A stretch of DNA of 64,000 nt from Eledone cirrhosa. Lineage: Eukaryota. Where the stretch lies: assembly GCA_964016885.1 (NCBI GenBank), contig OZ024746.1:40362001-40426000 (forward strand), read 5' to 3'. This document shows positions 1 to 64,000 of the stretch, one piece after another. Each line of letters begins with the position of its first letter. Positions within the stretch are counted from its first letter, which is position 1. Both the position numbers and the translations under genes were made by a program. The notes beneath the pieces are model-generated. The model was given only the letters and a program-made list of their open reading frames with translations, was not told the origin of the DNA and did not search any database.

Positions 1-1
1 T

Positions 2-302
2 GAATATATTTACACACAGCTGGGTTTACATAAAGAGGCTGCTTTTACATTGTTGAAACAAAACCGCATTGCTTATGGTTTACACTATGCCCAAACTCTG
101 ACTGAATTTGAAACTAGTGATTATGAGGCTGCTTTCAGGGCCTGCCCAACTCTTCAACTTGCAAGCTCATTGCTATTGAATGTTGATTCACAAAGAAAAA
201 CTATTAAACCCTTGCTAAGTTTAAATAGAGTTTTCACATTCTTAATAGAAATGGATAACATCCACATTTTGAAAAAGCTTTGGAAAAAAGTTACAAATAC
301 AG
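2..302 (+). CDS. CLHC1: Penultimate coding exon (5'-partial) of a clathrin heavy chain linker domain-containing protein 1-like gene
   Basis: Open frame from window start, EYIYTQLGLHKEAAFTLLKQNRIAYGLHYAQTLTEFETSDYEAAFRACPTLQL, recalls the vertebrate CLHC1 C-terminal region (GLHKKA..L.KQ....Y.Q....F...D......CP..L). Donor G|GTTAGT at 303, phase 1. Family call is from memory. Confidence 0.65.
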
Positions 303-1312
303 GTTAGTATGAATATATCTACATTTAGTTGTGTCAAGAGAATGACAACCTCCTTAGTGCCAGTTCCATGATAAAATGCACTCAGTACACTCTTTAAAGT
401 GTAGGAACATATGTGAGGTGCCACCTGTGAGGAGAGTAGCTCTGATTAAGTCTTGATTTGGTCTGTGATAACCCGTCCAACTAATTATATTCAGTAAGCA
501 CTTTTGAACGAGATGTGAGCTGAGTCCATGAGTTTTGGTTTCTAGTTGAAATTTATTCATTTCATTAGTGTTGCTAATGTCCTTGAAAAATTTAAGGATT
601 TCTCACAATCTGAAATGTTTTCCCTGTAAATCTGTAACTGCTTAGATAAAACATGTTACTATTATTGTTGTTACTGGTGATGATGTGGCAAGGAGATGTA
701 GCTAAGTGATAAAGTAATCGCTTTATATACTAAAGATTTTAGGTTCAATACCTAGCATTTTCAAAAACTATTTCATATGTCTGTGATGGATCAAGTGTTT
801 TTTTAACATCTATTCTTAATAGTATGACTGTACACACACACACACAGTGAGTGCACATCGCCTCCACACACACTTATATATGCATGCAAATATATATGTT
901 AAATTTATATCTGTTCATATTCAGTACAGAGTTAGCCAAGATATGTGGTAGGGGAAAGGTTGTCAATTTTCTGGAAGTTGAAGCTATATTTTTTCACAAC
1001 ATAAAATTTCACTCTGGGTGATGTCTAGGAAGAAACTCAGATTAGCAAAGAATTGATGATTCAACTTCCGACAAATGAATAAATAAAGCCCACATAGTTT
1101 AAGCACTCTCTTCCTCTTTGTTTTAACTCTCCAATATATCTACACAGACAGACATGCAGAGAGAGAGGTTTGGTTAAACAAATTATTTGAGTTTAAAACA
1201 TCAAATGTTGCACCATTTGTATTCTTAAAAGGTATACCTGGTTCATATAAGAAAAGTGTTCCTATGCTATGAGGAAAAGGTTGACTAAACTTTCAGTCAC
1301 ACAATCGAGAAG

Positions 1313-1855
1313 TTAACTTTTTCATTACCATATTTTTAACAAAAGGATACTACCAATGATTTTGAAAATAATCAAGAATTTGAAGGAATTTAAATCGGCC
1401 ATATCCGGCCTGAATTCCCTCACCTTTTTCTGTTCAAACCAGCCTCTCATACTGATGTTAAGGTATTGTTCTCAAAATGAATAATATCAAAATCTCATAA
1501 ATTTGATATTATGTGAGATAGTGTTTTCCGTGAAAATACAATAGTAAATATAGAGTAATGTAAATGCTAAAGGGTTAATAATATTACTGACTTCATTTTT
1601 ATTAAGTTGGAGTTTGGAACATAAAATTATGATAGGTTTTTAATATAACCACCACATTACGAATATACATTTTGTTAGCACTCTGGGACATGTTTGCTTG
1701 ATATATGTTCAAACCATATCTTATTGAGTTAGTAATCGGGATTATAGCGAAAATACTTCCTATAACCTCGTCAATATATAATTACTTTGAAATAAAATAG
1801 TTTATGATCGTAGATTAAGGGTTGGTTTCAGATGGTTTGGTATCAAAAGTGTTAA
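1313..1855. mobile_element. Nested TTAA-flanked piggyBac-type MITEs (inner element about 1388-1574)
   Basis: Inner element ends TAAATGCTAAAGGG-TTAA and matches the copy at 12508-12702. Outer element ends GGTATCAAAAGTG-TTAA and resembles copies near 13295-13560, 43715-43910, 50055-50145, 57170-57430 and 59010-59220. Confidence 0.6.
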
Positions 1856-2445
1856 AAGTATGACAGATTTGAATCACTTTGCTATCAGCCTTCTCATATG
1901 AGGTGAATTAGCAGAGTTGTTAGAATGACAGATAGAATGTTTTTCAGTATTCATTCTGGCTCGCTGTACTCTGAGTTCAATTTTGCCTTTATCCTTTCAA
2001 TGTCTTTCAACCGTGGAAGAAATTGGCTGTCTTCAGACCTAGAGAGATTTGTTCTGCCAAGCTTAAAATTCCTAAGACATGCTGTATGTCCCTACAACTT
2101 CATCAGGAGTTAAAGGTGATTCTCCCAAGCCCATGGGAGGATTTTTACCTAAACTAATAAAACTGGAGATTATATATACCCTTTTTTTTCACACTTGTGT
2201 AATGTACTTTCACAAGATAGTTATTTGACAACTTGGTGGATAGAACACTTCTTGCTAAGGACATATGTTAGTGTTAGCGACAAGATATGAAATGTCAACT
2301 CTTCAGCCAGTAAGCTGAAAACTCTTCAGAAATATTGTCAATTTTCAAGATATTCTATGAATAAAATTGTTTATTATTACACCTATTTCATTTTGTGTGT
2401 GTATGTATGTGATAACAAAGTAAAATTATTTGTTTGCAATTTCAG

Positions 2446-2645
2446 TTTTGAAGGATGCATACAAGGCAGTTATCTATGATTTAATGTTACTTGAAGAATA
2501 TCCACTTGAAGATAGTTGGCACGACCTTGTGGAAAAAATCAATGAATCAGGAGAAGAATTAATTGCAATTGAACTGCAGGCATTTATTTTTTCTTATAAT
2601 GCCTTGAATGTAGCTTTAAAGACAAAAACATCTAATTTAAAATAA
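2446..2645 (+). CDS. CLHC1: Terminal coding exon of the CLHC1-like gene
   Basis: TTTCAG acceptor at 2444-2445; phase matches the previous exon (G+TT = Val); VLKDAYKAVIYD...SWHDLVEKINESGEE...NLK*; AATAAA overlaps the stop at 2641-2650. Confidence 0.65.
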
Positions 2646-2911
2646 ATAAAAGTTATTTTGTTAATAGATAAAATTTTATCTTTCATTAATTATCCAATTA
2701 AAATATTTTCATTAAAAAAAATGATTAAACAGTATATATTTTTTAGTTTAGCTTTTATTAAATCAAATTTTGATAAGATGGATAAAAAGACTGAAAGAAA
2801 AAAAAGCAATTGAAGAAAAAAACAACAATGTATCTAAGTTAAAACACTACATGGACATAGGTGATAGAGAGGCTAAGGGATAGCCAAGCACCCTCACGAA
2901 TATCACTTAAC

Positions 2912-2992
2912 GACATGTGAATGGAGTTCCACTGAAGCAGGTGAAGAAGTTCAAGTATCTTGGGGATGTGTTCACGAGTGATGGAAGCAAAC
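2912..2992 (+). mobile_element. Short RTE-clade LINE reverse transcriptase fragment
   Basis: Translates to VNGVPLKQVKKFKYLGDVFTSDGSK, the F.YLG motif of non-LTR RT domain 7. Confidence 0.65.
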
Positions 2993-3141
2993 TCAATATG
3001 GTTTCAATAATCACTAATAAAAATTTAAACTGAAAATCTTTTAGGATTGCAACGAATCCCCTTGCCCAATGTCTTGGCTTTGTGTTGTGTGAGCCATTAG
3101 TGTTTTGTTGCACTTTCTCAGCAACATGAAATTGCGATTTT

Positions 3142-3600
3142 CTATTTGTTGTGCAGATTGGATGGTGGTGGATGTGATTTTGTTGACGGTTGTGGTGATG
3201 GTGGTGTTGTATGTCTGTGTTTGCTGTGGGTGTTTTGTGTGCTTGTTAGTGTGTGTGAAGATGTATTTGTCTTTTTGTATTTTGGGGGTTCCCCCTCATT
3301 TTTACTGGGGGACTCTATGTCAAAGGGGAGTGGGAGTGTGTGTTTGAAAGAGAGAGAGAGCTTGTTTGAGTGGTTTTGGTGGTCCTTGTTGATGTTGTTG
3401 GTACTGCTACTTCTACGGTCGTTGCTGTTAGTGAGGTTTTCCGTCTCAGCACTGGTGTTTGTGGACCCCCCCCCCCCCCCCCCCCGCATTTTTGGGGTGA
3501 GGGCAGAATGATTGCAGATGTATTGTTCCGCTGCAAACGAAACAATGTGGCCTTTTGTGACTAGTTTTCATCATGGTGGTGGTGTCACTTAGCTCAACGC
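3142..3600 (-). pseudogene. Gag-like/ORF1-like remnant with a CCHC zinc knuckle followed by an S/T/P/H-rich tail
   Basis: Minus strand from ATG at 3574 reads MMKTSHKRPHCFVCSGTIHLQSFCPHPK (CX2CX4HX4C). The frame breaks across a G20 run (3466-3485), and a low-complexity ORF continues to 3142 in another frame. Confidence 0.45.
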
Positions 3601-3954
3601 TCTAGCCGCTGTCACGTGACAACTTGCTTAACGTTGTGAGCAAGCTCTGTCCGTTTTTAAAATTTTTTTTAACAAATATTTTTCGAACAAAAGTTCGGAT
3701 ATTTGGTCCAAAGCCCCAAATATTGTGCGGTCTCCTTTCTTGGAGACAAAGACCAATACCTTATATCCCTCTATCAACAAAACAATCCACCAACCTACTG
3801 GAGCTCAGAATCGCACATCATACACGTTCACGACAATGATACATGATATATATATATAGTGCGGTTAAAAGCAGAAACGAGGAGTAAAGGAAAGAGATTT
3901 TCAATATATATATATTTACATAGAACTCATAGCATTAAGTTCATATGTAGATAT

Positions 3955-4932
3955 GGTGAATTGGCAGTATCGGTAGAGGGTTGGACGCCATGCTTTCTAT
4001 CATAGTTACGTCCCTTTACAGTCTGAGTTCAAATCCCGCCGAGGTTAACTTTGCCTTTCATCCTTACGGGGTCGATAAAATAAAGTACCAGTAATGTACT
4101 GGGTAAGTACCAGTAATGCACTGGGTAATTGCTGGCCTTGTGCCTAAAGTAGAAACAAGTAATGTACTGGGTATTTGCTGGCCTTGTGCCTAAAGTAGAA
4201 ACAATTATCTGTAAACCAATTATTGTATTTTATCTGACGATAGCGTACCAAAATACTGGTACCTTTGAAATATATATAATAAAATAAATATGGTTTTATA
4301 AAGATAATTTCCATTTATTAATTAATATTATTGATATATATATAATTGTTTCTACTTTAGGCACAAGGCCAGCAATTACTCAGTGCATTACTGGTACTTT
4401 ATTTTATCGACCCCGTAAGGCAAAGTCAACCTCGGCGGGATTTGAACTCAGATCGTAAAGGGACGTAACTATGCTGGAAAGCATGGCGTCCGACCCTCTA
4501 CCGATATATATTGATATATATATAATTGTTTCTACTTTTGGCACAAGGCCAGCAATTATCCAGTGCATTACTGGTACTTTATTTTATCGACCCCGTAAGG
4601 ATGAAAGGCAAAGTTAACCTCGGCGGGATTTGAACTCAAACCATAAAGGGGCGTAACTCTTTGCTGCAAAGCATAGCGTCAGACCCTCTACCGATACTGC
4701 CAATCCACCGCCCTACTGCCAATCCACCGCCCTTTGATATATATATAATGGTGAATTGGCAGTATCAGTAGAAGGTTGGACGCCATGCTTTCTAGCATAG
4801 TTACGTCCCTTTACAGTCTGAGTTCAAATCCCGCCGAGGTTAACTTTGCCTTTCATCCTTACGGGGTCGATAAAATAAAGTACCAGTGATGTACTGAACA
4901 ATTGCTGGCCTTGTACCAAAAGTAGAAACAAT
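3955..4932. mobile_element. Cluster of four copies of tRNA-derived SINE family A (+,-,-,+)
   Basis: Copies at about 3955-4205(+), 4345-4505(-), 4525-4730(-), 4749-4932(+). Box-B-like GAGTTCAAATCCC, conserved body CTTTGCCTTTCATCCTTACGGGGTCGATAAAATAAAGTACCAG, end GGCCTTGTGCCTAAAGTAGAAACAA. Confidence 0.9.
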
Positions 4933-5139
4933 TATTGATATATATATATATATATATATATGTGTGTATGTATGTATATGAGAGCCACCAAAACACTAAG
5001 TTTGGTTACTGCCTCTTTCTTCGTCCAATTCTAATTGCAGCATAAAATATAAATAGGTAGTTGATGGTGTAATAAAAGCATTCTTAAAGTTAGGTAAACA
5101 CTTAAAGTGGGAAGGAGTCAATTATTCACAATGTAGAAT

Positions 5140-5240
5140 GTACGGAAGTGTAGGACTAAGGGAGACTACTGGTGTCACTGACTCAACTGCAGCGCCACCG
5201 TCAATTAGTCGGTATAATGGCGCCTGGCCGAGTATAGACC
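5140..5240 (+). promoter_or_regulatory. Putative SYMPK core promoter
   Basis: Local GC/CpG-enriched patch 80-180 bp upstream of the ATG, with ETS-like CGGAAGTG (5143-5150), TGACTCA (5179-5185) and YY1-like AATGGCG (5216-5222). Confidence 0.45.
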
Positions 5241-5317
5241 ATATTATAGAATTTTTGCCATTTTACCTAGTTTTTACCGTATTTGCTACCTTATTATATA
5301 TTTTTATTACCACTACC

Positions 5318-5407
5318 ATGGCAGGAGACAACAGACGGTCTACTGCTGCTCAATTCTTTTCTGAGGAAGAAGATGGCGGTACTAAGCAAATGTCAACATA
5401 TGACCGG
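5318..5407 (+). CDS. SYMPK: Symplekin exon 1
   Basis: ACCATGG Kozak; [30 protein letters not shown]; donor GTAAAT. Confidence 0.88.
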
Positions 5408-5686
5408 GTAAATTTAAACTTTTGTTCACTTATTTAGTTATCTTTGAAATTTATATTTATATTCTCTCATGGTACTTCTTCAACTGAGGTGCGGTTTTCT
5501 AAGAATGTTAGAATTGTATGTATGTACATAGAGCCCTGTGTGTGGTAGTTAAATCTTATCTGGACACACATACACACGCAATTTGTATATATATATATAT
5601 GCCTAGCTCTACACCTCGCCACTGACGTGAACCTAAACATCGAGTGCTCACCTGGGTGAACCTACTGTAACTTCACGTTACACTCC

Positions 5687-5733
<47 letters not shown>

Positions 5734-8700
5734 TGTATTAAACACGAAACTCCTATTTCTCGTGCCACTAATATAGCTTCGGAGCTGTAATTATATATAT
5801 ATATATCTTTAGCCATGTATTGAGGCAAGCTAGAATAACAACGACTAAAAATGTAGTTTTAATTGCCGAACTTCTTTGTCCATTTATTCCTGAGAGGGAC
5901 GTGGAGGAAGAGTCTTCAAGCACTCCTAGCGGGTCCTGTCAAAAGCAACCATCTTCAGCTGGATCGCAAAGCGAGACCAGCCGAGCTCACGAATGTTATC
6001 CAACCATATTGCTCGGAGGTCTACCTCCAGCTCTCCTGCCAGTTGGTTTTGACCGGAAAATCCGTCCAGCTATTCTTTCCTGAGATATTCTAACCACATG
6101 CCCGTAATATGGCAACTGTGATCTGTCAATTCGGAGAAGTAGCGGCTCTACCTAGAGTGAATCACTGATCTCCAAGCTACGTACTCTATCGTGTAACGTT
6201 ACTCAAAAGACCATTTGGAGGAACTCCATTTCGGCCGCTTGTATTCGCGATCGTATTCTTTCAGTCATTCAAAATTCATGACCATAGGTAAGGGTTTGCA
6301 CGAATACCGAATTTAAGATAATAAATTACGATTTTACACCTGTTATGCACCTTCACTTTTCATTGTGTACCGCCAATGTTTCCGACAATTGTACTTCTCT
6401 GCAGATCATACGATCCTTCATTCCTCCTTAATCTTTTCTGGAACTCCAAACAAGCAGTGCTTGTATAAACAGAAGCATTAAAACATCTTCCAGTAGGGAT
6501 CTGACAACATATTCTTCTTCAGAAGCCCAAAGACAAAAGCTCCCATACAAATCAAAGGAACTATTGTAGTAGACATGGACAATACACAGCTAAAGACCTC
6601 AAACCAGGTGTCACAATATTTAATGATTATTTTCCTGTTAACCTCATTCACATTTGTAACACTGTCAAAACTGTATCCTTAGGACTTGACTGACTATTCA
6701 GTGCTAGAAAATATATCAGCCTTGATCAATTGTAGACCAGCAACAAAACTCAAACGTGATTCATATCACTGAAGTGCTGCTGAAGTGGGATTTCTGTTAC
6801 ACGCAAACATCCCTAACTGAAACCAACAGATGGCTGTTTGGTGTGTTGGATTCACTTATTCCTGGACCGGCAGCACATTGGATTCTAGAGTAAGATGGTT
6901 CATTTCGCATTGTTTTTCATATAGGACTGGTGTCTCTATTATTAAAACATCTCAAAAATTTCCTATTAGATGCAATCTAATAAGAATCCAGCTAAAGCTG
7001 CATAGGTGTGAACTAGAATTTTTCTTTTCATTTGCCTGATTAGAAAATTAATACACAATGCATTATAGCCACCAGCTCATAGATATGCTGTTTCTTTTCT
7101 TTACTTTTTCTACAGCTATTACAATTACTTACTTCATCTAGACCAGCAACCTACATTACACTTGGATCACTTATTTTTTTTATTGTACTTGATTTGTATC
7201 ACCTCTCAGACTGCACTAAACACTTTGCCCAGAGCTACCACTCTCTAGAATTCTTTCCTTGCCCAGAAGTTTAAGCTGAACAACAACACCAATTTCACTT
7301 GGGTGGAGAGCTTATAAAATGTATGAAGAGTGTCTCCTTTTCTGACCATTTCATTGAAAAACACAATAGTGTTGTAACATTTTTTAGATATATTTTCCCA
7401 TTATCTTGAATCTAAAAGTATTACCAAAGGTTATGTAGGAAGGAGGACAGGAGGCTATTACTGTTGTGTTGCGGAAATGGTTTTGCTTAATGTGTGGAAA
7501 AGGGGTAAGCAGAAATGCTATAAGTTACACACAAGAGATGTAGTGGGTTTGCAGGTAGTGTAATGGAGAAGATAGATTTTATGTGTGGTAGATGCACAGG
7601 AAGAGTACACACAAAATAGATTCCTTCAATTGCCAGGAAAGCTCCCTAGAGATTGTTGATAGCATTTATTACCAAGATTACCTAATCAACAGTGGGGCAG
7701 GATGCTCTGAAAGCATGGTAACCAGATTGGTAGAAGTTTAGAAAACTAATAACCTTGCTGACAACAAAGGGCTTCTTTCTCAGAGTAACAGGTAGACTGC
7801 ATGATGTCTGTGAGTGAACGGCAATTCTACATAGCAGTGAGATATGGTCCTTCACTGCAGAAGACCTATGAAGACAAGAAAAGAATGAAGCAAGTAAGTC
7901 CCGATGAATGTGTAATGCCAGAGTGCATAAATGATGTAGCATAAGCAAGCTGAAAGAAAATCTTGGTATAAGAGGAATTGGATGTAGTATGCAAGAGAGA
8001 AGACCGTGATGACAGCTGTATAGAGTGCAGATAAATTTCAGTGGTTGGGACCTGTGGAAGAGGCAGACAAAGGAAGACATGGGATCTGGTAGTGAGGACC
8101 AACCAACAGTAATAAAGCTGAACCTAACATCAGAGATGACAAAGGAATAGTGACATTTTGTGCAGGTGAAGACATGCCTACCAACATAAAATGTGACTTG
8201 ACCCATTCCCATGCATCCCCTTCCTCATTACTACTCCTTCACTGGATCCCAACCCTTCCTAATAGGGAAAACTAATGTTAAATGATGATGGTGTGAGGTT
8301 GAATGATAAACTTAATAAAAAAAAAATAAAAAAAAAAAAAAATTTTATTTTTGCAGGTAGTTGATTTGCTTAACCAAGCATCTTTCATGCAGAAAAACAA
8401 TATGAAAACAGAAAATCTAAGACAGGTATGTATTGCTATATATATATATATATACAGGTGTCGCGACAAAAAGCACCCAGTCCACACGTGTAGGCGTCAT
8501 GACAAAAAGCACCTAGTACTCACTGTAAATGAGGTTGGCATTAGGAAGGGCATTCAGCTGTAGAAACCAAGCCAAAATCAGCTCTGTATGAGCAAGACAT
8601 AGTCACCTGAGCTTGCATTGCTCACAACAGGACAACTCGTCTAATCCATGGTAGCATGGAAAAATGAACGTAAAACAATGATGATGATATATACACTGAA

Positions 8701-11700
8701 CATTGTCTAAAAGTACAATTGATTGCAGTGGCAAAGTTTTGGCTTAGTATTTCAGTATCTGTAAATTACTGACTGACCCTCCTTTGAAGCTGTATATCCA
8801 GCAAAGCTATTGGTCATGAATGCATATAATAATGATTTCTAATTTAGGCACAAGGCCAGCAATTTTTGGTGAGGAAAAATCAATTAAATTGACCTCAGTG
8901 TATTTTATTGATCCCATAAGGATGAAAGGCGGGATTTTAACTCATAACGTAAAGGGCTGTAACTCTATGCTGCGAAGCTTGGTGTCTGATGCTCTACCGA
9001 TACTGCCAATCCACCATAATAATGATTTCTACTATAGGCACAAGGCCAGTAATTTGTGGAAAACGGTCAATTATATCAACCCTAGTACTTATCTATCTAT
9101 CTAAGCGGGTAAAATTCCCGAGATCCATGGACGAGTTCTCTCCAGCGGTCTCTGTCCCTCATTATCGCTGCCATGTCCTGCGTCTCCAACAGACCAGTGT
9201 CTGTCCTTAGGGCATCAACATACGTTAACCTTGGTCTTCTTCTTCTAGTGTGTCCATGTAGGGGTTCCCAAAGGATCACTGAGTGCAATGTCAACTCTGG
9301 ATGTCGGTGAGCATGTCCAGCTAACCTCAGTCTCCTCTGTGTCACTTTTGAGCTGACTTTTGGGATGCTCCCATACAGCTCTGAGTTTTTCATCCTCAGT
9401 GTATACTGATTAATGTTCAGAGCCATCCTCAGCATTCTCGTGTAGCACCCATCCACCATCTGAGTTAGTTTCTTGGTCAGTGTCCAAGTCTCAGACCCAT
9501 ACAGCAGCACAGACGCCACTACAGCAATGAAGAGGCGGACTTTCAGGTCTCTACGAAGGTCCGACTTCCACACCGATCTCAAGCTGTGGTACGCCGCCCA
9601 GGCCTTGCTCTTCCTCTCAACCACATCATCTTCCCTATTCCCAATCTTTGCTCCCAAATACAGGAAGTCCTCAACCAATTCCAGCGGCTTCCCGCCTACA
9701 TTAGTGATCCCCTCTGGCTTCTCAACATTCTCTACCAGATATTTTGTTTTAGTCTCATTCATTCTCAGCCCCACACTCATCGACACAGTCTCAACCTCCC
9801 GCATCAAATCCTCTGCCTCCTTCACTGTATTTGTCACCAAAACTATGTCGTCAGCAAATTCAGCATCCGATACCTTTTTCGCCCTAACTCTCCTGCTCTG
9901 AGCCGGTGCTACAGTAAAGCCAGAGTCCTGGTGTTTCTCCAGTGCAAGGCGCATACAATAGTCCACTACGATGATAAAAAGGTAGGGAGCCAATGTATCT
10001 CCCTGGAGCACTCCAGCCAGTAGTACTTAACAGGTACTTTATTTTATTGATCCCAGTAGGATGAAAGACAAAGTTGACATTGGTGGGTTTAAACACAGTC
10101 TGTAGGAAGTTGTAACTAAATACCGCAATTCACTGCCATACATCTAATAATAATAATAATAACTCTATCATGTCTCAACCTCCTTTCTATATATTTAAGA
10201 TATACAATGTATATACATGAAAATCAGCTCTTACATGTAATATTTCTTATTTCAATATATAGTACTTCACTCAATACGTTTCTTGATGCTAAAACATGAA
10301 TTCATGTTGATGTTTTCTAGGTTCAAGAACTGATTCTTTATAAAGAGCCGAACCTTTTGGATAATTTTTTAGAGGTAAGTTTGCAATGAAATCCATTGAT
10401 GAACAATTTTATATTTCAACCTGACCACAAATGTGCTTGTTATGGACTACAAGTTTATGGCTTTATGAAGACAGCTCAAATGTTATATTGTTTGCAAATT
10501 AAACTTATTGTGATCAACTATGCATAATCTGCATACTAATTACTAATCACCATTTATTTGTTAGACATACACATGTATAACTTATACATATACATGTATA
10601 AAATGCACTCAGTACACTCTGTAAAGTGGTTGAGGATAGGAAGACCATTGAGCCATAGAAAACCTGCTATCTTCAGCTGTGTCAAAGACATAACCTCTCT
10701 AGTGCTAGTGTCATTATAAAATGCACTTGGTAGAGTGCAGGATTGTATTTAAGCAAGATGCAAACACCTGGCCTATCTGAGAGATCAGTAAGCTCGTTTG
10801 AGTTCAGACTTGGTTTGTGAAGACCTATCCAACCCTTGCTAATCAGAGAAAATGAACGTTAAATGACGGTTATGTATGCATGTATATAAAGTAAAACAAT
10901 TTTGTAAAATCAATTAAAGTAAAAAAATATTAATATAAAAGGATCTATTTTTTCTTCACAAAATTTAATGAAAAATATTTGCTAGTTATTCTGGGCTTTT
11001 TTTGCTCTAGTTAATGTCATTAGAGCCTAAATATCAGACTATATACACCTTGATACCTAACAGGTATTTTATATTATATTATTGAACAGAGATAATATAG
11101 TGTTTGTGGGAATCCCTTCAATGTAAATGGACATATAATAACTTCTGTAGTATTGGTACCACAATAAAATGCACCTTGTACTCCTTGTAAAGTGTTAGTG
11201 TTGGTGCCACGAAAAATGCACTCAGTACACCCTATAAGGTGTTAGGAAGGACATCTAGTCATAGAAACCATGCACAAATATGGAGCATATGGGCAAAATG
11301 GGTTGATCCTACCTGTCTGTTACTAATGTACTACAAGCTATTTCTCCATAAAGAAGTCAAACAATATTTCATTATCTGAATTATTGAAACATGCAAGCAT
11401 GGAAAATGGATGTTAAATGGTGATGATAATTTAAATTTGAAAAATCTATTTTACTAGGATTTTTTTCAACACACTGACGCATATGTGTGTATGTGCATAT
11501 ACATACATTTATATGTATGAGTATATAAATATAAATGTGCAAACACAAGCACACATACAAAAGTACACATTCAAACATACATTCACACAAACACACACAT
11601 ACATAGCATAACAAATGGAAAGCCAGTTGCTATTTTGCTATAGTTTTTTTCACCACCTTTTGCACACATACATTCACGCAGGCGGCAGACGTAAAGAGAG

Positions 11701-14700
11701 AGGAGAGTATTAGGTAGTCAAACTACTCCTCTCTCTTTACGTGTTGTGACAGAATCACAGAAATTTATATATAGAAGAGACTGAAGCTGATTGTTTTACA
11801 TGATCACTTGGTTTTATTAATACTTATTATTTTTATAGGAAATGCTTGCATTTCAAAGTGACCGCTCTGTTGAAGTTAGAAAGTTTGTCATCAGTTTCAT
11901 AGAAGATGCTTGGTAAGTACTTTGAATTATGTTGTGTTTAAAATAAGGGTAGAAAGGAGCGTAAAATAGTTAGTGAGGGAACAGAAACAATGTAGGGTAG
12001 AGGGGAGTATTTAATCTTGCCAAGGACACGACTAGTTCTCTAGTACTTGTGCCATGATAAAATGCACCCAGTACACTCTATAAAGTGGTTTGAAATAGGA
12101 AGGGCTGTAGGAAATATGCCAAAAATGGAATATACAATAAAGTTGTGGTGCCTGATCCCTCTAAGAGGGCAGTAACTCCCAATAAGCTCTGACTCAATCT
12201 GTGATAACCCATCCAACCTATTTCAGTATATACAATAGGGTTTGTAAAAACGATGCCCCCCCCCCCCCCCCCCCCCCCCCCCCACACACACACGCGCACA
12301 GATTTTTTTTTTTTTTTTTTTTTGGCATATATTAGATATATCAGTATTTGAAACTTTAGAATTATTTTTGTCGGGTTTTATGTAGAATAAAATAATATAA
12401 ACCAGGAATTCAACTCTTTCACACTTAATGTTTCATTGATAGAAATGTGTTGGCTAAACTCCCTTTTATTCCATAACATGTATTAAATCTATTGATTATA
12501 TGTTTAACCCTTTAGCATTTAAACTGGCCATATCTGGCCTGAATTCTCTTACCTTTTCCTATTCAAACCGGCTGTAACTGGCCACTCATACTGACATTGA
12601 GGTATTGTTCTCAAAATAAATAACAAAATCTCGTTGATTACATATTATGTGAGATAAAGCCTTTACCATGAAAATATAATAGTAGAATAATGTAAATGCT
12701 AATGTGACTTGAGGAAGATTTAGCTACTATTTCATGCAGATCGAGTGAGACCATGTAGTGGTTCCCTACAATGAATTCCTCTGCTGAGTTTTATTTAAAC
12801 ATATGTGTTTATATTTTTGCTAAAATAAACATTGTTAGGTTGTAATTTTCCTGTTAAATTTCATTTATATTTTATATTTTCCCTCCACAAATTTCAGCAA
12901 AAAGGAACCTGAACTTCTTCAGAAAATCCTTCCCAATCTTGGTGCTCTCTTTCAAGATGAAAATGTCAATGTACAAAAGAAAGTCATTCTTGTGATGGCT
13001 GGACTTCATAGAATAGCTTTACAGGTAAATATGCATTATCTCATTAATAATATTTGCACAAATATTGTGAACAAGCAGATATAGACATTTTGGAGGATAT
13101 ATTTTTTATAATTGGTTGCTTTTCATAAAACCCAGATACATATGTCTATTGGAAAGCAGTTTTACAATGGGAAAGAAGTCACTGTATAAAATCTGCAACA
13201 CTAGCTCAGTTAGTCTTAGACACCTGCATGGTGTTGGCATGCATTGTATATGAGTTTTTATATAGATGCATACATGTTTCTATTATATGTTTAAACCATT
13301 TGATACCAAACTGCCTGTAGTTTCCCATGATTCTATGATGCAAAACTGTTTATTCTAAAGAATTAATATATATCTATATTAAAAAAAACTTGCCATTATA
13401 ATTTTATGTAAGAAACATTTTTATGCTTCAAACACCTGCTTAAAAATAAAGTTAATTATTTTACTAAATCTCTCCAAAATTTTGATTGTTCTCAAAATGA
13501 TTTGGAAATCATCAGCAGTGTTTTTCACTAGAAATATGGTAATGAAAAGGTGAACTTGAATATACTCCTTCTCTTTTTGTGAGAATAGCAACATACTTAA
13601 TTTCATGTTGCTCCAATCCACTTAACTGAAAATGAATACCAGCAGTAGTAGCTGGTGATTAACCCTGTGATGGATTGTTATCCTGCCCAGCAGGAAGTTT
13701 TGTACTCTCAGTTGCTTAACACAAGTGAATCTGGGACATGTTCCAACTTTGATGAGCCGCTGGACTTGGGGGGAGGGGGAATAGAAGAGGATCTTTTCTA
13801 TGAAAAAGATGGCTCCATAGATATATTTCTCTGTTTAGTTGAGTGAAATATCTACCTAGCAGTGAGCTCCTGTGAATCAATAACCAATTTAAATACTTTA
13901 GGAATTTATTGTTCTTTTGGCTCATTTGGAAACTTCAACTCAGCACTGCTAGCTAACAAAATACTCATTGCTCCTATTTCTTAAAATAATTAACTGTACC
14001 TACATATTGCACCAGGGAATGAGCTGTTAGTTGTTGAATGTCTTGTACAGTGCAACTGTTGATATATATATATATATATATATTTTATAGGCAACTTAAT
14101 TTTCAGAGTTATACTGCATATTTAGAAAAATGTAGTTGGTGGAATTTTTTGTTTATTTTGCTCCCTCACTATTTATAAAAAAGTGTTTCAAAATATTTAA
14201 AATAATTGCGTTATTGAGGATGGAATTTTGGTATCTTTTTGTTTCAGTGGTTGAGCCAGAGTAAGTCAATTAGCGAAGAAATGCAACAGACATGGGAACA
14301 AGTCTTGCAGTTAAAAACCTTCATAATTGATATGGTCGGCTCTTTAAATGATGGGTAAGAAAGACTAATTTCATTATCTCTATCATTTTGCTATGCTAAC
14401 ATTGCAGTTCTCTCAATCATTTAATACCTAATACATTACATGCAGTTGCTTATGTCCTTCACATTAATTTTAACTACTACTTGTCCTTGACATTCATTTT
14501 AGCAACTATCTGTCATTTTATTTTTGTTGTCCTCTGTACATCATATTAATTTTAGTTCTCTTCTGTCCATAACTCTCTGAATTTTTAATTGAGATTATTG
14601 CTGCTTCTATGCATCTTTGCTATTGAGCAGAGACATGAAACATAATTGGCTTTCAATCCTTATCTTCTTTGTCTCAAAGGCATCAAAATACTGTTCAGCA

Positions 14701-17700
14701 ATTAGTCACTAATGTATTGGTGATGTAACCTATATACTCGTATATAAGCCGGGAAATATATGACAAAAACTTCTATGGTAAAATGTATTGATTATCTGCC
14801 TCAGCTTATAAATGAAGTTTGGATTTTTACCCATTTCTCTGACATAAAATAGAGGTCAGCTTATATTTGAGTATATACAGCAAATTATAGGGTCATAACT
14901 GAGGACTGTTTTCGTACTTCTCATTTGTCTTAATGTTATTGATTACAAAAACAACTACTTTGTACTAAAATAATTTAATAATGTATTTTAAAAAAAATAT
15001 TTTTTCAGAATCCGAACTCATGTTGTGAAATTTATTGAAAATGTTGTGCTAACTTTGACCAAGAAATCTCCTGTAAGTGCTTTTAACATTACTAATATAA
15101 TTCTAATTTTAATTTTTCTCTTAGGATAATCTCTGTATTTTATATACTTGCTTTCAAAATTAAAAGAATAAAAATGAATAACTTGGGTACAGCTTGTTTT
15201 GATAAGACTAGATCACAGAGTTCATTGTTTTCTAGATTGTGATGTCATCGACATTTAACGTCTGTTTACCCTGCCTGCAAAGGTTGTACTCAAGCTGAGC
15301 TACTGACCTCTCAGAATAGTTGTGGGCCTGCATCTTGCTTATATACGTTCTTGCTCTCTACCAAGTGCTCAGATGAGCAGGGGAAAGTGGAAGCTTGTAT
15401 TTGGCTTACATATGTGTCCATGCATGTATTTTATCGTGGAACCAGCACTAAGGAGGTTGTCATGTCCTGTCCTTTTGTTTGGCAGCTTTTCTACAGCTGG
15501 ATATCCTTCCTATTACCAACCGCTTTACAAAGGGTACTGAATGTGTTTATCATGTAAATCACCAACAATAGGAAGATTGGATGAAGAGTCCTCCTGATCC
15601 TTTGTTTAGCAGGTTTTCTATGGCTGAATGCCCTTCCCATCACCTACCATTTTACAGAGTGTACTGGGTGAATTTATCGTGTAGATCATGAACACAGCTG
15701 AAGAATCCTCTTGTCTCTGGTGTGTGACAGGTTACATTTTTATACATAGTATATCATTAACTGTTATTAATTTCTTTCTCAGTCTTATCCAATAAAGAAG
15801 AATATGTTAAAATGATGCTGACTTTGGTTATATATTTATAAAGAGCTCAAATCCTTTTTCAGGAGTCAGACATTCCTAAGAAACTTGAAAATGAGATGAC
15901 ACTTGATAAAGTACCAGAAAGCCATAAACTGTTGAATGTGACTGAATTAGAGGAAGAAGGAAAGAAGCTATTTACAACTTTGCTGGAATTTCAAGCATCA
16001 CCTCATATATCTAGGTATATAAATATTAATACACTTTTATTTACTTACATAATATTTTGATAATATCAATCGACAAGATCCTAGACCTCATTTACTTACC
16101 GAGTGGGGTGGAACTCATCAAATCAAACCAAGGAACAATGTTTCCATGTCTTTCCATTGCTGATACTATCTACTGGTTGCAATTCCTGGCAGAAAGAGTG
16201 ACCTGCTCAAGGACATATCGCATTGCTCGATCTGGGAATCAAACTCACAACACATAATTGTGAATCCAATTCTCTAGCTATTAAGCCACATGTCTTTTGA
16301 TAATACTAGAGTGTTACCTATTATATGATAAGTAATTTGGAGGAACTATACGTTTGTCACTGGGTAAAATGAGATAAATAAATAAACATCATCATCATCA
16401 TTTTATGTCCGCTTTTCCCTGCTTGCAAGGGTTGGACGGGAACTGATTCTGGCTTGATTTCTACAGCTGGATGCCCTTCCTAACACCAACCTCATTTACA
16501 GTGAGTGCTGGGTGCTTTTTTTCCGTGGCGCCTACACGTCTACTTTACAGTGTGGGCTGGGTGCTTTTTTTTTTGCCGTGGCACCTCCACGACCACTTTG
16601 CAGTGGAATGATAGGGGCCCCAGTCCTATCATCTCATTTTTACAGCTGATTAAATTGGAGCAATGTGAAATAAAGTGTCTTGCTCAAGGAAACAATACAT
16701 CACCCGGTCTGAGAATTGAACTCACAACCTTTCGATTGCAAGCCCAATGCTCTAACCACTAAGCCATGCCTCCATATATAAATGTATAACTATAAAGAAA
16801 CAAATGGGTATATGAAAATGAATGACTTTCTAATTACAAGGTCCTGGGTTCTAACCCTACATTTCTTCCTGTAAATAATTATTTCTCCAAAGTTACTCAT
16901 ACAGTTAATCCTGTATGTCATCTGCTTAACATTTATGTAATTATATCATAGAAATAAATGATTAAAATGTCATATTTATTTTTAATCACTTCCACCTCTC
17001 AGTAATTAACATGAACTATATAATTTCTTTAATGCAAACTATAAATTTATCAAAACACAAATTTCCCAGTTTGTATAATTGTTCATGTATTCAATATTCC
17101 TGGTATATATGACATACCTAACCTGGACTCCAAAAATTAAATACACCCAATGTCATTATCATCATTATTGATAGTAATGGTCCACTAGTTAATAAATATT
17201 GAACAATGTGTGCATGTTTGTGACAAACCTGTGTATTCTGTAACTGTGTCCAGTGCAAATCTCTTGCTGTGAATTGTCTTATTTGTTAGATGTTATTTTT
17301 ATTTTTCAATTTGGCCAGTGATTCATCTACTGATAAAATAATATTGTTTCTATTTTTATTTATCTAAAAGTATAAATCTTATGACTGTCATGGGAAGCCT
17401 TACAACAATTGCTAAACAAAGACCAGTATACTTTGATCAAGTTGTACAAGCATTTGAATCCTTACATGGTAAAGTGAAGCACTTTTTTAAAACAAAATGT
17501 TTATTCATTTATTCATTGTTTGTTATATATATAATATTTAATATAGAAATGGCTTCTACAGGACTAGAATTGTTTTATTCGAAGGAAATCATCAGGAAAG
17601 CCCTTGCTGATATTTCTGCACATGTGTGTGTGTGTGTATATATATATATAAGTTAAAACATAGATGATGATAATACATTGTAGCTATACTCCGTTATTGA

Positions 17701-19554
17701 TCTATGTAAGGTTAGTTACAAAATATCAGATAAAGAGAATATTTACTTACATGCATATCACCAGCTGTTTTCAAAAGTAATAATAATTTTATTCAGAATT
17801 AGTAGCATGTTAGTATCATGTCCTTATTTGGAGGTAGTTGAAGAACTAACGAATCAAATTGTTTTTTTCTTATGGTATTAAGATGAAAAGTATTACACTT
17901 TAGTTGAGGTCATGACCCTTTGAAAGGAATGGTTGAATGGTGTTAATAGTAGAATTGGCATAAAAATCTATTAGGAGAAAGGGATTGTCAAACTGATAGT
18001 TGAATGTATCTGGTATAGTGAAGTTAAAAAGAATGTCAAAATAAATGGTGATTAGTGTTGTATTGAGTTTTTAGGTGAATATAAATTAAGGTTATGGTTA
18101 GGAAAGATAGTATATTAAAAGATGAAAATTATAATAAGATAATGAAATACAGTTATGCGATAGTATACAACTTAACCAACACAATATAGTACGGTGTGGT
18201 GAATTGCACTTAGTATAATACAGCATATGATACGCTCTAAAATACTATCAAGTATGTTTATGCATAAATAATCAAACTCAGATAAATGCATGTTGGCATA
18301 ATTAAAACACATAAATTTCATAGATTACAAAGTGCATATATCCACACTATATATAGAGAGAGGTACAGTTATATTGATATCCAACCAAAAATATACATAC
18401 GCACAAATAGATGCAAACCTAAATACACATTTACACATATGCACTTAAAAATAATTGTTTCTACGTTAGGCACAAGGCCAGCAATTACCCAGTGCATTAC
18501 TGGTACTTTATTTTATCGACCCCGTAAGGATGACTACACCACCACAACATAATTTAAATATGACTGCACCTTTTAAAAAGGCAAATAATACAATCCTTCA
18601 ACCTAGAAAACACAACCACCCAAATCACCAACACAAAAACAACAGAACACAAAATCACCCACAAAACAACTTTCATTCTCCTGCTATCATTAATTACAAT
18701 AGGAATAGCTCAAGGATTAATGAGAATAGTATAGGCACCCCCAACAACCATCTTACGTATGGCTGTAATTGCAGAAATAGAAGCATTTGCCCCTTAAATT
18801 GCAACTGTTTGATTAATAATGTAATATATAAATGCACTGTGTCATTACAGACTCCAACAAAACATATATAGGATCTACATCAAACACATTTAAGAAAAGA
18901 TTTTACGCACACTCTAGTAGTTTCAACAATACTAAACTAGCTAACACCACATCTTTAGCTGAAGCGGTAAATAATTATAAAAAGAAAAAATTAGATTTCA
19001 AGTTATTGTGGAACACCATTCTACAAAGAACTCCATATCTTGGGAACAGGAGGGAATGCAGATTATGTTCAGAGGAGATCTTGGAAATTACTAAATCTAA
19101 GGATGATTTATTAAATAAAAGGCAGGAATTGATCATAGTTTGTAATCACCGTACACGAAGAACATTTAAATACTATAAACCTAATTAAATATTCTAAATA
19201 GCAACTCACTATAATTCTATATAGAGTAACATTTATTAGTACCCCTTTCCCCTAATTATATGCATTCATGCTTATTTTTTACCTTTTAATGTTTTAGCTT
19301 CCTTAGATTTATGCGTTAATGACTAAAGGCAACAAGGTACACAACCACCCGTAATTGCATGAGTAAATGTATATTTATGTGTCTGTGTATATATGTGTAT
19401 ATATGTATGTATATATATATATATATATGTGTTTGTGTGTGTGTATATGTGAGTATAGGTGTATGAGTGTTTATATATGAGTGTGTGTACATGTATGAGG
19501 AGTGTACATACGCACATATATATATATATATGTGTGTATATATATATATATATG

Positions 19555-19651
<97 letters not shown>

Positions 19652-19770
19652 ATATATGTGTGTGTATGTGTGTGTATATATGTGTGTGTGTGTGTGTATA
19701 TATGTGTGTGTGTGTGTATATATGTGTGTGTGTGTGTGTATATATGTGTGTGTGTGTGTGTGTGTATATA

Positions 19771-19831
<61 letters not shown>

Positions 19832-19860
19832 ATATATGTGTGTGTGTGTGTGTGTATATA

Positions 19861-19891
<31 letters not shown>

Positions 19892-20022
19892 GTGTGTGTG
19901 TATATATGTGTGTGTGTGTGTGTGTATATATGTGTGTGTGTGTGTGTATATATGTGTGTGTGTGTGTGTATATATGTGTGTGTGTGTGTGTGTATATATG
20001 TGTGTGTGTGTGTGTGTATATA

Positions 20023-20054
<32 letters not shown>

Positions 20055-20056
20055 TG

Positions 20057-20087
<31 letters not shown>

Positions 20088-20190
20088 ATATATATGTGTG
20101 TGTGTATGTGTATATATGTGTGTGTGTGTGTGTATATATATATGTGTGTGTGTGTGTGTATATATATGTGTGTGTGTGTGTGTGTATATA

Positions 20191-20223
<33 letters not shown>

Positions 20224-20642
20224 ATATATATATGTGTGTGTGTGTGTATATATATATGTGTGTGTGTATATATATATATGTGTGTGTGTGTGTATATATA
20301 TATGTGTGTGTGTGTGTATATATATATGTGTGTGTGTGTGTATATATATGTATGTGTGTGTGTATATATATGTATGTGTGTGTGTATATATATATGTGGG
20401 TATGTGTGTGTGTGTATATATATATGTGGGTATGTGTGTGTGTGTATATATATATATGGGTGTGTGTGTGTGTGTGTATATATATATGTGGGTATGTGTG
20501 TGTGTGTATATATATATGTGGGTATGTGTGTGTGTGTGTGTGTGTATATATGTGGGTATGTGTGTGTGTATATATATATGTGGGTATGTGTGTGTGTATA
20601 TATATATGTGGGTATGTGTGTGTGTATATATATATGTGGGTA

Positions 20643-20677
<35 letters not shown>

Positions 20678-20768
20678 GTGGGTATGTGTGTGTGTATATA
20701 TATATGTGGGTATGTGTGTGTGTATATATATATGTGGGTATGTGTGTGTGTATATATATATGTGGGTA

Positions 20769-20803
<35 letters not shown>

Positions 20804-20810
20804 GTGGGTA

Positions 20811-20843
<33 letters not shown>

Positions 20844-23800
20844 GTGGGTATAGGTGTGTATGTGTGGATATAGATATGTATGGATATGTGTGTATATGAT
20901 TATGTGCATATGTGTAAATGTGTATTTAGGTTTGCATCTATTTGTGCGTATGTATATTTTTGGTTGGATATCAATATAACTGTACCTCTCTATATATATA
21001 GTGTGGATATATGCACTTTGTAATCTATGAAATTTATGTGTTTTAATTATACCAACATGTATTTATCTGAGTTTGATTATTTATGCATAAACATACTTGA
21101 TAGTATTTTAGAGCGTATCATATGCTGTATTATACTAAGTGCAATTTACCACACTGTACCATATTGTATTGGTTAAGTTGTATATTATCACATTACTGTA
21201 TTTCATTATCTTATTATAATTTTCATCTTTTAATATACTATCTTTCCATTTCAGTGAATTTACCACCAACATTAGCCAAGTCACAAGTCAGCAGTGTTCG
21301 TAAAAATTTAAAGATGCAAATGTTGGCATTGCTAAAGCATCCATATTCTCCACGATTTATGTCTCAAATAACCACTCTCTTAACTGATCTTGGAGCGATG
21401 CAGTCAGAGGTAAGATTTTAGATACTGAGACAGTTTCACTCTTATGCGTTGCTTATCTTTATTCTGTATGTCATCTACTATTATCAGCTCTCAGAAGAGT
21501 GATGGATTGGCCAAGTCATTAGAGCATCAAACAAATGCTTAGCAGTATTTGTTTTACTTTTTACATTCTGGGTTCAAATCCCACCAAGATCAACTTTGCC
21601 CTTTCATCTTTTCAAGATCAATAAAATAAAGTATCAGTTCATATATTGGGTTCATTCACTGGGCTTCATAGAATTGACTTTCCCCTCCCAAAATGACTAT
21701 CCTTGTGTCCAAAGTAGAAATCATCATTAGTTCTCAGTTCATCCTTTATAAGTCTTCAGTGGTGTCTCTACAAGCTAATAGATTAAGGAATTCACCACAC
21801 ATCTTCAATTGTGTCCCTACAATCTAATAGATTAACCCTTTAGCATTCACATTGAATTGTCAAATGTCATGTTCATCTATTCGCATTATTTTCACTTAAT
21901 TATACTCAAGAGGGTTATCAATTTTATTTGTTTGTAATTACTTTAATTTTCTATGTGCAGACTTGAAATTTTGTCAGTAGATGTTTAAATAACTATAATT
22001 TACAATTATATATTTTTACCTGATTTTTTTTGTTAAATTTGACTTTTATGGGCAGGTGAAATTAATTAACAGGTGTAAAAGTAATAACTTTATGGATAAA
22101 CACAAAAATTTAAACTTTATCTGCCTTATCTGTTAGATTTGTTGCAAAAAAATCCAATAATGACCTAGATGCTGATTTCCATCAATTCTCGCAGTTTTCT
22201 GAACAGGTGAATTAATTAAAAATGCAGGTGTAATCAGTACACGGTTTTAGTCTTTCTCTACATTCCAGGCAAATATTTTCATTGAAAAAAATGTATAAAA
22301 CCTTTTCACCGGTCAAAATAATATTGGCAATGTACTCTGTAAATGTACGGTGTAAAATTACGTAATAGAAAGTTCCCAATATATAAGTTTATACACACTT
22401 TTAAATTTTTCTGACAATATTTCAATTAATGGTCGTACTTTGTACAGTGGGTCGTAATTTGATTCATTTCTACCAGGGGCATTTGAAGTATCAACCAGAT
22501 GCAAATACTGGTTTAATTTAATGAATCTCGTTTTTGCCATAATACTAGATATATAAGGGTCACCAAACCTTATATCAGTACTCCAATAATTCCACAGTCG
22601 TGGAAATTGTTTAATACCAAACATAATATTTATGGTAAAAAACGCTTTCATTTCGGCAGAATCTGTCGGACAACATAACAGATCGGGTTTTCCAATATTA
22701 TAAATTTGTTGTTGTGCATAGCGATTTGCCACAACTTCGAAGAAAGATTGTGGTAAAAATAAAAAATAATAATCCAGTGCTTTAGCATCGGGTGGTAATG
22801 TGTGTTGTGGTCCAATATTTTCAGTAAAATCCGAAACATGTATCGATGTTGTTTCTTTCAACCACGTTGCTATTTTTTCAATGGTGTCAGTCAAATCTTC
22901 TCTTTCACTTTCAAAGTAACTATCATCATTATCAGATATATCAGAAATAAATATATCTGATTCGTTTGAAGATAAATCGCTGATATTATCTTGTTTCTTT
23001 TTGATCTCGAATGTCGTCGGACGTAAAACCTTCAAATTCGTTGTCGCTACTTTCGGAAGCCATGTTACACTTTCAACGTTAAAAACACGTGTTATCGCAA
23101 GTTCTTTAACTATACTAAGAGTTAATTTTCGCGCGTAAGGGCTTTATCTCGCAGTAATCTCGAATTGACGAGATTTCGATGATGTCAATGTTTATTTTTA
23201 GAAGGAAATCTCCGTGTGGTATTAAATGTCGGTTTTTGTCGGTTTGAATAAATGAAAGGGGACATAATCTTGTCGGTTTTTGTCGCTTTGAATGCTAAAG
23301 GGTTAAGGGACTCACCACACATCTTTAATGGTGTCTCCACAAGCCAATGTTAAGGGATTCACCACACATCTTCAAAGGTGTCCCTACAAGCTAATGTTAA
23401 GGGACTCACCACATCTTCAGTGGTGTCTCTACAAGCTAATGTTAATGGACTCACATCTTCAAAGGTGTCCCTACAAGCCAATGTTAAGAGACTTACCACA
23501 CATCTTCTGTTGTACTCCTACAAGCCAATAGATTAAAGAACTCACCACATCTGCAGTGGAATCTTTATGGGCCAATAGCTTAAGTAACTCCCTTAACACT
23601 TGTGCGACCTGATTTTTTGGAATGTGTGTTGTAAAAGGCAACTAAAGAGTTGGCATCAGGAAGGGCTACTGGCCTTAAAACACCGCCTGAAAGGATCCCA
23701 TCCAAATTATACCAGGATTGAAGAGTGAATAATAAAAAGATGATATGACCCAAGACTTTTAATTCAATATGGGTTTCATGTTGAAAACATATTTCTATTT

Positions 23801-26800
23801 AAGATATAAAATGTATATCCAGTTTAGAATAGGTACACTGTATCCTTGCATATTGTAAGAAGTGACTAAATGGGTTAGTATCAAGATGGGCATCTGGCTG
23901 TAAAACATTTCCTCAAACAGTCCTATCAAACCCATGCCAGCATGGAAAAGTTGATGTAAAAACAATGATGATGATGATAATAGTTGTTGAATTGAATTAA
24001 ACATATTTTGACATATATTGAACACCAATTTTATTTATTCAAATTTATTATAGGTTATGAAGTGTATGCCCAAATCAGAAGACATCAAGAAGAGAAAAGC
24101 TGAAGATGCACCCAGTACTTCGTCATCTAAAAAAGCTAAAGTTGAAGTAACAGTGTGTCTTTGTTTCTGTTTCTGTTTGTTTTTATTTATTTTTACTTTT
24201 TTGTTAAGTTATTCATGAATGCGTTACTTAATCAGGGTAGGATTTATAATTATTTTAGTACCGAAGACTCCCCCCCCCCTCCCCCACAGGAACAAGCCGA
24301 AGCTGAAGCATATAGACAATATGCCCCCACGCCCACTGCAAAGTGGTCGTGGAGGTGCCACGGCAAAAAAGCACCCAGCCCATACTGTAAAGTGGACGTG
24401 TAGGCGCCACGGAAAAAAAGCACCCAGCACTCACTGTAAATGAGGTTGGTGTTAGGAAGGGCATCCAGCTGTAGAAAATCAAGCCAAAATCAGTTCCTGT
24501 ATGAGCAAGACAAGGTCAGCCGACTAGACACTACTCGCAACAGGACAACCCGTCTAACCCATGCTAGCGTGGAAGAATGGACGTAAAACGGTGATGATGA
24601 TGATGATGACTCCATGTTGTGTTGATGTGAATATCCCATCGAAACAGAGTGAAATCTGTTTTTGTGGAAAGATTGTATCCCCATATATGTCACCGAGTAT
24701 TCAAAATTACTGAGTTTGATATATAATGTTAAACAATGAAAGAATAAGGTGAAGTAATGAGGATAGACAGCAGAGTAGATGCAGTTTTTCAAGGCTAGTG
24801 GTATGAAGTTACATAACTGCCATTGATTAATCTACACATCGATAATTTTGCTCTCTGAAATTATCATAAAACAGTGGATTAATTAACTACTTCACCTTGG
24901 TTTTTTCTTATTCTCTCATTGTTTAGCATTATATATCAAACTCTTAAGTTATTAGGTTTCTAGATGTTGGAGTAGCTACATTACTCTATTTAGTTTCGTA
25001 ATTTACTATTGTGTGCTTAAGTTCTTGAAGAGTTGGCTTAGCCTTTTTATCTTCCAGGCTCAGTAGAGTAGCACTAATATACAAGGCAGGGTGGTGTGTG
25101 TGAAAATGATCTTATGCCTAACCAGAAAAAAAATCTATACTTATCACTTTTTTGATTTAGGAACTACTTTATCCCTTTCTTTATATTTCTAATGAAATAT
25201 GCCTATAACTTTCAACTAATTTTGAAAATAATCAAGAATTTGAAAGCAAGATGGGGGATCTTATACACCTCATGAAACTAGGATAGAATCTGACTTGATA
25301 TCTCTCTAGGCTTGAGACAGACTTTAACTAAAAAATACTACATAGTGATATAATAATTATTATAGTTACGCTTAATAAAGAATATAATTTCAACCTTATA
25401 TACCTTTATAGATGAGTATAGATTCAAACATATTTGTTGATACTTAATAGCCTGATCCTGATCCTGAAGAGGAAGAGGCTGCAACAACAGCAGCAAATAA
25501 AGAAAAACAGGCCAATACTGCTCAGAAACAAACAGCTATTGACATCACTGCTGAAGATTTGGTTGGCAGACTAAACCCACACAATGTAGCAGATTTAGTT
25601 TTGATCAGTATGGTGAGTATTATATTTCTTTTTCTTTTTTTATATATTATTATTTAGATTTATGTTATTTATCAAATTATAGGGAGGTGGATTGTCAAAG
25701 TCAGAGCATTGGTTAAAAGTTTTTGGTGTATTTAGTTGAGTTTCTACATTCTGAGTTGAAATTCCGCTGAGGTCAGCTTTGCCTTTCCTCCTTCCAGGGT
25801 TGGTAAAATAAAGTCCCAGCCACGTACTTGGAGTTGATGTATTTGACTTTCCCCATGGGCCTAAATTAGAAATCATTAATTAGTATTATATAAGAACAAA
25901 AAAAAAGTATCTTTAACTATAGTATCCAATATGTCTGTCCTTTTCTTAAAAAAGAAAAAAACATTTGGATGTGATTTAAGGGAGATATGGCTACCATTTA
26001 TAGTGGTGTGACTACATAGATCTCCCATTGTTTACCCACATATTTAGTTCCGCTTTCATTCTGTTTTTTCTATGGCAAATTTCTGTAGACAGATGCCATT
26101 CTTCTCACCAATGCATACTTTTCAGTATGGTAAAGATTCACTGACTTAACAGTGTTTTGCATGCAAAGACATGCACGCAAACACATAAATGATGGTCTAC
26201 CAAATTCACTCACAAGGCACTGGTCAACCCAAGGTTGTAGCAGAAGATACCCAAAAATGCCACACAATGGGAGCAAACCCTAAACCATATGTTTTAGAAG
26301 CGACTAAACCATATGTTTTAGAAGCGAACTTCTAAACCATATATATATATATATAAATGAAGTAATTCCGTCGGAAAGGTCCAGGAAAAAAGAGTGCTCT
26401 ATGTAGGTTACCTTTTCCTTTCCTTCTTCCTTTTCCAGCCTCACTTTCATATAGATTATATTTTTGTTTTTAAAATCCAATGTCAATAAATACACCAGGA
26501 TTTTTTCATTCTGATGATTGAAAGCAAAATTTGTTTGCTTTCAAGAAACCACTGGTAAATGAAATAATTGCCTTATGTTGTTTATTACATAACTATATAT
26601 ATAAAACATTAAAAAAATAATGAATAAAACAATGAAACAGTTCCTTATATTAAACAAAAAAAGTTCATTATTTAACGATCGTTTCTAGGACATATATGTT
26701 AGAATTGGCATGCATATTCAAAAGATCTATGTACAAAATTATACAAACTATCAAAGAGAATATACATACCAACACATATATATGCTGTCTTCAGAAATAT

Positions 26801-29800
26801 ATATGTGTAGCATATATATGTGTTGGTATGTATATTCTCTTTGATAGTTTGTATAATTTTGTACATAGATCTTTTGAATATGCATGCCAATTCTAACACA
26901 TATATGTCCTAGAAACGATCGTTAAATAATGAACTTTTTTTGTTTAATATAAGGAACTGTTTCATTGTTTTATTCATTATTTTTTTAATGTTTTATCTTG
27001 ACTCTGTATTCCGTTTATCTTTCACCGAAAGTGATTTTTGAATGCATCTCTTCTTTCCATGATATCCGGATTACATTGAGTTCTTCATACGGATTGGACA
27101 CTACCGTAAACTTTTGGTAGATTTATCTACATAACTATATATATATATATATATTTCCATGCAAATGAAACATTTCTAGTTCTGTTGAACTCATTTCTAT
27201 ATAAAATAAAAATACCTATACTCTACTAACGTATTGAGTAGCTTTTTTAAATATGCTCACCTCCCAATACTCATCAGGAATCCACGTGTTATATACACAC
27301 ATATCAAATTATGAAAAGATGAGGATGCAGACATAGCTACTTTTGATGTAGGTAAATGTTGTACTCATTCCCTTAAAGAGGAATCGTAGCTGTGCTAAAA
27401 CATAGCTTTCTAAGAATAACAATAAAAAAACCAAGAAATCTGTTAAATTTTGGAAGGCTGTTTTTTAAAGTCAGTAGCAAAATAAATACACTTGACGTTT
27501 TGCTTCACATTAGCATGTGTTAGTATGATGGTGTTTGTATCAACTCATCTTTCTTTTATCTTGGTATATTTTTTTGTTAATGGTTTGTTGCGGATAGTGA
27601 GAAGGCTGTGTGTTCGTTTCTCGGGGTCACCAGTTGTAGCAGATAATATGGTATTCTTTTGATGAGTGTTTGTTGAAAAGAATAATGCCATGATTGAGTT
27701 GTTAACAACGTTTATTTTATAACAACAATATTCACTTTGAACATCGAGTAATAATATTTATGACATGAATTATCCCTACATTATTTAGCTGACTCTAGCT
27801 TCTACGAGCTAGCGTAAATGCATGTATCACAGAAAACGATATAGTAAAAGTTGTGTTGTATCTTAGATACAATATGACAGGAAGGATAGAATGAGTGTAG
27901 AATGTAAACAATATGAACTTACTATGTGTGTGTGTGTGTGTATTCTTATAATACATTATTCATCTTAAGGGTGCTGCTTCCTGTCTGGCTGTGTCTGTGG
28001 CCGATATGGTGATAACCAGTGAGGCCAGGAGAGAGAGATAGAGTGAAAGGTCTGCTACATCGTTAACCTTAACACGGACTGCTTGCTTCGGTCTCACTGG
28101 CTGTTAGATTCCTTAACTCCTTGTAATTATAATTGTGCTATAGTTAGAAGGATGTGTATATGAGGTTGATTTATGATCAGCCATGTGGATATTGTCTCCC
28201 AGGAAGCTGGGATCAGAGGTCAAGTGGAATGTACGTTTATCATCGCTGTCTTGACAGGACAATGGTAGGAACTTTCCAATAATGGATGGTCCCAGAGGCG
28301 AGAAACCTCAGATTTGGTTTCAAATCTTCGCCGGTAAAATATAGGAGTATTTTGTTATAGGTTTTTTTTAAATATAATTATTTTCATTTTCCCATTGAAT
28401 AGGTAATGCTACCTGATACACTACCAGCCCATTTCCAAGCAACATATACACCAATTGCTGCAGCTGGTACTCCTGGTCAGATTAAGCATCTAGCCAGATT
28501 ACTTGCAACCCAACTAACAACGGCAGGAATGGGTAAGGGACTCTCCAATGTTCAAAAAATGGTAAGTATAAACTGTGATGTTACTTTTATTCAAAAGTTT
28601 GTAAGGCACCAATATAAAGTGGGACTTAAATATCTATTTATGTAAGTTATATTCTAGACATCAGTTTAATATATCAAATAATGAAAAAGTTATTTATTTT
28701 ATTAAATCCCTCCAAAATTCTTCTCCTCCTCCTCCTTTTTATTTTTCTTGTTCTTTCTCCTTGAGAGGGTCATGGGGGCAGAGTCATCAAACACTCCTTC
28801 CTGCAGGTCATGTCAGAAGCATCTATATTCAATTGATACAGCTGGATCCCCAAGCAAAACCAGCCAAGCTCATGGATGTTATTCAACAATCTTCCTCGGG
28901 GTCAACCCTTTGGACTCCTGCCAGTTGGTTTTGTCATTAAAATCTATCCAGCAATTCTTTCCTGAGACATTCTAACCTCATGCCTGCAGTATCAGAGCTG
29001 TGATCCCTCATTTATAAAAAAAAAGTTAATAAAAAATATAGGTAGTGTTTTTCATTAGAAATATGGCTACATAAATGTTTACTTGTTTTATAAATGAATT
29101 TTGTTTGTAATAAACCAAAACTTAATTAACTGTCACTTTGAAAATATTGAAGTCAAAGGAAACGAAGATTCATCAGAACAAAATAAGAGCGACTAGTTAT
29201 ATTTATGGATTTTCTTTTTCTTATATTCTTCATTTCGTTATTGCTTTATATATATTTTTCTGTAAATAAAGATTTCAAATTGTTTGAACAATTGTCTTAA
29301 CCGGGTGTAAGAAGTTACTAGAGAAATCATGTGGAACAACTAGTATAAGCATACACAAACAAATACACCCCGCTCCAAACACAAAGGAGCCGAAAACTCC
29401 TGGCAAACATAAGCTGAATGTTACAATAATGTTTTACAGAATGTAGACACTGAAGAGGCACCTGTCCCAGTAGAAGAAGAAAAAGCTGTTAGTAAATTCC
29501 AAATTCAAACTCTAGTAGGTAAGTGGTCAGTTAATGAAATAATTACTCAAATATCTTATAATGGAAACATATTTGAAATATTATTGCATACATTATTTGA
29601 TAAATCCTTGCTTGCCTCTGAATTATTTCTTGTTGCAGAATAATAGAGAATATTCTTCAGTCATAACCAGTACATGAAACCTCTCTAGTGCTGGTGTCAT
29701 GATAAATTGCACCTAGTAAAAAAGCTTCAAGCACAGGTACCATTTGATATGTGACATTTTCTGTGATGTGTGGCATTGTTGGCAATAGGCAAGTCCCTAG

Positions 29801-32800
29801 CAGGACTAAAAAGCCACGTCCGTGATGTTCATGCTTAAGTATCAAGCGATGGCATTACTCAAAATTGAGTTGCAGCCATCATCATATATATATGATGATG
29901 GCTGCAACTCGATTTCGAGTATATATATATATATTAGATATATAATCACAGCTATTAGTGTGCTCATTACTGGAATATTGCTGTATTCGTATCTACAATT
30001 TCAAATTTCTTATTACATATGTAATTCTATTATATCAAACTTGAGACACCTGGATTTCCATTGATATATTTTTAGATAATGAACTTAAACAGATTTAGAT
30101 TAAACAAGGAAAATATATTTATATGGCTGAATTAAGCATTTAAAAATGTTTAACTTTTAACATCCTGCACCACATACAATCACATTAGCAAGACATTTTT
30201 GAATAATCCAAAATAGCACTATAATTGCATCATCATCATCTTTTTTATGTCCATTTTTCCATTTCCATGGGTCTTTTCCATCAAAGTCTTTACTTTAGTT
30301 TACTGTATATACACAACAATCTGTCCATTAGTAGAGATACAATAAACATTTCAATTAACAAAGCTGTGTTTAGATATTTTCTGTGAAATCAACATAGGAC
30401 GTTAAGAGGTAAAAAAGTTATTTCTTTTTATTTCAATGGTTCCAGGAGGAACAACAATTGAAGAACCTAAGAAGCCTGATGCTCCTCTTATATCACAACC
30501 AATTATGGTAAGTTAGTATTGGTTTCAGTTTTTTTTTTTTTCTTCATTTGTTTTGCCTCACTTAGTAGCTGTTATAGGCAGTGAATTGGCAGAGTTGTTA
30601 GAACGTTGGATAGAATGCTTTATGGGATTCGTTCCAGCTCTCTGAGTTCAAATCTTGCCACAGTCAATTTTGCTTTTCATCCTTTCGAGGTTGATAATAA
30701 AATAAAGTACAATAAAAAAAAAAGACTACAATGAGACTCTGTACACACAGCTCCCATGACAGTTCATTTCAATTCTTATTTATAGAGTTTCGCGGCGGTA
30801 TTCAGGGTTTTTTCCCCACAACCTCAATAAAACAAATATTAAACAAATACTGATTGGTAGCTTGTTCATAATTAAAGACAAATTATCCACTGCAACTTTC
30901 ATTCTTTATTAGTAAATATTTAATCATGATTTTGTTTGTAGGGCACACGGAAAGGTTTAAAGCAGTTCAAGTTATCCAGTGTCACTAAATCAATGAACCG
31001 AGACCTCCTTGATCAAATGACAGTCAGTGCTGTGAAGCGTATATTAATGGCTGAAAGTAAGTATTCAACACTCACTCATATATTTCCTCCTCCTTATTCT
31101 TATGGGTCATTCCTGGGAGGGTCATGGGGGCAGTCGCCAGGCATGCTTTCAAGAGGGGCCTATTGAAAGCAGCCATCTCCCAAACGAGACCAATCTCACT
31201 TAGGGATCTTATCCAACCATTTTGTTTGTGGTATACTTCTGGGTCTCATACAAGTTGGCTCTGTCTGTAAAATCTCTCCTGCAATATTTTTCTTAGGCAT
31301 TCTAACCACGTGTTTGTCGTACCAGAACTACAATCTCTTGATGTAGAAAAGTAGCAGCTCTACTTGAAGCAACTCCCTGTTCTCCAAGCTATGCACCTTA
31401 CCAAGTAATGTTACTCCAGAGACTCTTTGGAAGAACCCCATTTCAGCTGCTTTTTTTTTTTGTATTTAGTTTGTTGAGTGTGTTAATTGTGTAGACCACT
31501 GACGTAAGGCAGGTTATCATGTCTTTGACACAACTGAAGAGTCTTTCTAGTTCATTGTTTTGGTAAGTGTTCTATGGCTGGATGCCCTTCCTATCACCAA
31601 CCACTTGAGTCCTGAATCAAAATGGAAGAGGGGACCAAAAAGATTGATATCAGGAAGGGCATCTGGCTGTCAAAATACTGCCTCAAAACATTTCGTCCAA
31701 CCTATACCAGCATGGAAAAATGGAGATAAAAATGATGATGATGGATTGGGGAATCATTGAGATACAGATTTATGGACAGAAAGATTATTGGTTGAAACAC
31801 AATCAATGACACTGCATGTTACTAATAGTAACTGCATCGAAACAGTAAAACAGTTACTTCAACAAGTCATAGTTCATTTCCATTTCCATTTAGGCATGAG
31901 GCATCATGATTTCTCTTGTTAATGACAGCTTTTTATTTCTCACTTTGTCAGAAAGTGCTCTTATTGGAAATGCATTGCCAGAACGAACAAAGATTTTGTC
32001 ATCTCTTGTCGCTCAATTTGGTGGTGAGCTAAAAAACTGTGAGTATTTAAATTACAACTATTGTGAAAGGATTTTGATCATAGTGTGATTAGAATGAATT
32101 ATTATTATTTTTTAAAATTAATTTTGAATATCATTCATTAGTCACAGTTAGGGTCTCATGATCAGAAGGTTGTGTGTTCAAATCCTGGATGGGATGACAT
32201 TATATTCTTGGGTAAGACACTTCATTTTCAAGTTGCTTCTCTTGATAGGACTGGACCCCTATCATTAGATCACCCCAAAAATCTCTTATGAGATATAACC
32301 TTATAGGAGACCAGCTAAGCTTGCATATGTATGAACTGTAAATCCCATTTTTTTTTTTTTGTAACCTTTTTTTTCCATTTGAAACATATTCTATTGAATA
32401 AAACTTTAATCATATTTTGACTATGAAATTATTTCTATTATTTGACTTCATTATATGATTGAGGATTGACGCCATCGTTAGAGCGTCGGACAACATGCTT
32501 TGCGGTATATAGTTACAGACCTTTATGTCTTGATTTCAGATCCACTGAGGTCAGCTTTGCCTTTCATCCTCACAGGGTCGATAAAATAAAGTACCAGTAA
32601 TGCGCTAGGATTAATTTAATCAACTTTTCCCCTCTCCCAAAATTGTTGGCCTTGTGTCTATATCAGAAATCATTATATGATTGGATGGTGACTCAAAAAT
32701 TTTTTTTTTTCTTTTAGTATTACAAGAGTACATATTTGAGGATTTACGTAACCGAGCAGATATAGCATTCTCTTGGTTATATCAAGAATATGTTGTGTGT

Positions 32801-35800
32801 CATGGTTTCAACCGGTCCAATCTTGGAGAACACAAAACAGTTCTGGCTAGCTATGATGAATGTTTGACTCGCTTGCTCAATGGCTTATTGGAGAGATCTG
32901 AGCACAGAGATGGGTAAGTTGTTGCTATTCCTGTAATAGATTTGATTATATTTCATTATTTATACATGGTTTTTTTTCTGTTTGTATCTATGAAAAACAG
33001 TAATTCTATTCTTGTGTCAACAAAACACACTCAGACCACTCTGTAATGTAGTAGTGCTGGTGCTAGGATGAAAAACACCCAGTTCACTCTAAGGTCGTAG
33101 TGCTGGTGCCACAGTAAAATGTTCACAATCTACACTGTAAAATGATACTGCTGGTGCCACAATAACCCATACGCAGCTCATTCTGTAAAGTGGTAGCGGT
33201 AGTGCCATGATAAAAAACATCTAATCGGCCTTGTAAGGTGCTCATATTGGCACGCTGATAAAATGTTCCCAGTCCACTCTGTAAAGTAATAGTGCTGATA
33301 TCATGATAAAAATCGCCCAGTTTACCATGCAAAGTGGGAATGTTGGTGCCACAATAAAATGCTCTCAGTACATGCTGTAGAATAGTTGGTGTTATGAAGG
33401 GCACTCAGCCATAGAAACCAAGCCAAAGATGTAATGTGTGATCAAAATGTCGTCATCTGATTGGTTTAGCCTCATAGTATAACAACCCCACTTTCCTTGC
33501 TAGCAAAGATTGGATGGGTCCATACTGAAGCAGAGCCACTGACCTCCCAGGCAAGCCAGGGACCTGTGCGCTTATGCACTATCTCACGTTCCATCAAGTG
33601 GTCAGGAGAGGTTGACATACCTTTGACACAACTGAGGGTCACCCCAACCCTTTGTTTGGCCTGGGGAGGTTGTCATCTTGACAACTGGAGGGCTCTATAT
33701 ATATATAACAAGAAAAACAATGAAGTTTCGTTTACATGTATTTATGTTTTTATTGTGTATTGACCTGTTATGCATGTTTCACAGATGATTGGTTCAAGGT
33801 CACCTATGGAAGTTATGGACCCGACTCCAGTATCGATCTGCTCGTCAGACTGGTGATTCAAACGCTCGTAACAGGTTGATACACAATAAAAACAACATTG
33901 TCATCATCATACATTTCTTTTCTATGCTGGTATGGGCTGAACTGATCATCACATTCTGAGACATGACATGTCAGATAACAGTGTCTTGCTCATACATTAC
34001 AGTTTGGCATTGTTTTTAGAACTGGGAGCCCTTTCTAACACCAGCTACTTTACAGGATGTACTGGATGTATTTTATTGTGACTCTAGCACTACCACTTTA
34101 CAGAGTGTACAGTCTGACCTATTTATGCATTACTATTAGTTTCATAGACACAGATACATCTAACTCCTGTGAGAGAGAGAGAGAAAAATATGCAAAGATA
34201 TTTATAATCTAGTAGTTAATTCAATCTTATGGTCATTTTTTCCTAATTGATATTCCCAAGTCTTTTCTTTAGAATTTGAATAGGTTTTTCCCCCACCATT
34301 TTTCAGACTGTTTACACGATTGTTTTTGGAAGCACCAGTTATCACAGACAATGCTATTCAAATACTTCGTAAATTTTGCCAAGATGAGGTATGTTGTATT
34401 CTATTTTCTTACTTTCTGTTTTGTGTTGTTTTTTTGTTGTTGTTATTTTTACCTTATTTATATCATATTTTCTTCCCATATTTATTTATTTTGATTATAT
34501 ATATAAAAGGAAAAAAGAATCATTTTAGCTTTTTATGACTTGGCAAATCTGATGGTATAATATTTTGTTGAACCCTATTTGAAGAAGAACTTAATATAAA
34601 ACTATTATTTTGAGACATTTGTAAGCGATAGTTCTTTTAAGCCAGTCTTTGATATTTTTTTTTTTTTTTTTTGTATTTTTATCGGTGAAAAACATTTCTG
34701 CTTTAATCTGGTTTGTTAAGACGTATAGTATAGTAGTTTGGATGTTGAATTAATGATCATAAAATAGTGAGTTTGATGCCTGGATCAGATATTGTATAGT
34801 ATTCTTTAGCAAGATTCTTCATTTCATGTTGTCTTTAATGATAGGAGTGAGAGGCGTATCATCAAAACTTCCAAAAACTCAATGAGATATGGCACTGTAT
34901 GAGGCCAACTGAAAACCTGCATAGGTTGTAAAATGTAAATTAAAAAATCTATTTTATTTCTAATCTGTAGGCTTCTAAGATTTATTGATGTGATTATGTA
35001 TTTGATAAAAACTAAGAAATATTGTTTTTTCCAGAATCGTGTTCGTATTGGCATGGAAACTTTGCAGGAAATGATCTTGGCTCGACCGCATCATCGTCCA
35101 AAATATTTAATTTTGCTGTTAGACTTTGCATCACATGATAAACTTGAAGTAGGTCGATGATTTTATTTCTATATTTTAGTTCTATGAAAATCATGATCTT
35201 ATTTTTAAATCTAAAATTTTTTTTGGATTTGGTTGAACATTTATGTTCATCACAGACTGAGTCAGCATTCAAGCTGAGATTCCACACTCTCAAATGTGCC
35301 AGGGGCTGGAATCTTGCTTACATACATTGTTACACTTTACCAAATGCTTAGATGGGCTAGGGTATTGCATCTCACTTAACTATGTTCCCATGCTTTACTG
35401 AGGGCATTTTATCTTAGCACTGACAGTAGGGATGCACTTCCTATCATCAACCACCTTACAGAGTGTACTGGGTGCACTCTATATCCTGTATATCACTAAC
35501 ACTAGAGAGGTTGTCATGCTTTCAACACAAATTACAAGGCCTCTCAACCCTTTTTTCGTATACATATATATTTACTTATATAAATAATTTAGTATCTGAC
35601 AGTATATTTATATTCTAAAACTATATATGCTTAAAACAATAAAATCAATCTCCTAATTGCTTGAAAAATCTCAGTTGATCAAACTTTTTCAACTTACAAT
35701 ATAACAAGTTTAGAATTCATGACTATGTAGTAAATAACTCAGCATCATCCTGCCTTTATATTTATATTTGGTCTTATAAATCTTTCATTTGTAATTTTCT

Positions 35801-37460
35801 CTTTCACATTTTTCATATTTTCGCCTAGAAAATACTGTTTTATTAGAAGGCTACCACAATGCAAATGTTGGAACGTTGCCTTGGAGTTGTTTGATAGTCC
35901 TTAATATTTTGGGATAAAATCAAAAGAAGAATTGAGGAAACTAATTCAGAGTGGATATCTTCTGATATTCTTATGCTTCTATTGTTGTAGCTTTCTAATA
36001 AAATACAGTATTTTTTACACTTTACAAAATATTTCAAGCAAATTACAACACCCTCTTTTTTTTTTGTCTCTTTATTCAGGTTCGAAACCATGCGATCCGT
36101 GTTATTAAGATGCTTTATGACCGAGATGATATTCACAAACTAATTGAGGTCTGTTTATTTTGTTGAATGCCGATGTTTCAAATATTATATACTATTATAG
36201 AAAACATTTAAAACAAATCATGTTGAGTGTGATATAGATTATATTGAGTCATTAAAAGATGTTATATAAAATGTTTTATCAATAAATAAGACACTTGGCT
36301 AAGTGTTTTCTGACATAGCCTTGGTTGACCAATGCTCTGTGAGATTTTGTAGATGGAAATGGTAGAAACCTATTGCTTGTCTGTCTGTCTGTGTGTGTGT
36401 GTATATACACATAAAAATTCAAGGTTAAGATATTGCCTAGACAAATGTATCCACATTATGTTACTGCACCATTTCATTAAAATATTTGAGAAACCTCCTG
36501 AGATGCAATCTTGTAAACAGATAGCTAACCCTCTATAGGTTTGGGCTCTAAATTTCATTTCATTATTTCATTAGTGTATGATTTGAGTTCAAATCCCGCC
36601 GAGGTTAACTTTGCCTTTCATCCTTACGGGGTCGATAAAATAAAGTACCAGTAATGCACTGGGTAATTGCTGGCCTTGTGCCAAAAGTAGAAACAATTAT
36701 TTCATTAGTGTAATAGGATTGGTTTAGCTCTGTTCACACCTGCCCACTACTACCACTTTTAAAAAGACTCATCTTCTGTTAAAGAAAATTGCTTTTAGAA
36801 AAATATATTTTGTTCATATACTTTTATCTATTTCTGCTTTATAGGCACATGCACTGACTTACCTTCGATATCTGCTTGCCCCCAAACCACCACCTGAACT
36901 GTTTTCAACAACAAAATTAAAAAGTGGTAAGTTACACTTGATTAAACTTTCTCTTGTTACACTTTCTAATAAAACCATGTAGAAATGTTGCTTCTTCCAT
37001 AAATGAAATCATGGTAGGGAGATAGATATATAATTGAGATAGACTAAAAAGTTTTTTCTGGCTTATACTCCCATAATTATTTTTTTGACTTCTCTGATGG
37101 ATATTTTATCAATATATTTTATCCATTCAATGAGATGTTTAAGTATTAGAGACTAATTTAATATATATATATATGTGTGTGTGTGTATATATATATATAT
37201 CTTTTATTTCAATTTTCAAACTCTGCTCACCACTTTCTGAACATACTTCCTATATATATATATATAGAGAGAGAAGTAGTAACACAACAGTTAGTTCACC
37301 ATACCGGGAACAATTGTTTCAGTTTAAGCGGATCTTCAGTCGGACTGCTGAAGATCCACTTAAGGTGAAACAATTGTTCTCGGTATGGTGAACTAACTGT
37401 CCCATGGACTGAGTGCTCTACCACTACGGATATTACTTTCCAGTGTTCTACCTCTCTCTC

Positions 37461-37529
<69 letters not shown>

Positions 37530-40500
37530 GTGTGTGTGTCTATATATGTATATATATATATATATGTGTGTGTGTGTATATATGTATATATATGTGTGTG
37601 TGTGTGTATATATATATATATGTATATATATGTGTGTGTGTATATATATGTATATATGTATATATATATGCACATGCAAACACACATCTATATAAATGTT
37701 TCTTAACAAGAGTTCAAATTAATTTAAATGTATATAATTTTTTTAATTATCAGATCCTCCAGAAACCTGGGTAGAAGATTGTATTAAACTCTGCTTGTAT
37801 TTATATATTGGCCTGTTACCTAGTAATCACAAACTAATTCACGAGTAAGTATTTCATACTTGTTAGAAGAAACCATTTTTCAAAGGCTTCTTTCTATCCA
37901 GTAAATATCTTTATTATGACTAAAAAAAAAATACAAGATTCATTAGCTAGGCTATGCAACTAACAGTATTTATAGCTTTTTCTTTTTCTTTTTATTTATA
38001 TTATTTTTTGGTATTAAATTAATGTAGTTCTAAATTTCTGATGAAATGTAATATAAGAAGACTATACAGTGTACTCCCAACATTTGCGGTCTTGGCATTC
38101 ACAGTCCCGGTTATTTGCATAATTTTTCTTACAACCTAACTAATAATTGTTTGCGGAAACCACTGCACATTCGTGGAATCGTAAATATCTTCTGCAATTT
38201 TTTTTTATGGCTTTTTAATGCTAAATTATTAATAACAATATACCGTATTTGCCGGCCTATTGGACGCCCCTTCGCATAAGATGCTCCCTTTTTTTTATTG
38301 TATTTTACGTTATATTTTGACGTTTATAGGCATTTGTATGGACAATGTCCAATATTTGCAGTTTTTCACTCTTCACGGGTGCTCTAGGACCGTAACCCCT
38401 GTGAATCCCAGGGGACAACTGTATTTCTTTTAATATTCAAATCCGTATGAACAAGGCTTGGTCACCTGACCTGACTTGTCTCATAATGTGACAACCCGTC
38501 TAACCTATGCAAGTGTGGAAAATGGATGTTAAACAATGATAAAGATTATGACGATGATGATTCTCTTACTTATTCATTACTGTATACTATGTTTGTCAAG
38601 TGAATGAAAAACACATTTATCAAAATGATATTTTTCATTATTTTGTAGATTAGCCACAGTATATACAGCAACTTCAGCAGATATCAAAAGAGCTATCCTC
38701 AGAGTTTTGGAAAATCCGGTGTGTTTTGTTTACTTTTTATGGGTTTTTTTTTTTCAAAAAATTTACATAAAAACCATGAATTTATAAATTTTTACTGTTT
38801 TCTCCTATGTGATTTCTTCAATAACTTGCCCGCAACAATTTAAACATCGTGACCCCTGACATCATCTTCATTCTTCACTCTATGACTGGCGTTTCTAACC
38901 TGGGGTAAATCACCCCCCACCCACCCCCACTCCTGCTTTCCTAATTAATTTTCTGAGTTATTCTAGATATGTACATAACCTTTTCATTCATAGTAATATT
39001 TATATGCATTTTTTCAATTATATAAGAATGACCAAAATTGGGGGTGAAAAACAAAATCAAGAATCTCAATGATTAAAAACCTCATTTTGACTGACTATAT
39101 TTGTTCCTAGTATTGGTATCTGTTCACTATTAGTTGTTCACATTGACTGACTGGATTTGCTGCTAGTATCTGTATCTATGTATCATTAATTGTACAAAAC
39201 CAAGAAATGTTTGAGTACATCATCATTTCCAAGTATCATTCTACTATATTTAGTAAATCAATAAGCTTTAACTGTAAAGTTATGTTGGTACCACAACATC
39301 CAGCCCAAAACAAATGAGGTCGTGTAGGTGTCACGACAAAAAAATACACAGTCCACGCTGTAATGTGGCCATGTAGGTAACACGGTAAAAACCTCCCAGT
39401 TCCACACTGTAAATGTGGTTGGTGTTAGGAAGGGCATCCAGCCGTAGAAAACCCGCCAGACAGTCCTATGCGAGCAAGACAACCACTCTTGCCTCAAGTG
39501 GGAAAACTCCCGTCCAAACCCATGCAAGCGTGGAATATGGACGTTAAACAATGATGATGATGATGAAGTTCAAAGATTTGAATCAGTTTTAGCTGAATGG
39601 AGCATTTGTAACTCTAAAGACCAAGTTTCCAATGATCTAACAATGCTAATAATCTTGGATGAAATTGAAATTTTTCATCATCATCATCATCATCATCATT
39701 ACTGTTTTCCATACTGACATGGGTTGGAAAGGTTCTTATGTCCTGACACTAGACAGGTCACATGACCACATCTTTACTATACATTCTATTTTAGCATGAT
39801 TGATTTCTACGGCTGAATGGCTTTCCCATCACCAACAACTTTACTGAGTGGATTTGGTGCCTTTTATGATGACCCAGCACTACCACTTCAAAAGGTGTGT
39901 TGGATGAATTTTATCATGACACTAGCACTACACTACCACTTTACAGAGTGGCCTGAGTGCATTTTATCATGACACCGGCACGACCACTATTCAAAGTTAG
40001 CTGGGTGCATTACCACTTTATAGAGTGGGCTGAGTAAATTTCATCATTACACTGGCATTACCACTTTCCAGAGGTGCTGGGTGGATGTTATCATGACATT
40101 TGCATTGCTACTTTACAGAGTGTACCGGGTGCATTCTATTCTGATACCAGCACTACCACTTTTCAGAATGGACTGGGTGCATTTTATCATTGAATCAACA
40201 CTATATAGATTATAATTTGTTATTACTTTAACTCATCAATTTTCTATTATTAGGTTCGAGGAATGGGCATGGACTCCCCTGAACTGTTGCTTTTAGTTGA
40301 AAATTGTCCGAAAGGAGCAGAAACTCTTGTTACAAGAGTGATCCATATTCTCACTGATAAAAGTAAGGATTGATAAAAATATAAAAATTACATCAACATA
40401 GTTTACAGTTGAATTATGTGATTATACTTGCTTTTTTATTTACTTTGTCATAATTAAGTGTTAGGTGATGTGCTTTCTTCTTCTTCCCTCCTAGTTATTC

Positions 40501-43500
40501 TTATTTTTGGCTTTAATTCATAACTGATTCATGCATTAGTACTAAATTCAAAATTTAGGGATAAATAATACAAAAAATCTGAATAACTCATAAAGTTTGT
40601 GAAAGTCATTCATGAAACTGAGTTTGTCATACTTGATAAAATTTCATATTCTACTTAAACAAGAAGAAAATTCTCACACAGAACCTCCATGAATTCCAGG
40701 TTATATTTTCATATAGTAAGACTAAATCAAGGCTAAATATACATCCACACACTTTAGCAAACAAACTAACAAATCTAGACAACAAATCTAACCATCACAA
40801 GTATTTTTTTGTATATACTCAAGATCTTTAAACTATTCAATTTATTTTGATAAAATAAATTTCCATGATTTTTTTTTCTGTCTTATAGCTGTTCCATCTC
40901 CTGAGCTTGTTGAACGGGTCCGAGATCTTTATCATAAAAGAGTTCCTGATGTTCGTTTCTTAATACCTGTACTCACTGGATTACGGAAGGTAATTTTATT
41001 TCTCTCAATTAATTCGCTTCTTTTTTGTTATGTGACAATGAGATATGCCATTATTATGTCATTGCCGTGTCACCAAAGTTTTATTCATATAGTGTGTTGT
41101 GGATATGTCATCCTAATGGAGTCTATCTAGACCATTACAAGTTAACTGTAGCTGGATTCATGACTAAATCAACTCTGCTGGAAATCAAAATTAGGTTTTG
41201 AACATTCCTTCCTTATAGTTTCATCACTGTCCTCTCTCTAATACCAACAAACTTGCAAGATGTATCATTAATTTAATAAGTGTAAGATTGAAACTATGTA
41301 ATGACAACTGTGGTGTAATAACGTCCATTGACCCCAACGACCTCCAGTAATTGATGCAGGTTGATCATTTAGCTGAGAGGGCTGGGGTATGGCTTTGAAG
41401 GATGAGTTTAAATTAAATGGAGAAACAGTGAAGAAGTCCATTATCTCATATATATATATAGACGTTAAACAATGATTATATATGTGCATGTGTGTGTGTC
41501 TGTCTGCCTGTCTCCGTTTATCTTCATATTGACACTGTTTAAAGTAAGTGGTGACATTTGTTTATGTCCTGCATAAATAATTCTGCAGCTAACAAGTTTG
41601 ATGAAGATGAATGGTATATCCTATTTTTAAAAATAGATCAACTCTGCTCAGCTTTCACCACTTCTGCCCATGTTTTATTTTTCTTTGGTCTTCCACTTCT
41701 ATGGAATCTTTCCAATTGGACCTATCACCCAAGGCAAAGTTGACCAGTAGGATTTCAACTCAGAGTGTTGTAAACCAAAACAAACACTGGAAAACTTTCT
41801 ACCCACCATTCTAATGACTATGTCTATTTGCCACCTACTATATATATTTTTGTTGAAGTTCTCAAGATTTCTAAAATAATTTTCTTTTTTTAAGCATTAA
41901 ATTATTATTGTACATTTGTATATTCCCAGAATGAGGTTTTGGCTGCTTTGCCCAAACTGATTCGGTTAAATCCTATTGTTGTAAAGGAAGTTTTTAACAG
42001 GCTACTCGGTCATGGTAAGATATTGAACTTTTTAATTGTTCTTCTTAACTGAAAACTAATTTATAATTGTCTTTCACTTTTTATAATGATAAGACCATAA
42101 TTATATGGTTTAGAACAGGCACACTCTATTGTTCCTACTTGTTGTAAGAAGCAACTATAAAGGTTGGTGTCAGGGAGAAGATTCAGCTGTAAAACATTGC
42201 CTCAAAAAGTCCCATCCAATCCATACCAGCCTGGAAAAGTTTGGTGTAAAAACGATGATGATGATGAATCCATTCCAGCAGCATTGTGTCATCATACTTA
42301 AAAAAACAAATACTGTTATTAGTATGTGTTGGACCTTTGTTGGGTCTAACAGTGAGGGTTCCAGTTGTTTGATGAATGGTAATATAACAAAGATATATCA
42401 CATAACTATATCTCTCTACCAAAAATTAAAGATATCAGTACTCAACTCTGTTTTAAGATCACACTAACTGGATTGGTTTGGACATGTGAACCATAGTGGT
42501 GGGTAGTTCCTGGTAGACATGGAAGGAGGCACTAACATAAACCCTGGGAAGAGGTAATCAGGGATGATTTGAAAGCCTGGAACCTAGACTAAAACCTATA
42601 ACATTGATGGAATAATTGGTACATCCATTGTTGAAACTGACATCCATTCAAGTTATATTTCTTGTAATCAAATCGCAATATCTTAGAACTGTATTCAATA
42701 TTATCTTTAGAGAAACATTTAAGCACATTGATTATTTTTTGTCTGTAAATAGAATATCTGTAATTTTAGACATTTTATTTTAACTATAGATAAAATATCT
42801 CTAATTATATATATATTTTATCTATAGATAGAATATGTCCAATTATATATCTGTAGATAGAATATGTCCAATTATATATCTGTAGATAGAATATCTCTAA
42901 TTATATATCTGTAGATAGAATATCTCTAATTATATTTATTTTATCTATAGGTAGATTATTTCTAATTATATATATTCTGTTTTATCTGTAGTTAGACTAT
43001 CTCTGATTATATATATTTTATCAGTATTTAGAATACCTCTAATTAAATATATTTTATTGTAGCCAATGCTGATGCTTCCTACACGTCACCGTTGACTCCT
43101 GCTGAGCTTTTGATAGCCTTACATACCATTGACCCTACTAAATGTGATATGAAAACTATTATCAAAGGTACACTTATCAAATTGATTTACTTTATTTTTT
43201 TTAATTTTATTTTTAATATTTTAAATTAAAAAGAATGGTGGGTTGGTAGAGCATTGGATAAAATGGTGGTGTTTATTCTGGCTCTTTACATTCTGAGTTC
43301 TTAGATAAAATGTTGATGGAAAGTTTTTAGATAAATATAAACTCTTTAAAACAAACAGTTTTGTATCATAGAACCAGGGATGGTTTCAAGTGGTTTGATG
43401 TGAAACTGATATAGAATGATATTAAGACTTTACAAATTCATCTGATTTTTCAAATTTTTATGTCAGTTTCTTTGTAAACTATTGTTATAGTTCAAACCAT

Positions 43501-45403
43501 GCCCTGGTCAACTTTGTCTTTCATCCTTCTGGGTTGATAAGTACCAGTCATGTACTGGGGATGATTTAATCAACTTCAACCTTCCCCCAAATTGGCTAGT
43601 CTTGTGCCTAAATTGGAAATCTATATTTCAGATTAAATGTTTTCACCCCTCTTAACCTTTTCGTTCCCCTATTTCTAATGTAAGTCACCAACTATGATTT
43701 TCAAATAAGTTGGAAAATAATCAGAAATTTTGGTGGGGGTGTAGTAAAATAACTAGCTTTCACATTATTAAGTTGATGATTGGAACATAACTTAACAAAG
43801 ATTCTTACATAAAATTTTGATTATTTTTTTAGATAAATATAAACTCTTTAAAACAAACAGTTCTGTTTCATAGAACCATGTATGGTTTCAGGCAGTTTGG
43901 TTTCAAAATGTTTCAGAATGATTTTAAGACTGCTGCGGCCCTTTACAAGTACACCTGTAGCCCGCACAAAGGTTTTTTACTGCGCAAGCATGTTTTATCT
44001 TCGTAATATAAAACAGAAAAATGTGTTGTAATGTGCACAATTAGTTGTCGTTAGTGGTCCTCAGACAACACATATGTGACCCATGTGGCCCTCGGAGGAC
44101 CCTTAGTTTGACATGCCTGCTCGAAACAACACTTAAAACATTTTAAACATAAAAATATTAAAACTTCATAAATACATTTTATACCCATGAGAATTTAAAA
44201 ATCTCGACATCTAATCAATGTGCTGTCTCGCCTATAAACAGGGTTTGGATTTTTACCCATTTGTGAAGGTTACATTCGGATTGACTTATATTCAAGTACA
44301 CGCTTTCTCTTGCAAGAGAGAGAAGTGGATGAAAATATGAAAAATATTTTATTTTATTTCTTTTCTTCAAGTAGCAAATTTATTTTAGTTTAATTTATTT
44401 CATATTTTCTTCTGTCTGTAATGTTTTAGTGGTTATGTGCTAATGTTTAATATTTTGTTTCTTCAAGCTACCAATTTATGCTTTAGTGAGAAAAATGTTT
44501 ACACCCAGGAGGTTTTGGCTGTTGTAATGCAGCAGTTAATGGAACTTAACCCTCTTCCCACTCTTCTCATGAGAACAGTTCTGCAGTCTTTATCCATGTA
44601 CCCACGACTCATTGGATTTGTGATGAACATATTACAAAGACTTATTACTAAGCAGGTATATACTATTTGATATCACCAATTTTATTTTAGAGGTAACCAC
44701 TTCACTTTTTAATGTGATACGATCATAGTATGAGGAAGACCTTGGAACACAACAGCTTGTCTAACCCAGGTAAGAATGGAAAATAGACGTAAAATAATGA
44801 TGATGATATACATGACTATTTACTGTTTGTTTATGGACTGTAACAAAGCAGTTCGACAAAAAGAGATCGATAAAATAAGTGCCAGACTTGAAAAAAAATA
44901 AGTGCTGTCAATATAAGCGAGTATATCGCTTTAAGTCGATGCTCCAGCATGGCCACAGTCTAGTGACTGAAAATCGGTGAAACAAAGAACCTGTGAAACA
45001 TTCTCAACGCTCCTAATAAATATTCAAGATTTTCGTGGAACCACATAAATTTTATTTAAAGGGAAGTAAATCTTGACACACAGAGCCGAATGCCTGCACG
45101 ATTTCTTTCCCTTTGTTACTCGAATTGGTTTAAAACGTTATAAGACTTTACTTGGTCGTTCTACCAACTAAAAAAATACCTTCAACAAAATAAATATATA
45201 TATATGTAAACAGACTGAGAAACACCAACATATTCGCCATAATAACATTTATAATTCTAAAAGACATTGTTAATGAAAAACAACGAAGAAAGAGTAAAAT
45301 GAATAACGTAAACATTGGCAGTTATCGGAAGCAGACGATAGTTACTGGTATCTGTCACAGTTTATTACTCCGTCTCACGTTACCCCCCTCCCCCACACAC
45401 TCG

Positions 45404-45437
<34 letters not shown>

Positions 45438-45508
45438 CTGCATGGTTACGTATGTATCTATATATACATGCATATATCTGTATACATGCATACATACATA
45501 TCAAGTTA

Positions 45509-45544
<36 letters not shown>

Positions 45545-45858
45545 CATCATCATCATCATTTTACGTCCGCTTTTCCCTGCAAGGGTGAGACGGGAACTGA
45601 TTTGGCTTGATTTCTACAGCTGGATGCCCTTCCTAACACCAACCTCAGTGAGTGCTGGGTGCTTTTTTTTGCCGTGGCACCTCCACGACCATTTTGCAGT
45701 GGAATGATATGGACCCCAGTCCTATCATCTCATTTCTACAGCTGAGTAAACTGGAGCAATCTGAAATAAAGTATCTTGCTCAAGGAAACAACACATGACC
45801 TGGTCTGAGAATTGAACTCACAACCTTTCGATTGCAAGGCCAATGCTCTAACCACTAA

Positions 45859-45936
<78 letters not shown>

Positions 45937-46269
45937 ATGTGTACATACATATGCATCTATAAATATATATATATACACACATATATGTATATGTATGTAT
46001 ATATACATACATATATGGATGTGTCTGTGTGGTTTTCTCTGATAACTTCGTTTTACATTTATATTCTAATGCATGGTTTGCAATTATGTCATTTCAAGTT
46101 CAATCTCACCGCATGGGATCTTGGGCAAGTGTCTTCTATTATAGCCTCAGGTTGACATATACCTTGTATGTGAATTTTGGTAGACAAACAGCAGAAGCTC
46201 ATCATATATCCAACAATTCATCTAACCCATACAAACATGGGAAATAGGTGTAAAACGAAGATGAGGATG

Positions 46270-46312
<43 letters not shown>

Positions 46313-48189
46313 TATCTCTGCTTACGTATGTCTCTGTGTTAATGTCCCATAATTTAGCAGTTGACAAAAAGATATTAATAAAATAAGTACCTGATTTGAA
46401 ACAAAAAATATATACTGATGTCAGTATTATCAACTTAAGATGATGCCCCAGCATAGCTGTTGTCCAATGACTGAAACCCCCAGTAAAATAATAATGTATC
46501 AAGAAATATTTATAGTTGAATGAATTTTCAATTTTTTCATAAAATCATATTGTCTGATTAAAATGTATTGATATATTTTATTGCAGGTGTGGAAACAAAA
46601 AAGAGTATGGGAAGGTTTTATTAGATGTTGTCAACGAACTAAGACGCAATCATTCCAGGTGCTTCTGCAACTGCCAGCACCCCAACTTCGTAATGTATTT
46701 GAAATTAGTCCAGACTTGCGTGAACCACTTCTGCATCATGTTCAGTCATTTACTCCACATCAGGTAAGATTATTTTGAAACATTACATCTTTGATATAGC
46801 TTTAAATGGCTCTGTAATGTTACCTTTTGTTGTCATTAATTTTTGTGCTAATAAGTAACTTATTCTTCTGAGATATCTAACTGAAAATTCTGTCTTTCAT
46901 TAACATTCTGTAATGATTTAGTAAAAAGTGTCTGAAAACAGGTTTGTTAATTCAAGTCTTTATTAGTGAACAGATAGTTACAAATATTTACATTATTAAA
47001 AATTTTAATAACCATCTTGCTGACCTAGTGGTAGGTATTAGAGATGGTAGACATCCTGATCTAGGGCTCAATCCTGGTCAGGAGTTATATGTAAGGGCAG
47101 TGGATTGGCAGTATCGGTAGAGCATCAGACACTGCTTTGTGGCATAACATTACAGCCCTGTATGTTCTGATTTCAAGTCCTGCTGAGGTTAGCTTTGCCT
47201 TTCATCCTTACAGGGTCGATGAAATAAAGTACCAGTAACGCACTGGGGTTCAATTGATTGAATTTCTCCTCCCCCAAAATTGTTGGCCTTGTGTCTAAAT
47301 CAGAAACCATTATTAAAGATTTTAATTTTTAATCTGCTATTTTGCTTACATTAGTCGGACGCCATGCTTTCCAGCATAGTTACGTCCCTTTACGGTCTGA
47401 GTTCAAATCCCGCCGAGGTTAACTTTGCCTTTCATCCTTACGGGGTCGATAAAATAAAGTACCAGTAATGTACTGTGTAATTGCTGTCCTTGTGCCAAAA
47501 GTAAAAACAATTATTTCTTTGTTTATTGATCAGATCAGTTATCTGAACAAAATGATCCCCACCCATCTCGTACGAATAATCAAGGTCTGACTGTAACTGG
47601 TTCTTAGTTTGCTTTTCATCCCTCCATTGTAGATTAATTTAAGAGTTGACAGGACGTCAGCTCAGAATGTAACTAAATTCTCCATTGCATTTAGTTTGGC
47701 ACCCTATCATTTCTACTATTATATTGCTCATTAGCTTTATATAATTATATTAATTACATTTCAGGGTTAATCATCTATGATGTAATAGATTTGTTATTGT
47801 TGTTGTTTTATTGCAGAGAGCTCATATCCCTAAAATGATTATGAATGTATTAGAGAAAGACCCACTTGAACAAGTGAAAGCAGCTGAAAAACTAGAAAAA
47901 GAGAAGAGAGAAAATTCTGCTGTGGTATGTATTAATTCTGATCAAATCTGAAATTCTATCATCGCTAGTTTGACAACTACAGTGAAGTTTCTGCTTTGCT
48001 GAGGAAGTCTAATAATATTGAAATATGTTCGGGGTTGTCCCCCCTGTTTGCCAAAATTATAAAAATAATTTCAGTTGTTTACTTAATGTTGTTTTTATAT
48101 CATCATAATTAGTATTTCTAATTAGATGTTTTTATGCTCACTACATTAACTATATTAATACTAACTTAAATATTCATCAGTCTAGCTTA

Positions 48190-48249
<60 letters not shown>

Positions 48250-50871
48250 TCATCATCATCATTTTTAATGTCCTCTTTCCCTGTGAGCAAGGGTTGGACG
48301 GGTCTACATAGACCAAATCAATACTGAAGCATCATATATATATATATATATAAACATAGACCAAAGAGAGATATCAAAATGAAGACAAGGACAAAAACAC
48401 ATATAAGACTCAAATATAGATAGAATACAATGCTCATTCTTTCAACCACCGACTGTAGGTTACACAACAACTTGGTTTCAATGTACATACCAGTATATGC
48501 ATCAAAACCAGGTTGTTACATAACCTAGTCGGAAGAAGCAAGTATCTTTTTCTGTGTTAGAGTTTTATATGCGTTTTTGCTATATATGTATGTGTGCGTA
48601 TGGATGTGTATCATCATCATCATATGTCCGCTTTTCCCTGCTTGCAAGGGTGGGACGGGAACTGATTCTGGCTTGATTTCTACAGCTGGATGCCCTTCCT
48701 AACACCAAGCTCATTTACAGTGAGTGCTGGGTGTTTTTTTTCCGAGCTCATTTACAGTGTGGGCTGGGTGCTTTTTTGCAGTGGCACCTCCACAACAACT
48801 TTGCAGTAGAATATATATATATAATTATATAGGTATATGGTTTAGTGGTTAGAGCATTGGGCTTGCAATCGAAAGGTTGTGAGTTCAATTCTCAGACTGG
48901 CTGATGTGTTGTTTCTTTGAGCAAGACACTTTATTTCACATTGCTCCAGTTCACTCAGCTGTAGAAATGAGATGATAGGACTGGGGTCCCTATCATTCCA
49001 CTGCAAAGTGGTCGTGGAGGTGCCACGGCAAAAAAGCACCCAGCCCACACTATAAAGTGGACGTGTAGGTACCACAGTAAAAAAGCATCCAGCACTCACT
49101 GTAGATGAGGTTGGTGTTAGGAAGGGCATCCAGCTGTAGAAATCAAGCCAGAATCAGTTCCTGTCCCACCCTTGCAAGCAGGGAAAAGCGGACGTAAAAT
49201 GAGATGATGATGATATATATAGTGGAAACAAAGGAAATTCATCATTTCAGTAAGATATATTTGAAAATAGAGAAGAATGACTTCACTGGTGGTTGGTAAT
49301 CTTTAATAGTTCAAATCTTTACAGTAAGTCGTTATTGATATTAGTGTTCTGGTGCCTTAAGAAGGTTGAAACCAGAACTAATATGAATAACAACTTACTG
49401 TAAATATTTGAACTATTAAAGAACACCAACCACCACTGAAGTCATTCCTCCCGTCCCCCTCTCTCTTTCTCTCTTGTGTGTCATATCAACACCTCTTCTA
49501 AAAAGCTTTCAGTGACATTTATGTCTCTCAAGCAATATATGCAGCAGAATAGAAGTTTGATAAAGCACTAGTAGCATATATCATATTTCGAATAAGATAG
49601 AGATTGGCACCAGAGAGGACATCTGGCTATGCAAAACCTATCAGAAAAAGAGTCTCATCCAACCTATGCAAGTATGGTAAAACATGTAAAAACAATGATG
49701 TTGATCCCAAAAGTAATATATTCTTTCTTGAATTTATTGTTTTTAATACGTTTTTGTGATGTTTTTCTATTCATATTAAGTTTTCTTATCACATTTCATT
49801 TACTGTCTCTAAGGAGCATACATCTCTTAAAGACTATATCTTGTTGATGTAAAATTGTAAAGTTACAATCGACAAAACTTTACACCACCTTACATTTCTC
49901 AGGATTGGAGACTTTCCTTTCAAACTATTCAAAGGAGGTTAAAAAAATTAGATCATTTTAATGCAGTTCCAATATTGGCTGATATTAGTAGACCAGCAAA
50001 GGGAAGATACTTTCTGTTTTGGCTAAAGATATAATTGACATACACTTTTTCATTTAACCCTTTTGATACCGACTCATCCAAAATTCTTCTTTAATTAATT
50101 GAAATAGAGTATATTTCATTAGAAATATGATCATGAAATGGTTAAGCAAATTCTCTCTGCATATATACTTATACATATTTATTAATATCTATTCTACAAC
50201 ATATATATTATTTAAAATTTGGTTAGTAATCTATTGATTATAATTTTTTCTTTTCATATGTACAGAATGGCTAATTTGCTGCTATAAAAGACTTATAAAA
50301 GTATATGCCACTCTCTACTTAGCTAAAAGTAATTACTCAAATTTCAAAATGCAAAATGTCTTGTTCATTTGGAAGTAGGAAACCTTAAAATTATTTGTCC
50401 ATCCAAAATCTTGTCAAATTTTCATGGATATGTAATTCCTTTCAATTTTGTGAATAATTTCAGATAAAGGTGCCAACAGTTGAAAGTACAGATGCTGCTG
50501 TAGCAAATCAAACTACTGAGTCCACAACTTCTGAAAGTCAACCTACAGTCACTGAAGAGAAGCCTGATGGGGATGAATCACACAGTCAACCTTTGCTATC
50601 GACTTTAACTCCTTTGATTACTGAACCCAGTAACCTTCCAACACAACAGTTGCTAATAATCAAACCAACTCCAGAAATTTCTCAAGAAATTGAAACTGTC
50701 TCCACTTCTGCTCCTGTTGCTCCTGTTCAAGAAAAAGAAGACAATGACGACAACAAGGATCAAACAAGTCAGCCTAGTACCCAAAACAATGCAGGGCCAT
50801 CATCACATCTCAATAATTCACCATCCCAACATCCAACTTTGTTGACTTTAACAGAAGGAAATACAGAATAA
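5318..50871 (+). CDS. SYMPK: Symplekin (scaffold of pre-mRNA 3'-end processing), complete gene span; 32 coding exons, about 3732 nt CDS / 1243 aa
   Basis: Spliced translation matches known symplekin segments: [99 protein letters not shown]. All introns are GT-AG with compatible phases. Confidence 0.97.
5872..6320 (-). mobile_element. Degenerate RTE LINE 3' fragment (related copies near 28750-29010 and 31100-31452)
   Basis: Minus-strand translation with stops: [23 protein letters not shown]...[27 protein letters not shown]...[10 protein letters not shown]. Confidence 0.8.
6400..7300 (+). mobile_element. Highly decayed LINE remnant, possibly CR1/Jockey-like
   Basis: Only scattered fragments reminiscent of RT C-terminal motifs; no intact ORF. 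Confidence 0.3.
7430..8215 (+). mobile_element. Decayed 3' fragment of the PHD-containing RTE family
   Basis: Colinear with the 3' third of the element at 60019-63290 (e.g. TGACAACAAAGGGCTTCTTTCTCAGAGTAACAGGTAGACTG); many stops and indels. Confidence 0.75.
8357..8425 (+). CDS. SYMPK: Symplekin exon 2
   Basis: TTGCAG|[23 protein letters not shown]|GTATGT. Confidence 0.93.
9092..10020 (-). mobile_element. 5'-truncated RTE-group LINE with an uninterrupted 304-aa RT C-terminal ORF, inserted in a SINE
   Basis: [40 protein letters not shown] motifs; (TAGA)n tail; 9-bp TSD TAGTACTTA at 9083-9091 and 10021-10029. Confidence 0.93.
10321..10374 (+). CDS. SYMPK: Symplekin exon 3
   Basis: TTCTAG|[18 protein letters not shown]|GTAAGT. 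Confidence 0.93.
11839..11912 (+). CDS. SYMPK: Symplekin exon 4
   Basis: [24 protein letters not shown](C); ends phase 2, GTAAGT. Confidence 0.93.
12508..12702. mobile_element. piggyBac-type MITE
   Basis: TTAA followed by CCCTTTAGCATTTA; partial right TIR TAAATGCTAA; shares 12 bp of TIR with the piggyBac at 21836. Confidence 0.7.
12898..13024 (+). CDS. SYMPK: Symplekin exon 5
   Basis: [42 protein letters not shown]. Confidence 0.93.
14248..14354 (+). CDS. SYMPK: Symplekin exon 6
   Basis: [35 protein letters not shown](G). Confidence 0.92.
14728..14882. mobile_element. pogo/Tigger-like MITE
   Basis: Imperfect TIRs TATATACTCGTATATAAGCCG ... CAGCTTATATTTGAGTATATA. Confidence 0.5.
15009..15072 (+). 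CDS. SYMPK: Symplekin exon 7
   Basis: [21 protein letters not shown]|GTAAGT. Confidence 0.92.
15863..16014 (+). CDS. SYMPK: Symplekin exon 8
   Basis: [50 protein letters not shown](S). Confidence 0.92.
16387..16773 (-). mobile_element. Full-length SINE family B (tRNA head + CORE-like segment + RTE-derived bipartite tail)
   Basis: Box A TGGCTTAGTGG, box B GAGTTCAATTC, CTTGAGCAAGACACTT segment, GTTAGGAAGGGCATCCAGC, (ATG)n tail. Close copies at 45544-45863(-), 48610-48812(-), 48838-49214(+), 24333-24609(+). Confidence 0.88.
17371..17468 (+). CDS. SYMPK: Symplekin exon 9
   Basis: [32 protein letters not shown]; AAG acceptor. Confidence 0.92.
18550..19188 (+). mobile_element. Penelope-like element, GIY-YIG endonuclease fragment (frameshifted)
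   Basis: [26 protein letters not shown] / [17 protein letters not shown]...CRLCSEE...[14 protein letters not shown]: VIY-YIG, conserved R, E and N residues and the Cys-rich linker of PLE endonucleases. Confidence 0.9.
19375..20905. repeat. 1.5-kb compound (TG)n/(TA)n microsatellite
   Basis: Directly visible; TGGG variant units appear after about 20395. Confidence 0.98.
21255..21409 (+). CDS. SYMPK: Symplekin exon 10
   Basis: (V)[51 protein letters not shown]|GTAAGA. Confidence 0.95.
21745..23590 (+). repeat. About 55-58-bp minisatellite, interrupted by the piggyBac
   Basis: Unit approximately ACAAGCTAATGTTAAGGGACTCACCACACATCTTCAGTGGTGTCTCT; about 2 units left and about 5 units right of the transposon. 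Confidence 0.85.
21836..23302 (-). mobile_element. Internally deleted piggyBac DNA transposon
   Basis: Perfect 14-bp TIR CCCTTTAGCATTCA, TTAA on both sides (21832-21835, 23303-23306). Transposase starts [13 protein letters not shown] (ATG 23063), frameshifts, and runs through YWSTD...RF..L..YLH..D...[12 protein letters not shown] before ending ahead of the catalytic triad. Confidence 0.93.
24054..24146 (+). CDS. SYMPK: Symplekin exon 11 (3' end may be 24152)
   Basis: [31 protein letters not shown], with a bipartite NLS-like basic pattern; two in-frame GT donors 6 nt apart. Confidence 0.85.
25451..25612 (+). CDS. SYMPK: Symplekin exon 12
   Basis: PDPDPEEEE...[26 protein letters not shown]|GTGAGT. 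Confidence 0.92.
26604..27127. mobile_element. Non-coding fold-back insertion with 186-bp inverted arms and TSD (Penelope pLTR/retrozyme-like)
   Basis: Arms 26601-26786 and 26809-26996 differ only by a 2-bp indel. Direct repeat TACATAACTATATATATA at 26586-26603 and 27128-27145. Confidence 0.8.
26669..26799 (-). ncRNA. Type I hammerhead ribozyme candidate with extended stem II
   Basis: Minus strand: TATTT-CTGAAGA-(about 100-nt hairpin)-GAAAC-GATC-GT-T-AAATA; stem I 5 bp; palindromic stem III. Confidence 0.6.
28403..28561 (+). CDS. SYMPK: Symplekin exon 13
   Basis: [53 protein letters not shown]|GTAAGT. Confidence 0.95.
29440..29518 (+). CDS. SYMPK: Symplekin exon 14
   Basis: TTACAG|[26 protein letters not shown](G)|GTAAGT; phase fits neighbours; poorly conserved linker. 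Confidence 0.8.
30446..30507 (+). CDS. SYMPK: Symplekin exon 15
   Basis: TTCCAG|[20 protein letters not shown]|GTAAGT; phase 1 to 0. Confidence 0.8.
30942..31056 (+). CDS. SYMPK: Symplekin exon 16
   Basis: [38 protein letters not shown]. Confidence 0.92.
31952..32038 (+). CDS. SYMPK: Symplekin exon 17
   Basis: [28 protein letters not shown]|GTGAGT. Confidence 0.92.
32718..32913 (+). CDS. SYMPK: Symplekin exon 18
   Basis: [24 protein letters not shown]...[21 protein letters not shown](G). Confidence 0.94.
33022..33420 (+). repeat. About 48-bp tandem array derived from the SINE-B/RTE 5' UTR module
   Basis: About 8 diverged units of GTGCTGGTGCCACAATAAAATGCACCCAGTCCACTCTGTAAAGTGGTA, ending in GTTATGAAGGGCA. 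Confidence 0.8.
33763..33854 (-). ncRNA. Type I hammerhead ribozyme candidate (slightly decayed)
   Basis: ACCAGT-CTGACGA-GCAGAT...ATCTGT-GAAAC-ATGC-AT-A-ACAGGT; stem II closes with 6 bp; stem I 5/6 bp. Confidence 0.55.
34307..34388 (+). CDS. SYMPK: Symplekin exon 19
   Basis: [27 protein letters not shown]|GTATGT. Confidence 0.93.
35035..35148 (+). CDS. SYMPK: Symplekin exon 20
   Basis: [38 protein letters not shown]|GTAGGT. Confidence 0.92.
36080..36148 (+). CDS. SYMPK: Symplekin exon 21
   Basis: [23 protein letters not shown]|GTCTGT. Confidence 0.9.
36845..36926 (+). CDS. SYMPK: Symplekin exon 22
   Basis: [27 protein letters not shown]|GTAAGT (phase 1). Confidence 0.91.
37287..37400. ncRNA. 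Palindrome made of two divergent minimal hammerhead-like cores
   Basis: 53-bp arms (4 mismatches) around an 8-nt spacer; each arm reads CTGAAGA-N12-GAAAC-AATT-GT-T. Confidence 0.55.
37465..37670. repeat. (TG)n/(TA)n microsatellite
   Basis: Directly visible. Confidence 0.95.
37754..37844 (+). CDS. SYMPK: Symplekin exon 23
   Basis: [29 protein letters not shown](E). Confidence 0.94.
38067..38421. mobile_element. Tigger/pogo-like MITE, TA-flanked, with a nested second TIR fragment near 38241
   Basis: TA-CAGTGTACTCCC ... GGGGACAACTG-TA imperfect TIRs. Confidence 0.55.
38649..38718 (+). CDS. SYMPK: Symplekin exon 24
   Basis: [23 protein letters not shown]|GTGTGT. Confidence 0.93.
39835..40195 (-). 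repeat. About 48-bp tandem array, same module as 33022-33420 in the opposite orientation
   Basis: About 8 units of ACCAGCACTACCACTTTACAGAGTGGACTGGGTGCATTTTATCATGAC. Confidence 0.8.
40254..40362 (+). CDS. SYMPK: Symplekin exon 25
   Basis: [36 protein letters not shown]. Confidence 0.96.
40889..40989 (+). CDS. SYMPK: Symplekin exon 26
   Basis: [33 protein letters not shown]. Confidence 0.96.
41930..42014 (+). CDS. SYMPK: Symplekin exon 27
   Basis: [28 protein letters not shown]. Confidence 0.96.
42750..43062 (+). repeat. 29-40-bp minisatellite ending at the exon 28 acceptor
   Basis: About 9 units of ATAGAATATCTCTAATTATATAT(ATTTT)ATCTGTAG. Confidence 0.88.
43063..43167 (+). CDS. SYMPK: Symplekin exon 28
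   Basis: [34 protein letters not shown]. Confidence 0.94.
43930..44120. mobile_element. hAT/Charlie-like MITE fragment
   Basis: GCGGCCC/GTGGCCC subterminal motifs and terminal GTTTGACATGCCTG. Confidence 0.45.
44468..44655 (+). CDS. SYMPK: Symplekin exon 29
   Basis: [62 protein letters not shown]. Confidence 0.96.
45864..45923. repeat. (TA)30 microsatellite at the head of a SINE B copy
   Basis: Directly visible. Confidence 0.95.
46587..46763 (+). CDS. SYMPK: Symplekin exon 30
   Basis: [34 protein letters not shown]...[16 protein letters not shown]. Confidence 0.96.
47095..47512 (+). mobile_element. Two tandem SINE family A copies
   Basis: Same body as the 3955-4932 copies. Further copies near 8830, 21500, 25680, 30580, 32460, 36580, 41600, 43500. 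Confidence 0.85.
47817..47924 (+). CDS. SYMPK: Symplekin exon 31
   Basis: [36 protein letters not shown]|GTATGT. Confidence 0.92.
48838..49214 (+). mobile_element. Full-length SINE family B copy
   Basis: tRNA-like head, CTTTGAGCAAGACACTT, RTE-derived modules, (ATG)n tail. Confidence 0.88.
49275..49447. repeat. Fold-back repeat with about 75-bp arms
   Basis: GAATGACTTCA...GTTCTGGT / ACCAGAAC...TGAAGTCATTC. Confidence 0.85.
50464..50871 (+). CDS. SYMPK: Symplekin terminal exon 32 (low-complexity S/T/E/Q/P tail)
   Basis: TTTCAG acceptor, phase 0, 135 open codons to TAA, followed by a poly(A) signal. Confidence 0.82.
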   Translation: MKVPTVESTDAAVANQTTESTTSESQPTVTEEKPDGDESHSQPLLSTLTPLITEPSNLPTQQLLIIKPTPEISQEIETVSTSAPVAPVQEKEDNDDNKDQTSQPSTQNNAGPSSHLNNSPSQHPTLLTLTEGNTE

Positions 50872-50958
50872 CTTTTCATATTAGAAATAATTATATATAC
50901 ACATTTAAATCACCACTGTAATCTGAATTGAAATATGAAATTAAATCTCTTTTGTAAA

Positions 50959-50990
50959 AATAAACAATTGTTTTAATGTTTTTACTGCCT
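50959..50990 (+). terminator. Putative SYMPK polyadenylation signal
   Basis: AATAAA at 50959-50964, 88 nt after the stop, followed by a U/GU-rich tract. Confidence 0.6.
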
Positions 50991-51112
50991 TAACATAACA
51001 GCATTGAATCATATTTGACCAATTTGATAAGGTGTTAGCTTACCAATTAAAATATTTACGGTTCATATTTTATTTCCAGCTCTTTCAACTATGTAGAAGA
51101 ATTTACTTAACA

Positions 51113-51902
51113 AAAGGCCTGAGAGTAAAAGTGCTAGTGAGTAGGAGAGAAGATAGGACCCTGATTTCTTCAGGGAAATAACTTTCCCTAATATGTAGAA
51201 AGGGAGTAGGCATGAACTCCATACACAATGTAAATCTTGGGTAGATGAGATGTAGTGGGATAATGGGTAGACTAATAGAAAGGGAAGACTTTATTTGTAG
51301 AAGGTGCACAGGAGTAATCGAGGGGAAGAGTATCTGATAGAAAATTCTTCAAGTCATAGGAAGGACCCATAGATGTGGTTGATAGCTCCTGCTATCTAGG
51401 CAGCATAATAGCTAGAATAAGGATAGGATGGAAAAAGTTCAGAGAGCTGCTCCCAATGTTGACAACAAAAGGTTTCTCCCTACGTAGATGCCTGTGTGTG
51501 AAGTGCGATGCTGCATGGTAGTGGAACATGGGCTGTGACTGCAGATGTGCATAGATTGGAGAGAAATGAAGCAACCATGCTCCATTGGATGTGCAATGTA
51601 AGTGTGGTGTGGGAGAGAAAGGTAAAGCTTGGATGAGTTAAGGTAAAAGCTGGGTTTTTGAGGAATACAAGGTGGTGTGCAGGAGAGAAGACTGCATTGG
51701 TTTGGACATGTGCATCACATGGACATTGATCATTGGGTGAAGAAATGCTAATGGAAGGAAAACTGTGGTAGAGGTAGACCAAGAAAGATCTGGGTAAGGG
51801 TTGTGATAGCTGACCTCAAATCACAGACTCACAGAGACGATGACAAAGGATCATGTGTGAAGAGATGCTGTGCTGAGAAGGACCCGTAAAAATTATGATG
51901 AT
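51113..51902 (+). mobile_element. Decayed 3' fragment of the PHD-containing RTE family (another near 52600-53060)
   Basis: Colinear with 60019-60950, e.g. GGATGGAAAAAGTTCAGAGAGCTGCTCCCA (GWKKFRELLP); ends in (ATG)n. Confidence 0.8.
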
Positions 51903-54900
51903 ATATATATGTATATATATCATCATCATCATCATCATGATATATATATATATATATATGTGGAAAATCGACGTTAAACAATGATATATATAAAATTCAA
52001 AATAAGGTGAGTGGAGGCAATGGAAAAATTGATGAAACACAGGACAGTCCCTTCTCATTAGTTGACCTCTGGAGGTCTTTTTGATTTCAGTGCATTAAGG
52101 TCAATATCACTAGCTCCACTGCACACATGACAGTAACAAATGGACACATAGCAGAACGATTAGTCTTTTGACTACAAATAAAATAAAATTTACTACAGAC
52201 CAATGTGCTGCAACTGAAAAGAAGAGATGGAAACAAAGCCCAACATATTACCCTAGAAGAGAAAATATGCACAGAAGGCAAAGTAAGAAAGAGAAAGTGG
52301 AAGCAACAGCTTGGATGTTAGTCCTCAATAGACAGACATAATGAGCAGAGAGAAAGAAAATGAAGAAAGGAACTCAGAATGCAGACAGAGTAAAATTTAA
52401 GATATCAATTTGAAAAAAATGTCCTGCATGGTTAAAATTATGTATAGGAATTAGTATATCAAGATATCAAAAGACCTGGGTTAAATACTTGCAAAAGACT
52501 GGGTGCTGCTAAATAACACCTTTAAGGATCAGCTGACAGTGTTTAGGTAACCTCTTTAGCGGTGGAAGGAGATGTACAGAAAGTATTATAGCCGGAAGTA
52601 GAACTGTGGAGTAGAAATTCAGGGACTTGTTATCTCATCTGACATCAAAGGGCTTTTCTCTTAGAGTGAAGGGTAGTTTATATAATGTACATATGGGAAC
52701 AAGACATGGGTCTTGATTGCAGAAGATTTGTAACAGCTAAAAAGAAATGAGGCATGCATGTTTGACTGAATGTGTAATATTAGTGTGCATGAACAACAGG
52801 TCACAAGTGAACTGAGAGAAAAGTTAAGAATAACAGGAATTGAATGTCGTGCACAAGAGAGATGATTGTGCTGGTTTGGGCATGTAATGTGTAAGGAAAG
52901 CAAGGGTTGTATAAAGCAAGGGTGACCAAGGAAGACGTAGAATAAAGTTGTGATGAATGACCTTAAGAAACAACCTCATGAAAGAGAATGACACAGGACT
53001 GAGCTGACTGGCGATTTACCATAATACTAAAGACCCATCCACCAGTACAAGCACTGAGTCACTAAAAGTAAACATGGAGAGGGAGTTGAAATTACAGTGT
53101 TATGCAATCAAATGGAAACAATATAGCCTCTGAGAAGACTCTTCAGTCTGGCCAAGTATGTAACAACCTCTCCAGTCCATAAATGCACCCAGTCCACTCT
53201 GTAAAATGATAATGCTGGAGCCACAAAAATGTACCCTTGTATGGTAGTTGACATTAGGAAGAGCATCCTGCGGTAAAAACCATATTGAATCTGAAACATA
53301 ATGAGCAAGATGAGGTCACTCCAACCCATCTGGTCATGCACCATGACAACCCATTCAATCTATGCCAACCTGGAAAGCGGACGAAAAAAATGATGATGAT
53401 GATTAGGTCTGTCATCCAAGAACAAGTCCATTTGATGGTCTTCTGCATAGTTTCTGTCTTACTTACTCACAAGTCTTGGGTTGCCATGAGTCTGTGGTAG
53501 AAGAGATACTTGCCTGACATGCAGTGTAGTGTGATTGAACAGGCAAAACCATGATTGCAAAGTAAACTTATAAATCACATAGCCTTGCACTTGTAGTAAT
53601 ATTTTCATATAATGGTTGATGACTATATTAACCATTGTATGAAGACGTTAACTACTGGGTTAGGTTGAGTTGTTATTGCTTAACCCCAAATGAGATTTGA
53701 AAATATAATTTCAGTGTTTGTTGCTGCCACCATTGCTTCCCCTCTCTCTACTCCCCCCTCTTTCTCTGACTATCTATCTATCACTCACACTTTTACCATC
53801 CTCTCTTCGCAGCATGACAGACAATTCACACCATAGATACAGTACTGTTATCAATTCTTCCTCTCTATCACTTTCTCACTTCATCTCATCACTCTCTCCT
53901 ACGAAAGAAATTGGCTGTGTTCAGACCTGGAGAGGAGATAGATAGACCTCGCCAGGTTTTAAATGCCCAAGAAACGCTGTATGTCGGTCCTGCTACGATT
54001 CCACTAGCAGTTACCTGTCCATACATATATACATATATATTCAAAAGATAGGATGGTCATGGTTAGAATGCCTTTAAACATAATTCTGCTCGATCAACAT
54101 TAACTTGAGATTAAACAACAACTGCACCTATAATTCATAGTTATATAAAGTTCGCCTATTTATTTGACGATTACATTTTCTTAAATACTTATTTTGTATG
54201 TATTTCCCATGTGTCATTTCCTTTTGAAGATGGTAGAATGTGATTTTAGGGGAAAATTGGCTGCTATTTCTAGCAGAACGAGTAATCGCGTAGAGGCTCC
54301 TTCGTTGCCTCGTCTGCTATATTGACACATCATATACTGAAGTTCTGTCAGATAAGAGTTATCTAACTTGGATTCATGCAAGAGCCATTTTAATTGAAGG
54401 GTAAATTTGTTTATTATAATTCATCTGTTTATTATTTTCGTTGGTTTTAAAGTTTTCAAGAATACTAAGAGCTTAAAGAACTTTGGAATATATATTTTAA
54501 AAAGATTGCATAAACTGACTTTTTTCATTGATGTTTTAAACATTTTATCATTGTTTTAATTACCTCTGGCATCGTCGTTTGATACTTTAGACGAGCTTGT
54601 CTAAAATTTGTATTTAGATGTATATATTATAAATAACGAGATTCTGTTAATGTCTTGAAAGATGTCAAAGAACAAAATATATGAAAGTTTTTGTTTTTTT
54701 TCTATAAATGTGATATAAACATCTAATACATACAAAACTAAACGTAAGCAAAATGAAACTTAGCTAAATTCTCAATTAAGTATGGAAAAAAAATTGTGAA
54801 TATTTTCTTTACAAAACATCCGCACGATATGGGAAGGTTGATATTAAGACACCAGAAACTTTAATTTTAGACAGTAAGCATAAGAAATGTCTAAGTTTGT

Positions 54901-55497
54901 GGCTTAATAGTAAGGATGTTCAGGCTCACGACCGTAAGATTGTGAGTTCGATTCCCAGACCGGACGGCAGATTAGGTCCTTGAGCAAGACGCAGTCCCTG
55001 TAATTCAAGGAGTTAGCCTAGTTACACATCGTGTCACATTGAATCTCCCTTAGAACTACGTTAAGGGTGTCTGGAATGCTTGGCTATTTACACGTTAATT
55101 TTGCGAACAGGCAGTTCCATTGATTAAATCGACTCGAGAACTCGTCGTGGGGTCCAACACCAATATAGAAATGTTATTACCTGTGGATGGATGACAGAAG
55201 GAGGGGAGTTAGGGATAGCTGAATAAGAGAAATATAGTATTTTGTTTAATGAAGAAACGAAACGAAAATTAAACAAAACTTGGTAACCAATTTAGTAGCA
55301 AGGCCCAAAATAAAAACACTCCGTTTTAAAACTCAGTTAATATTCTAGCTATTTTCGGAATTTATCCAAGAGTGGATAGACAAACAGTTAAACCACTAAG
55401 CTATGTGTAAAATAACAAATCAGATGCATTGTTAATGTTATTTATGCATTTGTAATGTTATTTATACAACTGTGTATAAAATGTACGTAGTAAGATA

Positions 55498-56120
55498 TAA
55501 TTGTTTTCACTTTTGGCACAAGGCCAGCAATTATCTCAGTGCATTACTGGTACTTTATTTTATCGACCCTGTAAGGATGAAAGGCAAAGTTAATCTCGGC
55601 GGGATTTGAACTCAGACCGTAAAGGGTCATAACTCTATGCTGCAAAGCATGGCGTCCGACCTTCTACTGATACTGCCAATCCGCGATATAAACAGTGTCA
55701 CATTCTAGTTTCTATTAGGGCATGACACTTATAAATGAGATAATCTGCAGTGCCAGAGTTATTTTGGCTTTCATTCCTTGAAATATGATAAATGTCCATA
55801 AATGTCCATTACTGATACTGTCAATCCACTGCTCTATTCTACCACATAATAATAATTGTTTCTACTATTGGCACAAGGCCAGCAATTAATCAGTACATTA
55901 CTGGTACTTTATTTTATCGACCCCGTAAGAATGAAAGGCAAAGTTAACCTCGGCGGGATTTGAACTCAGAATGGCAAGGGCCGTAACTCTATGCGTCAAA
56001 GCATGGCGTCCAACCCTCTACCGATACTGCCAAGTCACCGCCTAATGATAATTGTTTCTACTTTTGGCACAAGGCCAGCAATTACTCAGTGTATTACTGG
56101 AACTTTATTGTATCAACCCT
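55498..56120 (-). mobile_element. Three SINE family A copies (a + copy follows at 56893-57085)
   Basis: GGCACAAGGCCAGCAATTA...GGCGGGATTTGAACTCAGA at 55498-55682, 55855-56040 and partial 56050-56120. Confidence 0.87.
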
Positions 56121-56580
56121 TCGCGAAACCACCCCTGGTCTCTTACATACAAATTTGCCTGTTTGTTAAGTGCTCATATCAAAATTAAGACTTACCATCA
56201 TATTTTTATTTAAGAGCCTTTTGGTAACCTATATTCTAAACACCAGCTGTATAATGAAATGGATTTAAAAATCAATAATTTGAAAATATCCCTCTAAATT
56301 CTTGGTTATTATCAAAATGTATTAAATAGACCAGCAGTTTATTTAATTCAAAATATGGTTATGAACATGTTAATATTTAGTGAGATGTAATATTTTGTAT
56401 TAAGACATTCCTGATAAATCTAAAATGACTTAATTTTTTTTTTTTTAACAGTTTTTCACAACACTTTTTCCTGTTGCCGATTTATCCAAGATTATCTTCA
56501 ATTTGACCTTTTCTCCCTAAATATGTTTTGGCCATTTTTGCTTGTTTTTTGCAGATTCTTTTCATGTTAAACAATACTCC

Positions 56581-56766
56581 ATGACATATTCCATGAATGT
56601 CCTGTCAGCCCATGCAGACGCTTTATGGTCTGCACTATGTACCAAATTGAAACATAGTGTTGTATTTATTGATAATGTGTCTTCGGAAATTCTCCATTGG
56701 AATGGTGGCCTCACAAGACTTGCAAAAGCTGGAGTTATTGACATTAAAGAATTTTCTTCTTTTGAG
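56581..56766 (+). CDS. SCFD2: Sec1 family domain-containing protein 2, first coding exon (acceptor at 56553-56554 implies an upstream non-coding exon)
   Basis: W..L..K.K..VV..D....E.LHW..G.TRL matches the SCFD2 N-terminus (WEQVLAKVKRAVVYLDAACAESLHWGCGSTRL); donor GAG|GTAAGA. Confidence 0.88.
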
Positions 56767-58043
56767 GTAAGATTTATATTTAACTTGAAATACATATGGT
56801 AGGTTTGTTGATGAAATTCTTATTTCATCATCATCATTTGTTCACGATTTCATGATGATGATGATTTCATTGTATTATTATTAAATAATAATGCAGTGGA
56901 TTGGCAGTATTGGTAGAGCGTCAGACACCTTGCTTTGCAGCATAAAGTTATGAACCTTTACATTCTGTGTTCAAATTCCGCTGAGGTTAGCTTTGCCTTT
57001 CATCCTTACGGGGTCGATAAAATAAAGTACCAATACTGCACTGGGGTAATTGCTGGCCTTGTGCCTAAAGTAGAAACAATTATTATTAATCGAAAAGAAA
57101 AATAATTAAATTAGACCAAACTGCTTTTAACTTTCTCTTCATCCTCAATTTTAAAAAAAATTTAATGACTAACCTTTTTATTACTAAAATACTTGAAACT
57201 GCTCCTGGTTCTATGATACAAAACTGTTTTATTTTAAAGTGTTTAAATATTTATCTAAAAACCTTTCCTTATAATTTAATGTAAAAACCTTTGTTAAGTT
57301 ATATTTCAAACACCGGCTTAATAATGAGGAAGTAAATTATTTTACTAAATTCCTTTAAAGTTTTCATGTAAAAAAAAATTATTTGAAAATCAAATGCAGT
57401 GTCTTTTATTAGAAATATGATAACGGTTGTTAGCTGTCTGGACACTGCATCCTTCAAAACTTCCATGTTTCCTGAAATTCGTCAACACTACACCTGATAT
57501 TCTCCCTCCACACACATGCATGTATGTGTGTCTGTGTGTATATCATGACTCATAGACTGTTCTCTTTCCTGACATTTGTACATTATTCTATGTACTATAC
57601 ATGCACCTTTGAGGAGTTGTAGTGCACCTGAGCACTGAACACAATCATTTTCATTATATAAAAGCATTCTTAGGCTTATTTCATTGTACCATTATATAGT
57701 GAGGATTAAATTAAAGTTTTGAAGAATGTTTAAGTTTTTTTATTTCTTAGTTAACTTTTAACATTCTGTAATGATTTAGTAGAAAATATCTAAAAAGAAT
57801 AGATTTATTAATTCAAATGTTTATAGTGTCTTTATTACTAGATGGATCATTATAAAATGTTGAAGTATTAGACTTTAATTTTTAATGTGCAATGAGGCAG
57901 TCATGATGCTGTTTTGTACTTTTCAAAAATGTCTTGCTAATGTGGTTTCATATGGTACAGGACATTAAGTGTTAAAGATAAGATTTAATTTTGTTTTAAT
58001 TTAATTTCAGTTCTTTTCCTAATTTTTGTTTGTTTGTTTGTAG

Positions 58044-58292
58044 AGAGCTCTTCCTTCTCAAAAGAAAGGAGCTTTCATTGTGAGTTCACTTCTTCAAAAT
58101 GTAACTGCTGCTGTTATCCAAGACATAATTCAATCCAGCCGATTCCAATATGTAATCATTATCACAACTGTGAGCTCCTACACTCATGCCATATGCAAAA
58201 GTACCTATCAGGGAGGTGACTTACCTCCTTCAGCTGGGCAGCTAATATTTGATCAATTTGAAGATAATGTATCAGAGTGGCTTGGAAATCTT
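58044..58292 (+). CDS. SCFD2: SCFD2 coding exon 2
   Basis: QKKGAFIVSSLL...DIIQSSRFQYVIIITTVS...IFDQFEDNVSEWLGNL; 249 nt, phase 0-0. Confidence 0.9.
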
Positions 58293-59712
58293 GTAAGTAT
58301 AACTGTTTATTAAATATATATATGAAATATGGGTGGTTGTGAAGACACATAGTCTAGTGGTTAAGTTGCTGGGCTTATGATCTTAAGGTTGTGACTTCAA
58401 TTCCTGAACTGGGCAGCATGTTATATTCTTGAGCAAGACATTTTATTTCACATTGTTTGAGTCCAATCAGCTGGCAAACATGAGTTGTACCTATAATTCA
58501 AGGAGCCAGCCTTGTCACACATTGTGTCATGTTGAATCTCCCTGAGAACTTCTTTAAGAGTGAATGCTCAGCCATTTACATGAGCAGGTAATTATGTTGA
58601 ATGAATCAACTGGATCACTCATTGACAGTAGCAAATGCAAGAATAGACATATTTTGGTGAATTAGTTTTGAAGAAAAAACCATAACTTATTGACAGTATC
58701 AGTATTTTATTTGTGTAATTAACATGGACCAATATTTTGTATGTACATGTAATTATACATAAGTTCTTTTGAAATCTATTTATCTTAGCTGTTTTAATCA
58801 GATATATTCATAATATATCTATTTAGTTAATTCAAACATACATATTTAAATGAGTATCCTAGTTTTTTCTAATAGTTACACCATATCCCTGCATGTCATA
58901 AGAAGCAACTAAAAGGGTTGGTGTCAGTAAGGGCTTCTAGCTGTAAACATTGTCTGAAAACATCCTGTCCAAGCCAGCTCTTTGTTGTTAAACTTTTGAT
59001 TGTGTTTAAACCTTTTGATGCCAAATCATCTGAAAACACTGCTGGTTATACAATAAAAAACTGTTTCTTTTAAAATGTTTATATTTATCTAAAATCCTTT
59101 CATCATAATTCTATGTAAAAACCTTTATGTTACAAATACCAGCTTAATAATAGGAAAGTTAATTGCATTTCCAAATCCCTTTAGATTCAAGTGTTTGTAT
59201 TTTCATTAGGAATATGGTCGTGAAGTAATTTTAGTGTATGTATGGATCTACAGCTCCTGGTGAAGTTGAAGAGGTGCTGTAGTGACATTTGAGCATTTAA
59301 AACATGGCAGAACTCATCCCTCTCCATGTCTGAACACAGCCAATTTCTTCCAAGTGATATAGAGGAAACGAGAATGAGGTATAGAGGAAGAATTAACCTC
59401 AGTACTGGACTGGTGCTTTTTTATCTACCTGGATATGATGAAAGGCAAAGTTGACACCGGCAGGTTTTGAACTAAGCCATGCTAGCATGGAAGATGGACG
59501 TTAAACAATGATGATCAGTGCAGAGAGCTGGAATGAATAATACAAAGCATTCTATCCAACATTCAAACAGCTCTGCCAATTTGCTGCCTCAAAGAATTTA
59601 CCATTAGTTTGTAAGTTGTAGACGTGACATTATTGCTGATGTATATTTTCAGGATTAAATGTATGTATTTGATATGCCCTCATTCTTGTTCATATTCTTA
59701 TTTCTTTTTCAG

Positions 59713-59856
59713 AATTATACAGTTGAAATCACTCATGTTCCATTATCTACAATATTTCTTGGTGAAAATATTTTCATAACCCCAGCATATACTGAAATGT
59801 TCCCTTTATCAAAAGCAGATGTAAAAGAGATTGATTTACGTATTCGAGCTGCAAGA
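59713..59856 (+). CDS. SCFD2: SCFD2 coding exon 3 (gene continues beyond the window)
   Basis: NYTVEITHVPL...ITPAYTEMFPL matches NYTAEVFHVPL...LTPAFASLFPL; GTAAGT donor. Confidence 0.9.
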
Positions 59857-60018
59857 GTAAGTTTGACTGTCTTTCTTAACAGGCTTTTAACAATTGCAAA
59901 TTACCTGATATTTTGGAAAATTTATAAATATAATAATATTTACTAAAGCTGTTGTATTGTGGCAGTTATATTTTAATTTAAGAATCAAAGTCTTTCATCA
60001 TAACTTTACAATGTTGTT

Positions 60019-60050
<32 letters not shown>

Positions 60051-63000
60051 TTTACATCCGCTTTTCCCTGTTGCAAGGGTGGGATGGGTCTTATTTAGCA
60101 CAGCATCTCTCCACTCGTCACGGTCCCTCGTCATCTTCACTGTGAGCTTCAATGATCTGAGGTCTGTTCTCACCACCTCCGCCCATGTTTTTCGTGGTCT
60201 ACCTCTACCACGTCTTCCTTCAACTGGCAATTCCTGGCACTTCTTCACCCATCGGTCATCCTCCATGCGCATCACATGTCCATACCACCTCAGTCTCCTC
60301 TCCCGTACACTACATTCTATGCCTCTCAGACACAGTTTCTCTCTCAACACATTTATGCTGGGTCGTTCACGCACATTTACACTGCACATCCAATGGAGCA
60401 TGCTTGCCTCATTTCTCTCCAGCCGTCGCATATCCTCTGCAGTTGCTGCCCATGTCTCACTACCATGCAGCATCGCACTCCTCACACAGGCATCATACAA
60501 CCGGCCTTTCGTACGCAGGGAGAAATCCTTCTTCGTCAACAGAGGAAGCAGCTCCCTAAACTTCTTCCAACCCGTCCTTATTCTAGATACTATGGCCTCG
60601 GAACACCCTCCTCCCATGCTAATCTGATCTCCTAGGTACCGGAAGCTATCCACCACTTCTATAGTGCCCTCCTGCATTTGAAAAATGTGTCTATCAATGC
60701 GACTTCTACTGTCTAATTTCCCTGTACATCTACTGCATACATATTTCTCCCTACCTGTTAGTTTGCCTGCTATCCCGCTACATCCCTTGTGTACCCAGGA
60801 TCTGCATTGTGTGCATTTTATAGAATTTATGCCAGTTCCTTTTCTGCATATCGAACATGGCCATTTCCCTGACGGAATCAGGGCTTTGTCCTCTTTTCTA
60901 CTCATCAACACTTTTGTCTTAGCTAGATTCACTCTCAGTCCTCTTGCTTCCAACTGCTGTTTCCATAGCCAGAATTTATTCTCTAGCTCCTCTACTGATT
61001 CTGCTACAAGAACCAGATTGTCAGCATAGAGAAGTTCCCATGGACAGCCAGTCTTAGACTGCTCTGTTATGGCTTGGAGGACTATAATGAACAAGAGCGG
61101 GCTGAGGACCGAACCCTGATGTACTCCTACTTGTATCTGGAATTCCTCACTAAACTCCATTCCTACCCTGACTTTACTGAGAGTACCTCTGTACTTGCAC
61201 TGTCCTCACAAGCCATTCCTCAACACCTAGCTTCCTTAGGGACCACCAGATGACAGATCGGGGTACCCTATCAAAGGCCTTCTCTAGGTCAACAAAGGCT
61301 AAGTATAGTGGCTTATTCTTCTCTAAGAACCTCTCTTGCAATTGTCTCACCAAGAAGAGGGCATCTGTTGTACTCTTCCCAGGCACAAAACCAAACTGCA
61401 TCTCATCTAGTTTGACCCTTTCTCTAATTAGTTGTGCTAAAATCCATTCTGCCACTTTCATAACCTGATCTATCAGTTTTATACCCCTATAATTGCTCCT
61501 TTCCAAAGCATCCCCTTTACCTTTGTAGCAATTTATGAGAATACTGCTGCACCAGTCTTTGGGTATGACACCACCATATATAGCCTGATTGATGATGCGT
61601 GCAACCAGTTTAGTGCCTACGTCCCCTGATGCCTTCAGCATCTCAGCAACTATTCCCGATGGTCCGGCAGCCTTACCATTTTTCATTTCCCTAATCGCCT
61701 CTTGGACCCTATATTCATCAATCTCAATAGCTGGTCCCTCTGTCGGATCTACCAAGGGTAATTTCTCTCTCTCCCATTTGTTCTCTACATTCATCAGTCT
61801 CTCATAATGACATTTCCAGGCCTCCTTTTTTCTGATCATTCATGACACTAAGTACACCGGCATCATCCTGGACACATTTATCTCCAACAACATCCTGATT
61901 TGCATTGACACACTGCCTTGCAATGTGGAACACCGCACGCCTCTGATCTTCCCGTCGCAGAACATTGGCAAACCTCCTACTCTCTGCCTTCCTGCGTGCT
62001 AAGTACAACTGACGTCTAGCTTCTCTCTTAGTGGCTGTATATTCTTCCCTACTCCCACCCTTTTTCCAAGCCTTCCATGCTAGTCTTTTGTCTCTAATAG
62101 CCTTATCTACTGTGCTGTTCCACCATCAGGTCACTCTCTGTCTGGTTGGAGCTCTGCTCCAGCCACAAGTTTCATCAGTAGCCTGCAGCAAGTTGTCACG
62201 TAAGAAATTCCAGTTATTATCTATGTCATACGTCTCTAAATCGTCTTCTTTTTCGTCATATACATCTTGAAGGGCTTTCCTAAATTTGTATTTTAGTGAA
62301 AGGTCTTTTAGCTTCCAGACCTTTCTTCTCCACACCTTCCTATATGTCTCATTCCATCTCTTGCTTACTGAGATATCACTAACAACTAACCTATGCTGTG
62401 GGGTACATTCTTCCCCAGGGTATGCCTTGGTATTAGACACTATCTGCCTGTCCTGCTGCCTAACTAGTAAGAAGTCAATCTGGCTTATGTGCTCACCAGA
62501 TTTGTAGGTTATTAGGTGATTGGCAGGTTTCTGGAAGTTTGTGTTGCAAATAGTCAATGTACCCGCATCACAAAATTCAAGAAGTCTCACTCCTTCTTCA
62601 TTTCTTGAACCGTTACCGTGCCCACCATGTACCCCAGTGTAACCATCCTGGAGCTGTCCAACATGACCATTGAAGTCTCCTGCTAGCATAACGATGTCTC
62701 CGTCCTCTGTCATTGCGGTTGTTTGCAAAACTTGCTCATAAAAGCAGTCTTTCTCATCTTTGCCTAGGCCTGCTTGGGGAGCATAGGCCGAGATGATTGT
62801 CAGTAGTCTCCTACCTACAACTAATCTAAGCTTAATTATTCGATTACTAACTCGAACTACCTCTATTGTCTTATTGATCCATTTCTCAACCAGGAAAATG
62901 CCTACTCCCCCTAACCCATCATCCTTACCTACCCAGAATAGCTTATAGCTAAGACGTTTGCCTACGACTAGTCTCGCAGAGGAACCTCTCCATCTCACCT

Positions 63001-63290
63001 CTTGCACGCAGCACACATCCACCTACCTTCTCTCCAGCATCTCCGCTATTTCAGCAGATCTACCTCTGAGAGTGCCAACATTAAGTGTTGCAACTCTGAG
63101 ATGCGACGTCTTCATATTTTGTTGTTGTTCCTATTTGTTGCTGTGCTGATAAGCGTTTTGGCATTGACACACTGGTTGGATGCCCTTCCTAACACCAGCG
63201 CCACTTTACAGCATGGACTGGGTGCTTTTATTTGTGCCACCAGCACTAGAGAGGATGTCTTACTAGACTCAAGGGCCCTCTCTACCCTTC
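60019..63290 (-). mobile_element. Near full-length, disabled RTE-clade LINE (AP endonuclease + RT with internal PHD finger)
   Basis: ATG 63115 MKTSHLRVATLNVGTL...CVQEVRW, GDFNGH, SQIDF, PQHRLV (APE); FVDLEKAFDRVP, GVHQGSVLSPLLF, YADN, FRYLG (RT). Stops near 63024 and 62127, frameshifts near 61835 and 61180; (ATG)n tail at 60019-60049. Confidence 0.95.
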
Positions 63291-63448
63291 CATTTTACAG
63301 CATGGTCATAAAAAAATTTTTTAAAAACTTATTGACACGACGCACACACACTCACACACCAACACTCATGCATACAAACCACAACCACACACACGCCACT
63401 CACATACCAACACTCATTCATGCATACAATCACACACACCACTCACAA

Positions 63449-63480
<32 letters not shown>

Positions 63481-63559
63481 TACCGACAGTACTGATACAA
63501 ATACAAAATCAAAATCAATATCATGTCAACTGTTGACCTTTCCCAGTCCAGTTCAGCTT

Positions 63560-63960
63560 GTATATAATAATAATAATAATTGTTTGCTTTACGCTGGTAA
63601 TGGCGGTGGTGGTGGTGGTGGATGGTGCCAGTGTGGTGGTGGTGGATGGTCAGTGATGGTGGTGGCAGTTGTTGGTGCTGTAGTTGTTATTGTAGTCGCT
63701 GTTGTTGTTGTTGTTGTTGTTGTTCTTCATTTCACTGCTGCTGTTGCTGCAGACAATGGTGTTGATGCTGTTATTGCTGTCGCATATATACAAATACAGA
63801 CATACACACACATTCAACACAGACAATGGTGTTGTTGCCGTTGTTGTTGGTGTTGCTGCTGTTGTTGTTGTAGTTGTTGCTGTGTTGAAATCTGGTCGCA
63901 TCCACTGAGATATACATATACACACACATATATATATATGTATATACACATACATACATC
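63560..63960. repeat. Mixed simple repeats (TAA)n, (GGT)n, (GTT/GCT)n, (CA/TA)n
   Basis: Directly visible. Confidence 0.9.
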
Positions 63961-64000
63961 AAAAGAGTCAGCAGTATGTCAACAGGGAACAGGTCAGCCA

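What the first reader, a model, noticed from the sequence alone, without database searches (positions are those of the whole stretch)
26586..27145. TSD-flanked palindromic insertion carrying a hammerhead ribozyme with a 100-nt stem II
Seen: a 186/188-bp near-perfect inverted repeat plus a 130-nt unique tail, bounded by an 18-bp direct repeat. On the minus strand it reads TATTT CTGAAGA [hairpin] GAAAC GATC GT T AAATA. Within the hairpin, GUUGGUAUGUAUAUUC pairs with GAAUAUGCAUGCCAAU, and all three non-Watson-Crick positions are G.U wobbles on this strand only, which points to selection on RNA structure. The + strand arm lacks CUGAAGA because the inversion point lies inside the core. Known: Penelope-like pseudo-LTRs and retrozymes carry type I hammerheads with palindromic stem III that cleave as dimers, and PLE insertions often have an inverted 5' pLTR. 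Inference: a young, non-coding, ribozyme-bearing retroelement with an atypically long stem II. The base of stem II is imperfect (C opposite A), so this copy may be inactive.
Basis: partly seen in the sequence, partly recalled or inferred. Interest (0 to 1): 0.75.

Follow-up and report, generated by a model that had tools for sequence, protein, structure and literature searches.

The report
Long-stemmed hammerhead in Penelope retroelement stub
This palindrome is the short, two-armed end of an abundant protein-coding Penelope-like jumping gene in an intron; the whole family carries a hammerhead self-cutting RNA motif with an unusually long (about 100-base) second stem kept by compensating base changes, but this copy is predicted to be inactive and the layout is a known one.

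Summary
In detail: 186/188-bp arms, a tail, an 18-bp duplication and a minus-strand type I hammerhead with a 102-nt stem II. It is not a separate non-coding element. It is the terminal repeat (pLTR) of a 5.2-6.7-kb autonomous Hydra-clade Penelope-like element (RT plus GIY-YIG; at least 6,369 pLTR copies), inserted in a symplekin intron. The long stem, the C·A at its base and a C·C at position 4 are family traits. A sister family swaps four basal pairs on both sides, whereas published Hydra hammerheads have 3-7-bp stems. Copies end at two fixed pLTR points (188 and about 325); 38 of 39 two-armed loci have one of each, head to head. This fits two reverse transcripts primed from opposite strands on uncut RNA. 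5' ends pile up at the ribozyme's front, not at its cut site; the cause is unresolved. Wobble pairs arose mostly by A-to-G changes (selection or ADAR editing). Cleavage is untested, and this copy is predicted to be locked in its own palindrome. The scan has already noted similar long-stem Penelope palindromes on other DNA. Verdict: a new variant of a known kind.

The parts
26586..26603 (+). Left copy of the 18-bp target-site duplication; it is also the 3' end of the neighbouring element plus its TA run
26601..26799 (-). Inverted arm: pLTR from 12 nt before stem II (-12) to the family's short end (188), with a 2-nt deletion
26668..26799 (-). Type I hammerhead: stem I 5' strand 26799-26795, CUGAAGA 26794-26788, 102-nt stem II 26787-26686, GAAA 26685-26682, palindrome ACGAUCGU 26682-26675, H17 = U at 26674, stem I 3' strand from 26673
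26800..26808 (+). 9-nt filler at the head-to-head junction, matching pLTR 7-15 (templated insertion)
   Evidence: read from the sequence
26809..26996 (+). Direct arm, pLTR 1-188; holds stem II, GAAA and stem III (GAAACGATCGTT at 26912-26923) but lacks CUGAAGA
26997..27134 (+). Tail, pLTR 189-326: the stretch between the family's two fixed ends; its last 7 nt overlap the right duplication
27128..27145 (+). Right copy of the target-site duplication
26356..26596 (+). Neighbouring insertion of another high-copy hammerhead-bearing repeat (inverted long end about 26356-26412, direct part to 26596); the finding sits in its TA tail
26503..26565 (+). Second type I hammerhead (27-nt stem II, stem III ACCACUGGU, H17 = A) inside the neighbouring element
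25613..28402 (+). Host intron of a symplekin gene
   Evidence: exon 21260-21409 matches PF11935 at E 3e-9; exon from 28403 matches human symplekin 391-439 at E 5e-15; splice sites read

Best explanation
It is a short two-armed stub of an autonomous Hydra-clade Penelope-like retrotransposon, likely made when the element's endonuclease nicked both strands of a TA run 18 bp apart and each free end primed reverse transcription of uncut element RNA at one of two fixed internal sites (pLTR 188 and about 325), the two cDNAs then joining head to head near the front of the hammerhead. Shown: family membership, the ORF, the two fixed ends, their pairing, and the 5' pile-up at -16 to -4. The hammerhead with its 100-120-nt stem II is a family trait whose fold is supported by compensatory changes. 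It is predicted to be a weak ribozyme that needs a dimer (8-nt palindromic stem III) and that a downstream hairpin usually switches off. In this copy it would also be buried in the 186-bp palindrome. Why the arms stop at the ribozyme front is inferred only: a short RNA that starts there (about 45%), a nick by the element's own endonuclease (about 35%), or an RT stop or jump (about 20%).
For: Family size: 1,341 exact hits of a 26-mer, 6,369 of a 23-mer, 10,464 of the ribozyme front; reversed controls 0. Structure pLTR-ORF-3'UTR-pLTR with 5.2-6.7-kb spacing. Intact 806-817-aa ORFs carry RWR, DKT, LYRDD, CxCx5C, a GIY-YIG-like motif, CxxC and CxH, the Hydra features in PMC8557442 section 11. 3' ends: 84 of 145 copies at 185-188, 54 at 321-327, 7 elsewhere. 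39 of 39 two-strand loci are head to head, and 38 of 39 have one short and one long outer end; the 39th was cut by the fetch window. Two internal RT start sites that define the tail, and use of uncleaved RNA, are shown in vitro for PAc (PMC11167929). 5' ends: 31 of 52 and 30 of 49 at -16 to -4; 1 of 49 within 110-122 around the cut site in the sample that could show it. Stem II: 4 of 7 basal pairs change on both sides across the family and its sister, 99.3% of cells paired, 0 of 500 shuffles as high, slid controls 40-63%. Shorter-stemmed hammerheads here keep a different 8-nt palindrome and the position-4 mismatch. Folding: hammerhead fold 5-10 kcal/mol above the minimum once the RNA passes position 200; palindrome about -310 kcal/mol.
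Against: No cleavage assay and no RNA data. ORF-bearing copies do not stop at -14: 28 of 48 run past it and the single one there is a SINE junction, which argues against a simple 'RNA starts here' reading. Within the young family alone covariation is thin (1 pair changed on both sides, 278 of 500 shuffles as high; shared versus rare variants P = 0.07), and the four double changes rest largely on one family split. The isolated minimum-energy fold of this copy is not the hammerhead fold. Both samples come from one contig and from exact-match hits. Clade assignment is by motifs and by-eye comparison with published sequences, not by a tree; Pfam and PDB gave no RT or GIY-YIG hit.
Confidence: 0.8

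Rival explanations
1. The short stubs are a self-propagating non-coding family (retrozyme- or SINE-like): a short RNA from -14 to about 326 is transcribed from stubs or 3' pLTRs and copied in trans by the element's protein.
For: About 60% of 5' ends inside the pLTR fall at -16 to -4 with the mode on the A of TCATT, an initiator-like motif (motif recalled); long ORF copies do not stop there; D. virilis Penelope has an internal promoter (PMC2377424); only 3,741 of about 10,464 ribozyme fronts keep the native upstream 10 nt (exact patterns).
Against: Stub and long copies share identical pLTR variants; stubs are not tandem arrays; junctions differ at every locus; arms ending at 188 lack the second start site.
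Confidence: 0.25
2. The arms end at the ribozyme front because an endonuclease nicks the antisense strand of pLTR DNA at C|ATTATTT, so short palindromes are long two-armed inserts trimmed at both nicks and rejoined by end joining.
For: A SINE 3' end is joined exactly at -14 in 534 places against 9 at the pLTR's second ATTATTT. In about 17 of 20 inspected cases (read by eye) the element continues upstream with a 3-18-nt duplication, and in L009 both duplicates carry the same private base, which points to a nick in genomic DNA. PAc endonuclease prefers ATT in its own pLTR. Junction fillers resemble templated end joining.
Against: 5' pLTRs of ORF-bearing copies should then be cut as often, and they are not; the control pattern may miss subfamily variants.
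Confidence: 0.3
3. One cDNA folds back and primes itself (self-priming on an antisense template, as proposed for rotifer Penelope), giving the palindrome from a single priming event.
For: PMC3846280 proposes self-priming for head-to-head palindromes; some junctions are perfect palindromes.
Against: A fold-back copies one end, so it does not explain two different fixed ends (38 of 39 loci) or arms up to 6.5 kb apart with unequal content.
Confidence: 0.1
4. The hammerhead core is vestigial: the long hairpin is kept for protein binding or RNA dimerisation and never cuts.
For: C·A instead of the usual G10.1-C11.1, GUU triplet, a competing hairpin, almost no 5' ends at the cut site; HHR mutants did not affect PAc insertion in vitro.
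Against: The core is nearly invariant (at most 6 of 198 copies changed per position); H17 varies only between U and A; mismatches at the base of stem II and H17 = U are common among published Hydra hammerheads.
Confidence: 0.25
5. Assembly fold-back artefact.
For: No record spanned the locus.
Against: Unequal arms, a 2-nt difference, a filler, a target duplication, and the same layout in 39 of 39 two-armed loci.
Confidence: 0.03

Closest known systems
Hydra clade of C-terminal EN+ Penelope-like elements (Craig et al. 2021, PMC8557442), e.g. Hydra-1_Obim
   Same: Single RT-EN ORF with RWK-like, DKT, CxCx5C, CxxC and CxH motifs; (TA)n targets; type I hammerhead in the pLTR with CUGAAGA core, H17 = U and often a 1x1 mismatch at the base of stem II (File S2).
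   Different: Stem II is 98-122 nt against 3-7 bp with 3-10-nt loops in the listed Hydra hammerheads; unit 5.2-6.7 kb against 'generally <3 kb'; tail about 137 nt against 30-40; stem III is an uninterrupted 8-nt palindrome. It is a different family from Hydra-1_Obim (N-terminus compared by eye).
Inverted-pLTR-plus-tail insertions of EN+ PLEs (PMC3846280; PMC8557442 Fig. 2 legend) and two-site internal RT initiation of PAc (PMC11167929)
   Same: Head-to-head inverted pLTR, tail on one arm, target duplication, two discrete ends, uncleaved template.
   Different: The two ends are 137 nt apart and almost always one on each arm (38 of 39); both overlap the TA target by 3-7 nt, whereas PAc starts at a site not homologous to the cut DNA; duplication up to 18 bp against 8-10 bp.
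Minimal or short-helix-III hammerheads of metazoan PLEs (PMC4209133)
   Same: Type I, in the pLTR, palindromic 15.2-16.2 region, proposed to work as dimers, low activity expected.
   Different: Helix II there is 6-8 bp with a conserved G10.1-C11.1 pair; here about 28 bp plus an apical domain, with C·A at the base and C·C at position 4.
Non-LTR retrozymes (PMC7229834; bioRxiv 10.64898/2026.07.22.740005)
   Same: Non-coding stretch of about 330 nt with a type I hammerhead, related to PLE pLTRs.
   Different: Retrozymes are head-to-tail tandems of cut-to-cut monomers; this is a head-to-head pair whose ends ignore the cut site and whose sequence is continuous with an ORF-bearing element.

Membership tests
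EN+ Penelope-like element | Single ORF with RT and GIY-YIG endonuclease between two pLTRs | tested here: met
   806-817-aa ORFs with RT and EN motifs between pLTRs in family copies; by motif only, Pfam and PDB gave no hit
EN+ Penelope-like element | Inverted 5'-truncated pLTR, one-sided tail, target duplication | tested here: met
Hydra clade | RWK-type and DKT motifs, CxCx5C linker, CxxC/CxH around E and N, C-terminal EN | tested here: met
   RWR, DKT, CNCRNKANC, CRLCSQE, CNH against PMC8557442 section 11
Hydra clade | No CCHH motif in the endonuclease | tested here: inconclusive
   not seen on reading the translation; no alignment to CCHH-bearing ENs was made
Hydra clade | Insertion into (TA)n | tested here: met
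   flanks printed
Hydra clade | RT phylogeny groups with Hydra elements | not tested
   the published sequences could be read but were not available as stored sequences for a tree
Hydra clade | Short length (generally under 3 kb; descriptive, not strict) | tested here: not met
   5.2-6.7 kb, owing to a long microsatellite-rich 3' UTR
Type I hammerhead ribozyme | CUGANGA, GAAA and NUH core in register with stems I-III | tested here: met
   core intact in 66 of 70 copies
Type I hammerhead ribozyme | Stem II supported by covariation | tested here: met
   (family plus sister); weak within the young family alone
Type I hammerhead ribozyme | Watson-Crick 10.1-11.1 pair closing stem II | tested here: not met
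   C·A family-wide; precedent in PLE-X1_cBra and U·U in many Hydra hammerheads
Type I hammerhead ribozyme | Self-cleavage after NUH | not testable with these tools
   needs an in vitro assay
Non-LTR retrozyme | Head-to-tail tandem monomers delimited by the ribozyme | tested here: not met
   39 of 39 two-strand loci head to head; 1 of 49 5' ends near the cut
Non-LTR retrozyme | No coding capacity in the family | tested here: not met
Naiad PLE | N-terminal GIY-YIG endonuclease | tested here: not met
   the endonuclease is C-terminal

The most novel reading that the evidence does not exclude
Each insertion is made by a dimeric particle holding two uncut RNAs paired through the hammerhead's 8-nt palindrome, one primed at 188 and the other at 325. 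The 100-nt stem II is a long double-stranded target whose ADAR A-to-I edits are written back into the genome by the element's RT (derived A-to-G at 5 of 19 stem adenines against 3 of 72 elsewhere in the pLTR), so host RNA editing drives the evolution of a ribozyme.
Probability: 0.2. Interest if true: 0.72.

Novelty: new variant of a known kind. Interest (0 to 1): 0.42.

Why it matters
The locus itself is an ordinary dead stub. The family matters for three reasons. (1) Hammerhead searches with short-stem descriptors would miss about 10,000 motifs of this kind in one genome, and a shared C·C/C·U at position 4 of stem II links stems from 26 to 122 nt. (2) The strict one-short-plus-one-long rule gives genomic support for two-site, two-strand priming in Penelope-like elements, whose mechanism is still open, and there are many intact 813-aa ORFs to test it with. 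(3) If the A-to-G excess comes from ADAR, it is a traceable case of RNA editing being fixed in DNA through retrotransposition.

Tried and rejected
Rfam: no hammerhead match in 24000-30000 (only sub-threshold miRNA hairpin hits) or in four loci including short-stem controls; uninformative. Pfam and PDB on the 813-aa ORF: no meaningful hit. Sequencing runs: no RNA holder listed, so expression and cut ends could not be examined. Empty-site search on contigs of 4 runs: no piece spanned the locus and no matching joint among the rows shown (4 more joint rows were not shown). 'Full-length copies start at -14' was tested and not supported; L053 looked like such a copy but is a SINE insertion. 'C·A marks a dead copy' rejected. 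'Retrozyme' and 'Naiad' rejected (membership test). The 5' end cluster at position 42 was an artefact of linear gap cost; one search is the corrected count. Four '-92' ends are probably subfamily divergence, not ends, and were left in the denominator of 49. Literature: searches for 'hammerhead ribozyme + long stem II + genomic' and 'hammerhead + retroelement + helix II + unusually long' gave 0 papers; 'octopus + hammerhead ribozyme + Penelope' gave only PMC8557442; two ADAR searches (listings only) showed nothing on edits fixed in a PLE. These cover only the open library. The RNA Biology paper on dimeric PLE hammerheads was not held, so it may contain long-stem cases that I could not see.
Full report
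Numbering. pLTR position 1 is window 26809; -13 is the first T of TTATTTCTGAAGAC; the predicted cut lies between 115 and 116. Stem positions such as 15, 18, 92 and 112 count from that first T.

1. Observation. The repeats, the duplication and the hammerhead motif are as described. The arms match at 186 of 186 positions with one 2-nt gap. The spacer holds the reverse of the core and a 9-nt filler matching pLTR 7-15. The site is in an intron (25613-28402) of symplekin. It directly follows another young repeat that has its own hammerhead at 26503-26565 and whose copies end in the same TACATAAC-TA. The right duplication carries a C found in 0 of 54 other long ends of the family, so it was copied from the target.

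2. What it belongs to. The + arm has at least 40 near-identical genomic copies (40 of 1,300 candidates scored). Exact patterns give 1,341, 6,369 and 10,464 hits with reversed controls at 0. Many copies run upstream through a microsatellite-rich 3' UTR into an ORF, and others run downstream into its start. pLTRs are 5.2-6.7 kb apart. More than 60 of 150 listed ORF starts lie in open frames of 800 aa or more (my count; 150 of 12,441 candidates scored). Intact ORFs of 806-817 aa carry RWR, DKT, LYRDD, CxCx5C, a GIY-YIG-like motif, CxxC and CxH. These are the Hydra-clade marks of PMC8557442 (section 11 read; passages; supplement part 2 and passages). No tree was built, and Pfam and PDB gave no hit. 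The organism is not given; a cephalopod is my guess.

3. How the stub was made. I took 60 stretches around the first 100 listed hits (leaving out two loci already held, four single hits and five outlying array members) and 40 stretches around the first hits (skipping those already taken); all are on contig C1. Of 145 copies, 84 end at 185-188, 54 at 321-327 and 7 elsewhere. All 39 loci with both strands are head to head, and 38 have one short and one long outer end. PAc protein nicks and extends both strands, starts at two internal RNA sites that define the tail, and uses uncut RNA (PMC11167929, parts 1-2 of 4 read). The simplest reading is therefore two primings on opposite strands. Inverted pLTRs with a one-sided tail and a duplication are published (PMC3846280, passages); that paper favours self-priming, which does not explain two different ends. 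5' ends inside the pLTR fall at -16 to -4 in 31 of 52 and 30 of 49 copies (binomial P about 1e-28 against a uniform spread), and only 1 of 49 lies near the cut site in the sample able to show it. Several junctions repeat the first 9-16 nt. Earlier scan notes gave me the leads of a join at the ribozyme front and of an RNA start there. Against an RNA start: 28 of 48 ORF-bearing copies run past -14 and the one that seemed to stop is a SINE insertion. A SINE is joined at exactly -14 in 534 places against 9 at a second ATTATTT in the pLTR, mostly with a 3-18-nt duplication, which suggests a DNA nick there. The cause of the pile-up stays open.

4. The ribozyme. In 198 copies each core position is changed in at most 6, and CUGAAGA is intact in 66 of 70 sampled copies that reach it. 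Stem II reads C·A, two pairs, C·C, 13 pairs, a 6-nt bulge, 13 pairs and an apical domain. Frequent variants keep pairing except at helix ends and at position 27. Within the young family the signal is modest (98% paired, one double change). Older subfamilies keep 98-108-nt stems. A sister family has a 102-nt stem with GGGUAG/CUACCC in place of AUAUAU/AUAUAU and the same C·A, C·C and palindrome. On 21 selected sequences, 4 of 7 basal pairs change on both sides (0 of 500 shuffles), though mostly through one family split. Contigs of four other organisms show no listed change in the core. In 768 kb of fetched DNA, enriched for this family, other hammerheads have stem II of 14-51 nt; those of 26-36 nt mostly share an 8-nt palindromic or near-palindromic stem III and a mismatch at position 4, including a second Hydra-type family with a 31-nt stem. 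Published Hydra hammerheads have 3-7-bp stems, often a mismatch at the base and H17 = U; PLE-X1_cBra has C·A; PLE-X1_sMoe has a 34-nt loop. PLE hammerheads are weak in vitro and proposed to act as dimers (PMC4209133, parts 1-2 of 4 read). The palindrome gives an 8-bp duplex of -10 kcal/mol. Once the RNA passes position 200, the 3' strand of stem I pairs downstream with probability about 0.8 and the hammerhead fold costs 5-10 kcal/mol. In this locus the intact core is antisense to symplekin, and a transcript across both arms folds into the palindrome (-310 kcal/mol). All activity statements are predictions.

5. Wobbles. Shared A/G variants occupy 8 of 28 purine sites of the stem against 29 of 281 synonymous ORF sites (P = 0.01) and 4 of 77 in pLTR 122-325; C/T variants are at background. 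Polarised on older subfamilies, A-to-G arose at 5 of 19 stem adenines against 3 of 72 elsewhere (P = 0.009, 18 chosen copies). Selection that tolerates G·U but not A·C, on a background that is itself constrained, could give this; so could ADAR editing fixed by RT (high editing in cephalopods is recalled, not tested). Numbers are small.

6. Against known systems. It works like, and by the tested features is, an EN+ Penelope-like element with Hydra-clade motifs. It is not a retrozyme (PMC7229834 passages; bioRxiv 10.64898/2026.07.22.740005 part 1 of 5) or a Naiad. An internal Penelope promoter is published (PMC2377424, passages). I found no paper on a 100-nt stem II in a PLE hammerhead, but the library is partial, one key paper was not held, bioRxiv supplements are closed, and supplements other than that of PMC8557442 were not read. 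The scan itself has noted such long-stem Penelope palindromes in this and other genomes.

7. Verdict. Real, explained, and a variant of a known kind. The long conserved stem, the two-end rule and the A-to-G and SINE signals are worthwhile leads, but none is yet a demonstrated new mechanism. Interest 0.42.

Noticed in passing
genome-wide; L249-L268, L009, L053/L245, L178: A SINE 3' end is joined exactly at the front of the hammerhead (pLTR -14) in 534 places against 9 at another ATTATTT in the same pLTR; often with a 3-18-nt duplication, sometimes twice in tandem or in both arms. It may mark a nick site of the Penelope endonuclease used by the SINE.
   Followed up: partly
window 26356-26596; L225-L244: Neighbouring young repeat with its own hammerhead (26503-26565, + strand, sense to symplekin) and two fixed ends about 60 nt apart; also a two-armed insertion. 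No ORF of its own was traced.
   Followed up: partly
L095-L124 (and L044:522-1963): Second abundant Hydra-type family (about 40% identical at the C-terminus) with a 1.3-kb 3' UTR and a homologous hammerhead: 31-nt stem II with C·C at position 4 and palindrome ATATATAT.
   Followed up: partly
L269-L288: Older sister family with a 102-nt stem II, GC-rich compensatory basal helix and GUA triplet.
   Followed up: yes
window about 4225-4290 (+): Another hammerhead with a 26-nt stem II and ATATATAT palindrome, just after a SINE end.
   Followed up: no
window 18737-19185 (+): 3' fragment of a third Hydra-type ORF (about 62% identical to the family), followed by a long microsatellite; part of an inverted duplication (18400-18433 against 20917-20950).
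   Followed up: no
L172:1492, L223; L034, L006, L119: Further hammerhead families: 51-nt stem II with C·A at the base and a 10-nt palindrome; 14-nt stem II with a 6-nt palindrome.
   Followed up: no
L075, L077, L247-L248; L165: Youngest subfamily forms tandem arrays of intact 6.6-kb units; L165 holds a local array of short-ended stubs.
   Followed up: no
ORF residues about 475-580 (L075): N/T/K-rich low-complexity insert between the RT thumb and the endonuclease linker, like the N-rich inserts described for rotifer Penelope (PMC3846280).
   Followed up: no
window 26601-26996 (+): In symplekin pre-mRNA the palindrome would form a 186-bp double-stranded hairpin, a likely ADAR substrate.
   Followed up: no
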